A stretch of DNA of 64,000 nucleotides, taken from Octopus vulgaris. Its lineage: Eukaryota. The translations under genes were made by a program, and so were the position numbers. Every line of letters starts with the position of its first letter. Position 1 is the first letter of the stretch. The stretch spans positions 161,572,001 through 161,636,000 of the forward strand of contig OX597814.1 in NCBI GenBank assembly GCA_951406725.2, given 5' to 3'. The notes under the pieces were generated by a model. The model was not told where the DNA came from, did no database searches, and worked only from the letters and a program-made list of their open reading frames with translations. Below, one piece after another: positions 1 to 64,000 of this stretch.

Positions 1-1336
1 TGCATTGATGTATATCTAATTGTTTATTTATTATATCTGTAGATTGATACACACACACGCATGCGCATACATACAAACACAGACACAGAATTTTTTTAAA
101 TGTATAAAACAATCAAGAAACTAACTATACACCTATATGCACAAGGATTTATCTCTGGTAATGCATACACATCTTAGAAACACACAGTTTGTCAGTATAT
201 ACTCTGGTACACACAAAATTCTGTTTCTCTAAACCTACATCATTTAATACAGTTGTAGGAAAATATATAAATATGAAGCTAAACAACCATATCATTGATA
301 TGAATTAGAATTGCTATACCTAAATGGATAGAAGAGCTATTGACTTATTATATTACACAGCGGCTTGTTAAACATTGACAGTTATTTATATATATTAGTA
401 AAAAAATAATTCAACCTATTTTCCCTTATCACTTACATTGTTTCAAGAACTAATCTTCGAAGTTTGCATGTTTTTAATGGATCTTTTAAATACAATTTTT
501 CCCAGTTGACCTGATCTTTTCATCACTTGGCCTTTTGAAGCCTAACATCCAGAGATATGAACTCTCTACATAATCCTTGGTCTTTTGCTCCCACAGGTAT
601 CTTTCACTGATAGCATGCAGCATTCATTTGTAAATGCTCATAATAGCTCAGTCATCCATGCTGCAAACATCGACAAATACATTTAATGCCTTGCTGCTCT
701 CCTAGCTTACTTATACTTCACCTTTTGTACAAGCCAACATCACACATCCAACAAATAAGGCTCGCTTCAATTATCACTAACTTATGCGGATCTAAAGTAA
801 CCAATTCCCAGGTCACACTAGCATGAAGCATCACACTCCTTAAAGGATGAACATAGTCTGAGAGAGAGGAAAAAGAGAGACCCTTTATTGCCTAAAGTGA
901 CAACACCTCTCTGACTGCCTTTCACCACCTCTTTAGCTATCATGTTCACATTACAAAAATCTCTAGTACTAATAATGTCACCTAAATAGCAAAAACCTAT
1001 CAAATACTGCTAGTAGGTCATCTCAGCAGTCCATTGGTTCATAGAGTCCCTTTCATGAATGCCTCTACTACTAATTATTTCTATAGCCTTCATTTTCAGC
1101 TAGTCTAACTGAGATTCAAACAGATGCTTATATAACAGCATCTTGGAATTTGAGAGGAGTAACATTCTGGAGAGTAAGGATTGAGCATAGTGGTTAGGGT
1201 AAGATCTGAGACACTATGGCTGAACAAAAGGAAGAGAGATGAAGGAATAAAGTAGAAAAAGACCAGCTACCCCCAAAGAGAAGAGGTTACAGTTGTAGCA
1301 GCAGAAACTCAGAAAGATAGGGAGGAAAGAGAGAAA

Positions 1337-1339
<3 letters not shown>

Positions 1340-1382
<43 letters not shown>

Positions 1383-1387
1383 TGTGT

Positions 1388-1468
<81 letters not shown>
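1340..1468. repeat. (GA)n microsatellite
   Basis: Interrupted GA dinucleotide run; explains the SLSL low-complexity ORF at 1287-1490. Confidence 0.95.
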
Positions 1469-1472
<4 letters not shown>

Positions 1473-2236
1473 GTTCATCTGTGGATTCAATTTTTTTTTA
1501 TATCCATTAGTTAATATACTGAATGATTTTTCATCCTTAACCTGTCATGTCATAATTTCTTACAATAAAAACATAATGCAGAAATAAAGGAGATTTCAAG
1601 AATGAAATATACTTATGTCTGTGATTTATCACACTCAACAGATTAAAGAATTTGATTGACAATTGAAATTGAAATTATTTTATCATTTATCACTAAGAAA
1701 CATGAACAGTAAAAGAACTCAACAATTTTAAATATTGTCAGTGAAAACCCTAATACAGGCCTTACATTTGCCAATTTGGTATGGCTTTTAACTTTATTTT
1801 AGTTATACACATACACACTTTCTCCAGAACTCTTTTCATTTCTTTCAAATGAAAGATCTCATCTAAAATGTTTTATCTGTTGGTTTTGAGAGTTTTTTCC
1901 CTGATGACACATTAATATACTCTTTGTTCATATGTCTCATTCATACATGCTTAAAACACTTCAGCCACTGGCCCACAGACATGCTGTCCCTTCATTCTAC
2001 CACAACTGTTAATGGTCTCTACTCTTTCAAGCTAACAGATCTTGTGTCACCACCAATCAGGCCCACCTAACTCATTAGTTTCTCATTTCTTAATCATCCA
2101 CATTCTATCTACCCCAACACCCATACTAACCACTAACCCAGTTGTTACTCCAGAAAATATTAACTCTCTGGAATTCTTTTCCTGCCTGTGTATTATGTGT
2201 AACCCTCAACTAGCAGCTTCTTATGTAGAACATTAA

Positions 2237-2457
2237 CTCTTTAGTGTTTAAACTGGCAAAATCCGGCCCAATATATTCTACATATTTTATACTCAAACTG
2301 GCCATATCTAGCCTCTCACACCTAACCTACATTGACATTCTAAAAATAAGCTATCACATCATTGAAACCTCAAAGCGATAAGGTAATGCATGATTAATTC
2401 AAAACAATTTAAATAAAAAAGCCTTACATTTAACAGAGTAATCTGAACACTAAAGGG
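2237..2457. mobile_element. piggyBac-type MITE, family P1
   Basis: TTAA at 2233-2236 and 2458-2461; terminal inverted repeats CTCTTTAGTGTT / AACACTAAAGGG; homologous copies at ~43562-43786 and ~36967-37048. Confidence 0.8.
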
Positions 2458-3329
2458 TTAACATTATTTCTCCTATATCTGAGAGGGTCTGTGATGGCTG
2501 AGTAAAACACCTTCCTCAAGAATAAACTATTAAAAACAAAAGGAAAAAAATATGAATGACTATGTTCATTTAATGTCCTTACTCCATTTAGCAAAATGAT
2601 GACCAGGAAGCTACCTCAATTGCTAAATAGTTGCAACATCCAAATCTATCTGAGCTGAAATAATATAACCAAATTTGTAGAATCCTCCACTCTACAACTA
2701 TTTGGAAAAAGGTGGAGAGCCATTATCTGAAATTCCAATAATATTAATAAATCTCTTTGGATTTTAATCAGAAAATAACAATGACCAGAATGATTAAGAT
2801 AAAACCCTTCAAAACTTTGGTCATCAAACTTCCTTTAATTTAAAATATGAATAGTTTCAGCAACAATATAACTTCCTATACCTACTTTATCAAAATCGCT
2901 CCGCTATTATTTCTGAATCACAACTATGTTTGACATCATACTAGCCTTCAGTTACTTCCACCAATACTTAAACAGTAGCTAATTTCACATTACACAGTCT
3001 TTAATATCTACATGATTACTATAATAAATTCGATTAAATTGATTTTTTGAATGGAAATTTGTTAAGATGATGAGGTGGGAAGCTAGCTAATAGCTAAATA
3101 TGAACTTCTGTATAAGATTTATATCTAATTTGCCAATTTATAAATCAGCAGTTTCTAAAAGATTGTTAGTTGTAGTTGACCAACAAGTTGATGTGATGAA
3201 GGAATGACAGTTGAAGTGTTGGTTAGTAGTTCATATTCTCTCATTTCTATTGTGCTACATCAGTAGTTGTGACAACATTCAGTGGCTTGGCATGCTTAAT
3301 AAATAAACTGAAGAGAGAAGGTAGCCTCT

Positions 3330-3510
3330 ACATTGTTGTTTAACTAGTTAGTAGTAGCAACTAAATCTCACTCATTATCACATCCTAATATCTTAGAAAA
3401 GAACACATTGGCTAATGTAGTTCAATGATCTGTGTATGGGAAAAGACAGGATGGTGGTGACTGGAATATCTTTGAGCATAATTGTGCTCCAACTCTAATT
3501 GGGATTCCAA
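3330..3510 (+). repeat. Dispersed ancient retroposon 3'-end repeat ((AAC)n-tailed family)
   Basis: Motif 'ggatggt..gactggaatatctttga.cata' recurs at ~13165-13300 (+), ~15040-15250 (-), ~28880-29015 (+), ~55065-55170 (-) and ~63500-63700 (-). Family not identified. Confidence 0.5.
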
Positions 3511-3949
3511 CCATGACTAGGTGTAACTCATTAATCTGTTATTTCAGATATACCAATCTCTGTTGAGTTGAAGACCAAAGTGCACACTCCAATATACAGC
3601 ATTACAGTCTGAACATGTATTTTGTCTACCTTCCTGTCTGTTTCTGTACTGCTGTACATGTTAAAGCTAAATTTGATGAATTTTTATGTCTCCATTTTTC
3701 AGGAACAGCTTGATGTATTAATGAACAGTCAATAATGTTGGAGATGATAAAGATTAAAGTTGTAGTTGAAGAAAAGTTGGCTGACACGGAGGGCTGTAAG
3801 CTATTTGAATATTGGAAAATCGTTACCTGTATCACGATGATTCGAAATAAATATCAAAATACCAACATCATGACTGCTATTCAATGCTCTGTGAACTCTG
3901 TAAAGGCTGTAAGATGTGACATGGACATCTGTAATGGAGACTACTAAGC

Positions 3950-4790
3950 CTCAGCCAGCAGGAAAGAACACAGCAGGTATTCTAATTATGTTTACATGCA
4001 GGAAGTCATCTAGCAACTGCTGGACAAGGTGATGGAAAATTTGAACAAGAAAATCTGGGCTTTGATGAGAGAAAGATGGGTGTTGGAGTAGCTACCATGA
4101 AGTTGGCCCTGAATGGGGATCTTCACAATTACTTGTAAAAGTGGTGTAAGGGGGAAATCCTAACAGTCAAGGCCAAGGAAAACTGTTTGATAAAGCCAAA
4201 GAAGCTGAGGATCCTATTGAGCTGGGGATGATTCGGTTATTCTCAGAGGAAAAGAACTCCTGCCAGATCAGTTGCACAACACCCAAAACAACTGGTGGCT
4301 TGCCTACAATAAATGTGAAGTCCCATGTATCATGTAAACCAAGTTCCCCCAAACTGTGATAGCCTGTGGGAGTGTCTCCAGTGACAGTGACGTCATGCTA
4401 TCTCTCATCTTTGAACAGGACCTTTGGCTCAATTCAGATGGCCATGTAAAGCTGTTGGGGACTGTGGTCAAACCCTGGCTAGAGAGGGTTACTGCTGGAA
4501 GGCCATATGAGTGACAACAGGATTTGACTCCTTACCTTACCTTTGCAAAGAGTCAGAAGTGGTTGTTGGAGAATTTCTATAATTTCACCAGCTCCAGATT
4601 GTGGCCTCTCTGTTCCACCGATTGCAATCCAATGGATTACTATGTGTGGGGCATGGTTGAGAAAGACACCAACAACTCCGCTTGCAACACAAAGGCTGAG
4701 CTGGTGGCCAAGATCAAGGAGGTGTTTGACGTCCTGTAGATTCTGGTGTGAGCCACAACAGAGCTGGGTAAAGTGGATTCTCAAAAAATA
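3950..4790 (+). mobile_element. Decayed Tc1/mariner-superfamily (maT/DD37D-like) transposase remnant
   Basis: ORF 4524-4739 contains WPLCSTDCNPMDYYVWGMVE, matching the WPxxSPDLNPxDYxVW C-terminal DDE/D motif. Upstream parts are frameshifted; boundaries approximate. Confidence 0.75.
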
Positions 4791-5531
4791 TCAGTTGTTT
4801 TCCCTTTGTATCAATCATTTGTAGTGTGCATGCTAGCACAGTCTTGATGCAAATGGTATCTGTGTTTGTATTCTATTTGTATCTGTGTTTGTATTCTATA
4901 GGAGAAAATTTACATTTTTGAAGTCTGTATTTTTACATTAATCACAATTGTGTGCCATTAGTCATTATCATGAAATCAAAATTTTCATGGTTTGATTAGT
5001 ATTCAAACCATAATTACTCTGTCTTTGTTTCTGATTTGCTATATTCAAGACTACTTCCATATATTCCTCTATTATTAAGATAGTAGGGTCAACTTTGAAA
5101 GAAATTGAATCAAAACAGAAGTGCTCACATTGGCTCAGAGTAATATAGCTCAACATTAAAGCCTGTGAGAACACTATAAATCAATCCGTTTAATGTTTTA
5201 TTAGCTTAAAATCCAAAGTTTAAAATTTCATGGGTTTCATTTAGAACTGGATGGACATCACCAGGATAAATGCACAACATAAAGAGGAAGTTTACTATGT
5301 TGCTCCAATGAGATTCTCCAAGCATAAATATTCAGTGATGCTCTAATGAGATTTTTCATGATCAAAAAGAAAATTGTGTGAAATTATAATGAAATTTGAG
5401 TGAGCATTGACTGCATTGTAGTGAAATGTCTCTGTAGTGTGGAGCCAAAATGCTTTCCTAAAATCCCATGCTAAGATTCTTCGAATCTAATGTATTCATT
5501 AATATCAAAAATAAAAAATTTAATCACTCAC

Positions 5532-5630
5532 CAGTACTTTGACAACTGCTTCATTGCCATCTGCTACAGCTAAATGTAAGGCTGTTCTCCCCTCATAATC
5601 CTGCCAATTGATTACACTAGGAGCAGTTTC
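5532..5630 (-). CDS. INVS: Inversin-like ankyrin-repeat protein, internal coding exon (33 aa: ETAPSVINWQDYEGRTALHLAVADGNEAVVKVL)
   Basis: Minus-strand acceptor atttcttctacAG and donor GTGAGT; 99 nt, phase 0/0. Peptide matches the recalled vertebrate inversin segment NWQDYEGRTPLHFAVADGNVTVVDVL and follows in frame from exon 38695-38796. Confidence 0.92.
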
Positions 5631-6267
5631 CTGTAGAAGAAATGTATATAGAAATATATATATAGGAAATTTTGAATGCAGAACAGCTGTGAATACAGCT
5701 TAGAAGATTGGGTAAATACCCTTTAGAAGACAGATAAAAGTGGCCAGCAACCCTGCAACTCTCAAGTTCTGGCTGAACACTTTGTAACATTAAGCTAAGT
5801 GACCCCTTTCCTCCTTCTGGAATTTGAGAAGTCCAGGGTTCGACTCTCTGTAGTGGCTTTCTGTAAAGTACGAACTCATTTGGTACGTTAAGTTTGTTTA
5901 TACACACACACACACATGAAGGTATGTATATGGATACAGTTTCAATTACTTGTTTACTGAATTAATGAGTAAATGGCTGGATATTTAACAATCATGTGTT
6001 TCCTTAAGATAAATCTCAGGTAGAATCAGTATGATAGTGTGTGGCATGGCTGTGCTTTTGAACCATCTGTCTGATGGTTCTCTCTATGGTTTCTATCTAC
6101 ACAGTTTCACTCATAAATTATGGATTGACCAGAAAATATAAACGATAACAATTGCCTAAGATGCCACAATAGGATCTAACTTGAAACCTCATAGTTGTGA
6201 AGTGGACTTCTTAAACATTCAACAGTGTATGTTTGTGAGTATGTGTGTATATGTGTAAATGTATATA

Positions 6268-6977
6268 TTGGGTCATCCCATAAATAATGCGGTTTTTTCA
6301 ATTGTATGAACTAAAAGTCAGAGAGGGATGGGATAAACTACCTGCATCAATTTGCTCTAAAAGCAGGTAGTACTTTTACCTTGTACTTATTCTTAATGCA
6401 AGTTTTGAAGAGTGCAGTTTGATTTTAACAGTTATTTTTTCAAAATTATTATGGAAGTGACAAAGGAGCACATTTGGCATATTTTGCTTTATGAGTTCAA
6501 TAAAGGCAATGGTGTAATGGAAAGTGTGAGGAATATTAATGCAGTATATTGGGGATTGGACAGTAAGTGTAAGCCAGTGTCAGCGGTGGTTCCAGAAATT
6601 CTGAGCCAGAAATTACAGCCTAGAAAATGAGCCTCATCCATCCTGAAAGATCTGTAGAAATCAAAAAAGACATCCTGCAAATCCTGGTGAAACAAAATCC
6701 CATCATAACTGTTGAGGAACTAACAGAAAAGCTTGGACTTGGTCATTCAACCAGTCATTGAAGTCAACACTAGAAGAAAAGCAACCATCTTTCAAGACGA
6801 AAGGTATTCTTCCATCAGGTTAATGCTCGGCCACATACAACAAGGATGACATTCCAAAGGCTTGAGCAGTTTGAATGAGAAACGATGCCCCACCCACTAT
6901 TTTCACCAGACATTGTCCCATCAGATTATCATTTATTCTGCAGTCTTCAAAATCATCTGGACTGAAAAAATATGAAT
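6268..6977 (+). mobile_element. Internally deleted mariner element
   Basis: TA followed by TIR TTGGGTCATCCCATAA; N-terminus MEVTKEHIWHILLYEFNKG; later FHQ.NARPH-like and SPDIVPSDY-like motifs with frameshifts; right end missing. Confidence 0.85.
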
Positions 6978-7075
6978 TTAGCAGCCTTTCATAGTGGCAC
7001 TTCCATGCCTCTTTCTTAGCAGAACCATTAACTGCAAGTGAATCATCATCCATGCAAACATACTTCTCTCCAGCT
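6978..7075 (-). mobile_element. RTE LINE ORF fragment (pre-RT region)
   Basis: EKYVCMDDDSLAVNGSAKKEAWKCHYERLLN resembles the RTE 'W..YFE.LLN' linker. Confidence 0.65.
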
Positions 7076-7107
7076 TCATAATTTTCTCTGCCACACTGTC
7101 TTGCAAA

Positions 7108-7525
7108 CATTTTTTTATTGTTAATTGTTTTGATTATTTGTTGACCAGTAGAGTGTTTTGGTTGGCTTATTTTCTACTTAGGTAATTTTGTTGTTGCCAA
7201 AGGACTTGCTAACCTTGTTTCAGTTTCATTGTCACTAAGTGTTCTGGTTGGCTGATTCCCTTACTAGGCCACTGGTTCAATTGGTTTGATGTTTTATTTG
7301 TTTTTTTCCAGATCATCAAACGATTTCATTGGTTCAGGAAAAAGCAAATATACATGGAACTGACTGAACCAGTGGTCTCTTAAGGGAATCAACTAACTGG
7401 AACACTGGGTAACAATCAAGCTGAAACAGGTTACCAAATCCTTTGACAATAACAAAACAACAGCAGAAAATAAACCAACTAAAGTACTCTACTGGTCAAC
7501 AAATAAAGCTATCAACAAAGAAATG
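7108..7525. repeat. Imperfect foldback palindrome with ~190-bp arms
   Basis: ttatttgttgaccagtagagt (7134) pairs with actctactggtcaacaaataa (ends 7506); inner pairs gattcccttac/ttaagggaatc and ccactggttca/tgaaccagtgg; centre ~7320. Confidence 0.85.
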
Positions 7526-7636
7526 ATGTCACCATGAAGTTAACTAACCAAAATGCCAAAACCAAAATATTTGACCAAAATATCCATGAAATCAAATGGA
7601 GAAAAACAAATGATGTCATCAAATTTACAACCAATA

Positions 7637-8398
7637 AGAACTTGATCCTTTGCCATAAACACACACACACACACAGAGCAATTCTACATGATAGTGAAAG
7701 ATGGACCTTGAATGCAGAGGACATGTGAAGATTAGAAAAGAATGAGGCTAGTATGCACTGCTGGTTGTGTAATGTAAGTGTACATGTTTGAGAGGGAACT
7801 AGTGTTCTGAGAGAGAAGTTAGGCATAAGAGGAATTGTTGTTGTGGGCAAGAGAGAAGACTGCACTGATTTTGTCATGTGATGCAGATGGATGCCGACAG
7901 CTCCATAAAGAAGTGCTGATCTCTCAAAGTAGATGGAACACATGGAAGTGGGAGACCCAAGAAGACGTGGGATGAAGTACTGAAAGACAATCTCAGGAAG
8001 CTGAACCTCTCAGGCAATATAATAAAAGACGGAAATACCTGGTGCCTTGCTGTACTCAAGAAGACCTGTACACCACAGCAGTGTTAAGACTGATCATTCT
8101 GGTGATGTAAAGCATTTGTGGCAGTTCCACGTAAAAGCACCTATGTGACAGCACATAAAAGAGCCCATCTGGTGACATGTAAGAGTGCCTATGAAGTGCT
8201 ACATAAAAGTGCCTGTGCAGCACCACACAAATGTGCCTTATAGTGCCAAGTAAAAGCACCCAGCACACTTTATAAAGTGGTTGGTGTTAAGAAAGGCATC
8301 CAATCATAGAAACCTTGCCAAGTCAGACTGGATTATGGTGCAGCTCCCCAGCTTGCCAGCTCTGGTCACACTGTCCAACCCATGCCAGCATGGACAAT
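7637..8398 (+). mobile_element. RTE LINE 3' fragment with 3' UTR minisatellite
   Basis: AILHDSERWTLNAEDM and GRPKKTW motifs; ~20-bp tandem repeats at 8105-8265; RTE tail 'gtggttgg..aagaaaggcatcc..ccaacccatgccagcatgga'. Confidence 0.85.
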
Positions 8399-8687
8399 TT
8401 TAACTTAAAACATTTTGAATTTTCACAAGTAAAAACAGTGAATAATGGCAAAGAAACCTTCCTCATGCACCATGACAGAAATTGTAAAAAAATGCTTTTT
8501 CTTTCTCCCTATTTTTTCTTTTATTCTTTTATTTAACTGCAACCATGATGGAGTACCACCTTTAGTCAAATAAATTTACCCCAGGATTTATTCTTTTGAC
8601 CAACTGCTAAGTTACAGGGACGTAAACGCATTAACATCGGTTGTCAAGTGATGGTAGGGGGACAAACACAGACACACAAACATATAC

Positions 8688-8721
<34 letters not shown>

Positions 8722-8725
<4 letters not shown>

Positions 8726-8881
8726 GGAAAGTTTATGAAAATAAACAAAAGACAAAGGCAGGTGGTGCACAAACAAACAAATGTATTAGTATAGCGCTCA
8801 GGAATAGAAAAAGTCTTTTACGTTTCGAGCCTATGCTCTTCCACAGAAAGATACACAGAAAAAAAACAAGGAGAGAAACAA

Positions 8882-8884
<3 letters not shown>
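8722..8884 (-). mobile_element. Penelope-like (PLE) 3'/pLTR fragment in (TA)n with variant hammerhead fold
   Basis: Flanked by (TA)n on both sides; minus strand reads TCTTT-CTGTGGA-A-GAGC(ATAG)GCTC-GAAAC-GTA-AAAGA; homologous to 18150-18283 (+). PLE assignment is inferred from the ribozyme type. Confidence 0.6.
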
Positions 8885-8941
<57 letters not shown>

Positions 8942-8959
8942 GTATATGTTTGCGTGCAT

Positions 8960-9407
8960 TGTGAGTGGATTTGTTGACAGAAACTGAAAAAAGCTGTTGT
9001 ATGTATGCACAAGTCTATATGTGTGTCTTTGCATCTGGGTTTGTCTCCAAACACCACTTGACAACTGGTGTAGGTGTATTTATGTCCTTGTAACCTAGTG
9101 GTTTGACAAAAGAGAATGATAGAATAAGTACTAGACTTTAAAAACATAAGTTTTGAGGTCAATTTGTTCAACTAAAATTCTACAAGGTAGTGTCTCAACA
9201 TGGCTGTAGTCTAATAACATGAACTTAGTAAAAGATAAATATATAGGCACAGGAGTGGCTGTGTGGTAAGTAGCTTGCTTACCAACCACATGGTTATGGG
9301 TTCAGTCCCACTGTGTGACACCTTGGGCAAGTGTCTTCTACTATAGCTTTGGGTTGACCAAAACCTTTTGATTAGATTTGGGAGATGGAAACTGAAAGAA
9401 GCCCATC

Positions 9408-9410
<3 letters not shown>
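8960..9410 (+). mobile_element. Two adjacent SINE-A pieces (body/tail, then tRNA head)
   Basis: Head ggcacaggagtggctgtgtggtaag..ggttcagtccc and CORE-like gtgacaccttgggcaagt at 9245-9410; tail catggctgtagtctaa before it. Confidence 0.8.
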
Positions 9411-9475
<65 letters not shown>

Positions 9476-9529
9476 GTGTGTGTGTGTGTGCATGTGCATG
9501 TGTGGGTGTGTGCGTGTGCACGTGTGTAT

Positions 9530-9574
<45 letters not shown>

Positions 9575-9577
<3 letters not shown>

Positions 9578-10154
9578 TTAGAACCACACTAATAACTTAG
9601 GAGTGAAATTTAGGATTTCTTGGTTTTCTGTGAATCGATTTTGATAAAACTTTTCCCTGCTGGTTTGCACATTATGACAATACCATTGTTATATTTTCAA
9701 TACTCTGTATAATGACCTTTCTTTTTTATTTCAGATTCTTCTTTTGAATGAAAATAGTCCATCTAGACTTTTCTTTTTCAGAAAATGAAGGGTAATGATA
9801 CATATTAAACGTACATTGAGTATATATTTATGTCAATAAATGTTATAATATTATTATGATTTTCTGCTAAATATATACTCAATGTATGCTTAATATGTAT
9901 CATTACTCTTCATTTTCTGGAAAAAAAAAAAAAAAAAAAAACCATCTAGATGGGCTATTTTCATTCAAAAGCATGGTTTACTCAAAAACTGAAAAATCTG
10001 AAATAAAAAGTGAAAAGACATTACACAGGATAATGAAAATATAACAATGGTGTTGTTATAATGTGCAAACCAACTGAAAAAAGTTTTATCAAAATTGATT
10101 CACAGAAAACCAAGAAATTCTAAATTTCACTCTTAAGCTATTAGTGTGGTTCTG

Positions 10155-10158
<4 letters not shown>
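9575..10158. mobile_element. Foldback MITE with ~255-bp TIRs in (TA)n
   Basis: Arms 9575-9830 and 9868-10158, 37-bp spacer; CA...TG ends (cacttagaaccacactaa / ttagtgtggttctggatg); TA runs on both sides. Confidence 0.85.
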
Positions 10159-10190
<32 letters not shown>

Positions 10191-10302
10191 CGTGACCAAC
10201 CTAGCTATCAGATGTTGTTACACATCGCTGGCCACAATGCACTTTGCATTGTTTTAGCCTTCAAATGACACCACCCCACTGGCTAAGTGAGCAGGCCAAT
10301 AT

Positions 10303-10342
<40 letters not shown>

Positions 10343-10500
10343 ATGTTTAATGTCTGCTTTCCATACTGGCATGGGTTGGAGGGTTTGACTGAGGACTGGC
10401 AAGTCAGGAGGCTGTACCAGGCTTCAATCTGTTTCTATAGCTGGATGTCCTTCCTAACACCAACCACTCCAAGATTGTAGTGGGTGCTTTTTATGGGCCA
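10303..10500 (-). mobile_element. RTE 3' tail with (GAT)n end
   Basis: (CAT)n followed by tttaatgtctgctttccatactggcatgggttgg, the reverse complement of the RTE tail. Confidence 0.8.
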
Positions 10501-10914
10501 TGTATGTATATATGTATATATATAGCTAAATAAGGGCGAGGGCCAAATACATTGAAAGTAACATTTCATTGCATACAATTTCTTGAAAGACCATCTGAAA
10601 ACAGAATATAATTAGTTTAATTCTGGTCGAAATATCATGTGAATTTCTCTATGGAAAATCCTGTCTATTTCTATAATTCATAGTCAGTTTTCATATCTAC
10701 ACAAAAATTTATCCTAAATTTATTGCATTTCATGAAATAAAGATTTTTGTTCTTTTATGAATTAATTGGTGAACTGTTAAAAAAGACTAGATACACAACT
10801 ATTCTGAAGTAGAGACAATAATGCACTGAGGTAGTTTAGTACATTAGCTTATACATCTATATACATTCATATACACACAAACTGCTCACCAGATCTCCCT
10901 CTCTCTCTCTCTTT

Positions 10915-11290
10915 ATCTTTTACTTGTTTCAGTCATTTGACTGTGGCCATGCTGGAGCAGTGCCTTTAGTCAAGACAATCGACCCCAGGACTTATTCTTT
11001 GTAAGCCTAGTACTTATTCTATCAGTCCCTCTTCCTGAACCACTAAGTGACGGGGATATAAACATACCAGCATTGGTTGTCAAGCGATGTTGGGGGGACA
11101 AACACAGACACACAAACATATACATACAAACACAGACACACACACACACACACATATATATACGATGGGCTTCTTTCAGTTTCCGTCTACCAAATCCACT
11201 CACAAGGCTTTGGTCAGCTTGAGGCTATAGTAGAAGATGTTTGTCCAAGATGTCAAGCAGTGAGACTGAACCCAGAACTATATAGTTGGA
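10915..11290 (-). mobile_element. SINE-A (tRNA/CORE-type, internal microsatellite)
   Basis: Nearly full copy collinear with 45071-45462. Confidence 0.88.
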
Positions 11291-11441
11291 GGAGGGAGGC
11301 ATGACTAGGTGTTGTCATGGTTTTGGCTCAGTCCTACATACAGCGTCTTCCTTGAAAAAGCATCTTCTACTGCCAGCCTAAGTCAGCCAAACTCTTTTGA
11401 GTGGGTTTGGTAGACAGAAACTGAAAGCTGCCCATCATATG

Positions 11442-11481
<40 letters not shown>

Positions 11482-11492
11482 CACACACATAC

Positions 11493-11527
<35 letters not shown>

Positions 11528-11529
11528 CA

Positions 11530-11702
11530 GGTAATGGCGAATTTCTGCTGACTCTTTCGCCACAACTTTTTCTCACTCTTTCCTCCTGCATCTTGCAGCT
11601 CACCTGTGATGGACCGGTGTCCCATCCAGGTGGGGAATCTATACTCCACCGAACTTGGAAACCGGCCCTTATGAGCCAGGTATAGCTCGAGAAGGAACAA
11701 AC
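11530..11702 (+). mobile_element. 3' part of a further SINE-like element after (GATA)n
   Basis: GC-richer island with cctgtgatggaccggtgtcccatccagg, reminiscent of conserved V/Meta-SINE body motifs. Confidence 0.45.
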
Positions 11703-11963
11703 TATATAACTATATGTGTGTGTGCACATATATATATATATATATATATATCATTTATGTGAAATAGAAAGATGAATAATCTTGTTGCAGATTAATCAAA
11801 AGTTTAACCGATACCTTGGTAGCAAAAATCACAGCAGAAGACAGCACGGTTGGAGGTACAACCATATGGTGTTGCAACCGTGTGTTGGTGCGGATAATTG
11901 AATTTTAATATTATTAGTGAATTGAAGAAATGGAGTTGAACGAAGATTGAACAGAAATCGTTT

Positions 11964-12056
11964 TATTTCATTCTACACGTGTTTCGAAAGGCACAATTTA
12001 CCAAATTCCGATTGAATAATGAGACCATATTGTGTCTTTCTCTTCAGGAAGAAATA
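11964..12056 (-). ncRNA. Type I hammerhead ribozyme (minus-strand copy, sense to INVS pre-mRNA)
   Basis: Exact reverse complement of 12140-12232. Confidence 0.8.
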
Positions 12057-12139
12057 GGAAATCCGTTGGAAAAAACAAAAACAGAACAGAGGCGGAGCAT
12101 CCCCCTCTGTTCTGTTTTTGTTTTTTCCAACGGATTTCC

Positions 12140-12232
12140 TATTTCTTCCTGAAGAGAAAGACACAATATGGTCTCATTATTCAATCGGAATTTGGTAAAT
12201 TGTGCCTTTCGAAACACGTGTAGAATGAAATA
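12140..12232 (+). ncRNA. Type I hammerhead ribozyme (PLE-type minimal stem III)
   Basis: Stem I TATTTCTTC (12140-48) / GAA-T-GAAATA (12223-32); core CTGAAGA (12149-55); stem II GAAAGACACAAT / ATTGTGCCTTTC; GAAA (12211-14); stem III C-ACGT-G; cleavage triplet GTA (12220-22). Confidence 0.8.
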
Positions 12233-12329
12233 AAACGATTTCTGTTCAATCTTCGTTCAACTCCATTTCTTCAATTCACTAATAATATATATATATATAT
12301 CTTTGGTAAATTAATAAAACAACTAAAAA

Positions 12330-12570
12330 AAAAAGCGCTCTAAAAGCTCAGACACTGTAAAGATACCAAAATTCATCCAACAAGTTTTCGAAATAGTATC
12401 ATAGATCATCCTAGAGAATCAATGAGAGCTGTTGCCAAAAACTTCAGGTACTGGAGTGGAGTATCAGAACTGTAGTGCACAAGGATATTCAGTACAAGTA
12501 GCATGTTCTGAGCAGAAGCCAGTTTATGTTGGCAAAGACACAGGTTCAAAGAGTGAACAGACCTCAATTT
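12330..12570 (+). mobile_element. Tc1/maT-like transposase remnant (N-terminal part)
   Basis: PRESMRAVAKNF and DIQYK*HVLSRSQFMLAKTQ resemble the HTH/linker of maT-type transposases; heavily decayed. Confidence 0.5.
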
Positions 12571-12747
12571 TGCTGGCTCACAGAGAGCAGCAGAAACCTG
12601 AGGGAAGTGGCAAAATCTTGTTGCAATGTCATGAATGAATGTCCCTACAACCACAGGGTCAAGAAGTTGGAAGGAAGGAAGGATGAACCAATGGCAAACT
12701 CTTCACAGCTGCTTAATTTGTCTTCTTAAAATAAAAAAAATAACATG

Positions 12748-13140
12748 CAGGTATGGCTGAGTGCTTAAGAAGCTTGCTTCATAACTATGTAGTTTCAAAT
12801 TCAGTCTCACAGCATGGCACTTTGGGAATGTGTCTTCTACTATAGCCCTGGGCTAGTTAATACCTTGTGAGGAAATTTCATTGATGAAACCTCTAAGGAA
12901 GCCTGTTGCGCAAGCACACATGTGTATGTGTGTGCCTGCATGCATGCATGCATGTGTGTTCCCACCACACCTCTTGGCAACTGGCATTGGTTTGTTTACA
13001 TCCCATAACTTAGCAGTTTGGAAAAAGTAATTGCTATAATAAGTACCAAAGTAAAAAATTCATAGTGGGTGATATTTGACTAAAACCTTTTAAGGCACTG
13101 CACCAGCACAGCTGCAGTTCAATGATTAAAACAAGTGAAG
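12748..13140 (+). mobile_element. SINE-A, diverged full copy
   Basis: Head gcaggtatggctgagtg; catggcactttgggaatgtgtcttctactatagcc; tail gcacagctgcagttcaatgattaaaacaag. Confidence 0.8.
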
Positions 13141-16100
13141 AAAAAAAAAAAGATATAGGATAATATAGACCTAGAAAATAGTCCTAGATAAACTGTATCC
13201 AAGAAAAAAAAAAGAAAAAACCCACTGGATGGTCACAGCTGGAACACCTTTGGTTATATAACAGATTAATTTTGGCTGACCTGAGGCTAAACAAAAACAG
13301 CAATCTGCATATATTCCTACAAAATATACAGATTGTAATTATTTAATTCTCGACAAATATTTCTGTTTTAAAACAACAATTCCATTTAATGTAGAAGTTA
13401 CCATGACACAAGATTGAAATGACATTTCAGCCAGTAACTCAATTTGCAGCCAATTGTTTACTGTCCTTCATTGAGAATATACTGAAGATGAAGCAGTGTT
13501 GATATCTTCAAGGCTGGAGCCTAATTCTAAAGCAACTACTTTTATTTTAATTATTTAATACGAACGGATAGTATCAAAGAAATTAGAAGCAAGGTTAACA
13601 TCAATTAAAATTCAAACTAAGCTATGAAAATCAATAAAGTGACAGTAATGTTCAAATATTTGCTATAATAATTATTGGTGCAATGCTAAGTTTTCGTGAC
13701 ATTCTAGTAAATCACATCTTGGTTTAGATTCTATGACAGAAAGGCATGAACGCTATAAATTTTGATTTTCTTTTCTTTTCAAATTTAAGGTTGGAAACCT
13801 AATTAAGAAATTACATTATTACTAGGAGATTTCCTCTTTTTCTATAATTATTCCAAGTTAATGTGGCATACAGTTAAATTTGTAATTTTTGCAGTCTTCT
13901 TTGAGAAAAATAAAGTTACAGCTTAGCAGCTGCAGCACCGTATATTTGTCTGCTGTCAGTGAGGTGAGTAAATAAACATCTTCACTTCAAGCCTATATTT
14001 CCCCAATGATTATTAAGAGAAAATAAATTAAATTTCCTTATAGAAAAGTAAATTTAGTTAGATCAGCTTTTTAATATGCCCTAAAGGCTAAGTAAATCAT
14101 TCTTTTCATGAACCCCACTCTGAATAGAAAATTCTGCAGAGAATAAAGAAAAGGATGGTGGGGTGGGAGAAAAAAAGAATAAAAGTAAGAATTTTTTAAC
14201 ATCTTTTCAGTGCAATTTTTAAGTTATAAAACATTCATGTGAGTTAACAGAAAAATATTTATGACACATTCCTGAGAGAATAATGTCACTCATTAAAGCT
14301 TTTGCCAAGAGAGACTTGTCAAGGTAGCTCTTTATTATGTACATAATAAATAGGATCTTAATTGTAAGAAAACATTAGTAGAATGGTGAGCTATTGTAAG
14401 AATGTAAGGTTCTCAAAGTTTATACAAGAAGTATCCTAATATTAAAAATATGTTGCCAGCTGATGAATAAGTAAAGAGAGGAGAAATAATTTCAAGTGCT
14501 AACCAAGAGACACTAGATGATCTCCTGTCATTGCTATATCACACATAGAATTCTTCATGAACAGATGCAGATGAAATGCACTTGTCCAGTAAACAAATAT
14601 TGACTAGAAAGTGTGTGTGCATAAGAGAGAGAGAGTGGTGGGGGAGAATTGCACAATTATATCATCCCACAAGTAAATTGTGGGTCTAATTCAAACTTCT
14701 TAAAGGATCAGCAACTGATCAGAGCTTACATGCTTTCAGGATCCTAAAGAGGACCAAAAGTCTTTGCAATGAAATTTTTAACTATATTTCAGGGTCATGT
14801 CAGGGTTATGAGGCAAAAAAAAAAGAAAAGAGAAAAAAAAAAAAAAGAAAAAAATATCAGAAATTGTCAGGCCAAGCATTTGTGGTTAAAAAATTTGATT
14901 GTGTATTCTGAGATTTCCGTTCAAGGAAGCAATACAAGTTTGATGTGAAAGGTGCTTTAGATTGCCTGTGGATGGATAAAGTGTGTAGACAGACGTTTAA
15001 GGAGAAGGGAAGAGTGGTATCATCTTCACAAGTGTGATTGTTGTTGTTGTTTGGCACCCAGTCTGCAAACCTGATAATGCAAACATATGATCAAAGACAT
15101 ACCATCTGTGATTATACTGTCTCTCTCTGAGGCAATGTGCATCTAGGACATTATCCAAAGTATCCTTTTTAAAGATCGTAAGGTCTAATCTAAGAAGGAC
15201 TTAATTGCATAGAAACTGAACTCACTGGCTTACATGAGTGGCTTATATGATAGTAGACCAGTAGGCAGATTGTTAATTTACATGAGAAATACAGCAGAGG
15301 ACATAGTAAAGTTGATAGAGTGCACCAGAAAGAGTTCTATCAACACATTCCTTACTGGTGTGATTTAACAGGAAGAGAGAAGATGAAATTAATGAAGCCC
15401 AGGTAGTTTCACTAGATGATTATTATGCCAACCATGGCCAAAGATTTGGCTAATGACAAAGCACAGCAACATTGCTTTCACTAAAATTCTTAAGAGTGAA
15501 GCAACGTTGGTAAGTGATATAGTGAAGTGTGTCCTCAGATAAGCTGTACTGGTGGCTACCAAGGAGAGAGAGGGATTAAAATGTTGGAAGTGTGAATTAA
15601 TAGGTTGATAATTCACAGAATCAGTGTGTGGTGTGTGCACGTGCATGCATGTGTAAATTAGGACTCTCAGTGTAACTTGGCAAATAAAACACTTATTTTT
15701 GGGGATTTAATAGATGAAGTGGTATCATAGTAAGTCTGCAAAAAGTATTAATTTTGTAACAGAAGTATGTGTTTTTGACATTTTAGAAATTTATTAGTGT
15801 TTCACTAGCTCACTATAAATGGAGAAGCAATATATATATATTCAATAATATCTGGCTTGTGCAATATGCATCCCTCCCATATATCTTTTCCATTTGTCAT
15901 TTAGAAATCTTTTTTTTACAATTTTTATGCTTTAAACATTAGGTGTTATGCTTTTGAGTGGGAAGGAAAAGAAATTCACAAGTTCAATTTTTTTCAATTA
16001 TTTCCTCTCTCTATGTGAACCTCTGATGTTAAACTCAATCCCCTAAACCTAAAACTGAATCCTTAAAATCTACTCATAAATCCTAACACTGATTGCAAAC

Positions 16101-16789
16101 TTAATTTTTCTTGCAGGATTGTAATCTCCTACATTTATTGCATCTAATGATGTATTAAAACATTTTGGAATGAAATATCAGAAACTGGAAATTTATTCTG
16201 GTTGTCTACTCTGAAACAGAGTATTTGAAGGTGGACAATCATTAAAAATTGGAATTAGGAATTTTTTTTCAGTATCATAAAGAATATTTTCTCCAGGCAA
16301 AACTAAATAGAAATTCCAGATAGGTGAGATCACACAGCTCAGCCAATATACATTGTATAATTGATCATTTATCTTAAAGTACATATTAATACAAGTGCAG
16401 ATGTGGTTGTGTGGTTAAGAATGTCACTAAATAACGCCATGCTTTCAGCTTCATTTTCCTCAACACCATTATTAAACGACTTTTATGACAGAACAAATGT
16501 AAAATAATGAACTGCAAAATGTTAGCATTCATTGTGGCATTATTATTAATGCAGTTGGATCCACCAAACATTTTAATTAAATTCCTATTAATATGAGAAA
16601 AGCTTGGCCATTATTTACTCAGGTGTATTTAATGTTAAAAGATGAGAATTAGAATGGCTAACATCAAATATACATGACATAATTATTTTCCATCATCACA
16701 TTTGAATTTATCCTGGTTGTGGTGAAGATATAAAGCTTAGTGAAGACTTGTAACTAGCAGACTGATACTAGTGAAAGTATACTTGAGGA

Positions 16790-17262
16790 GCTGTCTTTCT
16801 CTCCCTGTTTTCCTCTTTCTCTCTCTCTCTGGCTGGGTAACTATGTACCTCTTCCACAGCAAGACGTCTCTGCCTTTCTTTCTGTCACACTCTAACCTTT
16901 CATCATCTGACACAAGGTTGCCGCTTCCAATGGACCCTCCCCTCTAAAGGGTTCCTTGTCTTGCAAAATTACTTGGTGACCCTGCCAATGCTGGTGCCAC
17001 TTAAAAAGCACCCAGTCCACACTGCAAAGTGGTTGGCATTTGAAAGGGCATCCAGCTGTAAAAACCACACCAAAACTGACCTCAACTGTGTGAGTGCCAA
17101 GTAAAAAGCACTCAGCCCACTCTGTGGGGTGGTTGGTGTTGGGAAGGGCATCCAGCTGTAAAAATCATGCTGAAACATGCCACAGGCTCCTGCCTGACCA
17201 TCTCCTGTCAAACCATCTAACCCGTGTCAGCATGGAAGGAGTATGTTAAATGATGATGATGA
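16790..17262 (+). mobile_element. RTE 3' UTR/tail
   Basis: Duplicated 'aaaagcac..gtggttgg..gaagggcatccagctgtaaaa' block and (GAT)n end. Confidence 0.8.
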
Positions 17263-17673
17263 ATACAGTTTTCCAAGGAAAACTCTTTTGTTCAATTCAT
17301 CAAGCTCTTGTATTATTGGCTATTTGACTCAGCAAGCGTTAAAATATCGCACATGACACATTTTCTATTTTTATGACAATGGAAAAAAAAAAACACTTCA
17401 CTTTTTTTGGCAAAGAAAACACTCATTTTTTTTCACCTGGAAAACATCTACTTTTGACATGGTAAATAAATTTTTTACTGTTATGGAGACCTGGAAATAA
17501 AGACATGCTGACATTTCTTGTTACAAAAAAAAAAAATTAGCAATTACAAATTATAAACAGAAATATGGCATTTTAAATATTTATCTGAAAATTTTATGAT
17601 TAGAAAACAGAATAAAAATCTCCCATTCTCTCCTACATGTTTGCATGTGCATATGAGTATACATGTGCATATG

Positions 17674-17701
<28 letters not shown>

Positions 17702-17704
<3 letters not shown>

Positions 17705-18283
17705 TCTCTTCATCCTACCACCTTCTCCTTCCACCCTCTCCCTTCAACATCACCCCCTACACATTCCAACCTATCATCCCTATATATCCCATCCCACTCC
17801 ACCTCATCCCTTAGACCCCACCCTCGCCTCCCCCACACCACCATACCACATCACACACTACCACCATAAAACACCAGCCCACACACACTAGCACTGACCA
17901 CTTCCCTGCACCACACTAACAGTGACCACTTCCCAGCACCTACACCATCATCCACACATCTACACATGCACACACACACACATCAATGTTACCAGCCCCC
18001 TTCCACATGCACATACGTGCTCTCACATACACACAGATGGTCACCTTCATTTTGGGATCACCACTACTTTATTATTTCCTCTTCTTCCTAGCTCTTCTGT
18101 GTGACTCCTCTGTCCGGCATTCACCATGACACTCCCTGTTTATTTCTGTGTTCCTTTCTGTCGAAGAGTATAGGCTTAAAATGTAAAAGACTTTCTCACT
18201 TCCCGAGCATTAAACCAATACATCTGTTTGTTGCTTACACAGCCATCTTCGTATTTTGTTTTTGTAAATTCTCACTTTCTCAT
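17702..18283 (+). mobile_element. PLE-like 3' remnant between (TA)n tracts
   Basis: C/A-rich body followed by decayed hammerhead-like ctttCTGTCGAAGAGtataggcttAAAATGTAaaag (18154-18190); 3' part homologous to 8722-8850 (-). Confidence 0.55.
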
Positions 18284-18559
18284 TATATATATATATATAT
18301 ATATACATGCACACACATGTACAAACACATGCACACACAAAGGGAAGGAGAGAGAGAGAGAGATTTTTTTGTTTTCTTATCATTCCCAAATTCCCAAATA
18401 TAAATTTAAAATGTCATATTTCTGTTTATAATTTTTTATAACAAATGTCAGTGCTTCTTTGTTTCAGGGTCCTGATGACAGTGAAGTGTTTACCTTGTCA
18501 AAAATAAAGTGTTTCAAAGTAAAAAAATGAGTGTTTTCCTATTCCTAAAAATTGCTCTA

Positions 18560-19118
18560 CAGCAGCACACCTGTTTCTACCCTCATTCTTGATCACTCTC
18601 ACTCTCTCTCTCTCTTTCTCTCTCTCTCTCTATCTCCTTCTCTTGTCCTTCCCTCTGGCTAGGTAACCAAATACCTCCTTTACAGCAGCACATCTGTTTT
18701 TGTTCTCTTTCTTGTTACTCCTCTCTCCCTTTTTCTCTCTCTCTCTTCCTTCCCCACTCTCTGTCTGGCCAGGTAATCATGTATCTTTTCTATAGCAAGG
18801 CACTTGTTTCTGCCTCTCAGTATCTCTGTTACACTCTAATCTTTCATCATCTTACACAAGATCACCTCCCCCAAAGCCCCCTCCCCTGTCAAAAGTTGCT
18901 TGTCTTGCAAATTACTTGGTAACCCTGCTAATGCTGGTGCCATGTAAAAAGCATCCAATCCACATTGTGAAGTGGTTGGCATTTGGAAGGGCATCCAGGT
19001 GTAAAAACCATGTCAAAACAGACACAGTAGCCTGGTGTAGTCTTCTACTTGGCTGGCTCCTGTCAAACTGTTCAACCCATGGAAGGCGGACGTTAAATGA
19101 AGATGATGATCATCATCA
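18560..19118 (+). mobile_element. RTE 3' UTR/tail
   Basis: Pyrimidine-rich UTR, gtggttggcatttggaagggcatcc, and cggacgttaaatga(tga)n end. Confidence 0.78.
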
Positions 19119-19834
19119 TGGTATTGACCAGACTATTGAATGTTGTTATACACTGCTGGTCACAATGTACTTTGCATCATTTTAGCTTATGAATGATGCT
19201 ACCTTGTTTGCTTGGTGAGCAGGCCATACACACACACACACACACACAAACACACACATACACACATACAACACACACACACACAAACGCACACATAAAC
19301 TATGTCCAGTTTCAAAGATAGTACACAAACTAAAATAATGAGATTTCTTTCCTTATCAACAAATATATATGTGTGTTTACTGCCAAATGTTTGTGTGTTT
19401 TGACATCATTTAGAATTAAATCCATTTAATAAAAAGCTGAATATTGCTTTTATGAATTGAAACAATAGGGAATGAATTTCTTCTAGCTTGTGGGTTTCAG
19501 GGGGCAGAAGTTTTCAACAAAATATTTTAGGGGAAAAGGCTGTGTGTTTAAGTGAACATGAGTTGAAATATTATATCACAACAATGTTCTGTTTTTTAGT
19601 TAAAACTGTGAAAAGCACACACAGACTGAATTTTATTATAAAAATAGGCACAGATATGACTGTGTAGTTAAGTAGTTCACTCCACAACCACACAGCTTTG
19701 AGTTCAATCCTACTGTGGGAATTTCAGGCAAGCTGATCAATGCCATGTGAGAAAAATTTGGTTGATGGTGACAGTATGGTAACACATTGTGTAAATATGA
19801 ATATGTGTACATGCATGTGTATGTTTTTTTCTCC

Positions 19835-20923
19835 AGGTCATTGCCATTTGAGCGAGGTCATTGCTATTCGAGCGAGGTCGTTGCCAGTGCCGCTGGACTG
19901 GCTCTTGTGCAGGTGGCACATAAAAAGCACCATTTGAGCGTGGCCATTGCCAGTACCACCAAACTGGCCCTCAATGCCAGTGGCACGTAAAAGCACCCAC
20001 TACACTCTCGGAGTGGTTGGCATTAGGAAGGGCATCCAGCTGTAGAAACTCTGCCAGATCAGATTGGAGTCTGGTTCACCAAACCTCAGTCAAATCGTCC
20101 AACCCATGCAAGCATGGAAAGCGGATGTTAAACGATGATGATGATGATGATGATAATGATGATGTGTCTTTGCATTGACACTGCTTAGGCAGTGATGGTA
20201 ATATTGTTTATGTCCCACATATAAAAGTAGGTCAATGTTGGTGAGACATACTTGAAAACAAGTATGGGCGGCCTCAAGAAGTCTCTTACAACCCATACCA
20301 GCAAAGAAAAAGGAGATGAATGACCAAGACTTTTGGCGATATGCCTTGCTGCAGAAGACATGTTAAGCCAAGTGAAATCATATTGTGGCCAATGCTGGTG
20401 TCATATAACTGGCACTTGTGCTGGTAGTACATAAACAGCACCTTTTACACTCTTAGAGTGGTTGACATTAGGAACGGTATTCGGGCATATAAACTAAGCC
20501 AAATTAGATTGGAACCTGGTGAAGCTCTCCAGCTTACCAGTTTCATTCAAACCATCTAACCTATGCCAGCACGGAAAGTAGATGCTAAATGATGATGATG
20601 ATGATATACACATGAAGGCAGACACACACACATACACATACATAACAGGCTTCTACACAGTTTCCATCTACCAAATTCACTCACAAGGCATTGGTTACAA
20701 GGGCTTTAGTAGAAGACGCCCAAGATGTCATGCAGTGGGACTGAACCTGAAACCTATATATATATGGTTGGTGTTAGGAAGGGCATCCAGCTGTAGAAAC
20801 TCTGCCAGATCAAGATTAGAGCCTGGTGCAACCATCTGGTTCGCCAACCCTCAGTCAAATCGTCCAACCCATGCTAGCATGGAAAGCAGACGTTAAATGA
20901 TGATGATGATGATGATGATGATG
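19835..20923 (+). mobile_element. Cluster of three RTE 3' tails plus a SINE-A fragment
   Basis: Tails ending in (GAT)n at ~20163, ~20604 and ~20923; SINE-A fragment (-) at ~20645-20755. Confidence 0.8.
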
Positions 20924-20934
20924 ATATATATATA

Positions 20935-21165
20935 ATAAGATGAGAAAATAGAGAGGTAATTAATAAATTATTATTTATTAATTAAAAAATTGACAAACAT
21001 CCCTCACAGCTGTTTCAATTCCAGACCTTCAGAAAATTAATTAATTAAATTAAAAATTATTTGGAAGTCAAATCTCTTCAGAGGTAGTTTAACATATAAA
21101 AAATTGGTGTTCAATTCCTGCATGTTGAGTAAACGGCTGCAAACTGTTAACTGAGTGTGCCTGTG
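20935..21165 (-). mobile_element. PLE-like fragment in (TA)n with degenerate hammerhead
   Basis: Minus strand 21084->21002: CCT-CTGAAGA-long AT-rich stem II-GAAAC-AGCT-GTG-AGG. Confidence 0.6.
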
Positions 21166-21190
21166 TATATATATATGTGTGCATGTGTGT

Positions 21191-21235
<45 letters not shown>

Positions 21236-22125
21236 TATATAAACACACACAAACATATATGTATATATACACACATACACAACACATATATACATACATA
21301 TATATATATTATACATACACACATACATATATATATACATAGCATATATATACATTCATACACACACGTATATATACACGTGTGTGTATGTGTATATGCG
21401 TGTGTGTGCATGTGTGTGTTTATTCTTATCTACTAGTACACAATAACCTAGTACCCCATTTTTTTTCTTGTTCCTGTGAGGTATGAAGTAGGAGCTGGGC
21501 TCCTAAGCAAATGTGATTTGTCTAAAATTGCTGTGTGAATTATGAGTGTGTGTGTGTGTGTGTGTGTGTAATTTCATTTCTATTTACATAGCTATTGTGA
21601 TTCTGTTCTTTTTCCTTTTTTTTAATTATGTCTTTCCACCTACTTTTATCTGCTAATGTTGATTGCATAGAGTCATAACTGGCTTATCAAGCAGTGTCCA
21701 GGAAATTATAGTGTCCATGCACACATAAATGGCTGATCTAATAATTATTGTGTCTATGCATTTAGTAAGGATGACATAGTAAAAGTACTCCTGTTCCCCT
21801 CCAATCAGCAGAAAGTGGCTTCACAGTTTCTACTATAAATTTACATGGCTCTTACATCAAGATTTCATTAGCCAGGAGCCATTCTCCTAAAAGTTTAGAG
21901 GAATATATACCAAATTTCACAAAAGGCTGAATTGTTTTTCTACAATTACCACTGCAGCCTTGTATATCAAACAAAACAGTTTAACATTTCATGGGCCAGT
22001 CCACTTTAGTTATTAATAAGTAAAGTGAGGAAGCATGGCTTAATATGTGTACATATCTTTGCATTTGTATCCATTCTGCTTCACAATCAGAGATGGTTTC
22101 TTTACATGCCCATATACAAGAATCC

Positions 22126-22465
22126 AGGTATGGCTGTGTGGATACAGAGTTTACTTTATAACCACATGTTTCAGGTTCTATCCCATAGCTTAGCACTTTT
22201 AGGCAAGTGCCAACTACAACAGGTGTGGATGTATATAAATATTAATTGATGAGCCCGTCGTGTGCATGTGTGTGTGTCTGTGTTTGCAGTGGGGGTGTAT
22301 TTATGTCCCCCAGCTTAAAGGTTTGGCAATAGAGACTGATAGAATAACTACCAAGCTTAAAAAGAGAAATAAGTACTGGAGTCGATTCCTTCAACTAAAA
22401 ATCCAAAGTGGTGCCCCAACATGGCCACAGTCTAATGACTGAAATAAGCAAAATTAAAGGATAAA
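22126..22465 (+). mobile_element. SINE-A, diverged
   Basis: Head caggtatggctgtgtgg; tail gtggtgccccaacatggccacagtctaatgactgaaa. Confidence 0.8.
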
Positions 22466-22620
22466 ATCATTAAAATTAATGAACTTTATCAGTGGCCAGC
22501 AAATAAAAAAACTTTTAGGTAAAATTCATATATAGAAATATATAATTGTATAGAATATGATTATGATTAAGGGCATGATAGCTTCTGTACCTTTAATTAT
22601 AATTGTATAGAATACAATTA

Positions 22621-22694
<74 letters not shown>

Positions 22695-23029
22695 CATATA
22701 TATATATATTCTATGGCCTGATGTCCTTCATGTCACCAACTCTTACCTGTTTTGAAGCAATACCGCCCCATGACAGGATGTCTGTCTGGGAATACAGTAA
22801 ATGGGTGATTGTATGGTAACACACATATCAAGCTATCCTGTGACGTTAAGGCAATGAGAGACAAATGCATACATGTGTGTGCACACACACCATGTACACA
22901 CACACGCATCAATGTCATTATTTTATCATCATTGTCGAGATGTTTACTATTCCATGCTTGCTTAAGTCAGATGAGATTTCACTGAGACAAAATTTTCTAC
23001 AGCTGCTGGCATTAGGTGAAATTAACAGA

Positions 23030-23650
23030 TATCAATGTAGAGTCACATGGAGGAGTGAAAAATAATAGCTAGTGGTAAAGAAGGGCCATAGTAAGAAGTA
23101 TTATGAAGATATTCTATGCCAACCCTCATTACACAGGCACTGTGATGGGAGTGAAGTAGAGTGATAGGGGGGCGATGATGGAAGAGAAATAGTGAGAGGT
23201 GAGATTGGAGGATTGAATTCAGATACATTTAATAGATTGGATGCTATTCCTCATTAGACAAGTTGGATGGTACAGTGGGCAGCAGAAAGAGGCTGAATAG
23301 TAGATGAAAGTGGAATAAAGAGAGCAGTTTTTGAAGAGCTAACAAGAGCATGAAAGATAAGAAACCCAATATAAGTACATATCTCAACCTCCACCACTAC
23401 AACCATTTTAATAACCCTTTTATCATGTGAGAAATTGTAGCTGTGTTCTTTCCTGCATGTCAGGTTCTTTGTCATCCTTGTTATGAGATTCAGATTTGTC
23501 ATCATACCTCCATGTCCTTTTATGCTCACCCCTTCCACAGGTTTACACAATTTTAAGTCATTTGGCACTTCTTTATACAACTGATCATCACATGTCTCTA
23601 CCAGCACAGTCTTTTTCCTTGTACACCATGTCTGTACATCCAGATTTATC
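23030..23650 (-). mobile_element. Decayed RTE 3' portion
   Basis: Reverse strand gives R..LCW..HV and G.....W remnants at ~23480-23650, followed by purine/pyrimidine-biased UTR. Confidence 0.6.
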
Positions 23651-24411
23651 TCAGCACATTTCAGTTCCACTGTTCATGCACACTCACAGAATTTATATAC
23701 CTAGCACATAGACATATAAATACACATAAACATGTGTGTATGAAAGCACATGTGCATGCACACATTCACATGCATACACCCTTCACACCCTCCATGTATT
23801 CGCACATATGAATGCACTTACAGCACACAGGCATGTGTATTTATGTACAAGCATGATATAAATGAATAATAAAAGTCTTTCAGTACATGAAAATACAATT
23901 TATTTCACAATTTCAAATAAATTTATATCTAATATTTCAGCATAAAATGTCTCTTTCTAAGTAATAATCTTGGAAAAACCATATCAGCTACAAACAAACG
24001 AAAGAGTAAATGTAGTGAAACTTCAAAGGTTTTTAGATCTTCTGATTGTCATCCTGCCAAACTGTTGACGTATCTTCTAAATGTGAGTGATTTAGTGAAA
24101 TAACATTCTTGGATAAAGGCATTTCACTTATAGATGATACTGATGTAAGCAACGTCTCTATTGCCATGGTATAGTATCACTTGAGGCTTTGCACTCAATT
24201 GGATCGATCTATCTTCTCTTTGTTTCTCAGTTGTATCAAACTATCTCTTACTTTTTGATGTTGAAATAATAATGGTAAAATGTTTTCCTTCTTTCAGTTT
24301 CTTAAAATCATATCCTCATTTAAAATATAGTGCAGAAGTATAGTTAGCACACTAAATGAATTAGAAGCACTTTTTAGCATATGGTATACAATTTATCTCA
24401 CCCCATGGCTC

Positions 24412-27269
24412 TACAGGGACCATCCCTCAGAGATGACAGCAGCATAATAGATAAGACAATTAAGGACATGAAGACAGGGAAAGCCCCTGGGCCATCAGGA
24501 ATCACTATTGAGATAATTAAAATTTCCAGTAGTGTGGGATACAGCTTAGTCACCTGTATTGTTAATCAGGTTATTCGGGAAGGCACCTCCTCAATGACTG
24601 ATGTAGTAGTATTATAGTTAGCTGATACAAGGGTAAAGATGATGCCTTAGATACAAGGAATCACAGAGGTATTAAATTGCTAGACCAAGTCATGAAAGTT
24701 ACTGAGAGGGATATAGCTCAACTGATTAGAAATAGAATTAAACTAGATGAGAAGCAGTTTGGTTTTGTACCTGGGAAGAGTACCACAGATGCTATCTTCC
24801 TAGTGAGAAAGCTGCAGGAAAAGTACTTGGCCAAGTGTAAGCCATGGTACTTAGCCTTTGACAGAGTTTCCCACTCTGTTATATAGTGGTCTCTAAGGAA
24901 GTTAAGAGTAGAGGAGTGGCTTGTTAGAGCTGTGCAAGCCATGTACAGTGGTACTGTTAGTAAGGTGAGAGTCGGCTATGAATACTGTGATGAATTTAGT
25001 GTACACCAGGGTTCACCAGAACTCAGTTCTCAGCCCACTCTTGTTCATTATAGTCCTCCAGGCTATAACAGAGGAATTCAAACTGGATGCCTGTGGAAAC
25101 TGCTATATGCTGATGACCTTGCTCTTATTGCAGAATCTTTAGTAGAATTGGATAAGAAATTCCAGGTATGGAAACAAAACTTGGAATCAAAGGGCCTTAA
25201 AGTTAGCCTAGCTAAGGCCAAAGTTGTTAGTAAGAAAGAAGATAAAACTCTCTTTCTGTCAGGTAAATGGTCCTGCTCAATATGTAGGAAAGGAGTTAGA
25301 AGAAATTCCATTCACTGCACCCAGTGTGAACTATGGACACATAAGAGGTGCAATGGAATCATTAAGTAGATCAATAGATAAAGCCATCTTGTATATGGCA
25401 GATGCACAGGAACAATAAGCACTAAGAGCACACGGGACTTAGATTCTCTCAAATGCCCAGGAGGCTCTCTTGAGGTTATAGATAGTTTTTGTTACCAAGG
25501 TGACCAGATTAGCAATGGTGGCAGATGCTTTGAAAGTATTCTTTCTAGAATAAGGATTGGGTGGAGGAAATTCAGAAAGTTATTACCTCTGTTGGCTACA
25601 AAGGGATTCTCTCAGAGTGAAAGGCAAACTATATGATACTTGTGTGCGAATGGCTATACTCCATGGTAGTGAGACATGGGCTCTGAATGCAGAAGACATG
25701 CGTAGACTGGAGAAGAATGAAGGTAGTATGCTCCATTGGATGTGCAACATCAGTGCACATGTATGGCAAAGTGCAAATGTATTGAGAGAAAAGTTGGGCA
25801 TAAGAGTAATCAAATGTAGCATGCAAGAGAGAAGACTATGTTGGTTTGGACATGTGATGAGTATGAATGAGGTAAGCAGTATAAAGAAGTGCTGATCACT
25901 GAAAGTGGATGGTGCCCGCAGAAGAGGGAGACCCAGGAAGAAGTGGGATGAAGTGGTGAGGACTGAACTCAGGATATTGGGCCTCATGGAGAAAATGACA
26001 ATGGACCGATGTGTCTGGTGATATGAAGTGCTTGAGAAGACCTGCCCACATCAGTGAAACAGAGTTCTAGAAGCACTGTGTCCCATCTACACTTAAGAAA
26101 ATTTTTCACACACTCTACCACAACAACCCAAACTATGTTTCTTCTCTTCCTCACATTTCTGCTTCATGCACTATACTTACCTCCCACTCCCCAATCTTGT
26201 CCTCTTGGCCTTGTGCCACTGTATCATTGCTCTCTGCTAGCCTTCGACCTGTGTGTTCCACCCACATGCCCTGTCTCACTGTATTATTGCTATCTGCTAG
26301 CCCCCAACTTGTGTATTCCACCCACATGTAACAAGAAAACTTTTCACTCACCCAACCCTAACACACCAATCTACATCTCCACATATCTTCCCTCCCTCAC
26401 ATTTCCTCCTTCATACACTATGCCTAGCTCTCACTCTCCAATCCTATCCTCATAAACCTGTTCCTCTGTATCATGCTACCCGGTAGACCCATTGACTCTA
26501 TAGAAACCCAGGTTTTCACCACTCACTCCCCCACCTCCACACTCTTTAATCACACTTCGTTTGCAATATCCTGCCACTTATATTATAGTGTTTGAACCTC
26601 AAGGGTATGCTCTGGCACTTGCCACCATCTATATCTCTCTCTTCCTTTATTCCACCATCCCATTTATATTCTGATCTACTCCCTTGTGAGTATTCCCAGC
26701 ATTTTGCCACTATCTCTATCCTGCTGTTTCCCACTCTCTCTCGCTCTTCTTCTCCCGCACTTCCCTCAGGTTGGTAACTATGTACTTCTTTTATGGTAGC
26801 ACACCTGTTTCCATCTTCATTTCTGATCTCTTTCTCTCTCTCCAGCCGGGTAACCTTGTATCTCCTGTTTCTATCTCTCTGTCTCACTATAACCTTTCAT
26901 CAGTAAACACAAGATCACCTCCTCCAGTACCTCCTCCTCTCTTGAAAAAAATTATTTTTTTTTGTCTTGCAAGTACTTGGTGACCCTGTCAGTGCAGGTG
27001 CCACTTAAAAGCACTCAGTTCACACTGTAAAGTGGTTGGTGTTTGGAAGGGTATCCAGCTGTAAAAACTGACCTAGCCTGTGCTTGTGCCATATAAAAAA
27101 CACTAAGTCCACTCTGCAGAGTGGTTGATGTTAGGAAGGACAACCAGCCGTAAAAATCCTGCCAAAACAGTTACAGAAATCTGGTACAGGCTTCTGCCTG
27201 GCCAGCTCTTGTGAAACATCCTACCTACACTAGCATGGAAGACGGACGTTAAATGATGATAATGATGAT
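24412..27269 (+). mobile_element. RTE-clade LINE, 5'-truncated and frameshifted (RT + PHD-like insert + long 3' UTR)
   Basis: KTGKAPGPSGI; QFGFVPGKSTTDAIFLVRKLQEK; LLYADDLAL; ILHGSETW; RRLCWFGHV; GRPRKKW; (GAT)n end at 27253-27269. Confidence 0.95.
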
Positions 27270-27487
27270 ATGTGTCTTAATGTCTCTGTCTTCCCACGAT
27301 ATCTCTTGACAACTGGTGTTGGTGTGTTTACGTCTCCACAACTTAGCAGTTTAGCAACAGAGACTGATAGAATAATATCAGGCTTAACAAAAATAAGTAC
27401 TGGGGGCGAATTTTTTTGATTAAAAATTCTTCAAGGTGGTGCCACAGCATGGCTGCAGTATAATGACTGAAACAAGTAAAAGATAAA
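27270..27487 (+). mobile_element. SINE-A 3' half
   Basis: ttgacaactggtgttggtgtgtttacgtc..ggtggtgccacagcatggctgcagtataatgactgaaacaag. Confidence 0.82.
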
Positions 27488-27724
27488 CAATAAAAGATCT
27501 TTGTACATAATTAATTTGAACATGTTTCTCTACTATTTTGAGATGTAAATGAACAGTGAAACTGGAAGGAGATTCAGATGGAAGCCAAGTTCTTTTTAAT
27601 ATATCACATATGTATCACACACACACACACACAAAACATATATTGTAGATATTATATGTATTATAATACAAGTAGTACATGTATATTATAAAATATCATA
27701 TATGTATAACATGTTTTAGAACAG

Positions 27725-28070
27725 TTTCTTATTTTTTTACTGCCCACAAAGGACTACACACAGAGAGGACAAACAAGGACAGACAAAAGGATTAAGTCGA
27801 TTACATCGACCCCAGTGTGTAACTGGTATTTAATTTATTGATCCTGAAAAGATGAAAGGCAAAGTTGACCTCAGCGGAATTTGAACTCAGAACGTAATGG
27901 CGGACGAAATACCACTAAGCATTTCACCCGGCATGCTAACGTTTCTACCAGCTCACTGCCTTATTTTTTTTTTTTCTCTAGGTGGAATTTGAACTCAGAA
28001 CGTAGCAACAGACGAAATACCACGAAGCATTTTTCCTGGCATGCTAACAGATCTGCCAGCTCACAGCCTT
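27725..28070 (-). mobile_element. SINE-B full copy plus duplicated head
   Basis: Reverse complement of 44311-44544; a second head copy at 27980-28070. Confidence 0.88.
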
Positions 28071-29368
28071 ACTTTAGAACACTTTCTGTCTACCAAATTT
28101 CACTCATGGGTGTTGGTCAACCTTGAAATAAACAATGTCTATGACTATAATGCATCATTTCATGAATCCTTACATAAAAATAAAGTCTTCATCTGTGTGT
28201 ATGTGTTATTTTGTATTACAATACAGCTATAGATAGTAGATTTGGAGCCTGTATTTTAAAATTGGGTTTCCTCTTTGTACAGCAAATCACTCAACTATGA
28301 AATGAAAGTTGTAGCTCCTTTTCAGCTAGGTTTAGTGAGACAGCAAGAGTAATGTGTAGAACACATGGTAAGCTGCTAGCAACTTCGAACTTTTGCTTTG
28401 TGAACCTGAATCTGTCTATCAGAGCTCCACTTTCAATGTTACTATTTAATAAAAAGTAAATGATAAATTTGAATAATATAGTAAAACTGTCAGTTGGTAT
28501 CTATAAATAATAATTCACCTACTTTTGTGTCTGTAGAAAGTGAAGAAAGTTAAGTGATATATTTTGTAAGTATAGTACAAGTTGATGGCTATGCAACAGT
28601 TGTGAGTTCAAAATTTGTCCACAGACACAAACCAGTTCTCTTAGTGATTGTATAGATACAGTTTTGTGAATCTGTAAATTAATGCTTCCCCCAATTCACA
28701 GCTGAGCGGTTAACATCAGATAGTGCCTTAATAAACCACTTAGCAGTGAAAATAAATCTTCAGAAGTAGTTTACCTATGTTAAATAGAGAAAAAAGGGGT
28801 AAGAACTAAATACAGGCTTACACACAGGACTAACAAAGGAACACGTTAGTCAAATCATTAGCCTGACTCCTTCAAATAATACCCTATAGAGTACATTGAA
28901 CAGTGTTGTCTGAGGTATATTATGGCTGAAAAACAGTTGAGTTGGTCATGGCTGAAAGGAACGTGATTATAGGCTTGCACCATCAAAGCTAACTTGAGCT
29001 AAACAACAACAACACACACAGTAACCACACACACACACACATCCTCTCTCTCTCTCCATTCCGTTTTAGTGTTCATGTTTGGTTTGAACTTGCTAAACAA
29101 TATTGATCTAGAATCTGAGTCCCAAGTTTCAGGACAATGGTTGCATGCATAAAGACCTCTGCTGCAGATTACAATCAATAAATGCTGGCAAGTTGAAATA
29201 TGTCATGTTGGGTTGGTAGTTTCTTAATGTAGTGTCTTCATTTTTCTCTATTTTTTTTTACGTTAGATATAAGGCCTCTTTTCATGGAAATAATATACAT
29301 GTATGCAATTGTTGTAGTGGTAGTGGTGAAAAATAGTTAACTAATCATAGAAAAACAGACAGATAGGA

Positions 29369-29403
<35 letters not shown>

Positions 29404-29404
29404 A

Positions 29405-29443
<39 letters not shown>

Positions 29444-29505
29444 CGTGTATGTGTACATATATACAACAGATATATATCTATATATAGCACATAAATACAT
29501 ATGTA

Positions 29506-29557
<52 letters not shown>

Positions 29558-30193
29558 TATAAATTATATATACGCATATCAATTGGATAGATTGATAGAT
29601 GGATGGATAAATTTAATGAAGAAATTCCAAAATTAGAAGCAAAACCTAAACTCAAGACGCCTCAAAGCAAACCTTGCAGGAAATGAGACAAGACCCAAGT
29701 TCTGACAGGAAAGTGGCCATGATCAATATGCCAAAAAAGGTGAATTTCATGTGTTGCATGCATGTGTGTGTGTGTGTGTGCGTGTGCGTGTGCTCACATG
29801 CTCATATTAGAGAGAACTCCAGATTATAAGTGCAAACTCCCTGCTCTCTGGACCCTTTCTTTTCTTCCTTTTGCTTTCATTCTCTTCACTAGACCAGACC
29901 AATCCCTAAGTTTTTGTTCCTCCTATTGTGTACATACAATTTTCCATTCCTGCCATCACCCCCTTTCCCACCTGTTTAACTACTAGTCTGAATCTAGCTG
30001 CACTGTTTACTTGTATAAGCATGTGTGTATGCGAGAAGAAATGTTTTCTGTTTCCTATTTTACTATCTCCTTATATTTAACTATTCCTCACATTCTCTCT
30101 TTCTTTCTAGTCTCATAAAGTAGGTATGTGTGCAAGCATGAACACCTGCAAATCTTTTTACCACACTAAACTAATGATTTTCATCCTATTTTC

Positions 30194-30230
<37 letters not shown>

Positions 30231-30384
30231 TCATATATGTATGTATTTATATATGCATGTATGTATGTGTATATATATATATATAAATATATAAACACAC
30301 ACACGCATGCACGCACACACACACACACACACATGCATGCACGCACACACACATGCATGCACGCACACACACACACACACACAC

Positions 30385-30545
30385 AAAGGCATGGGTTTGT
30401 GGGAAGCAGCTTGCTTCCCAACCACATGGCTCCAGGCTCAGTCCCACTGTGTGGCTCCTTGGGCAAGTGTCTTCTACTATAGCCTCAGGTGGACCAAAGC
30501 CCTCTGAGTTGATTTGGAAGATGGAAACTGAAAGAAGCCTGTTGT
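30385..30545 (+). mobile_element. SINE-A head
   Basis: cagcttgcttcccaaccacatgg..gtggctccttgggcaagtgtcttctactatagcc. Confidence 0.82.
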
Positions 30546-30546
30546 A

Positions 30547-30587
<41 letters not shown>

Positions 30588-30661
30588 TTATGTATATTTG
30601 TGTATATATATATATTTTATTAAATTAATTATATTTCACCCCTTATATGTATCGAATATAT

Positions 30662-30706
<45 letters not shown>

Positions 30707-30742
30707 AGAGAACAAAGTGTACGTACGCCACTATATATATAT

Positions 30743-30938
30743 ATATAAAATAAAATACAAAATGGGACAAGAACGCAAAACATTCGGACAACTAGGTGAT
30801 ACAAAAAAGGACAACAAAACATCCAGATACATGATATGTTTTTTGTATCATCTATCTAGACATTTTGTTGTCCCTTTTCGTATCACATAGTTGTCCGGAT
30901 GTTTTGCGTTCTTGTCCCATTTTGTATTTTATTTTATA
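30743..30938. repeat. ~95-bp-arm palindrome embedded in (TA)n
   Basis: aaaataaaatacaaaatgggacaagaacgcaaaacat pairs with atgttttgcgttcttgtcccattttgtattttatttt; centre ~30840. Confidence 0.9.
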
Positions 30939-30959
30939 AATATATATATATATATAAGA

Positions 30960-31305
30960 AGCAATTATAGAGGCATCAAACTCTTAGTCCAGGTAAATTA
31001 TGCACTCAAGAATACCTGTACTCTTAGCAGAAGTGCTAAGACAGGTCCCATTGGTAGTGGTGAGGACTGACCTGCAAGAGTCCTGTGTCAGTGCCATGTA
31101 AAAAGAGTCCATGCAGTGGCATGTGAAAGTACCCAGTACACTTTGTAAAGTGGCTGGCATTAGGAATGGCATCCATGCGTAGAAACCACACTAAATCAGA
31201 CTGGAGTCTGGTGCAGCCTCCCAACTTGCCAGCTCTGGTCAAACTGTCCAACCCATGCCAGCATGGGCAACGGATTTTAAATGATGATGATGATGATGAT
31301 GATGA
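30960..31305 (+). mobile_element. RTE 3' tail
   Basis: gtggctggcattaggaatggcatcc..ccaacccatgccagcatgg followed by (GAT)n. Confidence 0.8.
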
Positions 31306-32528
31306 TCCCTTCAGGTAGATGGCCCTACTCTATCTGTAGAAAAGGTGTAGGTAGAAATTCTATAAGATGTACTTGGTGCAAACTATGGACACATTAGAGT
31401 GCAACAATATCAGAGGAAGGTTAACAAGGAAAATAGCTTATGTGTGTTGAAGATGCACAGGTACAATAAACACTGAAAATGTACAGAAAATAAACTCCAT
31501 CAACTGCCAGTGGAGTGAGCTAGAGGTAGTAGATAGCTTCAATTATCTAGGTGACCAAGTTAGTAGTGGTGGTAGATGCTCCAATAGCATAGTTGCGAGA
31601 ATAAGAATAGGCTGGGCAAAGTCCAGAAAGCTCCTACCTCAGCTGGCAACAAAGGGCCTCTCCCTCAGAGTGAAATACAGATTGTATGATGCCTGTGTAT
31701 GAACAGCTATACTACACAGCAGTGAAATATGAGCTGTAACAGCCAAGGACATGTGCAGACTGGAAAGAAATGAAGCCAGTATGCTTCGCTGGATGTGCAA
31801 TGTCAATGTGCATGTACAACAGAGTGAAAGCACTTTGAGAGAAAAGTTGGGCGTAGGAGGCATCAGATACGGTGTGCAAGAGAGATGACTGTGCTGGTAT
31901 GGTCATGTGATGTGTATGGATGATGACAGCTGGGTAAGGATGTCCCAATCTCTGTAGAGGGAACCTGTGGTAGAGAGGTAGACTCAGGAAGACATGGGAC
32001 AAGGTGGTGAAGCATGATCTTCAAACATTGGGCCTCACAGAGACAATGATTAGTGACCAAGACTTTTAGCGATATGCTGTGCATGAGAAGTCCTGTCAAG
32101 CCAAGTGAAATCATAGTCATGGTTGATACTGGTGTCACATAACTGGCACCCATGCCAGTGGCACGTAAAAAGCACCTTTCAAGTGTTGGGCCTCATGGAG
32201 GCAATGTGGCCAATGCCAGTGGCACGTGAAAAGTTGGGTTTCATGGAGGCAATGTCAAAAGACTAAGAAAGTTGGCATTATGGTGTGCTTGAGAAGAAGA
32301 CCCATCAAGCCAAGTAAAATCAAAGTCATGACAGACACTGGGGTCACACATGCCGGTGGCATGTAGAAGCACTCATTACACTCTTGGAGTGATTGGCATT
32401 AGGAATGGCATCCAGCTGTAGAAACCATGCCAAATCAGACTGGAATCTGATGTAGCCTTTCAGCTTGCCAGCCCTGGTCAAACCATTGAACCCATGCCAG
32501 CATAAACAATGGATGTTAGATGATGATA
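31306..32528 (+). mobile_element. RTE LINE 3' part (PHD-like insert to tail)
   Basis: GRWPYSICRKGVGRNSIRC, YLGDQ and LCWYGHV remnants; RTE tail. Confidence 0.9.
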
Positions 32529-32539
32529 TATCAATGTGT

Positions 32540-32727
32540 GTAAGTCTTTGTGTTTTTCCTCTCACCACAGCTTGACAACCAGCATTTTGGCAAAAGAGAC
32601 TGATAGAATAAATACAAAGCTTAAAAAAAATAAGTCCTGAGGTCAAACTGTTTGATTAAAACCCTTCAAGGGCGTGCTCCAGCACAGCCAGTCTAATGAC
32701 TGAAACAAGTAAAAGATAAAAGACAAG

Positions 32728-32768
<41 letters not shown>

Positions 32769-32975
32769 TGTCTATGTGTCAGTGTTTGTCCCCCACCACC
32801 ACTTATCAGTTTATATTTAGATCCCTGTAACTTAGGAGTTTAGCAAAAGAGTCCCAAAGAATAAGTACCAGGCTTAAAAAAAAAAGTTATTGTTGTTGAT
32901 TTGTTCGGCTAAAAGTTTTTCAAGTGAGTGCCCCAGCATGGCCACAATCTAATGATAGAAACAAGTAAAAGGTAA
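32540..32975 (+). mobile_element. Two tandem SINE-A 3' halves
   Basis: Tails gctccagcacagccagtctaatgactgaaacaag (~32710) and gccccagcatggccacaatctaatgatagaaacaag (~32965). Confidence 0.8.
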
Positions 32976-33109
32976 CACATAATATATGTGTGCATATTTG
33001 TGTGTGTATATATATAGATGAGAGGCAGAGCAGACTTGACACTGACAGATTGGGTGCAAGAGACTGTTGCAGTGAGTGTATAAATATAAAGATAATACTT
33101 TTAGGACAT

Positions 33110-33895
33110 CCTTTCACTGTGACAACTGGATTTTCTAGAGTACATCAATCATCTTAGTACTTTGTCATCTCCTCTGTGAGGATCAACATATTGGAATCAG
33201 CCTTCAATTTTTTTTGTCCTATATGTTCGTGGGTCTCCCTTTTCCATAAATTTCATCCACTTTAAGTGACTAGCACTTCTTTATACAACTGTCCTCATCC
33301 ATATATATCACATGACCATATTAATGCAGTCTTCTTTCTTGCACACTATATGTGACTCTTCTGATGACCAATTTTTTCCCCAACACATTTGAATTTTGTT
33401 GTACAAGCACACTGATATTACATATCCAACAGGGCATAGTAACTTCATTTCTTTCTTGTCTTCACATGTCCTCTGCATTCAGGGCCTATATTTTTATTAC
33501 CAGGTTAGCATTGTTATTCATACACAAGCATTATAAATTCTGCCTTTCACACTGAGAAAGAGTAATGTTTTGTTACCAACAGAAATAATAGCTCTCTGAA
33601 CTATCTCCATCTTATTCTAGAAACTATACTTTCAGAACATCCTCTTCCACTGCTAATTAGGTTACCTAAGTTTCAGAAACTATCTATTTCCTCTAGGAAG
33701 CCTCCTAGGCATTTGAGAAAATCTATTTTCAGTATATTCTTAGTGTTTATTGCGCCTGCACATCTGTCACATACAAAGTCTACTTTCGCCATTAACCTTC
33801 TTGTAATTCCACTGCACGTTTCGTATGTCTATAGCTTGCACAGTGTACACCAATAGAAATTCTACTTACACCCTTTCTTCATATCAAGCAGAGGA
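33110..33895 (-). mobile_element. RTE LINE fragment
   Basis: Reverse complement of the PHD-like insert through the GRP..W region of the other RTE copies. Confidence 0.85.
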
Positions 33896-33974
33896 ATTAT
33901 ATATAATATCTGTATATGTATGTAGGTGTGTATATATTTCAAAAGTAACCTTGCATTATTTGGGAAGCAATAAT

Positions 33975-35600
33975 GTCGTCGTCGTCATCATCATCATCAT
34001 CATAATCTAACATCTGTTTTCCATGCTGACATGGGTTGGACCAGTGTGACAGGAGCTAGCAAGGCTAGGAGCCATACCAGGCTTCATTGTCTGTTATGGC
34101 CAAGTTTCTATTGCTGGATGTTCTTCCAAATGCTAATCACTTTACTGCATGTATTGAATGCTTTTTATGTGGCACTATCATTGACAGGATCACCAGATTC
34201 CTTGTAAAGTGAAAAAGTGAGAAAAAAGGCGAAAAACCCTTTGACTGGGAGGAGGGAGTAGTGCTGAGCGGGCAGTGGCTTTGTGACAGTGAAGGTATAG
34301 AGGGCCATAAATAGGTGTCTTGCTGTAGTGTAGATACATGGATACCCCAGTTGGAGAGGAAAGGAGAGTCAGTTAGAGAGTAAGATTACGAGAGTGATAA
34401 GGAAAGACATGAGTCTTGAGGGGTTTGGGGATGGTGAGAATAGGTGAAGTGATAGAGGTTTGAGCTGAGTGAGTAGGTAGGATAGAGGTAACTGTTGCAA
34501 ATGATTGAGACAAACTTAGCAGAAGCTTAGGGAAGGGAGTTGCAGTAGTTATGTGAGGACACTGAGGGTGAAAGCAGAAAGGAGCTGGTTGGTGGAGACA
34601 GTAGACAGGTGAAGATAATGAGAAATATAAGTGGTTTAGGACTGGGAAGAGAAGTAACTAAGAAAGTTGGTGGGTGTAGTATGTGCCTAACCTGCTTTCA
34701 GATAATAGAGAAATGATGGGTGTTATGGGATGAAATGTGGGTGGGGGGATGACAGAGGCAGAGAGGATGGGGGTGAAGTGGAGCAGAGCCCCTCACAGAC
34801 AAGCATTACTAAGGTGGTTTTAGGATATCAATTTTGCTGTGGTGGGTGGATCTTCTTGAGTACAGCAAGGCACCAAATATCTCAGTCCTTGTCTTCTCTT
34901 TCATAAGGCTCAGCATCTTGAGATTGACCTTCAGTATTGCATTCCATGTCTTCCTAGGTCTCCCTCTTCCACAAGTTCCATCCACTTTAAGTGATTGGAA
35001 TTTTTTTATGCAACTGTCCCTGTCCTCATCCATATGCATCACATGACCAAACCTGTGCAGTCTTCTCACTTGCACACTGCATCTGATTCTTCTTATGCTT
35101 AAATTTTCTCAATACACTATTACTATGTTGAACATGTACACTTACATTGTATATCCAGTGAAGCATACCAACTTCATTCCTCTCTCATCTTTGCATGTCC
35201 TCTACATTGAGGGCCCATGTCTGACAACCATGTAGCATTGCTATTTATACACATGCATCATACAACCTTGCTTTTACTCGGAGACAGCAAGACCTTCAGT
35301 TGCCAACAAAGATAAAAGTTCTCTGAACTCTTCTCATCCTATTCTTATTCCAGAAATTACACTTTCAGTACATGCTCTTCCACTGCTAATTAGGTTACCT
35401 AGGTAGCAGAAATTATCCATTACATCTAGAGTGCTTTCAGGACATTTGAGAAAATCAATTTCCAGTAGTGTATCTGGACACTTTATAGCTCCTGTGCATC
35501 TTTCACATACAAACCCTACTTTCTCTGTTAACATTCTTATTATTCTGCTGCATCTCTTGTGTATCCATAACTTGCACTGGGTGCACCAAATGGAATTTCA
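33975..35600 (-). mobile_element. RTE LINE 3' part with UTR and (GAT)n tail
   Basis: ORFs RRLHRFGHVMHM..GTCGRGRPRKTW and LTEKVGFVCERCTG..FCYLG; (CAT)n at 33987-34003. Confidence 0.9.
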
Positions 35601-37404
35601 GATCAATGTTTGTTTTTATGCCAAGTTATGCATGAAAAGCAGTTTAACATTAAACTGAAGAATTACTCAATACTTTTTGGTGGAGTATATGTTTATTAAA
35701 CTTTTACAAAACTAACAAACTTCTTAACTACCCGGCTATGCCTGTATATCAGCATACACACACACACACACATTACTATCATTATCATTTTAATGTTCCT
35801 TTTCTATGCTTGCATGGGTCAGATGGAGTTTACTAAGATTTTCTATAGCTGCATGTCCTTCCTGTCACCAACCCATACCTGTTTCAGAGCAAGGTAATAT
35901 CCCCAGGCCAGACATGTTTCCACAATCAGAAATGATAACACTCATTTACAACAGTCATGTGATGTCAAACAAGGTGACACAAAGATACACACATTCACAC
36001 TTTCATATACATATACACACATTTACACATACATACATATATACATACATTTATGCGTACCTATATACAAACATACGCACAATGGGCTTCTTTTAGTTTC
36101 CCCTCATACAAATCCACTCACAAGGCTTTAGTGGATCCAGGGGTATCATAGAAGACACTTGCCCAAAGTGCCATGCACTGGGCTGAGCCTGAAACCATGT
36201 AATTTGGAATATCCACACAGCTACACCTGCAAATACACACATACATACATACATACATATATATATAAATATATATATATATGAATGAGAGACACAGGGA
36301 GAGAGATTGATATTGCCAGTTAGACTGACAAAAGAAATAATTAAGTCTAAAGCAAGATGAGTAAACACATGATTTGATATATAGATTAGTAGGTTTCACT
36401 AATTTATCAGAAGCAAAAAAAGAAAAAAATACAAACTGAAAGGAACAAATAAGAATGTTTAATAGGCAGTCATAATACAAGTCTGCAGACAATTCTAAAG
36501 CAGTCTATACTTGGTTAAACAACACAATTCAATATTGTCTGCTGATAAGATTCTGCTATTCACCAAACTTCTGTGATTTTTATCCAAAGTAAATATAAGT
36601 ATCTTAGACAATACTACCAAAATGATTGAATGAAAAAAAAGTAATTCTCGGTGGAATTTTGGATACAATTTCTAAAAACCAATAAAGAACACGTTATGAT
36701 GATTGTGTTTCTAGAGAGTTTTTGTTTAAAATATTCACCTATGAAGAAGACACACTTCCTATGTACTACATCTTAAAGGTGTCAAAGGTGAGAATTGAGA
36801 ATCATACTTTGGGTGTCAGGATGACGGCTAAATGTGTAAAGTGTTAAATTTTTATTTTGTCACTTGGGCGATAAATGATTTGTGAAAGGAAGCCCATTTA
36901 AATTTTGAAAACAGAGCAAGCATTGTGTAAGTAATTATTGTTTTGTTTTGTATAAACTTTAACTCTTAACCCTTTAGCATTCAAAATACTCTATCAAATG
37001 TAATACCTATTTATTCATGTTGTTTTGAATTAATCATGCATTATCTTTATTTGTTTCCAACAATACAATGTGATGTAGGGCAGCACATAGTTTAACAAAA
37101 TAAAAGTCCTACTATAAGTATTATAGATCATTATAGATTTTTTTTCATGGAACACTGACACTGGTAACTATGCAGTGAAGTAAACCATGAAATATAGTAA
37201 GTGTAGTGAAGATGAAGCTACTAAAAGCTTGCATTATATTGCCAATTAATGATCAGCCAAATTAAGGATATTGTTTTGGTTTGTTTCTCTATTCAGTTTG
37301 TGAAACTTTGTAATTTCAGTCTATTAAATGCAAAAGTTGCACAAATTTTAGAGTAGCCCTCTTGTAGTGTCGAACTTCTCAAGCCTACTTTTCTTTATCT
37401 TTAA

Positions 37405-37624
37405 CCCTTTCGTTACTGTATTTCTTTTGAAATGCTCTGTGTTTCTTTCAATGACTTTAAATATTACAAAGAATTTAGTAAAATAACTTAGTTATCATTA
37501 AGCTAGTGTTAGGAACATAAATTGTAACTAAGGTTTGGGGGAAGATTTTAATTCAAAACTTATGGAAACAAGACATTTGTACTCAGAGCCAGAGCCGGTT
37601 TCAGCCGGGTTGGTAATGAAAGGG
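37405..37624. mobile_element. piggyBac-type MITE, family P2
   Basis: TTAA TSDs at 37401-04 and 37625-28; TIRs CCCTTTCGTTAC / GTAATGAAAGGG; inverted sister copy at 62511-62731. Confidence 0.9.
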
Positions 37625-38694
37625 TTAACAAGTAAAGATTTTTAATCTTTTATTATTTATAACTGTAACAACCTATTGGTTATATTCCCACGTTGAGAGA
37701 ATTAATGAAGCATCATTAATTATTATACCATAACATGTTTTTTATACAGCATTAACTGGATGACATGGCTTGCTATGAAGGTGTACACACAGATACTCAT
37801 ACATGCGCTCTCTCTCTCTCTTTCATATACATACACACATGTGCATGCATGTGCATGCATGCACACACACACACACACACAAACACAAACACACACACAC
37901 AAAGTAGGAATTATCTATGAAGTTCTTAACCACTGCCCTTGTTACATAATTTACATGCTGAATGTTATTTAATTTCTTTCTACAAATAGAATGCAGTTTT
38001 TCTTTTCTGTGTACATAAGGTCTTTGCAAGGTTATTATAAACAATGACTATTTCATTGTTTTCACTTTCTTTTACATCATATTCAATGCAACACATTTAA
38101 TACCCAGCTAACCTTATAATTTCCATACTTCCAAACAAATTCTTCAGAGAACTCTACCAATAATTACTGTGATGTGATCTATCAACAAAAATTTTCACTT
38201 CTGATCTCAATGGATTTAATGAACAGAACTTAAATGCATAGCTACTTTACATTACAACTTTTCAACAAATTTATTATTAATGCTGACATCACTTTTACAC
38301 ATAAAATTTATGTCATTGCAAGTTGCACAGGCCATTACTTACTTTAAGATAATGCATTGCTTAGCACACTATATCACAAAAAGTGTATGAAGAATCAGAA
38401 AATTAAATTATGACGACAGTAAAACAGTTTCAGTATAAGGTTCTAAGTTACTGAAAAGTTAGCATTAATATTGTTAACATTAATAGTAACAGGCAAAACA
38501 AATGTAACAGCTTTTTATAAGTATCAAAGAACTGAGACTAAATTTTACATAACTTACAATACCTTTCAAATATCTTTACAAAGTATAATTCTACATAAAA
38601 TGGTCATTGTATTTGAAAACTAAAATAGTCTGTGAAATTCATTTATATTTATCATTAAAAGTTAGCAGCAATTTCAATACAAATAACAACTTAC

Positions 38695-38796
38695 AAGAAG
38701 CACTTTAACACAGGAGACAGCTGTGGGGTCTCTACTGCTAGCAGCCCAATGGAGGGGAGTTTTACCTTCACTGTCTGGAATGCTGATATTGGATCC
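38695..38796 (-). CDS. INVS: Inversin-like ankyrin-repeat protein, internal coding exon (34 aa: GSNISIPDSEGKTPLHWAASSRDPTAVSCVKVLL)
   Basis: Acceptor ttttttttatatcaattttcAG and donor GTAAGT; 102 nt, phase 0/0. Matches the recalled vertebrate inversin segment DSNIGIPDVEGKIPLHWAANHKDPSAVHTVRCIL. Confidence 0.92.
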
Positions 38797-39779
38797 CTGA
38801 AAATTGATATAAAAAAAAATTACTATGAACTGCAAAACAAATTTAGAAAGTTATTCTAGTTGAATAATACAATAATTCAATTAATTAATTTTTAGCAACA
38901 GAAGCAGCATTAATGCCAAAAAGTAATCTTTATATCCAACTTAAAATGGATGCCTTGTTAGAACACTAAGTATTGTCTTATTATCCTTGAGAGATCCTCT
39001 CATATAGATATTTGGAGCATAAAAGCACACACATAAATCATAGCAGATGGATTTCGTCTGTCATGGGTGCTGGAATTCCCATATCATGTGATTTCGGTCT
39101 ACACCCTGAAATCCAGGAAAATAAAGCTTTATAATGGTTTTCTTTAAGGAAGCTTTAAAGCACGTTGGTATATAAGTATTTTGTAACAAGAATTTTCTGA
39201 TAAGCTTTTCAGGCTTGTTGAGTTTTCATTGAAATGACAATTTTAGGGTTCCTTGATAAAAAAAATGTGATTGTAACTGCAACAGATTTTCAGCACAGTT
39301 TACCTTGCAAGAAACTAATATATTTCTCAGTTAATCAGAATTGCTTAACAGATGTCTGGGATTAAAAAGCACCTTCCAAAAAGTAACGTATTTGCTTTTT
39401 TATTCTAGAAAATTTGAGGCCAATGTTTTATGAGCAAAGAAGAGTATTTAGCTGAGTCTATATTGATATATCCATACTGGTATGTAATACTTTTGATAAA
39501 AAAGAAAACTAAACCCCTTTCTTGCAGCATTTCAAATTACAAATATAAGGCATCAAAACAAGATGGTATTACACATTTATCCATTTGTGCTTGGAGTTCT
39601 GTGATGCAACTGATTCACCCATTTACAATACTACCTTCAGGAAACCTGCCAGCAACCTGATCACCTACCAATCAGATGAATATAAGAGACAAATATCATC
39701 AGGGTAAGAACTAGATAAACTCAGAGACACAAGATAATCTGGAAAAGGAAGGTATGGAAATTGAAAGATTCTTCAGCTA

Positions 39780-41372
39780 GGTGCAGGTTCAAACAATTAC
39801 AATACACTATAGAAATTGAGAGACAAATTTGAAAAGATTGCAAGAAAAGGAGCAACCAGGAGCAAAATCAAGTACGTAGAAGAGAAGTTAGATGTATACC
39901 TGTAAACCAGTATAAAGCAAGACATCAATGGGGAAAAGTGTATATGGAATAATTGTGGCTCACATGTCATCACTAAAACCACAGAAAGAATTATAGAATA
40001 TATGATTAGGAAGAGAATTAATTTTGATGAGATGCACATAAATTAGTTTAGATAACTTCAAGTTTGTGCCAGGATAGGACACCCTTAATGTTCTCTTCCT
40101 TGTGAGACAACTCTATCTAGTATTTGTTAACTTAGAGAAGACCTTTGATAAAGCACAATGTACCATGCTTACCATGCTCTTTAGTCTGGTGGTCAGTAAG
40201 AAAAAATAAGTGTAGAGGAATGACTTCTGAGAACCAGGCAAGACATGTACAAAGGTATTGGACAAGGTGAGACTCAGCAAAAAATTCAGTGAGGAATTTA
40301 GTGTACAGATAGGTATCTATTATGGCTCAGTTCTCAGCCACCACAGTTTACTACAATTCTCAGTAACAAAGGAAGTCCTGAATGCCAGTAACCAAGTTCT
40401 CATATCTGCATCTGAGGAACACTTAAAGAATTTTCAAACACAGAAACAAAATCTAGAGCTGGGATGCTTCAAAGTAAACCAAGCAAAGGTAAAACCATTA
40501 GTTAGCTTTACTAACAGTAATGAGCAAACTTTACTGTCAACTGAAACATCTAAGAAGTGGTCATACTTGGTATGAAGAAAAGGTGAAAGTAGGAAATACA
40601 TGAGCTATACCAAATGTATAGTATGGGTACATGAGATGTGCTCTTGACCATAGGTAAACTGACAAAAAAGACTTTGTATGTAGCAGATGCACAATAGTAA
40701 TCAGTAGTAAGAGTGTCTGTAAATTAAATTGCTTCCAAAGCAAAGAAGGTACCTTAATAGATGTTAAAAGTTTCTGTTACTTTGGTGACCTAATCAGTAA
40801 TGGAGGCGTGTGTTCTAAAAGCAACAGTAACCAGAATAAGAATGGAATGGAAAAAAAATCAAGATTTTATCTCTGCTGGAAACAAAGGGTTTCTTTTTTT
40901 TTGAGTGAATGATAGATTGTATGACAGCTGCACACATAGTGTGATGTTGCATGACAGCAAAACATGGGCATTGAATGTGAAGGAAGTATAAAGGCTGCAA
41001 AGAAATTAGACATATATGCTCCACTTTATGTGTAATGTCAGCATACATGAATGATGGAAAACAAATAAGTTGAGAGAAAAACTGGGTATTTGAAGAATCA
41101 GCTGAAGTGTGCAGGAGAGAAAACTGTTTTAGTATGGACACGTAATACATATGAAGGATGAGAGTTAGGTAAATAAGCATCAGGTGATTCTATTGGAAAG
41201 CTGCTGCAGAAGAAGAAGACTGAGGAAGACACCAGAAATAGAGAAGGCTGATCTCAAGAGATGTGCAAACGAGATGATGAAGAAATGCAACAAATATTGA
41301 GATATTTCACTGGCAAAAATGTGCCTAATCCATGCAAGAGCTAGAAAATGGAAAAGATGATGATAATGATGA
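39780..41372 (+). mobile_element. Old, highly decayed RTE LINE
   Basis: F.F.PG..T, FVNLEKTFD, EEFSVQIGIYYGSVLS and FCYFGD remnants; (GAT)n end. Confidence 0.75.
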
Positions 41373-41459
41373 AAAATGTGGTGGACATTTAAGGTGATGA
41401 TGAAACTATAAATACTGAAGAGGTAAAGATATAAACTATGATATAATGTGGACTATCCT

Positions 41460-41800
41460 CTAAAGCAAGATGCCTATACATGTCTCTCCATCATACTTTA
41501 GCCTCTCACCACCTGGTATGAAGCTACCTCTCCCTCCCTAATCCTCCCATCACTCTCCCTCATGGAAATTGTTTTTCTTTTTCTGACTTACAATTTACTT
41601 AGCAACTTCACTACAGCTGGTGGCATGAACAAAAGCACTCAGTACATACTCTAAGGTGGCTGGTTTTAGGAAGGCCATCCAGTTGTAGTAGACATGCCAA
41701 AGCTGACACTGGAACTCAGTGAAACTCTACAGCTCACTGGATGCTGTCAAACCATCGAATCCATGCCAGTATTGAAAACAGATATTAAATGATCATAATT
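41460..41800 (+). mobile_element. RTE 3' UTR/tail
   Basis: ggtggctggttttaggaaggccatccagttgtag..atccatgccagtattgaaaac. Confidence 0.7.
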
Positions 41801-41817
41801 ATATATATATATATTAT

Positions 41818-42225
41818 TTCTTTCAGTCATTTGACAATGGCCATGCTGGAGCACCACCTTTAATCAAACAAATTGACCACAGGACTTAGTCTTTGTAAGC
41901 CTAGTACTTATTCTATTGGTCTCTTTTGCCAAACTGCTAAGTTACGGGGGGCATGCACACACCAACATTGGTTGTCAAGAAGCGATGATTGGGGAACAAA
42001 CACAGATACATAAACACACCCACATATATATACGACAGGTTTCTTTCAGTTTCTGTCCACCAAATCCACTCACAAGGCTTTGGTCAGCCTGAGGTTATAG
42101 TAATTGCAACAGGTTTTCAGATGCCTGGGATTAAAAAGCACCTTCCAAAAAGTAACATATTTTCTGAACCCAGACCCATGTGGTTGGTAAGTAAGCTACT
42201 TACCATACAGCCACTCTTGTGCCTA
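41818..42225 (-). mobile_element. SINE-A full copy containing a 64-bp foreign insert
   Basis: Collinear with 45071-45462 except for 42100-42163. Confidence 0.88.
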
Positions 42226-42233
42226 TATATATA

Positions 42234-43069
42234 CTAGCTGACATACCCAGTAATTCCTGGGAAAGCAGAGCTTATCTCTTGGTTCCATTCTCATAATTGT
42301 TTCGCTAAGCCAATAACAACAATACAAAGTATGTAGCCCTTAAAACGGTTTTTGTGTATTTACAGAGAACACCGAACAGTCTTACACAGGATCTTGTTTT
42401 TAGGAATTCCCAATAAGTTATGAATACCCAAATTGTGAAGTTAGTTATGTAATAACATGAAATTAGTTACCTGATAGTAAGAATTCAAATAAAGTAGCCC
42501 CAGAAAGGGCTTTAATGCATTCCCAGAGTATATAGAACATAGGAGGAAATATTAATAAGGTATGTATACTAAAACTGTGAAGCATGTTACATAACAGGCT
42601 AATCAGATATGAGATAATAACAATTCAAAGTAAATAACTTTGAAAAGGGCTTTTGTGCATTCCCAGAGAATATTACCCTCAGGGGTGCTAGTGTTGGTAT
42701 ATTCGTGACTAAGTCACCAATTGAAATAAGTGGATCTATTGTTTAGGAAAATACTATTTACTTGTTTAAGGGTTGTACTGGATAAATTGCGAAAATAACT
42801 CAAGCAGTTCAAATACTAAGAAATAAGCATACTCAATTTGATTTATACCAAATAATTTAGGAAAATGAATGGATTATTTCCCTTGGTGATATATAAGGAT
42901 CCCTTCCAGGGGCCATATTATCGATTTTTTTTTTCAACAATCTGAGTATGTCATGAAGTTTCCAGACATGAGTTCTATTCACATATCAAGTTTCATCAAA
43001 ATCGATAAAACGATATAGGAGGAGTTAGCTAACAACTCCACAAACAGAATTTCCTACATATGTAGTAGA
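42234..43069 (-). mobile_element. Non-autonomous Helitron
   Basis: Minus strand begins A|TC (43069) and ends CTAG|T (42234); hairpin CCCAG-GAATTA-CTGGG (42246-42261) 8 nt before CTAG; no TSD; contains aagtttcatcaaaatcg, typical of such elements. Confidence 0.85.
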
Positions 43070-43561
43070 TATATATGACAAGAAATAAATTTTCATTTCT
43101 TTTTATGGAAACAATATATATATATGACTGTAAAATAGAAGTACTCAAGTGAAATTGAGACAAAGAAATCATTGATTGGAGAGCAAACATCAAATTCAGG
43201 CCAACAACTTCATTTAACCCCATGCTTCTATACATTTCATCCTTTCCAAATAATACTATGACCTTCAACATAAAAGAAATACATATATAAGCACAGAAGG
43301 TAAATATATATATATATATATGCACATATAAAAATACAAAATATATAGAAAGTCCTGTCAAAGAAAGTATATACAGATTGACTAAAATAGGTAATCAAAA
43401 TTACTAAACCATATCAATCAACTAAAAGATTTTTTAACCCTCGATTAAAATATATATTAAAATAGTTTCTTTTTAAAAAGAAGCAATCAAAAAATTTACA
43501 AAAAAGCAAACTTCTTCCACAAGTGAACACTTATGGGCTTGAAAAAGTTCACATAAATTCT

Positions 43562-43786
43562 TTAACCCACCAGAATTTAAACCAGTCATATCCAGCCCAA
43601 ATATTTCACCTGTTTTGTGTCCAAACTGGTTAGATCCAGCCTCTCACACTTATCATACAATGTCATTCTAAAAATAAACAATCACATCGTTGAAATCTCA
43701 AAACCACGAGATAATATATGATGAATTCAAAACAATATGGACAAATAAGCATTATGTCTGGCAGAGAAATCTGAATGCTAAAGGTT
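43562..43786. mobile_element. piggyBac-type MITE family P1, diverged
   Basis: Collinear with 2233-2461 (tctagcctctcaca..cattctaaaaataa..atctgaatgctaaagg). Confidence 0.75.
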
Positions 43787-44310
43787 GAGGATGCACTGTT
43801 CTTCACTGTTGTTCTAGCTTAATATTTGTCTATCAATAATTAATTGTACTATATTTTATAGTTTTTTATAGAAACTTCTTAACACTCAAAATGCTACAGT
43901 CACTATGAGGATTTTAATGCATTCATTAGAACAAATGAAACTCATGGATATTCCATGGGGTTTGCTAGTGAAAACTATGAACTGGAGCTGTTTGAAATTG
44001 TGATGGTAGAGATGACAGTGAATGACAGGTAAGATAGAAAAAAAGGGGGTGGGGATGGAAAGATAGGAGAGGAAGTTGTGAAAGTATTACTTGAGGGAGT
44101 AACAGTGAAAGATAACAGAAAAAGAAACAAAAGGGAAACACTGATGAATTGATAGACATACAATCATACACATACACATATGTGCACACACATATACACA
44201 AATACATACTTATGTATACATATATACAAATACTGAGACCTGCAATAATGTATGATATTGGTAGAGTACTAGTCAATAGATGTGGTGGTGGTGGTGGTAT
44301 TAATAGTAAG

Positions 44311-44544
44311 TAAGGCAGCAAGCTGGCAGAAATGTTAGCATGCCGGGTGAAGTGCTTTGTGGTATTTCATCTGCCGTTATGTTCTGAGTTCAAATTCCGC
44401 CGTGGTCGACTTTGCCTTTCATCCTTTCGGGGTTGATAAATTAAGTACCAGTTACGCACTGGAGTTGATATAATCGACTTAATCTGTTTGTCTGTACTTG
44501 TTTGTCCCCTCTGTGTGTAGTCCCTTGTGGGCAGTAAAGAAATA
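44311..44544 (+). mobile_element. SINE-B (tRNA-like head, Deu/Nin-like core) with 15-bp TSD
   Basis: A-box-like agctggcagaa; B box gagttcaaattcc; core ctttgcctttcatcctttcggggttgataaattaagtacc; TSD GGTATTAATAGTAAG at 44296-44310 and 44545-44559. Confidence 0.92.
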
Positions 44545-45070
44545 GGTATTAATAGTAAGGAGTTGAGAGCAAAGAACTTATTTTTGTGGACTGAAAGTAA
44601 AAAACAAAAATTGTACAATTTAACACATGCATCATAGTGCAAGTAATTATTGCTGTGCAATGTTGTTGCCACCACCTCATCAACTAAGACTACCAACAGC
44701 AAACAAAAGCTATCACAAATAACATATAAATATCATCCTCACCACTATCACCACCCACCTTTTACCATTTGTCTCTTTCTTTTTTTCTCTGTTATGTGGA
44801 TGCTAGCCTCTTCTCTCTCTCTTACTCCATCCTCCTCCTCTCTCTCTATTTGAATGTCATCCCTTAGCATGACACAAAAAGTAGGTAGATAGGAACACAC
44901 TATTTTAGTAATATATAAATAGCAGTGGAGCAGTTGTTGCTGCTTATCCATGAGTATACCTTCATTAAAAAGACTTTTGATTAATTAGCTTAAAAACCAC
45001 CCTATTGGGTGGCTTTTAAGGGTTCTTCATTGGACCTTGGGCCCAATAGTGATGCTTCATGTATTGAATA

Positions 45071-45462
45071 CTCTTTTACTTGTTTCAGTCATTGACTGTG
45101 GCCATGCTGGAGCACCGCCTTTAATCAAGCAAATCGACCCCAGGACTTTGTAAGCCTAGTACTTATTCTATCAGTCTTTCTTGCCGAACTGCTAAGTTAC
45201 AGGGACGTAAACACACCAGCATCGGTTGTCAAGCGATGTTGGTGGACAAACATAGACACACAAACATATACACATACATATATATATATACATACATATA
45301 TACAACAGACTTCTTTCAGTTTCTGTCTACCAAATCCACCCACAAGGCTTTGGTTGGCCCAAGGCTATAGTAGAAGACACTTGCCCAAGGTGTCATGCAG
45401 TGGGACTGAACTCGGAACCATGTGGTTGGTAAGCAAGCTACTTACCACACATCCACTCCTAC
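45071..45462 (-). mobile_element. SINE-A full-length, well conserved
   Basis: tRNA-like head, CORE-like gacaccttgggcaagt, internal (TA/TG)n, and 3' tail ggcggtgctccagcatggccacagtcaatgactgaaac. Confidence 0.92.
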
Positions 45463-46019
45463 ACATTAAATTTTATTAAACTTAACCAATATTTTTGAAG
45501 CAATGAACAATTTTCATCAAAATGATGATATAATTTGTCGACTTGGAACATATTGCAAAGCAGCATGATAAACAACATCTTTTGTCTTCCCATTCGGGGG
45601 TCAGCACAATTTTTTCCGATCTAACCTCTTTCTTTCTCTCTCTTTCTTTGATAGATAGAGTAGAAGATATAGATGTTTAATTTTGGGGAAACTTTATTTC
45701 AGTTAAAGTGTATTTTATATATATGTGTGTGTGTGTGTGTGTCTATGTCTATTATATATGTATGTATAGTGTTAGAAGTGGTGTACAGATATTGAATATT
45801 GAGAAAAGAGGAGGTCGCCAGAATTTTGGAAAAAGAATGTTTTTACTTAGTCATTATTATTAGTGCTTTCGATCCTCTTTGGACTTGTCAAATAAAATTG
45901 TGAATGTGCAAACAGATTGTTCATTTATATAAATCAGGTGTTTTTCTTTTGTTTTGTTTAGAAAAGGAGGATATTGTTTTTGTGTTTGCTCTTTGGGGTG
46001 AGGTTCCAAGACAATAGAA

Positions 46020-46078
<59 letters not shown>
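46020..46078. repeat. (GATA)n microsatellite
   Basis: Direct observation; a similar run lies at 11493-11528. Confidence 0.95.
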
Positions 46079-46079
<1 letters not shown>

Positions 46080-46594
46080 AGAGGTAGAGAGAGGGAGAGG
46101 AAGGAATTTCTTTTCAATTCAGACTATTTTTACCATTTATTTACTTATTTAATTTTTTACCACTGTATAGCTACTGGCATGTGACATGAATTCAATGAAG
46201 GTGACTTCTTTTAGGATGGGGAAAATAATGAAAAAAGGATGGGGTGCAGCCATCACTAAAAGCATATTTTTTTCCTCAAGGAAGATAAGAAGTTCTATGA
46301 AAAATTAAATACATATATATGTATATATATTATAATATAATATTAAAATTAAGGGTATCTAAGAGATACCACCATGCTAGAAATAGCAGCCAAAACTTGA
46401 CTCTAAAACCACATTAAATATTCATAGAGCACCAGGAGAAAAGACAAAGAGACAAAATAAACTAGCAAAAAAAATTGACTGGATAATTCCAGATCCCAGA
46501 TTTCTGGCTCAGCATTAGAAATGCTTTGCCTTCATCAGTGCAATATATGCAGATAGCGATCTTATCCTTATTTATACATGTATATATATAGATA

Positions 46595-46647
<53 letters not shown>

Positions 46648-47026
46648 CTGTGAGTTCATGTGTTTGAAAATATGTCTGTGTCTACACTGTACTTTCAATG
46701 TTTTGCATTGAAAAATAAAGTCAGGTTTCTTTAATTTCATGTTTTTGCATGAAAAAACATTAGTATAATATTTACAAATTAGAAAAATAAAACCCACTGT
46801 TATAGAGATGAGTATCATGTTATAAATATTGAAGCAGAAACAACAGTAATAGTGTACTTTTTTTCTCTTTCCTTAAGGTGTCAGAAAGTTTTATATTAAA
46901 AAATAATAAAGTCAGGTTTCTTTCAATTTAATGTTTTGTATGAACAAACAATATTTAAAAATTAGAAAAATACGCAAAGTTAGAATATCCCAATGTTATA
47001 TATATATACATATATACCTGACTATT

Positions 47027-47058
<32 letters not shown>

Positions 47059-48475
47059 CATGTGTGTGTGTGCATGTGTGTGTGTGTGTGTGTGTGTGTA
47101 TTTATGTATATATGTATCAAAGAAAGCAAAACAAAAAACAAAAATGATAGTGCTCAGTATGCTGGTTCAGTATGTTGGTTCAAGATTTTCTGTCAAAGAG
47201 ACATGGTTAAACAAAGTTGTTCATCATTTCTATCTTTCTCTCTCTCTTATTATTACTACCATTGCCACCATCAACTCTACTACTTTTAATAAAACATCAT
47301 CAACTCTCCCTAAATTCCTTTGTCTCTCTTTCTCTCTCTCTCTCTCTGTCGTCACCATAGCCCTCACCATCTCTACTAATACTCTCATCCCAGCATGTGG
47401 AATAGTAGAAGTGCCATTGAATAGTGAGAGAGGAGGTCAAAGTGTGACACACTGACAGTTTTTGCATTTATTATATTAGAAGACATTCCAGCTGTGATCA
47501 ACTTTTTATTGAGACATAGTATATCTTGTACTACATTATACTTTTGTTTACAGATGGTATGGTTTGATTTGAGAGAAATTTTTAAAGTTATTTCTAGTGG
47601 GCTGAACAACCACATAGGGGATGCCTCATTGGCTTAAACTAGATGAACCAGTTTGAAATATTGACCAACAGATAGATAGCTGGCAGACAAATACATATAT
47701 GTAGTTGATGAAATATACTTTGAGCGATTACTATTTTGATTCTTTAGAAATTGGTATCAATGAAGTCAAATTTAATTAATTTTGCTGTAGAGAAGATTAC
47801 CGAGAATGATATCCTTCAGTGGACATTAACTTTATGAATATAAAAGTATCAGCAATTTAATATCAACAATTGTAATATTTAGAGACGAAATAGCATTCAG
47901 AAATTAAATTTCTTCTTGTCTCTACATGAGGTGTATATCTTTACACTGTATTGTTATACATTTAATTGAAATAGATCAGTTAATTTCCTTTTCCAAATGA
48001 CATCTTATATGAGAAATATTTAACTGCTCCACAAAAGCAACAAAACATATATTATACACTAAAGTATTGATATAGCCTGGACTAATGAACACACTAAAGC
48101 ATATATTTTATTGCAAGTTTGGTAAAAATCAAGAATCTAAGGAAACTGGTGATAGTATGTAATAACAGCAATTAATCCTTAGAAAAATTCCTAGAAGAAT
48201 TTCAGAAGTTTAACTGCTGCTAGAAATGAATAATCAAATGTTTTGCACTTTTGCCATTTGCCTTCTTCAGTGAACCAAAAGGTAAAGAACTCTAAAAAAT
48301 CAAATTCTTCACTCTTCACAGAAACTGAATTTATCAAATTCTTTTCAGAAGACTCCAATTCACTATAACTAATACAGTATGTTAGTTGTGTGATATCAAA
48401 ACCAAATGTCAATTGTGGATTATAAAACTTTATTTCTTCCAGAATCAAAAAAATAGATATAAGTTAAAAACTATA

Positions 48476-48810
48476 ATAAGAATACTGACAGCTATTCATT
48501 TAGACAAATACCAATTATATACAATGGTCAGTGGCAGCTCCTTTTCAAGACAGATCTGTTATATATTGTGATGCAACCAATGGCAGCCATTCATTAAAAA
48601 AGATAATATTTATATACTGTGAAATAGACAATGATAGCTGTCCATCTAGACATATACCAATTATGTATTGTGAAATATATAATGATTGGTAATTATTAAC
48701 ACAACTAACAATTATATACTGGGGGTCTATGACAGCTACTCATCAAACAAATATCAGTTATATATCTTGGTAAAAGACAGATATTCCTCTACAGGATACA
48801 AATAATATCT
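48476..48810. repeat. Diverged ~50-bp minisatellite (~7 units)
   Basis: Recurring 'atgacagcta.tcat.tagaca.atacca.ttatata.tgtg' units. Confidence 0.65.
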
Positions 48811-49399
48811 CCCTTTCTTCATGTGCCATACTTACAGGTATCAATGATAAGGTTTATTATTGTGGAAGAGATTCAGGGCTACTATGCATTATATAAGGGT
48901 GGGTGTGGTGAAGTGATGCTGGAAGGGAGATAAAGGTAGTGGTGATGAGATACCAGAGTGTATCCTCAAGATAACATGTCCAAAATGATTAACAGAAGAG
49001 GGTGTAGAGACAAGAATCAGGAAAGGTGAGTAAAAGCACAAGAGTGTGTGGGGGTGGGGTAAGGAAGAAAGAATAAATGATGCATAGAAATTGAGGTGGA
49101 GATGGTCAGATGTATATAGGGGATGAATGTAGTGAATGATGAATGAGAGTAGGCAGTCAATGGTAAAAATAAGGGATGGATGTAAATAGAAAGTGGCTTG
49201 GGGAAAGAAGGAGTGATGACTGGTAGTGCAGAAAAGGTGATGATATGTGTAATAATATGTCCTGTTTTCATTAATTAGAATTTCAAAATAATATAGTAAA
49301 CAGAAGAGTGATGGAGGTATGAGTGAGAAGGAGATGATGGGTGGCAGCAAATGTAGACTTGACTGGGAAGGATTTTGGATGAGGAGCTCTGTTGTGTAC

Positions 49400-51290
49400 A
49401 TGCACATTATGCTTCCATAACGTCAGTTTCACCATGCTTGCATTGAAGGACAGGGTTTTCTCAAGCACTGCTTATCACCAATCATCTTGATCTTTAGTCA
49501 TTTCCTGTGAGGTTCAACATCCTAAGATCAGTTTTCATCACTTCATGCCATTCTTCTTGGGCTTCCATTGTCCACAGTTTTCATCCACTATGAGTGATCA
49601 ACATTTTTTTTGTATAGCTTTCCTCAACCATGTACATCACATGCCCATATTAACAGTCTTCTTCCTTGTATTAGGTCATCCCATAAGTTCTGTCCAAATT
49701 TTGAATAAAGAAAACAAGTGATCAAATGTTATATTTAATTGAAATTTAATCATCAATGTACTTTCCCTAATTATCAATGACTTCCTTCCATCTATTTACT
49801 AGCTTTTTAATCCCATCAATGTAAAACTCTTGGTTTCAAAGCCCAGGACTCTGAAATGTTAGTTTCAACCTCCTCCTGGCTTGCGTTATGTCCCCCAAAT
49901 GATTCTGTAAACCACGAAACAAATGGTAGTCTGAAGGAGCAAGGTTGGGAGAATAATGTGGATGAGGAATTTTTTCCCAACCAAGCTCTTCGAACTTCTG
50001 TGATGTGATCTTTGCAATGTGGGAACGCACATTGTCCTGATGAAACATCACTCCCTTTCAATTCACTAAAGCAGGTCTTTTTTTCTTCAAAGCTTGGTTC
50101 AAATGCTCTAATTGCTGACAGTAGACTTGAGCATTGATTGTTGCATTAGGTGGTAACAATTCAAAGTCAATTACTCCTTTGCAATCCCACCAGATAGAGA
50201 GAAGAACCATTTTTCCCATGAAGTTCACTTCTTGGTTGTGATTGAGCTTTTTCCCTTTTACCAAGCTACTGTTTACAGCATTTAACATTTCGATAGAAGA
50301 TCCATTTTTTTATCAACAGTCACAAGTCTATCCAAAAAAGGTAAAATGAGTTCATGAGAATGGAGAGAAGAGCAGATGTCAACTCGGGATTTGTGGTTGC
50401 TTCTGGACAATTCGTGAGGTACCCATTTTCCAAGTTTAGGAACCTTTCCAAGTTGTTGAAGATGACGATAAACAGTTGTATGGTCTGAACTAAGCTTTTT
50501 CGTCAATTCTTCAACTGATAATGCAGGATTTTCTTCAAGTAATGCCTCAAGGAGCTTATCATCAAACTAAACTGGATGTCCTGTTCAATCTTCATCTTCA
50601 AGGCTGAAATCTCCACTTCTGAATTTTGCAAACCATCTTCTGCAAGTTTTTTCATTCAAGCATTCTTTCCTATAAACTCAGTGTATATTTCAAGTCGCTT
50701 CGGCTGCAGAGTTTCCTTTTTTGTACTCATAAAGCATTATGTGCCTCAAATGCTCTTTGGATACTTCCATGTTAGAAAGGGTTTTAATCAAAGAAATTTT
50801 AATTCTATTATTCTGTAAAATAATATTTAATTAGTTTAAATATACACAAATGGATAAAAATAATTTTTAATTCCATTAGACATTCTAAAATTCTATTAAA
50901 TTTCATTCAATTTTAAAAAAGGTAAAATTGGACAGAACTTATGGGATGACATGATACATAGTTCTGTTTTTGTCCATTTTTTTCTCTTAACACATTTCTA
51001 CTCTGTTGTTTATGCACATCTAGCAGAACATGCTTGCTTCATCTTTTTTTCTAATTTCTGCAGATCCTCTGCAATCAGTGCCCACACCTCACTACCAACT
51101 TGCATTTTGTTCATACAGAAGCATAATGCAGTCTGCCTCTCACTCTGAGAAAGAAAGTTTTTATTCCAACTTAAGTAATAGCTCCTTGAATTTTTTTCCA
51201 TCTTGTTCTTATTCTTGCTATTACACTTTCAGAACATTCTCTGCCACAGCTAATCAGGTTACATAGGAAATAGAAATTATTTAATACCTC
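49400..51290 (-). mobile_element. Decayed RTE LINE interrupted by a mariner
   Basis: RTE RT C-terminal homology on both sides of 49671-50954 (GSEVWALIAEDLQKLEK in ORF 51010-51201). Confidence 0.78.
49671..50954 (-). mobile_element. Full-length mariner (DD34D) pseudogene
   Basis: TA flanks at 49669-70 and 50955-56; TIRs GTCATCCCATAAGTTCTGTCCAA / TTGGACAGAACTTATGGGATGAC; WVPHEL, LVTVDKK, FHQDN..H and YSPNLAPSDYHLF motifs split over four frameshifted ORFs. Confidence 0.95.
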
Positions 51291-51519
51291 AAGGTATTAT
51301 CAAGGTAAATAATAGTATATGTCAACTGATAGATAAACAGGCATGATTATCTGGTTAAGAAGTTTGCTTCATGATTACATGGTTTCAGAGTTAATCTCAG
51401 CACACTGCAACTTAAACATATGATTTGTATTATAGATTCAATTGCCTAAAGTGTTGGAAATGAAATTTCTGTAAGTGGAAACTGTGTAGAAGCCCATCAA
51501 AGCCACTATTCCCATCCTG

Positions 51520-51742
51520 AGGCAGAACTGTTAGCATGCTGGGCGAAATGCGTAGCCGTATTTCATCTGCCTTTACGTTGTGAGTTCAAATTCCGCCGAG
51601 GTCGACTTTGCCTTTCATCCTTTCGGAGTCGATAAATTAAGTACAAGTTATGCACTGGGGTCGATGTAATCGACTTAATCCGTTTGTCTGTCCTTGTTTG
51701 ACCCCTCTATGTTTAGCCCTTTGTGGGCAGCAAAGAAATAAG
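51520..51742 (+). mobile_element. SINE-B
   Basis: Near-identical to 44311-44544. Confidence 0.9.
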
Positions 51743-54504
51743 ATTTGTCATCACCACATGGTGGCTAGACACCTTCAGTTGGGTATACTTTATAGCAACC
51801 TCTTGGACCAGGCTTCTGATCTGAGAGTAACTACTCCCTTTGTCTACCAGCTATGGAGGCTGTGAAGGAAATGCCATGGGCACTACTCTTCTAAAGCAAG
51901 TAAAAAGTAGGAATAGAAGTAAACTTCTAAAATGAACAGGTTTTAAATATAACCAGAATAGCAATAAAATGGCCTCAGCTAGGGTGTAGGTTATTAAAGT
52001 AATTGCTCATAGGCAATGTGCTCAAATCTGTTGGAAGCATTTCCTTACGTTCCTTGGTAGGACTCTTTACTCCATATTATCTTAGTTCTATAAACTATCT
52101 GGAATAGATACCAAAACACCAGGAAATATTACTTTGATCGTCATAAACAAGGAAAATTGATCTAATCTTCTGGCACTGTAAACCTTTTCTTGTCTCTTTT
52201 GTCTTTTATTTTGGAAATGTTTTTCTACCAGGAACTACTGCTGTCGTTGTAGCAAAATTTTCTTAACTGATCTGAATAACTGACAATTCTACTGAGAATG
52301 TGCTACAAGCAATGGTAAAAGTTAGATGGTACTTTAAAACTATGATTTCTATGAAATCATAACAACAGTTATAGTCATTTCACAACTGACAGCTTACTCA
52401 TTATACCCTTGGGTTGTTTTCATACACTACACCTTTTGACTAATAAAAACAGAAAATGGCTTTGTGCCTGCTAAAAGAAAAAAAATCAATATTATTTTTA
52501 AACCATTGTGGGTTTCCTCTGAGAAGAGAATTATTCTTTAAATATTTTTAGGAGACCAAATGCATCCTTTCTCATGCTGATATAGATGCATTCATTCATT
52601 ACCTCAATACAGATTATTTATTTCCTAACAATTTACCAGTGAAGCTTTGTTAGTTTATTAGATAACTAAGCTATTTTTCTCAGATTTAAAAGTTATTTCT
52701 CTAGCTAAAATAGAACTATTGTTAAACATCACAAGTATATAAAAGAATGACACCTCTTAATTCTATTTTGCAAGTGATCAATGCATGTAATAAATACAAC
52801 AGGAAAAAAATTATATATAAAGGAATAACTCTATCCACAGTAATCTCCAGTTATTGAATTTTCCGTTTTATACTAGTTTTTGTATTCATAGCAAGTCAAG
52901 GAGCAAAAGGGAAAATGATGAACAAAGCTTCCCATAGAGTGTCTGAATATCTAATGACCTGGAAATATTGCAATTCTTGGTGTTACATGGTTGACAGTTT
53001 ATAAGGATAGTATTAATGTGCTCATTGAAGAGTTTTGTTCTTTGTAAACTTCTCATTCAGAGCAGAAATAATTCAATCAGATTTCATTTTCAAAGTTGAA
53101 GAATCAAAACAGTCAATCAGAATATATTTCATGAATTGTTTTTCACTTTTAGCTCACATAAAACAACAGTCTCAAATAGTTTTCAAACTATTTGAATACT
53201 TATATTAAAAAGAAACTAAAAAAAAAAAAAAAAGATAAATATGCAGATAAATCTGTATCTATAAGAATATGAAAGGTTTCCTCTGCCTTGTGTGAATGTA
53301 TGTGAAAATGAATTTATTTTTCTAACAAAAAAAATCACATCATAAGGGCATAGCTAGATTTAGGAAATCGTGCTACCTAGCCTATTTATTTGTTTATTAG
53401 ATAACTAAGCTATTTTTCTCAGATTCAAAAGTTATTTCTTTAGCAAAAGTAGAACAGAAAACATCACTCTCTGATGCAGGATACCACTTAAAATGTTACA
53501 TTTTCCCCTCTTCTTCATGGCTAACATATATAACACTAAAATATTGCACTTTTGAATTGCTTACATTCAAACCATCACTGGTTCCCATGGGTCCTACTAT
53601 TTACTTTAACATGAAGTTAATAAATTGTGAAATTGTAATTGAGATGTAATTCATATTAAATCGATAATTAACACTGGATTGTGGGGGACCCAAGAGAGAT
53701 TAGCATGTAAGAACAAGATGCAAGTACAGAAGTATGAGAGCCTGTATAAAATAATTCCTTTAGCCCAAAGCATTTTTATACTTGTTAAGAACAGAGATAG
53801 TGGCAGTGCAAAATGATAATGATGATGACGGCGGCAGTAGTGGTAATAGTAGTAGTAGTACAGATGATGGTGGTAACAACAACTTTATCATAACTTATTT
53901 CTTTATCTCAATGTCTTTAATTTCTTGGAAGCAACTAGCTCAGACTATTTTAATATAATCGTCTAACTTAACTGTAATGTTCATCTTCAAAGATGCAAGT
54001 TTCCAGAACTCACTTGAAAATTTCTATATTATTGACACACACTGTTCTCAACATTCAATATTCTGCTGTAAGGTATTTTTACAAACTATATGCTTTGATA
54101 TTTTCTAGCAGTATCATTAAGAGATATAATTAGCATGCAACATTGATTAAGAATTCAGTCCATGATTGGGAGGGAACAAGTGAAAGACAAATAAAGAAAC
54201 AAAGAATCTTTTAAAAGTTGTTTGAGAACTGAAATGAAAGTGCTGGAGGTAGTGATATAGCTTGCAAGATGTAGTTGACAGTATTTGTCAACTACCTGAC
54301 ATAGCTAGCTGCTAGTATTGTGTAACCTGAGGTCAGCTCTCATCAAAAAGGCCTCTGGCATATGAAGCAGTAGCTCAAACAACAATCTAATAGTCCAAAT
54401 ATACCCAACTCATGTCCATGCCCAAATAAATACAGTTCTACTTCTTCTGATATAGAGTGTTTTATTATATGAGATTATAGAGTAATAATTAGGATATCTT
54501 CTAT

Positions 54505-54808
54505 CTTTTACTTGTTTCAGTCATTGGACTGCAGCTGTAACATGCTGGGGGCACTGCCTTGAAGTGTTTAGTCAAACAAATCAACTCCAGTGCTTATTTT
54601 TTTTTTTAAGTCTGGTACTTGTTTTATTGGTCTTTTCTGTTGATCCATTAAGTTACAAGGACATAAACAAACCAGCACTGGTTGTCACACAGTGGATAGA
54701 ACAAACACAAACACACACACACACACATACATATACATATATAATGATTTTGCTTAGGCATAGCAATACTTATAATCTATTGTTAGAACTCAATACACAC
54801 AGAAAGAA

Positions 54809-54839
<31 letters not shown>

Positions 54840-55005
54840 TACACACACGATAGGCTTTCATGCAGTTTCCATCTACCAAATTCACTCAAAAGGCACTGGT
54901 TGGCTCAGCACTGTAGTAGAAGACTTTTGTCCAAGGTGCAGGCAGTGAAACTGAGCCTAAAACCACATAATTACAAAGTGATTATTTTTAATAACACAGA
55001 TAGGC
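54505..55005 (-). mobile_element. SINE-A, diverged, expanded internal microsatellite
   Basis: Tail and head motifs as in 45071-45462. Confidence 0.8.
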
Positions 55006-55184
55006 CTGCAATATGCTGATGCATTGTCACAAACCAGTCTCTTTCTGAAAAGTCTGTCAGCACTGTTGTTCAACCCTAGGTGAGTTCTACTCAAGCAGAC
55101 CTATGATCAAAAGATATTCTAGTCATGATCATTGTTTTTATTCTGAGATGGTTTAACTGAGACAATATCATCAAATTTTTTATC

Positions 55185-55545
55185 TTTTATCTTTTACTTG
55201 TTTCAGTCATTAGACTGTGGCCATGCTGGGGCACCACCTTCATGAAAGTTTAGTCAAATGAGTCAACCCTTGTACTTATTTTTTTAAAGCCTGGTACTTA
55301 TTCTATTGGACTCTTTCACCGAACTACTAAGTTACAATGACATAAAAACACCAATGCCAGTTGTTACATGGTGGCGGGAGACAAATACAGATGTAAACAC
55401 ACACACACACACATAGGCTTTTAGTTTCTCTCTACCAAATCCAAATATTAGAGGACACTTGCCCAAGGTGCCATGCAGTGAGACTGAACCCGGAAGCATG
55501 TGGTTGGGAAGCAAGCTCCTTATCACACAGCCAAGCCTGCACTTG
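55185..55545 (-). mobile_element. SINE-A
   Basis: gtttcagtcattagactgtggccatgctggggcaccacc..cacttgcccaaggtgccatgc. Confidence 0.85.
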
Positions 55546-55551
55546 TATGTG

Positions 55552-55607
<56 letters not shown>

Positions 55608-55636
55608 TGTGTGTATATATATATATATACATACTT

Positions 55637-55672
<36 letters not shown>

Positions 55673-55728
55673 AAGTTTCTAAGGGTGATTGAAGAAAAGT
55701 GTACTGGTGGTTCTGGCTGGTTCAATAA

Positions 55729-56225
55729 TCCTGTTTGAATCCTAGTTTCTTCTCAGCAAATCACAAATGATACAAAACTGAATATTCACATCACAAGTGG
55801 CACAGAGGCCAAACCTACCAATGCAATAAAGCAAAAATACCAGAAATGAAATATCATATGGACATATAAGTAGCACAGTTTCTTATAACAGTTAGCTACA
55901 GTCTGCACAATCACTGCTACTACATTAAACTTCAAAAGAAAAAATGACATCTAGAAAACACCAATGTAATACCACTCTATTTTAAAACCAGTGTCCATTA
56001 AAAGAAAATACAAACACAAACATAGCAGTAACTTTAATAATCACCTTATTAGCATTAATGTGTATCCCTGCACATTACTGATTAGTGCCTGTTGACTTGC
56101 TAATACACCATTTCTGCCTCTACATTGAGACATTGGTAGGTTTGGCCTCTGTGCCACTTGTGATGTGAATATTCAGTTTTGTATCATTTGTGATTTGCTG
56201 AGAAGAAACTAGGATTCAAACAGGA
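55729..56225. repeat. Perfect 95-bp inverted repeat around a 307-bp spacer
   Basis: 55729-55823 is the exact reverse complement of 56131-56225. Confidence 0.92.
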
Positions 56226-56510
56226 CTACTATAATCCATGGTTTATCTGGTATTAGTAAACTAATACTATTTCTTTCTGATGGCCAAAACTAGTATCTGT
56301 GAGTGTGCTAAGTTAATTGTACAGCTGATATTCTCAACTAATGTTCTGAAACCAAGCTTTGATGTATAGTTGGAGACGTTTTTGCAGGTTGGTGAGAATA
56401 TGACTGTATTATCATCTGTATAATGAGGTTATGTGTATGATTTGAAATGTGGGAAGGAAATATTGTTATAAGCTGAAGAGAGGTAGGTCCTTGTGGTATT
56501 CCATTTGAGA
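56226..56510 (-). mobile_element. Ancient LINE RT remnant
   Basis: Reverse strand reads NGIPQG (~56490) and HYTDDNTV (~56410), degenerate RT motifs. Confidence 0.55.
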
Positions 56511-56579
56511 AAATGTGAATTCTGCATGTGTTGTAATATTCTTATATTTTACTAATGGCTTAAGTTCTGAAGCCATGCT

Positions 56580-56790
56580 CATTAGTTTCAAATTTTGGCT
56601 CAAGGGTAACAATTTAGGGTGGGGCTATGTCAATTACATTCACCCCAATATTCAACTGAAACTTATTTTACTGACCCCAAAAAAGGCAAAGTCGACCTTG
56701 GTGGAAGTTAAACTCAGAATGCAAAGAGAGACAAAATACTGCTAAGCATTTTGTCTGGTGCAGTGATGATGATTCAGCCAGCTTGCCATC
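56580..56790 (-). mobile_element. SINE-B, diverged
   Basis: aggcaaagtcgacc..aactcagaatg..aatactgctaagcattt; another copy at ~57440-57655. Confidence 0.72.
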
Positions 56791-57659
56791 TTAGCCATGC
56801 TGATCATATTCACTGCAGTACTTATTTCAATCTTGCTTTTAATTCATTAATCTCTGTTAATCAAGTTGGTAGGTCCTTTTTTATTTTGGCACAACTCTGT
56901 ACTTTGACTGATGGTGTTGGGTCAAACAAAAATAAATACAAACACTTACTTATATATACATATGACAGGATTTTGCATGCTTTCTGTCTATCAAATTCCA
57001 GTTACAACACATAAGTCAACTAAAGGATATGGTGCTAAGCAGTGGGGTTAAACCTGGAACCATCTAGTTCTTCACCTCACAACCATGTCTATGTATATTA
57101 CATAGGATTGGCATCCTGAAAGACAGTTTGCTAGTATTTTGTGTTCTCTCATTATTAGCTGGTTGGTTATCGTGACTAAATAAAAAATTTTGTTGATGCC
57201 AATATAAATGAAAGCTTAATAAGGGTGCATATGAGCTGAAGAGATGTGGGTGGGGGTGAAGTAATCATGCATGATATTGGTGTCAAATTGCATGCAGTGA
57301 GTTAGAAATAAGAATGTGTGTACTAATGACATCAAAAACAAATCTCACTAGGAAAGTTTAGGAGAGATATATTAGTCTATTGCTGCTTTGAACGTGATGA
57401 TTTTGCCAAATTTCTTAATTTTTACAGCAAGGCAGTAATATAAGTTTCAATTTTGGCACACGATCAGCAAGTTCCAGAGAAAGAATAAGTCAATTACATC
57501 GACCCCAGTGCTCGACTAATACTTCATTTTATCAACCCTGAAAGGATGAAAGGCAAATCAACCTCAGCAGAATTTGAACTCAGAATGTAATTTCACTTGA
57601 AATGCCACTAGGCATTTTACCTAGCATGCTAATGATTCTGTCAGCTCACAGCCTTTGAG

Positions 57660-58230
57660 TAGCAAAGCAGTAATATTGTCAGATAGATGAAGATAAGTGA
57701 CATATCTAAAATTGGAGGTGGTACAGTAAAGTAAAAAAAAATGAGTGAAAAATATTTCAGAGAGTCATTGACAACAAAGGGTTTTCTTTCCTTCCCCATG
57801 AAGACTGTGTGAAGTATATGTAAGAATTGAAATGCTGCAAGGTTGTAAAATATTGGCATTAAGTATAAAAGAATTGTGGAAACCAGAAAGAAAGAAATTA
57901 AGTATAATCCAATAGATACAAAGCATTAATGGGCATGAAAAGTAGAACACATTTGAACTGAGACAGCAGCTGGGTAGTAAATATATAAAAAGTATAAAAT
58001 GCAGTATCTAAGGAACTACTTGTAGAAATGTACACATACAACATGAACAGGTGATTCCTGCTGGATGATAAAGTTTCGATATAATGAGAGAACAAAAGAA
58101 GAAACGGAGATCAGATCAAATAATGTTGAACTTCGCTGATGAGATAACAAAGGATTTTATGTAGGCCAGCTCACCCTGTATGAGCATGGAAAATTATGTT
58201 AAATAATTATGATGATGATGATGATAATGA
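57660..58230 (+). mobile_element. Highly decayed RTE 3' part
   Basis: acaacaaagggttttc and tgggcatt..ccagaaagaaaga remnants; catggaaa followed by (gat)n end. Confidence 0.55.
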
Positions 58231-58327
58231 AACATAGACACAAAACATTTTAAGGATGCTGCATTGAGTTGTTTATTATTATTATATAAAACCATCCCAT
58301 CTGGTCATATAAACAATATATACACAT

Positions 58328-58705
58328 TCTTTTACTTGTTTCAGTCATTAGACTATGGCCATTCTGGAGCACTGCCTTAAAGAAATTTTAGTCAAATGAA
58401 TCAACCCCAGAGTTTAACTTTTTAAAGTCTGGTACTTATTTTATCAATCTCTTTTGTTGAACCACTAAATCACAGGGATGGGAACACACCAAAATTGGTT
58501 GTCAAGCAGTGGTGGGGGTGGAGGGACAAACAGACAAAAACACATATGACAAGCATCCTTCAGTTTCTGTCAGCCAAATCCACTCACAAGGCTTTGGTCA
58601 GCCCAAGGCTATAGTAAAAGACACTTGCCCAAGGTGCTATGCAGTGAGACTGAACCCAAAACCATGTTGTTGAGAAGCAAGTTTCTTACCACATGGCCAC
58701 ACCTG
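58328..58705 (-). mobile_element. SINE-A
   Basis: Full collinear copy. Confidence 0.85.
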
Positions 58706-58721
58706 TGTCTATTATATATGT

Positions 58722-58770
<49 letters not shown>

Positions 58771-58773
<3 letters not shown>

Positions 58774-60536
58774 TGATTTTGATTTTTCCAGTTTCAGCTC
58801 ATGAGCTGTGGCCATGCTGGGGCACCGCCATTTGGTTTGCTACATGATTTTACCTCACGAATGCTTTTTAGCAACTGCCATTTGGTGCATGAGAGAGTTC
58901 GATGCAGCTGCCCTCATCTGCACCTCCTGCCGTGAAGTTGGTTCATCCGGGACACCTGACAGGAAGAGATCCAGTCCTACTTTAAAGACATCCGCATCTA
59001 CACCATGCAGGTCCCTCAGGTTCTTCGGGAGGATATTGAAGAGCTGTGGGCCTCTGAAGCCCAGGCTATCACAGTATCTTGTCCTACATCTTGATGGCAA
59101 ATTTGGAGTCCTTGGTACCATGCAGTGGCGCCCAGTTCTGGCATTTGTGTGACTCTCGATGCCAAAGTTTGGGACAAGTCCTTCCAGGACCTTCCAGATA
59201 TATATTATGGCATATCTTTCTCGCCTACGCTCCAAGGAATAGAGTTTTAATCTCTTGAGTCTTTCCCAGTAGCTTATATGCTGCACAGAGGCTATCTTCT
59301 TTGTGTAGCTTCGTTGGATCGCCTCAAGTTCTGTGATCAACTTGACACTGGATGGTGACCATAGCTGAGAGCAATAGTCAAAGTGGCTTAGGACAAGTGT
59401 CTTCCAGAGGACCATCATGGTTTCTTGTTCTCTTGTTCTAAAGGTTCTAAGAATCCATCCGGCCAGCCGTCTACATTTCATTGCCAGTTTAGCAACATGT
59501 ACATGAAAGGTCGCGTCATCACTCATGTGAATACCCAGGTCACGCACTGATTGTGCCTCTGGGATTGCAATCCCTCCGGGTCCAGTGTATTCATTGGGTA
59601 TTGCATTCAGTTTTGCATGCTGATAGCATAAAGCTTGAAACTTTTCAGCATTGAACTGCATGCTATTCTTTTCAGCCCATTTGTATATTTTGTCCAGCTC
59701 ACATTGCAGGTGCTTAGTGTCTTCAGGGTTCTGTATTGTCTGTGAAACTTTTGTATCATCTGCATAACTTGTGATCGTGGCTCTCTGCGTGGCTGAGAGG
59801 GCCATTATGAACAGTAGTGGTCCCAAAACAGTGCCCTGTGGAACACCGCTCACTATTTGCGTGTTAATGGAAGTGGCCCCATTGGCTACTACCACCTGAC
59901 TTCTATTCTTCAGAAAGTCATGAAGCCATTCTCCCAATTTTCCAACTATGCCAAGATCACGCAGTTTGTGACATATCATTCCATGATCGACTTTATCAAA
60001 GGCCTTTGCAAAGTCGAGATATATCACTTCCACATTTGAGTGGTTGAGCAGTCGTTTCAGCACCCAGTCATAGTGTTGTAGGAGCTGAGTTAAGCAGCTT
60101 CTTCCTGGTCGGAAACCATGTTGGGTGTCAGGCAGCAAGTCATTTTCTTCAAGGAAGGTGATTAGTTTCCTTCTGACTATTCGTTCCACGACCTTGCTGA
60201 TGTGTGAGGTCAGAGAGATAGGTCTGTAGTTCTTGGCCTCCGCTCTGCTAACTCCTTTATGAATAGGGCATATTTTACCTTCCTTCAGTTTTCTTGGAAG
60301 TTTGCCAGTTGCAAGGAAGCTCTGAAAGAGAGACTGCAGTCGTCTTGCTAGGACTCTCTTACATACTTTTAGAAGGATTGCCGGGAATCCATCGGGGCCA
60401 GTAGCTGAGTTTGTTTTCATCTCATCTATAGCCTTTATTACATCGTCTTCCTTTATATTGATGTAATCAATCATTGCTGCCTCTGACCCCATATCTGCAG
60501 TGGTGAAGAAGTCAGTTGGATTGCTGATTTGGATTG

Positions 60537-60540
<4 letters not shown>
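58771..60540 (-). mobile_element. Young 5'-truncated CR1-group LINE inserted in (TA)n
   Basis: (TA)n on both sides; uninterrupted ORF; short 3' UTR ending in a stem-loop and short AAATC-type repeats; CpG-rich relative to flanks. Exact clade needs an RT phylogeny. Confidence 0.9.
58855..60492 (-). CDS. Non-LTR retrotransposon ORF2 fragment (reverse transcriptase, no endonuclease), 545 aa
   Basis: SATGPDG, NYRPISLTS, QHGFRPGRSC, YLDFAKAFDKV, GVPQGTVLGPLLF, YADD, RDLGI and LYSLERRR motifs. Frame stays open upstream to the truncation point, so the Met is internal. Confidence 0.93.
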   Translation of the reverse strand: MGSEAAMIDYINIKEDDVIKAIDEMKTNSATGPDGFPAILLKVCKRVLARRLQSLFQSFLATGKLPRKLKEGKICPIHKGVSRAEAKNYRPISLTSHISKVVERIVRRKLITFLEENDLLPDTQHGFRPGRSCLTQLLQHYDWVLKRLLNHSNVEVIYLDFAKAFDKVDHGMICHKLRDLGIVGKLGEWLHDFLKNRSQVVVANGATSINTQIVSGVPQGTVLGPLLFIMALSATQRATITSYADDTKVSQTIQNPEDTKHLQCELDKIYKWAEKNSMQFNAEKFQALCYQHAKLNAIPNEYTGPGGIAIPEAQSVRDLGIHMSDDATFHVHVAKLAMKCRRLAGWILRTFRTREQETMMVLWKTLVLSHFDYCSQLWSPSSVKLITELEAIQRSYTKKIASVQHISYWERLKRLKLYSLERRRERYAIIYIWKVLEGLVPNFGIESHTNARTGRHCMVPRTPNLPSRCRTRYCDSLGFRGPQLFNILPKNLRDLHGVDADVFKVGLDLFLSGVPDEPTSRQEVQMRAAASNSLMHQMAVAKKHS

Positions 60541-60573
<33 letters not shown>

Positions 60574-60637
60574 TATACTATAATATTTTAAAAATATTTA
60601 TAGTGGAATATTCCCCATTGTTATCTTCTTTATATTT

Positions 60638-61005
60638 TATCTTTTACTTGTTTCAATCATTGGAATTCAGCCAAGCTGGGGCACTGCCTTAAAGGGTTTT
60701 AGTTGATCAAATCACTCCCAGTACTTATCTTTTTAAGTCTGGTCTTTTTTTGCCAAACTGCTAGATTACAGGGACATAAACAAACCAACACTGGTTACTA
60801 AGTGGGTGGGCGGCACAAGAACAAAGATGTATATACATATATGATGAGTTTCCACACAAGTACCAACTACCAAATTCTTTGACAGACATTGGTCAACCTG
60901 GAGTTATAGCAAAAGACATTTGCCTAAGGTACTGCACAATGAGACTGAACTTGAATCCAATTAGTTACAAAACAAGCTTCATAACAATATAGCTATGCAT
61001 ACACC
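60638..61005 (-). mobile_element. SINE-A, diverged
   Basis: tcttttacttgtttcaatcattgg..agacatttgcctaaggtactgcac. Confidence 0.78.
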
Positions 61006-61896
61006 TTTATATATATATACATATATATATATAAAATATTCACAATAATTCAATGGTGTTTATAATCAGCATTTCAAATTTGCCAGCTATCATATAGGTT
61101 TTTCATTGTCTTCTTAAAATCAAATTAATCTTAATTACAAAAAGTGTTTTTTTGAAAATGACCCTGTACATCAAAGCATATGATATTATTAAATATAGTT
61201 TTGTTAGGATTTATCAGAAGCAGCATATACAAAAGTTAGAGAATAAAAATGTGGTAAACAATGAGCTTTGTATTGATTTTTAAGTCAAAGAAAAGTGATA
61301 ATGAGTGTCATAAATTTAGAAGCAGATACTTAGAAATAAATTAATAAGTTAACAGATTTATCATTTGGTGATTTTCTTAGAAAACTGAATCAGAAAAACA
61401 CTTTTATTAATGCAAGAACACTTGGTTATTATAAGAATATTGGGAAATTTTCAGTCCAATTGTTACAAAACTGCTGTGTGTATTTGTGTGGGGTATGTGT
61501 GTTTGTGTATGTGTGTGTATGCATGCACACTTATACATAAATACACACTGCTGAAGATGACAGTGATGAATGAAGAAAATTAATTATTCAGCAAATTCAG
61601 TATTGACTGGACGAGAATTTAGGATAGAATCTTCACCTGAGCTTTATTATCAAAGGTTTCATAAATATCCAATAAATATCAACATATCATAACCATAAGG
61701 TCATTCGTTATAATACAATTATTTGAAAATATTATTGTCATCTTATACCCAACTACAATTTTTGTAATGTCTCCTCTTCCTTCTTCAAGCAGCCTCAAAT
61801 GAGATACTTTTTGCAATGCTGCACCAGGAATCTCTGTTCCTCAATAGCTTTGCTAATCCTCAGTTTTATGTTGCATGTCTCTACCAATAACATAAA

Positions 61897-62215
61897 TGTA
61901 GTGGCTTAGTGGCTAGGATATTCAGCTCACAATCATGAAGTCACAAGTTCAATTCCTGGTGGTGCATTATGTCCTTGAGCAAGACATTTTACTTCATGTT
62001 GCTCCAGTCCACTCAGGTGGTGAAAATGAGTAGTACCTCTATTTCAGAGGGTCAGCCTTGTTACATTCTGTGTCATACTGTATTTCCTTGAGAACTATGA
62101 TAAGGGTGGGTGTATCTGTGGCATGCTCAGCTACTTGCATGTTAATTTTACAAGCAGGCTGTTCCATTGGTCAGATCAACTGGAACTCTTATCGTTGTAA
62201 TCAATGGAGTGCTAG
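61897..62215 (+). mobile_element. SINE-C (tRNA head, V-domain-like body)
   Basis: A box gtggcttagtgg; B box aagttcaattcc; then gtccttgagcaagacatttta..ttgctccagtccactcag. Confidence 0.7.
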
Positions 62216-62510
62216 TTAACATCAATGTAGTTGAGTGGTGTTTGTCTTCTATTAGAGTCTGAAAGTCTCCCAAATACAACGTCTGATCTTGTTCATCATG
62301 TGGGCACTGTCCAGTAAAACTTATCCTGCATTAAACAAAAACAGTAGAGATGGGTGGAATGTGTCCATAAGTCTCCTCTTTGGTCTTGTGTTCATGACAT
62401 GTATGCTTTGAAACCTTATGAGAAACCTGGCGTATGTACTATGAAGGTAATCATAAAGCTCCTTCCTGATAGTCGAAGTTTTAACTTCACAGAGAAGACA
62501 CATGTCTTAA

Positions 62511-62731
62511 CCCTTTCGTTACCAACCCGACTGAAACCGGCTCTGGCTCTTTAGTATAAATGTCTTGTTTTCATAAGTTTTGAATTCAAATCTTCCACCA
62601 AACCTAAGTCACAATTTATGTTCCTAACACTAGCTGAATGATAACTAAGTTATTTTACTAAATTCTTTGTTATATTTAATGTAATTGAAAGAAACACAGA
62701 ACATCTCAAAATAAATACAGTAACGAAAGGG
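62511..62731. mobile_element. piggyBac-type MITE, family P2
   Basis: TTAA at 62507-10 and 62732-35; perfect TIRs CCCTTTCGTTAC / GTAACGAAAGGG; a decayed relative follows at ~62736-62926. Confidence 0.92.
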
Positions 62732-64000
62732 TTAAACCTTTTGATACAAATTTGCCATTTTGAAGTGATCTAAATTGAAACTTACCATTAAAATTTTGTG
62801 TTAAATTATGTTCCAAACACTAGCTTAATAGTGACAAATTTATTTTACAAAGTTTGTTATTATTTTCAAAATTAATTGAAATAAAGGCTATGTATTTCAA
62901 CAGAGATATGGTAATGAAAAAGTTAAAGTAGGCCAATCACAGCCAAGTATTGTAAGTATAATCACTATATCCAGGAAGAGATGTTTTAAATATAATAGTT
63001 GGCTTAAAAGATTACTAAGTAAGGTTCACATACAGCAAGATTTTTTTAAAAATTTAATTATTGAATTGTTCTAAAGTAATCATGCAGTTAAAAATTCCAA
63101 TTTTAAAAGATGCCATCTGGAAAATGATCTCAACTCTATTGAAATTAGATTAATTACTTAACTGTATGCTGTATTTTGTAATTATTGATGCTAGTTTATT
63201 ATTAATGCATCAACATTGTCTGAGAAGCAGCAGGAAGATGCTTATAATTTAATAACAAATATTCTCTGCTGTATCAGGGCAGATGAAAAACCAAATTAAT
63301 TGCAAATTGCATCAGGTGAGTTGAAAGAACTGTAACACTACTTTGGTTAGAGAAGCTGCTAAGAGAGAGAGAAAAAAAAGAAAACTATTGGTTAATATAA
63401 AACAAACTTTAGGATGCCCCACTCTCAATCCACGGATAAGCAAATTGGAACTGCAAGATCTAAATGCCCATGATGTTTAAAAAGAGATTTACTCTGCAGT
63501 TATTATTGTTATTATTGTGGTTTAGTCCCAAATGAGTTCTGATTGAGCAGACCTAATAATCAAAAGTCATTATAGCCCAGTCTATCCTGATCAACAGTAG
63601 CTCATATGTCCTTCCCATTTTAAAAGAAAAGAATGTAATTTGAGAGATCTGGCTGCTATTTCTAGTAGGTCAAGTGACTGCCTAAAGGCTTCTACATTGA
63701 CTCGTGCTATTAGAATGTCAGTGGGTAGGTCGAACTCTTGATCATCTAACCAATTCCAGAGTTTCTTGGAGAAGATATAATCGAAATAGTTGTTTTTATT
63801 GTCTACATGACACCTGTAAGAGAAATGAATTGAACACTGGCAGTGAGTTGAGCTTACACTCCCTCTTCCTTTCTCAGAACACATGCACATAAAATATAAT
63901 TTTCTCAGAATAGGAATAAATTAAAAATAAAATGTTTCCAAACAAAAAGATAGACAGCAAATCTTTTAAAGCCTAGCCAATCTTTTTTGTAGTAACTGAT

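Follow-up and report, generated by a model that had tools for sequence, protein, structure and literature searches.

Palindromic hammerhead ribozymes in the Octopus vulgaris genome as a doubly truncated insertion of a young Penelope-like retroelement, probably formed by twin priming

Introduction

A palindrome with a hammerhead ribozyme motif in each arm, found in a stretch of 64,000 nucleotides of the Octopus vulgaris genome (hereafter the window), is probably a short, non-coding insertion, truncated in both arms, of a young Penelope-like retroelement (PLE); it was likely formed by twin priming, with the hammerheads as its passengers. The architecture, in which inverted pLTRs carry hammerheads on opposite strands, is already published; the element family itself is new. 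The locus represents a young by-product of this family, and its value lies in the family statistics that it opens to study. The origin of the inverted pLTR and of the one-sided tail of PLEs, as well as the role of their hammerheads, are open questions according to PMC8557442 and PMC11167929. Clear in vitro predictions are available here because the family offers many near-identical insertions, intact open reading frames (ORFs) and a 150-nt tail which separates two start sites.

Structure of the insertion

The arms of the palindrome span 11908-12092 and 12104-12288, have 185 nt each with no mismatch between them, and meet at a C.C mismatch (12093/12103) followed by 3 bp (GGA/TCC) and a GCA loop. 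This comparison of the arms confirms the perfect 185-bp palindrome, with its C.C mismatch, three base pairs and GCA triloop, that an earlier note on this DNA had described, and the remark made there, that the antisense arm comes first on whichever strand is read, holds as well. The C.C mismatch is a single substitution at 12103, in the right arm. The same note placed the arms correctly but overlooked a 153-nt tail, and the insertion is larger than the palindrome and lopsided, with 534 bp from 11755 to 12288 (Table 1). In tandem copies of the element, the tail sequence follows the pLTR and stops about 45 nt short of the next ATG. The tail-bearing copy is 94.5% identical to the unit of a second subfamily.

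The target of the insertion was a (TA)n run within an intron of about 33 kb (38694-5631, minus strand), and the exons on both sides have good splice sites. Pfam and Atlas identify the ankyrin repeat in these host exons and give no gene name. The intronic placement proposed in the earlier note is supported by the two ankyrin exons on either side, on the minus strand. The host gene is probably inversin (INVS), and the flanking exons are probably consecutive exons of it. In run X2, which may be the source of this DNA, a contig covers 12271-12760 with no difference, and the right insertion junction is therefore present in X2. In runs X3, X4 and X5, the flank contig begins at 12288, with loose (TA)n ends in X3 and X5, which suggests an empty allele. 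Since three of the four other runs appear to be without the insertion, it is probably recent and unfixed.

Table 1. Positions of the insertion, its parts and the neighbouring host exons in the window
Feature	Position	Strand	Remark
Type I minimal-style hammerhead motif	12140..12232	+	predicted cut after 12222
Mirror hammerhead motif	11964..12056	-	sense in host pre-mRNA; predicted cut after 11974
5'-truncated PLE copy, pLTR end with hammerhead and tail, ending at start site 2 (tail end)	11755..12099	-	98.8% to subfamily-1 copy in L038, positions 3322-3666
153-nt tail, between pLTR site 1 and site 2	11755..11907	-	also next to the arm in many further copies
Inverted 5'-truncated PLE copy, ending at start site 1, without tail	12100..12288	+	98.9% to L038 positions 3325-3513
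Head-to-head junction	12093..12103	.	arm starts 3 nt apart, no overlap; from arm comparison
Left copy of target-site duplication, (AT)nC	11740..11752	+	13 nt (up to 17 counting element microhomology)
Right copy of target-site duplication	12289..12301	+	13 nt
Host ankyrin-repeat exon upstream of the insertion	38695..38796	-	AG acceptor, GTAAG donor, phase 0
Host ankyrin-repeat exon downstream of the insertion	5532..5630	-	

The window contains other repeats. A second (TA)n-flanked palindrome at 30712-30960, with arms of about 105 nt that are 91% complementary, belongs to another high-copy family (1,911 candidates), and because several of its copies have a short one-sided extension, it is probably another PLE family of like geometry. 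A (TA)n-flanked inverted repeat at 9546-10187, with 182-nt arms (88%) around a 278-nt spacer, resembles a MITE or a further truncated element, and the repeat at 55726-56228 (98-nt arms at 99%, 307-nt spacer), which is not flanked by (TA)n, is possibly a small local inversion or duplication. A minus-strand open frame of 580 codons at 58855-60597 has motifs of a non-LTR reverse transcriptase (RT) and is a LINE fragment; a further broken LINE-like stretch lies at about 24887-25895.

The element family

The 25-nt pattern of the hammerhead core has 1,515 exact matches in the genome, and its control has none. A search of the same genome with the arm gave at least 52 matches with 97-100% identity among the 40 of 1,343 candidates that were scored. 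Longer copies reach upstream through a 3' UTR of about 600 nt into an ORF, which is intact at several loci and encodes a protein of 895 amino acids, with the RT followed by a GIY-YIG nuclease. The many copies and the linked RT/GIY-YIG ORF are both what the earlier note had proposed to look for by BLAST, and its view of a Penelope-like origin with an inverted pLTR is borne out, as arm and tail match these full-length elements. The ORF carries the motifs FDI, YRDD, AVYQ and TYVG, and by Atlas language-model features its residues 770-895 match two GIY-YIG clusters, with values of 0.96 and 0.94. Neither Pfam nor PDB yielded a significant match in sequence searches with the 895-aa ORF, and a single-sequence fold of the nuclease region reached a mean pLDDT of 35, too poor for use. 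The family divides into two subfamilies whose pLTRs differ by about 5%. Identity between the window copy and subfamily 1 is about 99%, and one or two of 345 positions separate this copy from the closest of the others, so the family is very young.

The family has the features of EN+ PLEs, namely an RT with a C-terminal GIY-YIG domain, tandem pLTRs, an inverted 5'-truncated copy at the 5' end with a one-sided tail, a hammerhead in the pLTR, and an AT-rich target with a short duplication. Tandem pLTRs are seen in an array of 3,624-bp units with 99.9% identity, and partial tandems are present at L084 and L086-L088. The protein contains IRW at 36 (RWL, not RWK), SDKT at 121, CNLC at 855, CPH at 883 and one CxxC only; its RT4 is divergent and it has no CCHH, a set of motifs that corresponds to the Hydra clade. 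By motifs and by-eye alignment with the Hydra-clade proteins of Craig et al. 2021 (PMC8557442), the element appears to be a Hydra-like EN+ PLE. It is not classed as a member of Hydra because the CxCX5C linker motif before the nuclease was not found in the 895-aa protein, whose linker region is Ser/Asn-rich. A place in the Naiad or Nematis clade was rejected, given the C-terminal nuclease and the lack of a CX2-5CxxC motif. In the ORF at L087:1963-4647, the long Ser/Asn-rich stretch between RT and nuclease recalls the Asn-rich inserts of rotifer Penelope elements (PMC3846280). A second, distinct Hydra-like PLE fragment adjoins a family copy at L038:4780-6101, and RT- or nuclease-like frames of other PLE types adjoin copies at L033, L041, L043 and L048; such neighbours are consistent with common (TA)n targets.

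The hammerhead ribozymes

Each arm holds a complete type I hammerhead, with its conserved core, three stems and an NUH cleavage site. In the plus-strand motif, the core lies at 12149-12155, GAAA at 12211-12214 and GUA with H17 at 12222; stem II has 12 positions with one mismatch and a 31-nt loop, stem III is palindromic, and stem I is bulged with 9 bp. Descriptor and fold analysis confirm the parts as the earlier note had listed them, and a strict hammerhead descriptor gives two matches in the window against none in 200 shuffled windows. A looser hammerhead-like match near 21081 (21020-21095, minus strand) appeared in the first scan and was gone under the stricter descriptor. In the comparison with Rfam that the earlier note had proposed, the model Hammerhead_1 (RF00163) aligns to 12143-12228 including the whole core, but at 14.8 bits (E 0.43) it does not reach the gathering score of 34; the long stem II lies outside the model. 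An Rfam scan of 4 kb (10-14 kb of the window) gave no hammerhead match; miRNA-like hairpin matches in that scan were below their gathering scores and were dismissed as by-products of the palindrome. Among hammerhead copies, the common variants are five columns in loop II and a length change in a T-run. One stem II variant and one outer stem I variant have no compensation, and the core itself was fixed by the search pattern. No compensatory base changes were found among these copies, which are too young for covariation.

The folding of the motif was predicted in several contexts. As an isolated motif, the hammerhead fold is predicted at -9.1 kcal/mol against -14.2 kcal/mol for the best fold, with a stem III probability of about 0.18, and the stem III palindromes of two motif copies could pair at a predicted -10.3 kcal/mol. 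In a single arm with its tail, the hammerhead is predicted to be nearly absent (stem I 0.0, stem II 0.06). In read-through RNA of either strand, all hammerhead stem probabilities are predicted to be 0.0. The hammerheads would represent the normal pLTR ribozyme, one copy per arm; within the host pre-mRNA a 189-bp hairpin would enclose them, so that they would not cut. Thus, the lock proposed in the earlier note is predicted as a structure; as a function it finds no support, since head-to-head geometry suffices for it and is found in most of the sampled copies (63 of 84) regardless of where they landed. In these models there would be little to lock, the motif hardly folding even in one arm, and locking looks incidental, as a by-product of geometry and not a switch. 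According to PMC4209133, minimal PLE hammerheads show no activity as monomers and little as dimers. The hammerhead of a lizard PLE needs the PLE protein and is dispensable for insertion in vitro, according to PMC11167929.

Traces of cleavage in vivo were sought among the truncated copies. Truncation 5' ends show no peak at the hammerhead cut, with 28 there against 29 at one control position pair; about 25 and 22, respectively, remain once 3 rows at the cut (duplicates or deletions) and about 7 at the control (deletions) are removed by eye. Counting by eye over the first 100 of 321 rows had hinted at an excess of about two-fold at the cut, which this control comparison did not uphold. At L196, L198 and L202, both arms begin no more than 2 nt from the cut, these loci having been selected for one arm ending there. 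At L153:1359-2190, about 270 nt of sense 18S rRNA adjoin the element in both arms; the joint lies at the cut, inside an overlap of 2 nt, and no source copy was found in the assembly. This would fit ligation to a 5'-OH cleavage product, by analogy with U6/L1 chimeras, which are reportedly a precedent of the ligation type. At L103:1219-1290, 60 nt of 28S rRNA were captured beside a truncated copy, away from the cut, so capture at the cut is one case in two. Together, L196, L198, L202 and L153 are hints of cleavage in vivo. The rDNA itself forms an array with a period of about 18.4 kb in contig C20 (L241), where the 18S gene has about 2,650 nt, far longer than the 1,831-position model.

Twin priming and the junctions of the family

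Twin priming is inferred from the junction rules of the family, combined with findings on a lizard PLE. In Frangieh et al. 2024 (PMC11167929), the lizard PLE protein cuts and extends both target strands in vitro, two adjacent internal start sites define the tail, and a dimer is predicted. The GIY-YIG nuclease of the octopus element would similarly nick both (TA)n strands about 13 nt apart, and each target 3' end would prime reverse transcription with a single element RNA, or several from the same source locus, as template. Synthesis would begin at site 2, the end of the tail, for one of the ends and about 150 nt further upstream, at site 1, for the other. At the present locus, both cDNAs would have halted early, 3 nt apart, after which end joining would have linked them head to head, with subsequent fill-in. 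Copying two cDNAs from the same RNA would require strand displacement, a point against this model. In LINE-1 twin priming, both target ends prime on the element RNA, and the inverted truncated product has a target duplication and microhomology; the octopus insertions would be alike in all of these respects. They differ in that twin priming is occasional in L1 and its pieces do not overlap, whereas here it would yield the majority product, from fixed start sites, with arms mostly overlapping into a palindrome. In a literature search conducted largely outside subscription papers, none was found that proposes twin priming for PLEs.

Inverted forms are the majority in three samples of distinct insertions (20 of 24, 23 of 30 and 20 of 30, or 63 of 84). 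These samples and the junction sets that follow were the first or best matches listed, mostly from contigs C1-C4, and not random draws. Genome-wide, subfamily 1 has 463 ends of the site-1 type and 536 copies that run on into the tail. Out of 86 distinct inverted junctions from 160 loci, 70 have a site-1 end on one side and a tail end on the other, none has two tails, and a single one, in a three-part insertion, has two site-1 ends; the remaining 15 are cut off, tandem or complex and could not be classified. A larger set of 218 loci, in which ends close to the hammerhead are over-represented and a few recurring junctions are merged, has 92 site-1/tail junctions among 117, one site-1/site-1 and 24 others. 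From coordinates alone, 49 of 50 head-to-head pairs are mixed and the exception continues into a tandem copy, this pairing using all 100 rows of one listing and 89 of the 100 rows of another, from which 2 tail variants and 9 rows outside the common range had been left out. Among the 70 junctions, 52 have arms overlapping by at least 1 nt, 14 contain inserted letters and 4 are blunt, where chance would make 57% blunt, although end extension by BLAST may inflate the overlaps. Lineage variants are common to both arms of one insertion in 52 of 56 cases versus 19-20% between loci; rare variants are shared by the arms 28 times and private 49 times, and none of 66 classifiable insertions mixes the subfamilies.

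The published alternative is fold-back, in which one cDNA, or an antisense RNA by self-priming, would fold and copy itself, with uneven trimming or joining of the ends leaving the one-sided tail; self-priming was proposed for such palindromes by Arkhipova et al. 2013 (PMC3846280). We consider fold-back unlikely. Twin priming is favoured because of the site-1/tail polarity, the fact that either arm can be the longer, the shared variants and the microhomology; the target duplication at this locus also speaks for it. A cDNA primed at site 2 and folded back must be the longer arm, yet the site-1 arm reaches further 5' in 37 of the 70 junctions (tail arm in 27, equal in 6) and is longer in 59 of the 92 of the larger set. 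Conversely, a cDNA primed at site 1 cannot give a tail, and site-1/site-1 products, as counted above, are limited to one. In 20 of the 92, the tail arm consists of tail only and has no overlap with its partner to be copied from, and at L097 the shorter arm retains about 740 nt missing from the longer one, an internal deletion in the wrong direction for fold-back, which could however be later than the insertion. On the other side, arm starts lie within 30 nt of each other in 29 of the 70 junctions, against 9.6 expected (about three times chance), and in 15 of 36 against 5.1 in sets not picked for arm identity. This excess of near-symmetric junctions is what fold-back predicts and counts against twin priming, and the window copy, with its arm starts 3 nt apart and its triloop, is one such case; yet the sign among these junctions is mixed, with 9 where the tail arm is longer, 14 where the site-1 arm is longer and 6 equal in a by-eye count. 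Near-equal starts could also arise from the shared 5' end of a broken RNA or from coupled polymerases. The variants common to both arms fit fold-back or gene conversion between the arms equally well, and the identical 18S rRNA junction in both arms of L153 favours fold-back, fitting twin priming only if the RNA was already chimeric. Fold-back may therefore account for some of the near-symmetric copies, possibly including the one in the window.

A selected hairpin, either a regulated locked ribozyme or a self-propagating non-autonomous hairpin retrozyme, is very unlikely. It would agree with the lock predicted on both strands, with the intronic position of this copy and with the majority of inverted copies. 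Nevertheless, the centre junction occurs once in the 2.8 Gb of the genome, with one mismatch allowed, and junctions vary between loci; a spreading hairpin retrozyme, as the earlier note had envisaged, is rejected for this uniqueness, and its propagation is largely refuted. The few recurring junctions coincide with hairpins formed locally by the element, and in two pairs of them the lineage variants differ. Moreover, the locus has no tandem hammerhead units, the motif is predicted to fold poorly in one arm, and the probably recent insertion appears to be missing from three other runs. An assembly fold-back artefact would agree with the finding that no read or contig was seen across the palindrome centre, where contigs had been aligned to the whole element and were swamped by other copies. 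It is extremely improbable given the one-sided tail, the target duplication and the single polarity rule across hundreds of loci; the unrelated flanks, the centre mismatch and the right junction in run X2 argue against it as well.

Related elements

The insertions share with published EN+ PLEs an inverted pLTR, a one-sided tail, a short duplication, an AT-rich target and partial tandems, as described in PMC3846280 and PMC8557442. In the former, Pen2a_Av has a head-to-head inverted 5'-truncated pLTR with a tail at one end, and the insertion scheme of EN+ PLEs is given in the legend of Fig. 2 of the latter. The published tail of 30-40 nt in these sources differs from the roughly 150 nt found here, and in the present insertion both arms are reduced to pLTR remnants. 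The same sources suggest self-priming or resolution by a nuclease, whereas the junctions described here favour twin priming.

The Hydra clade, represented by Hydra-1_Obim, Hydra-1_Crog and Penelope-13_HM in Craig et al. 2021 (PMC8557442), is alike in RW, DKT, the divergent RT4 and YRDD, in CxxC and CxH around the nuclease E and N, in the lack of CCHH and in (TA)n targets. The palindromic stem III is also shared, the Crog element having ACAC/GTGT together with a bulged stem I, and in Penelope-13_HM the 5' copy is inverted and both strands bear hammerheads. Hydra-1_Obim differs in its hammerhead, and its protein is distant by eye, so that the element here is a different family. The unit of 3.6 kb contrasts with the mostly under 3 kb given for the clade; the CxCX5C linker is replaced by a long Ser/Asn-rich stretch, and loop II has 31 nt.

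The minimal type I hammerheads of metazoan PLEs, as reported by Cervera and de la Pena 2014 (PMC4209133), likewise have a long stem II and a 2-bp palindromic stem III suited to dimers, and Schistosoma hammerheads occur there in pairs on opposite strands, 100-700 bp apart. The octopus motif is unlike them in its longer stem II and loop II and in its 9-bp bulged stem I. Finally, non-LTR retrozymes, as described in bioRxiv 10.64898/2026.07.22.740005, are also non-coding, hammerhead-bearing and derived from PLE pLTRs. However, they consist of direct tandem hammerhead units that spread as families, and the product here is a one-off with inverted copies and a unique junction.

Implications

Twin priming could be extended into a more comprehensive cycle, which we regard, taken as a whole, as doubtful. 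Asymmetric twin priming by a protein dimer on one RNA would be combined with hammerhead cutting in vivo and re-ligation before templating, giving circles and occasionally joining rRNA, as in L153. The dimer would bind the RNA at two fixed start sites, separated by 150 nt, and copy it from both target strands. If true, this re-ligation cycle would explain the inverted pLTRs, the one-sided tail, the tandem arrays and the purpose of the ribozyme together. As a side effect of the family's activity, several hundred long perfect hairpins are present in this genome, some of them intronic, and these could be natural substrates for RNA editing or for the production of small RNAs.
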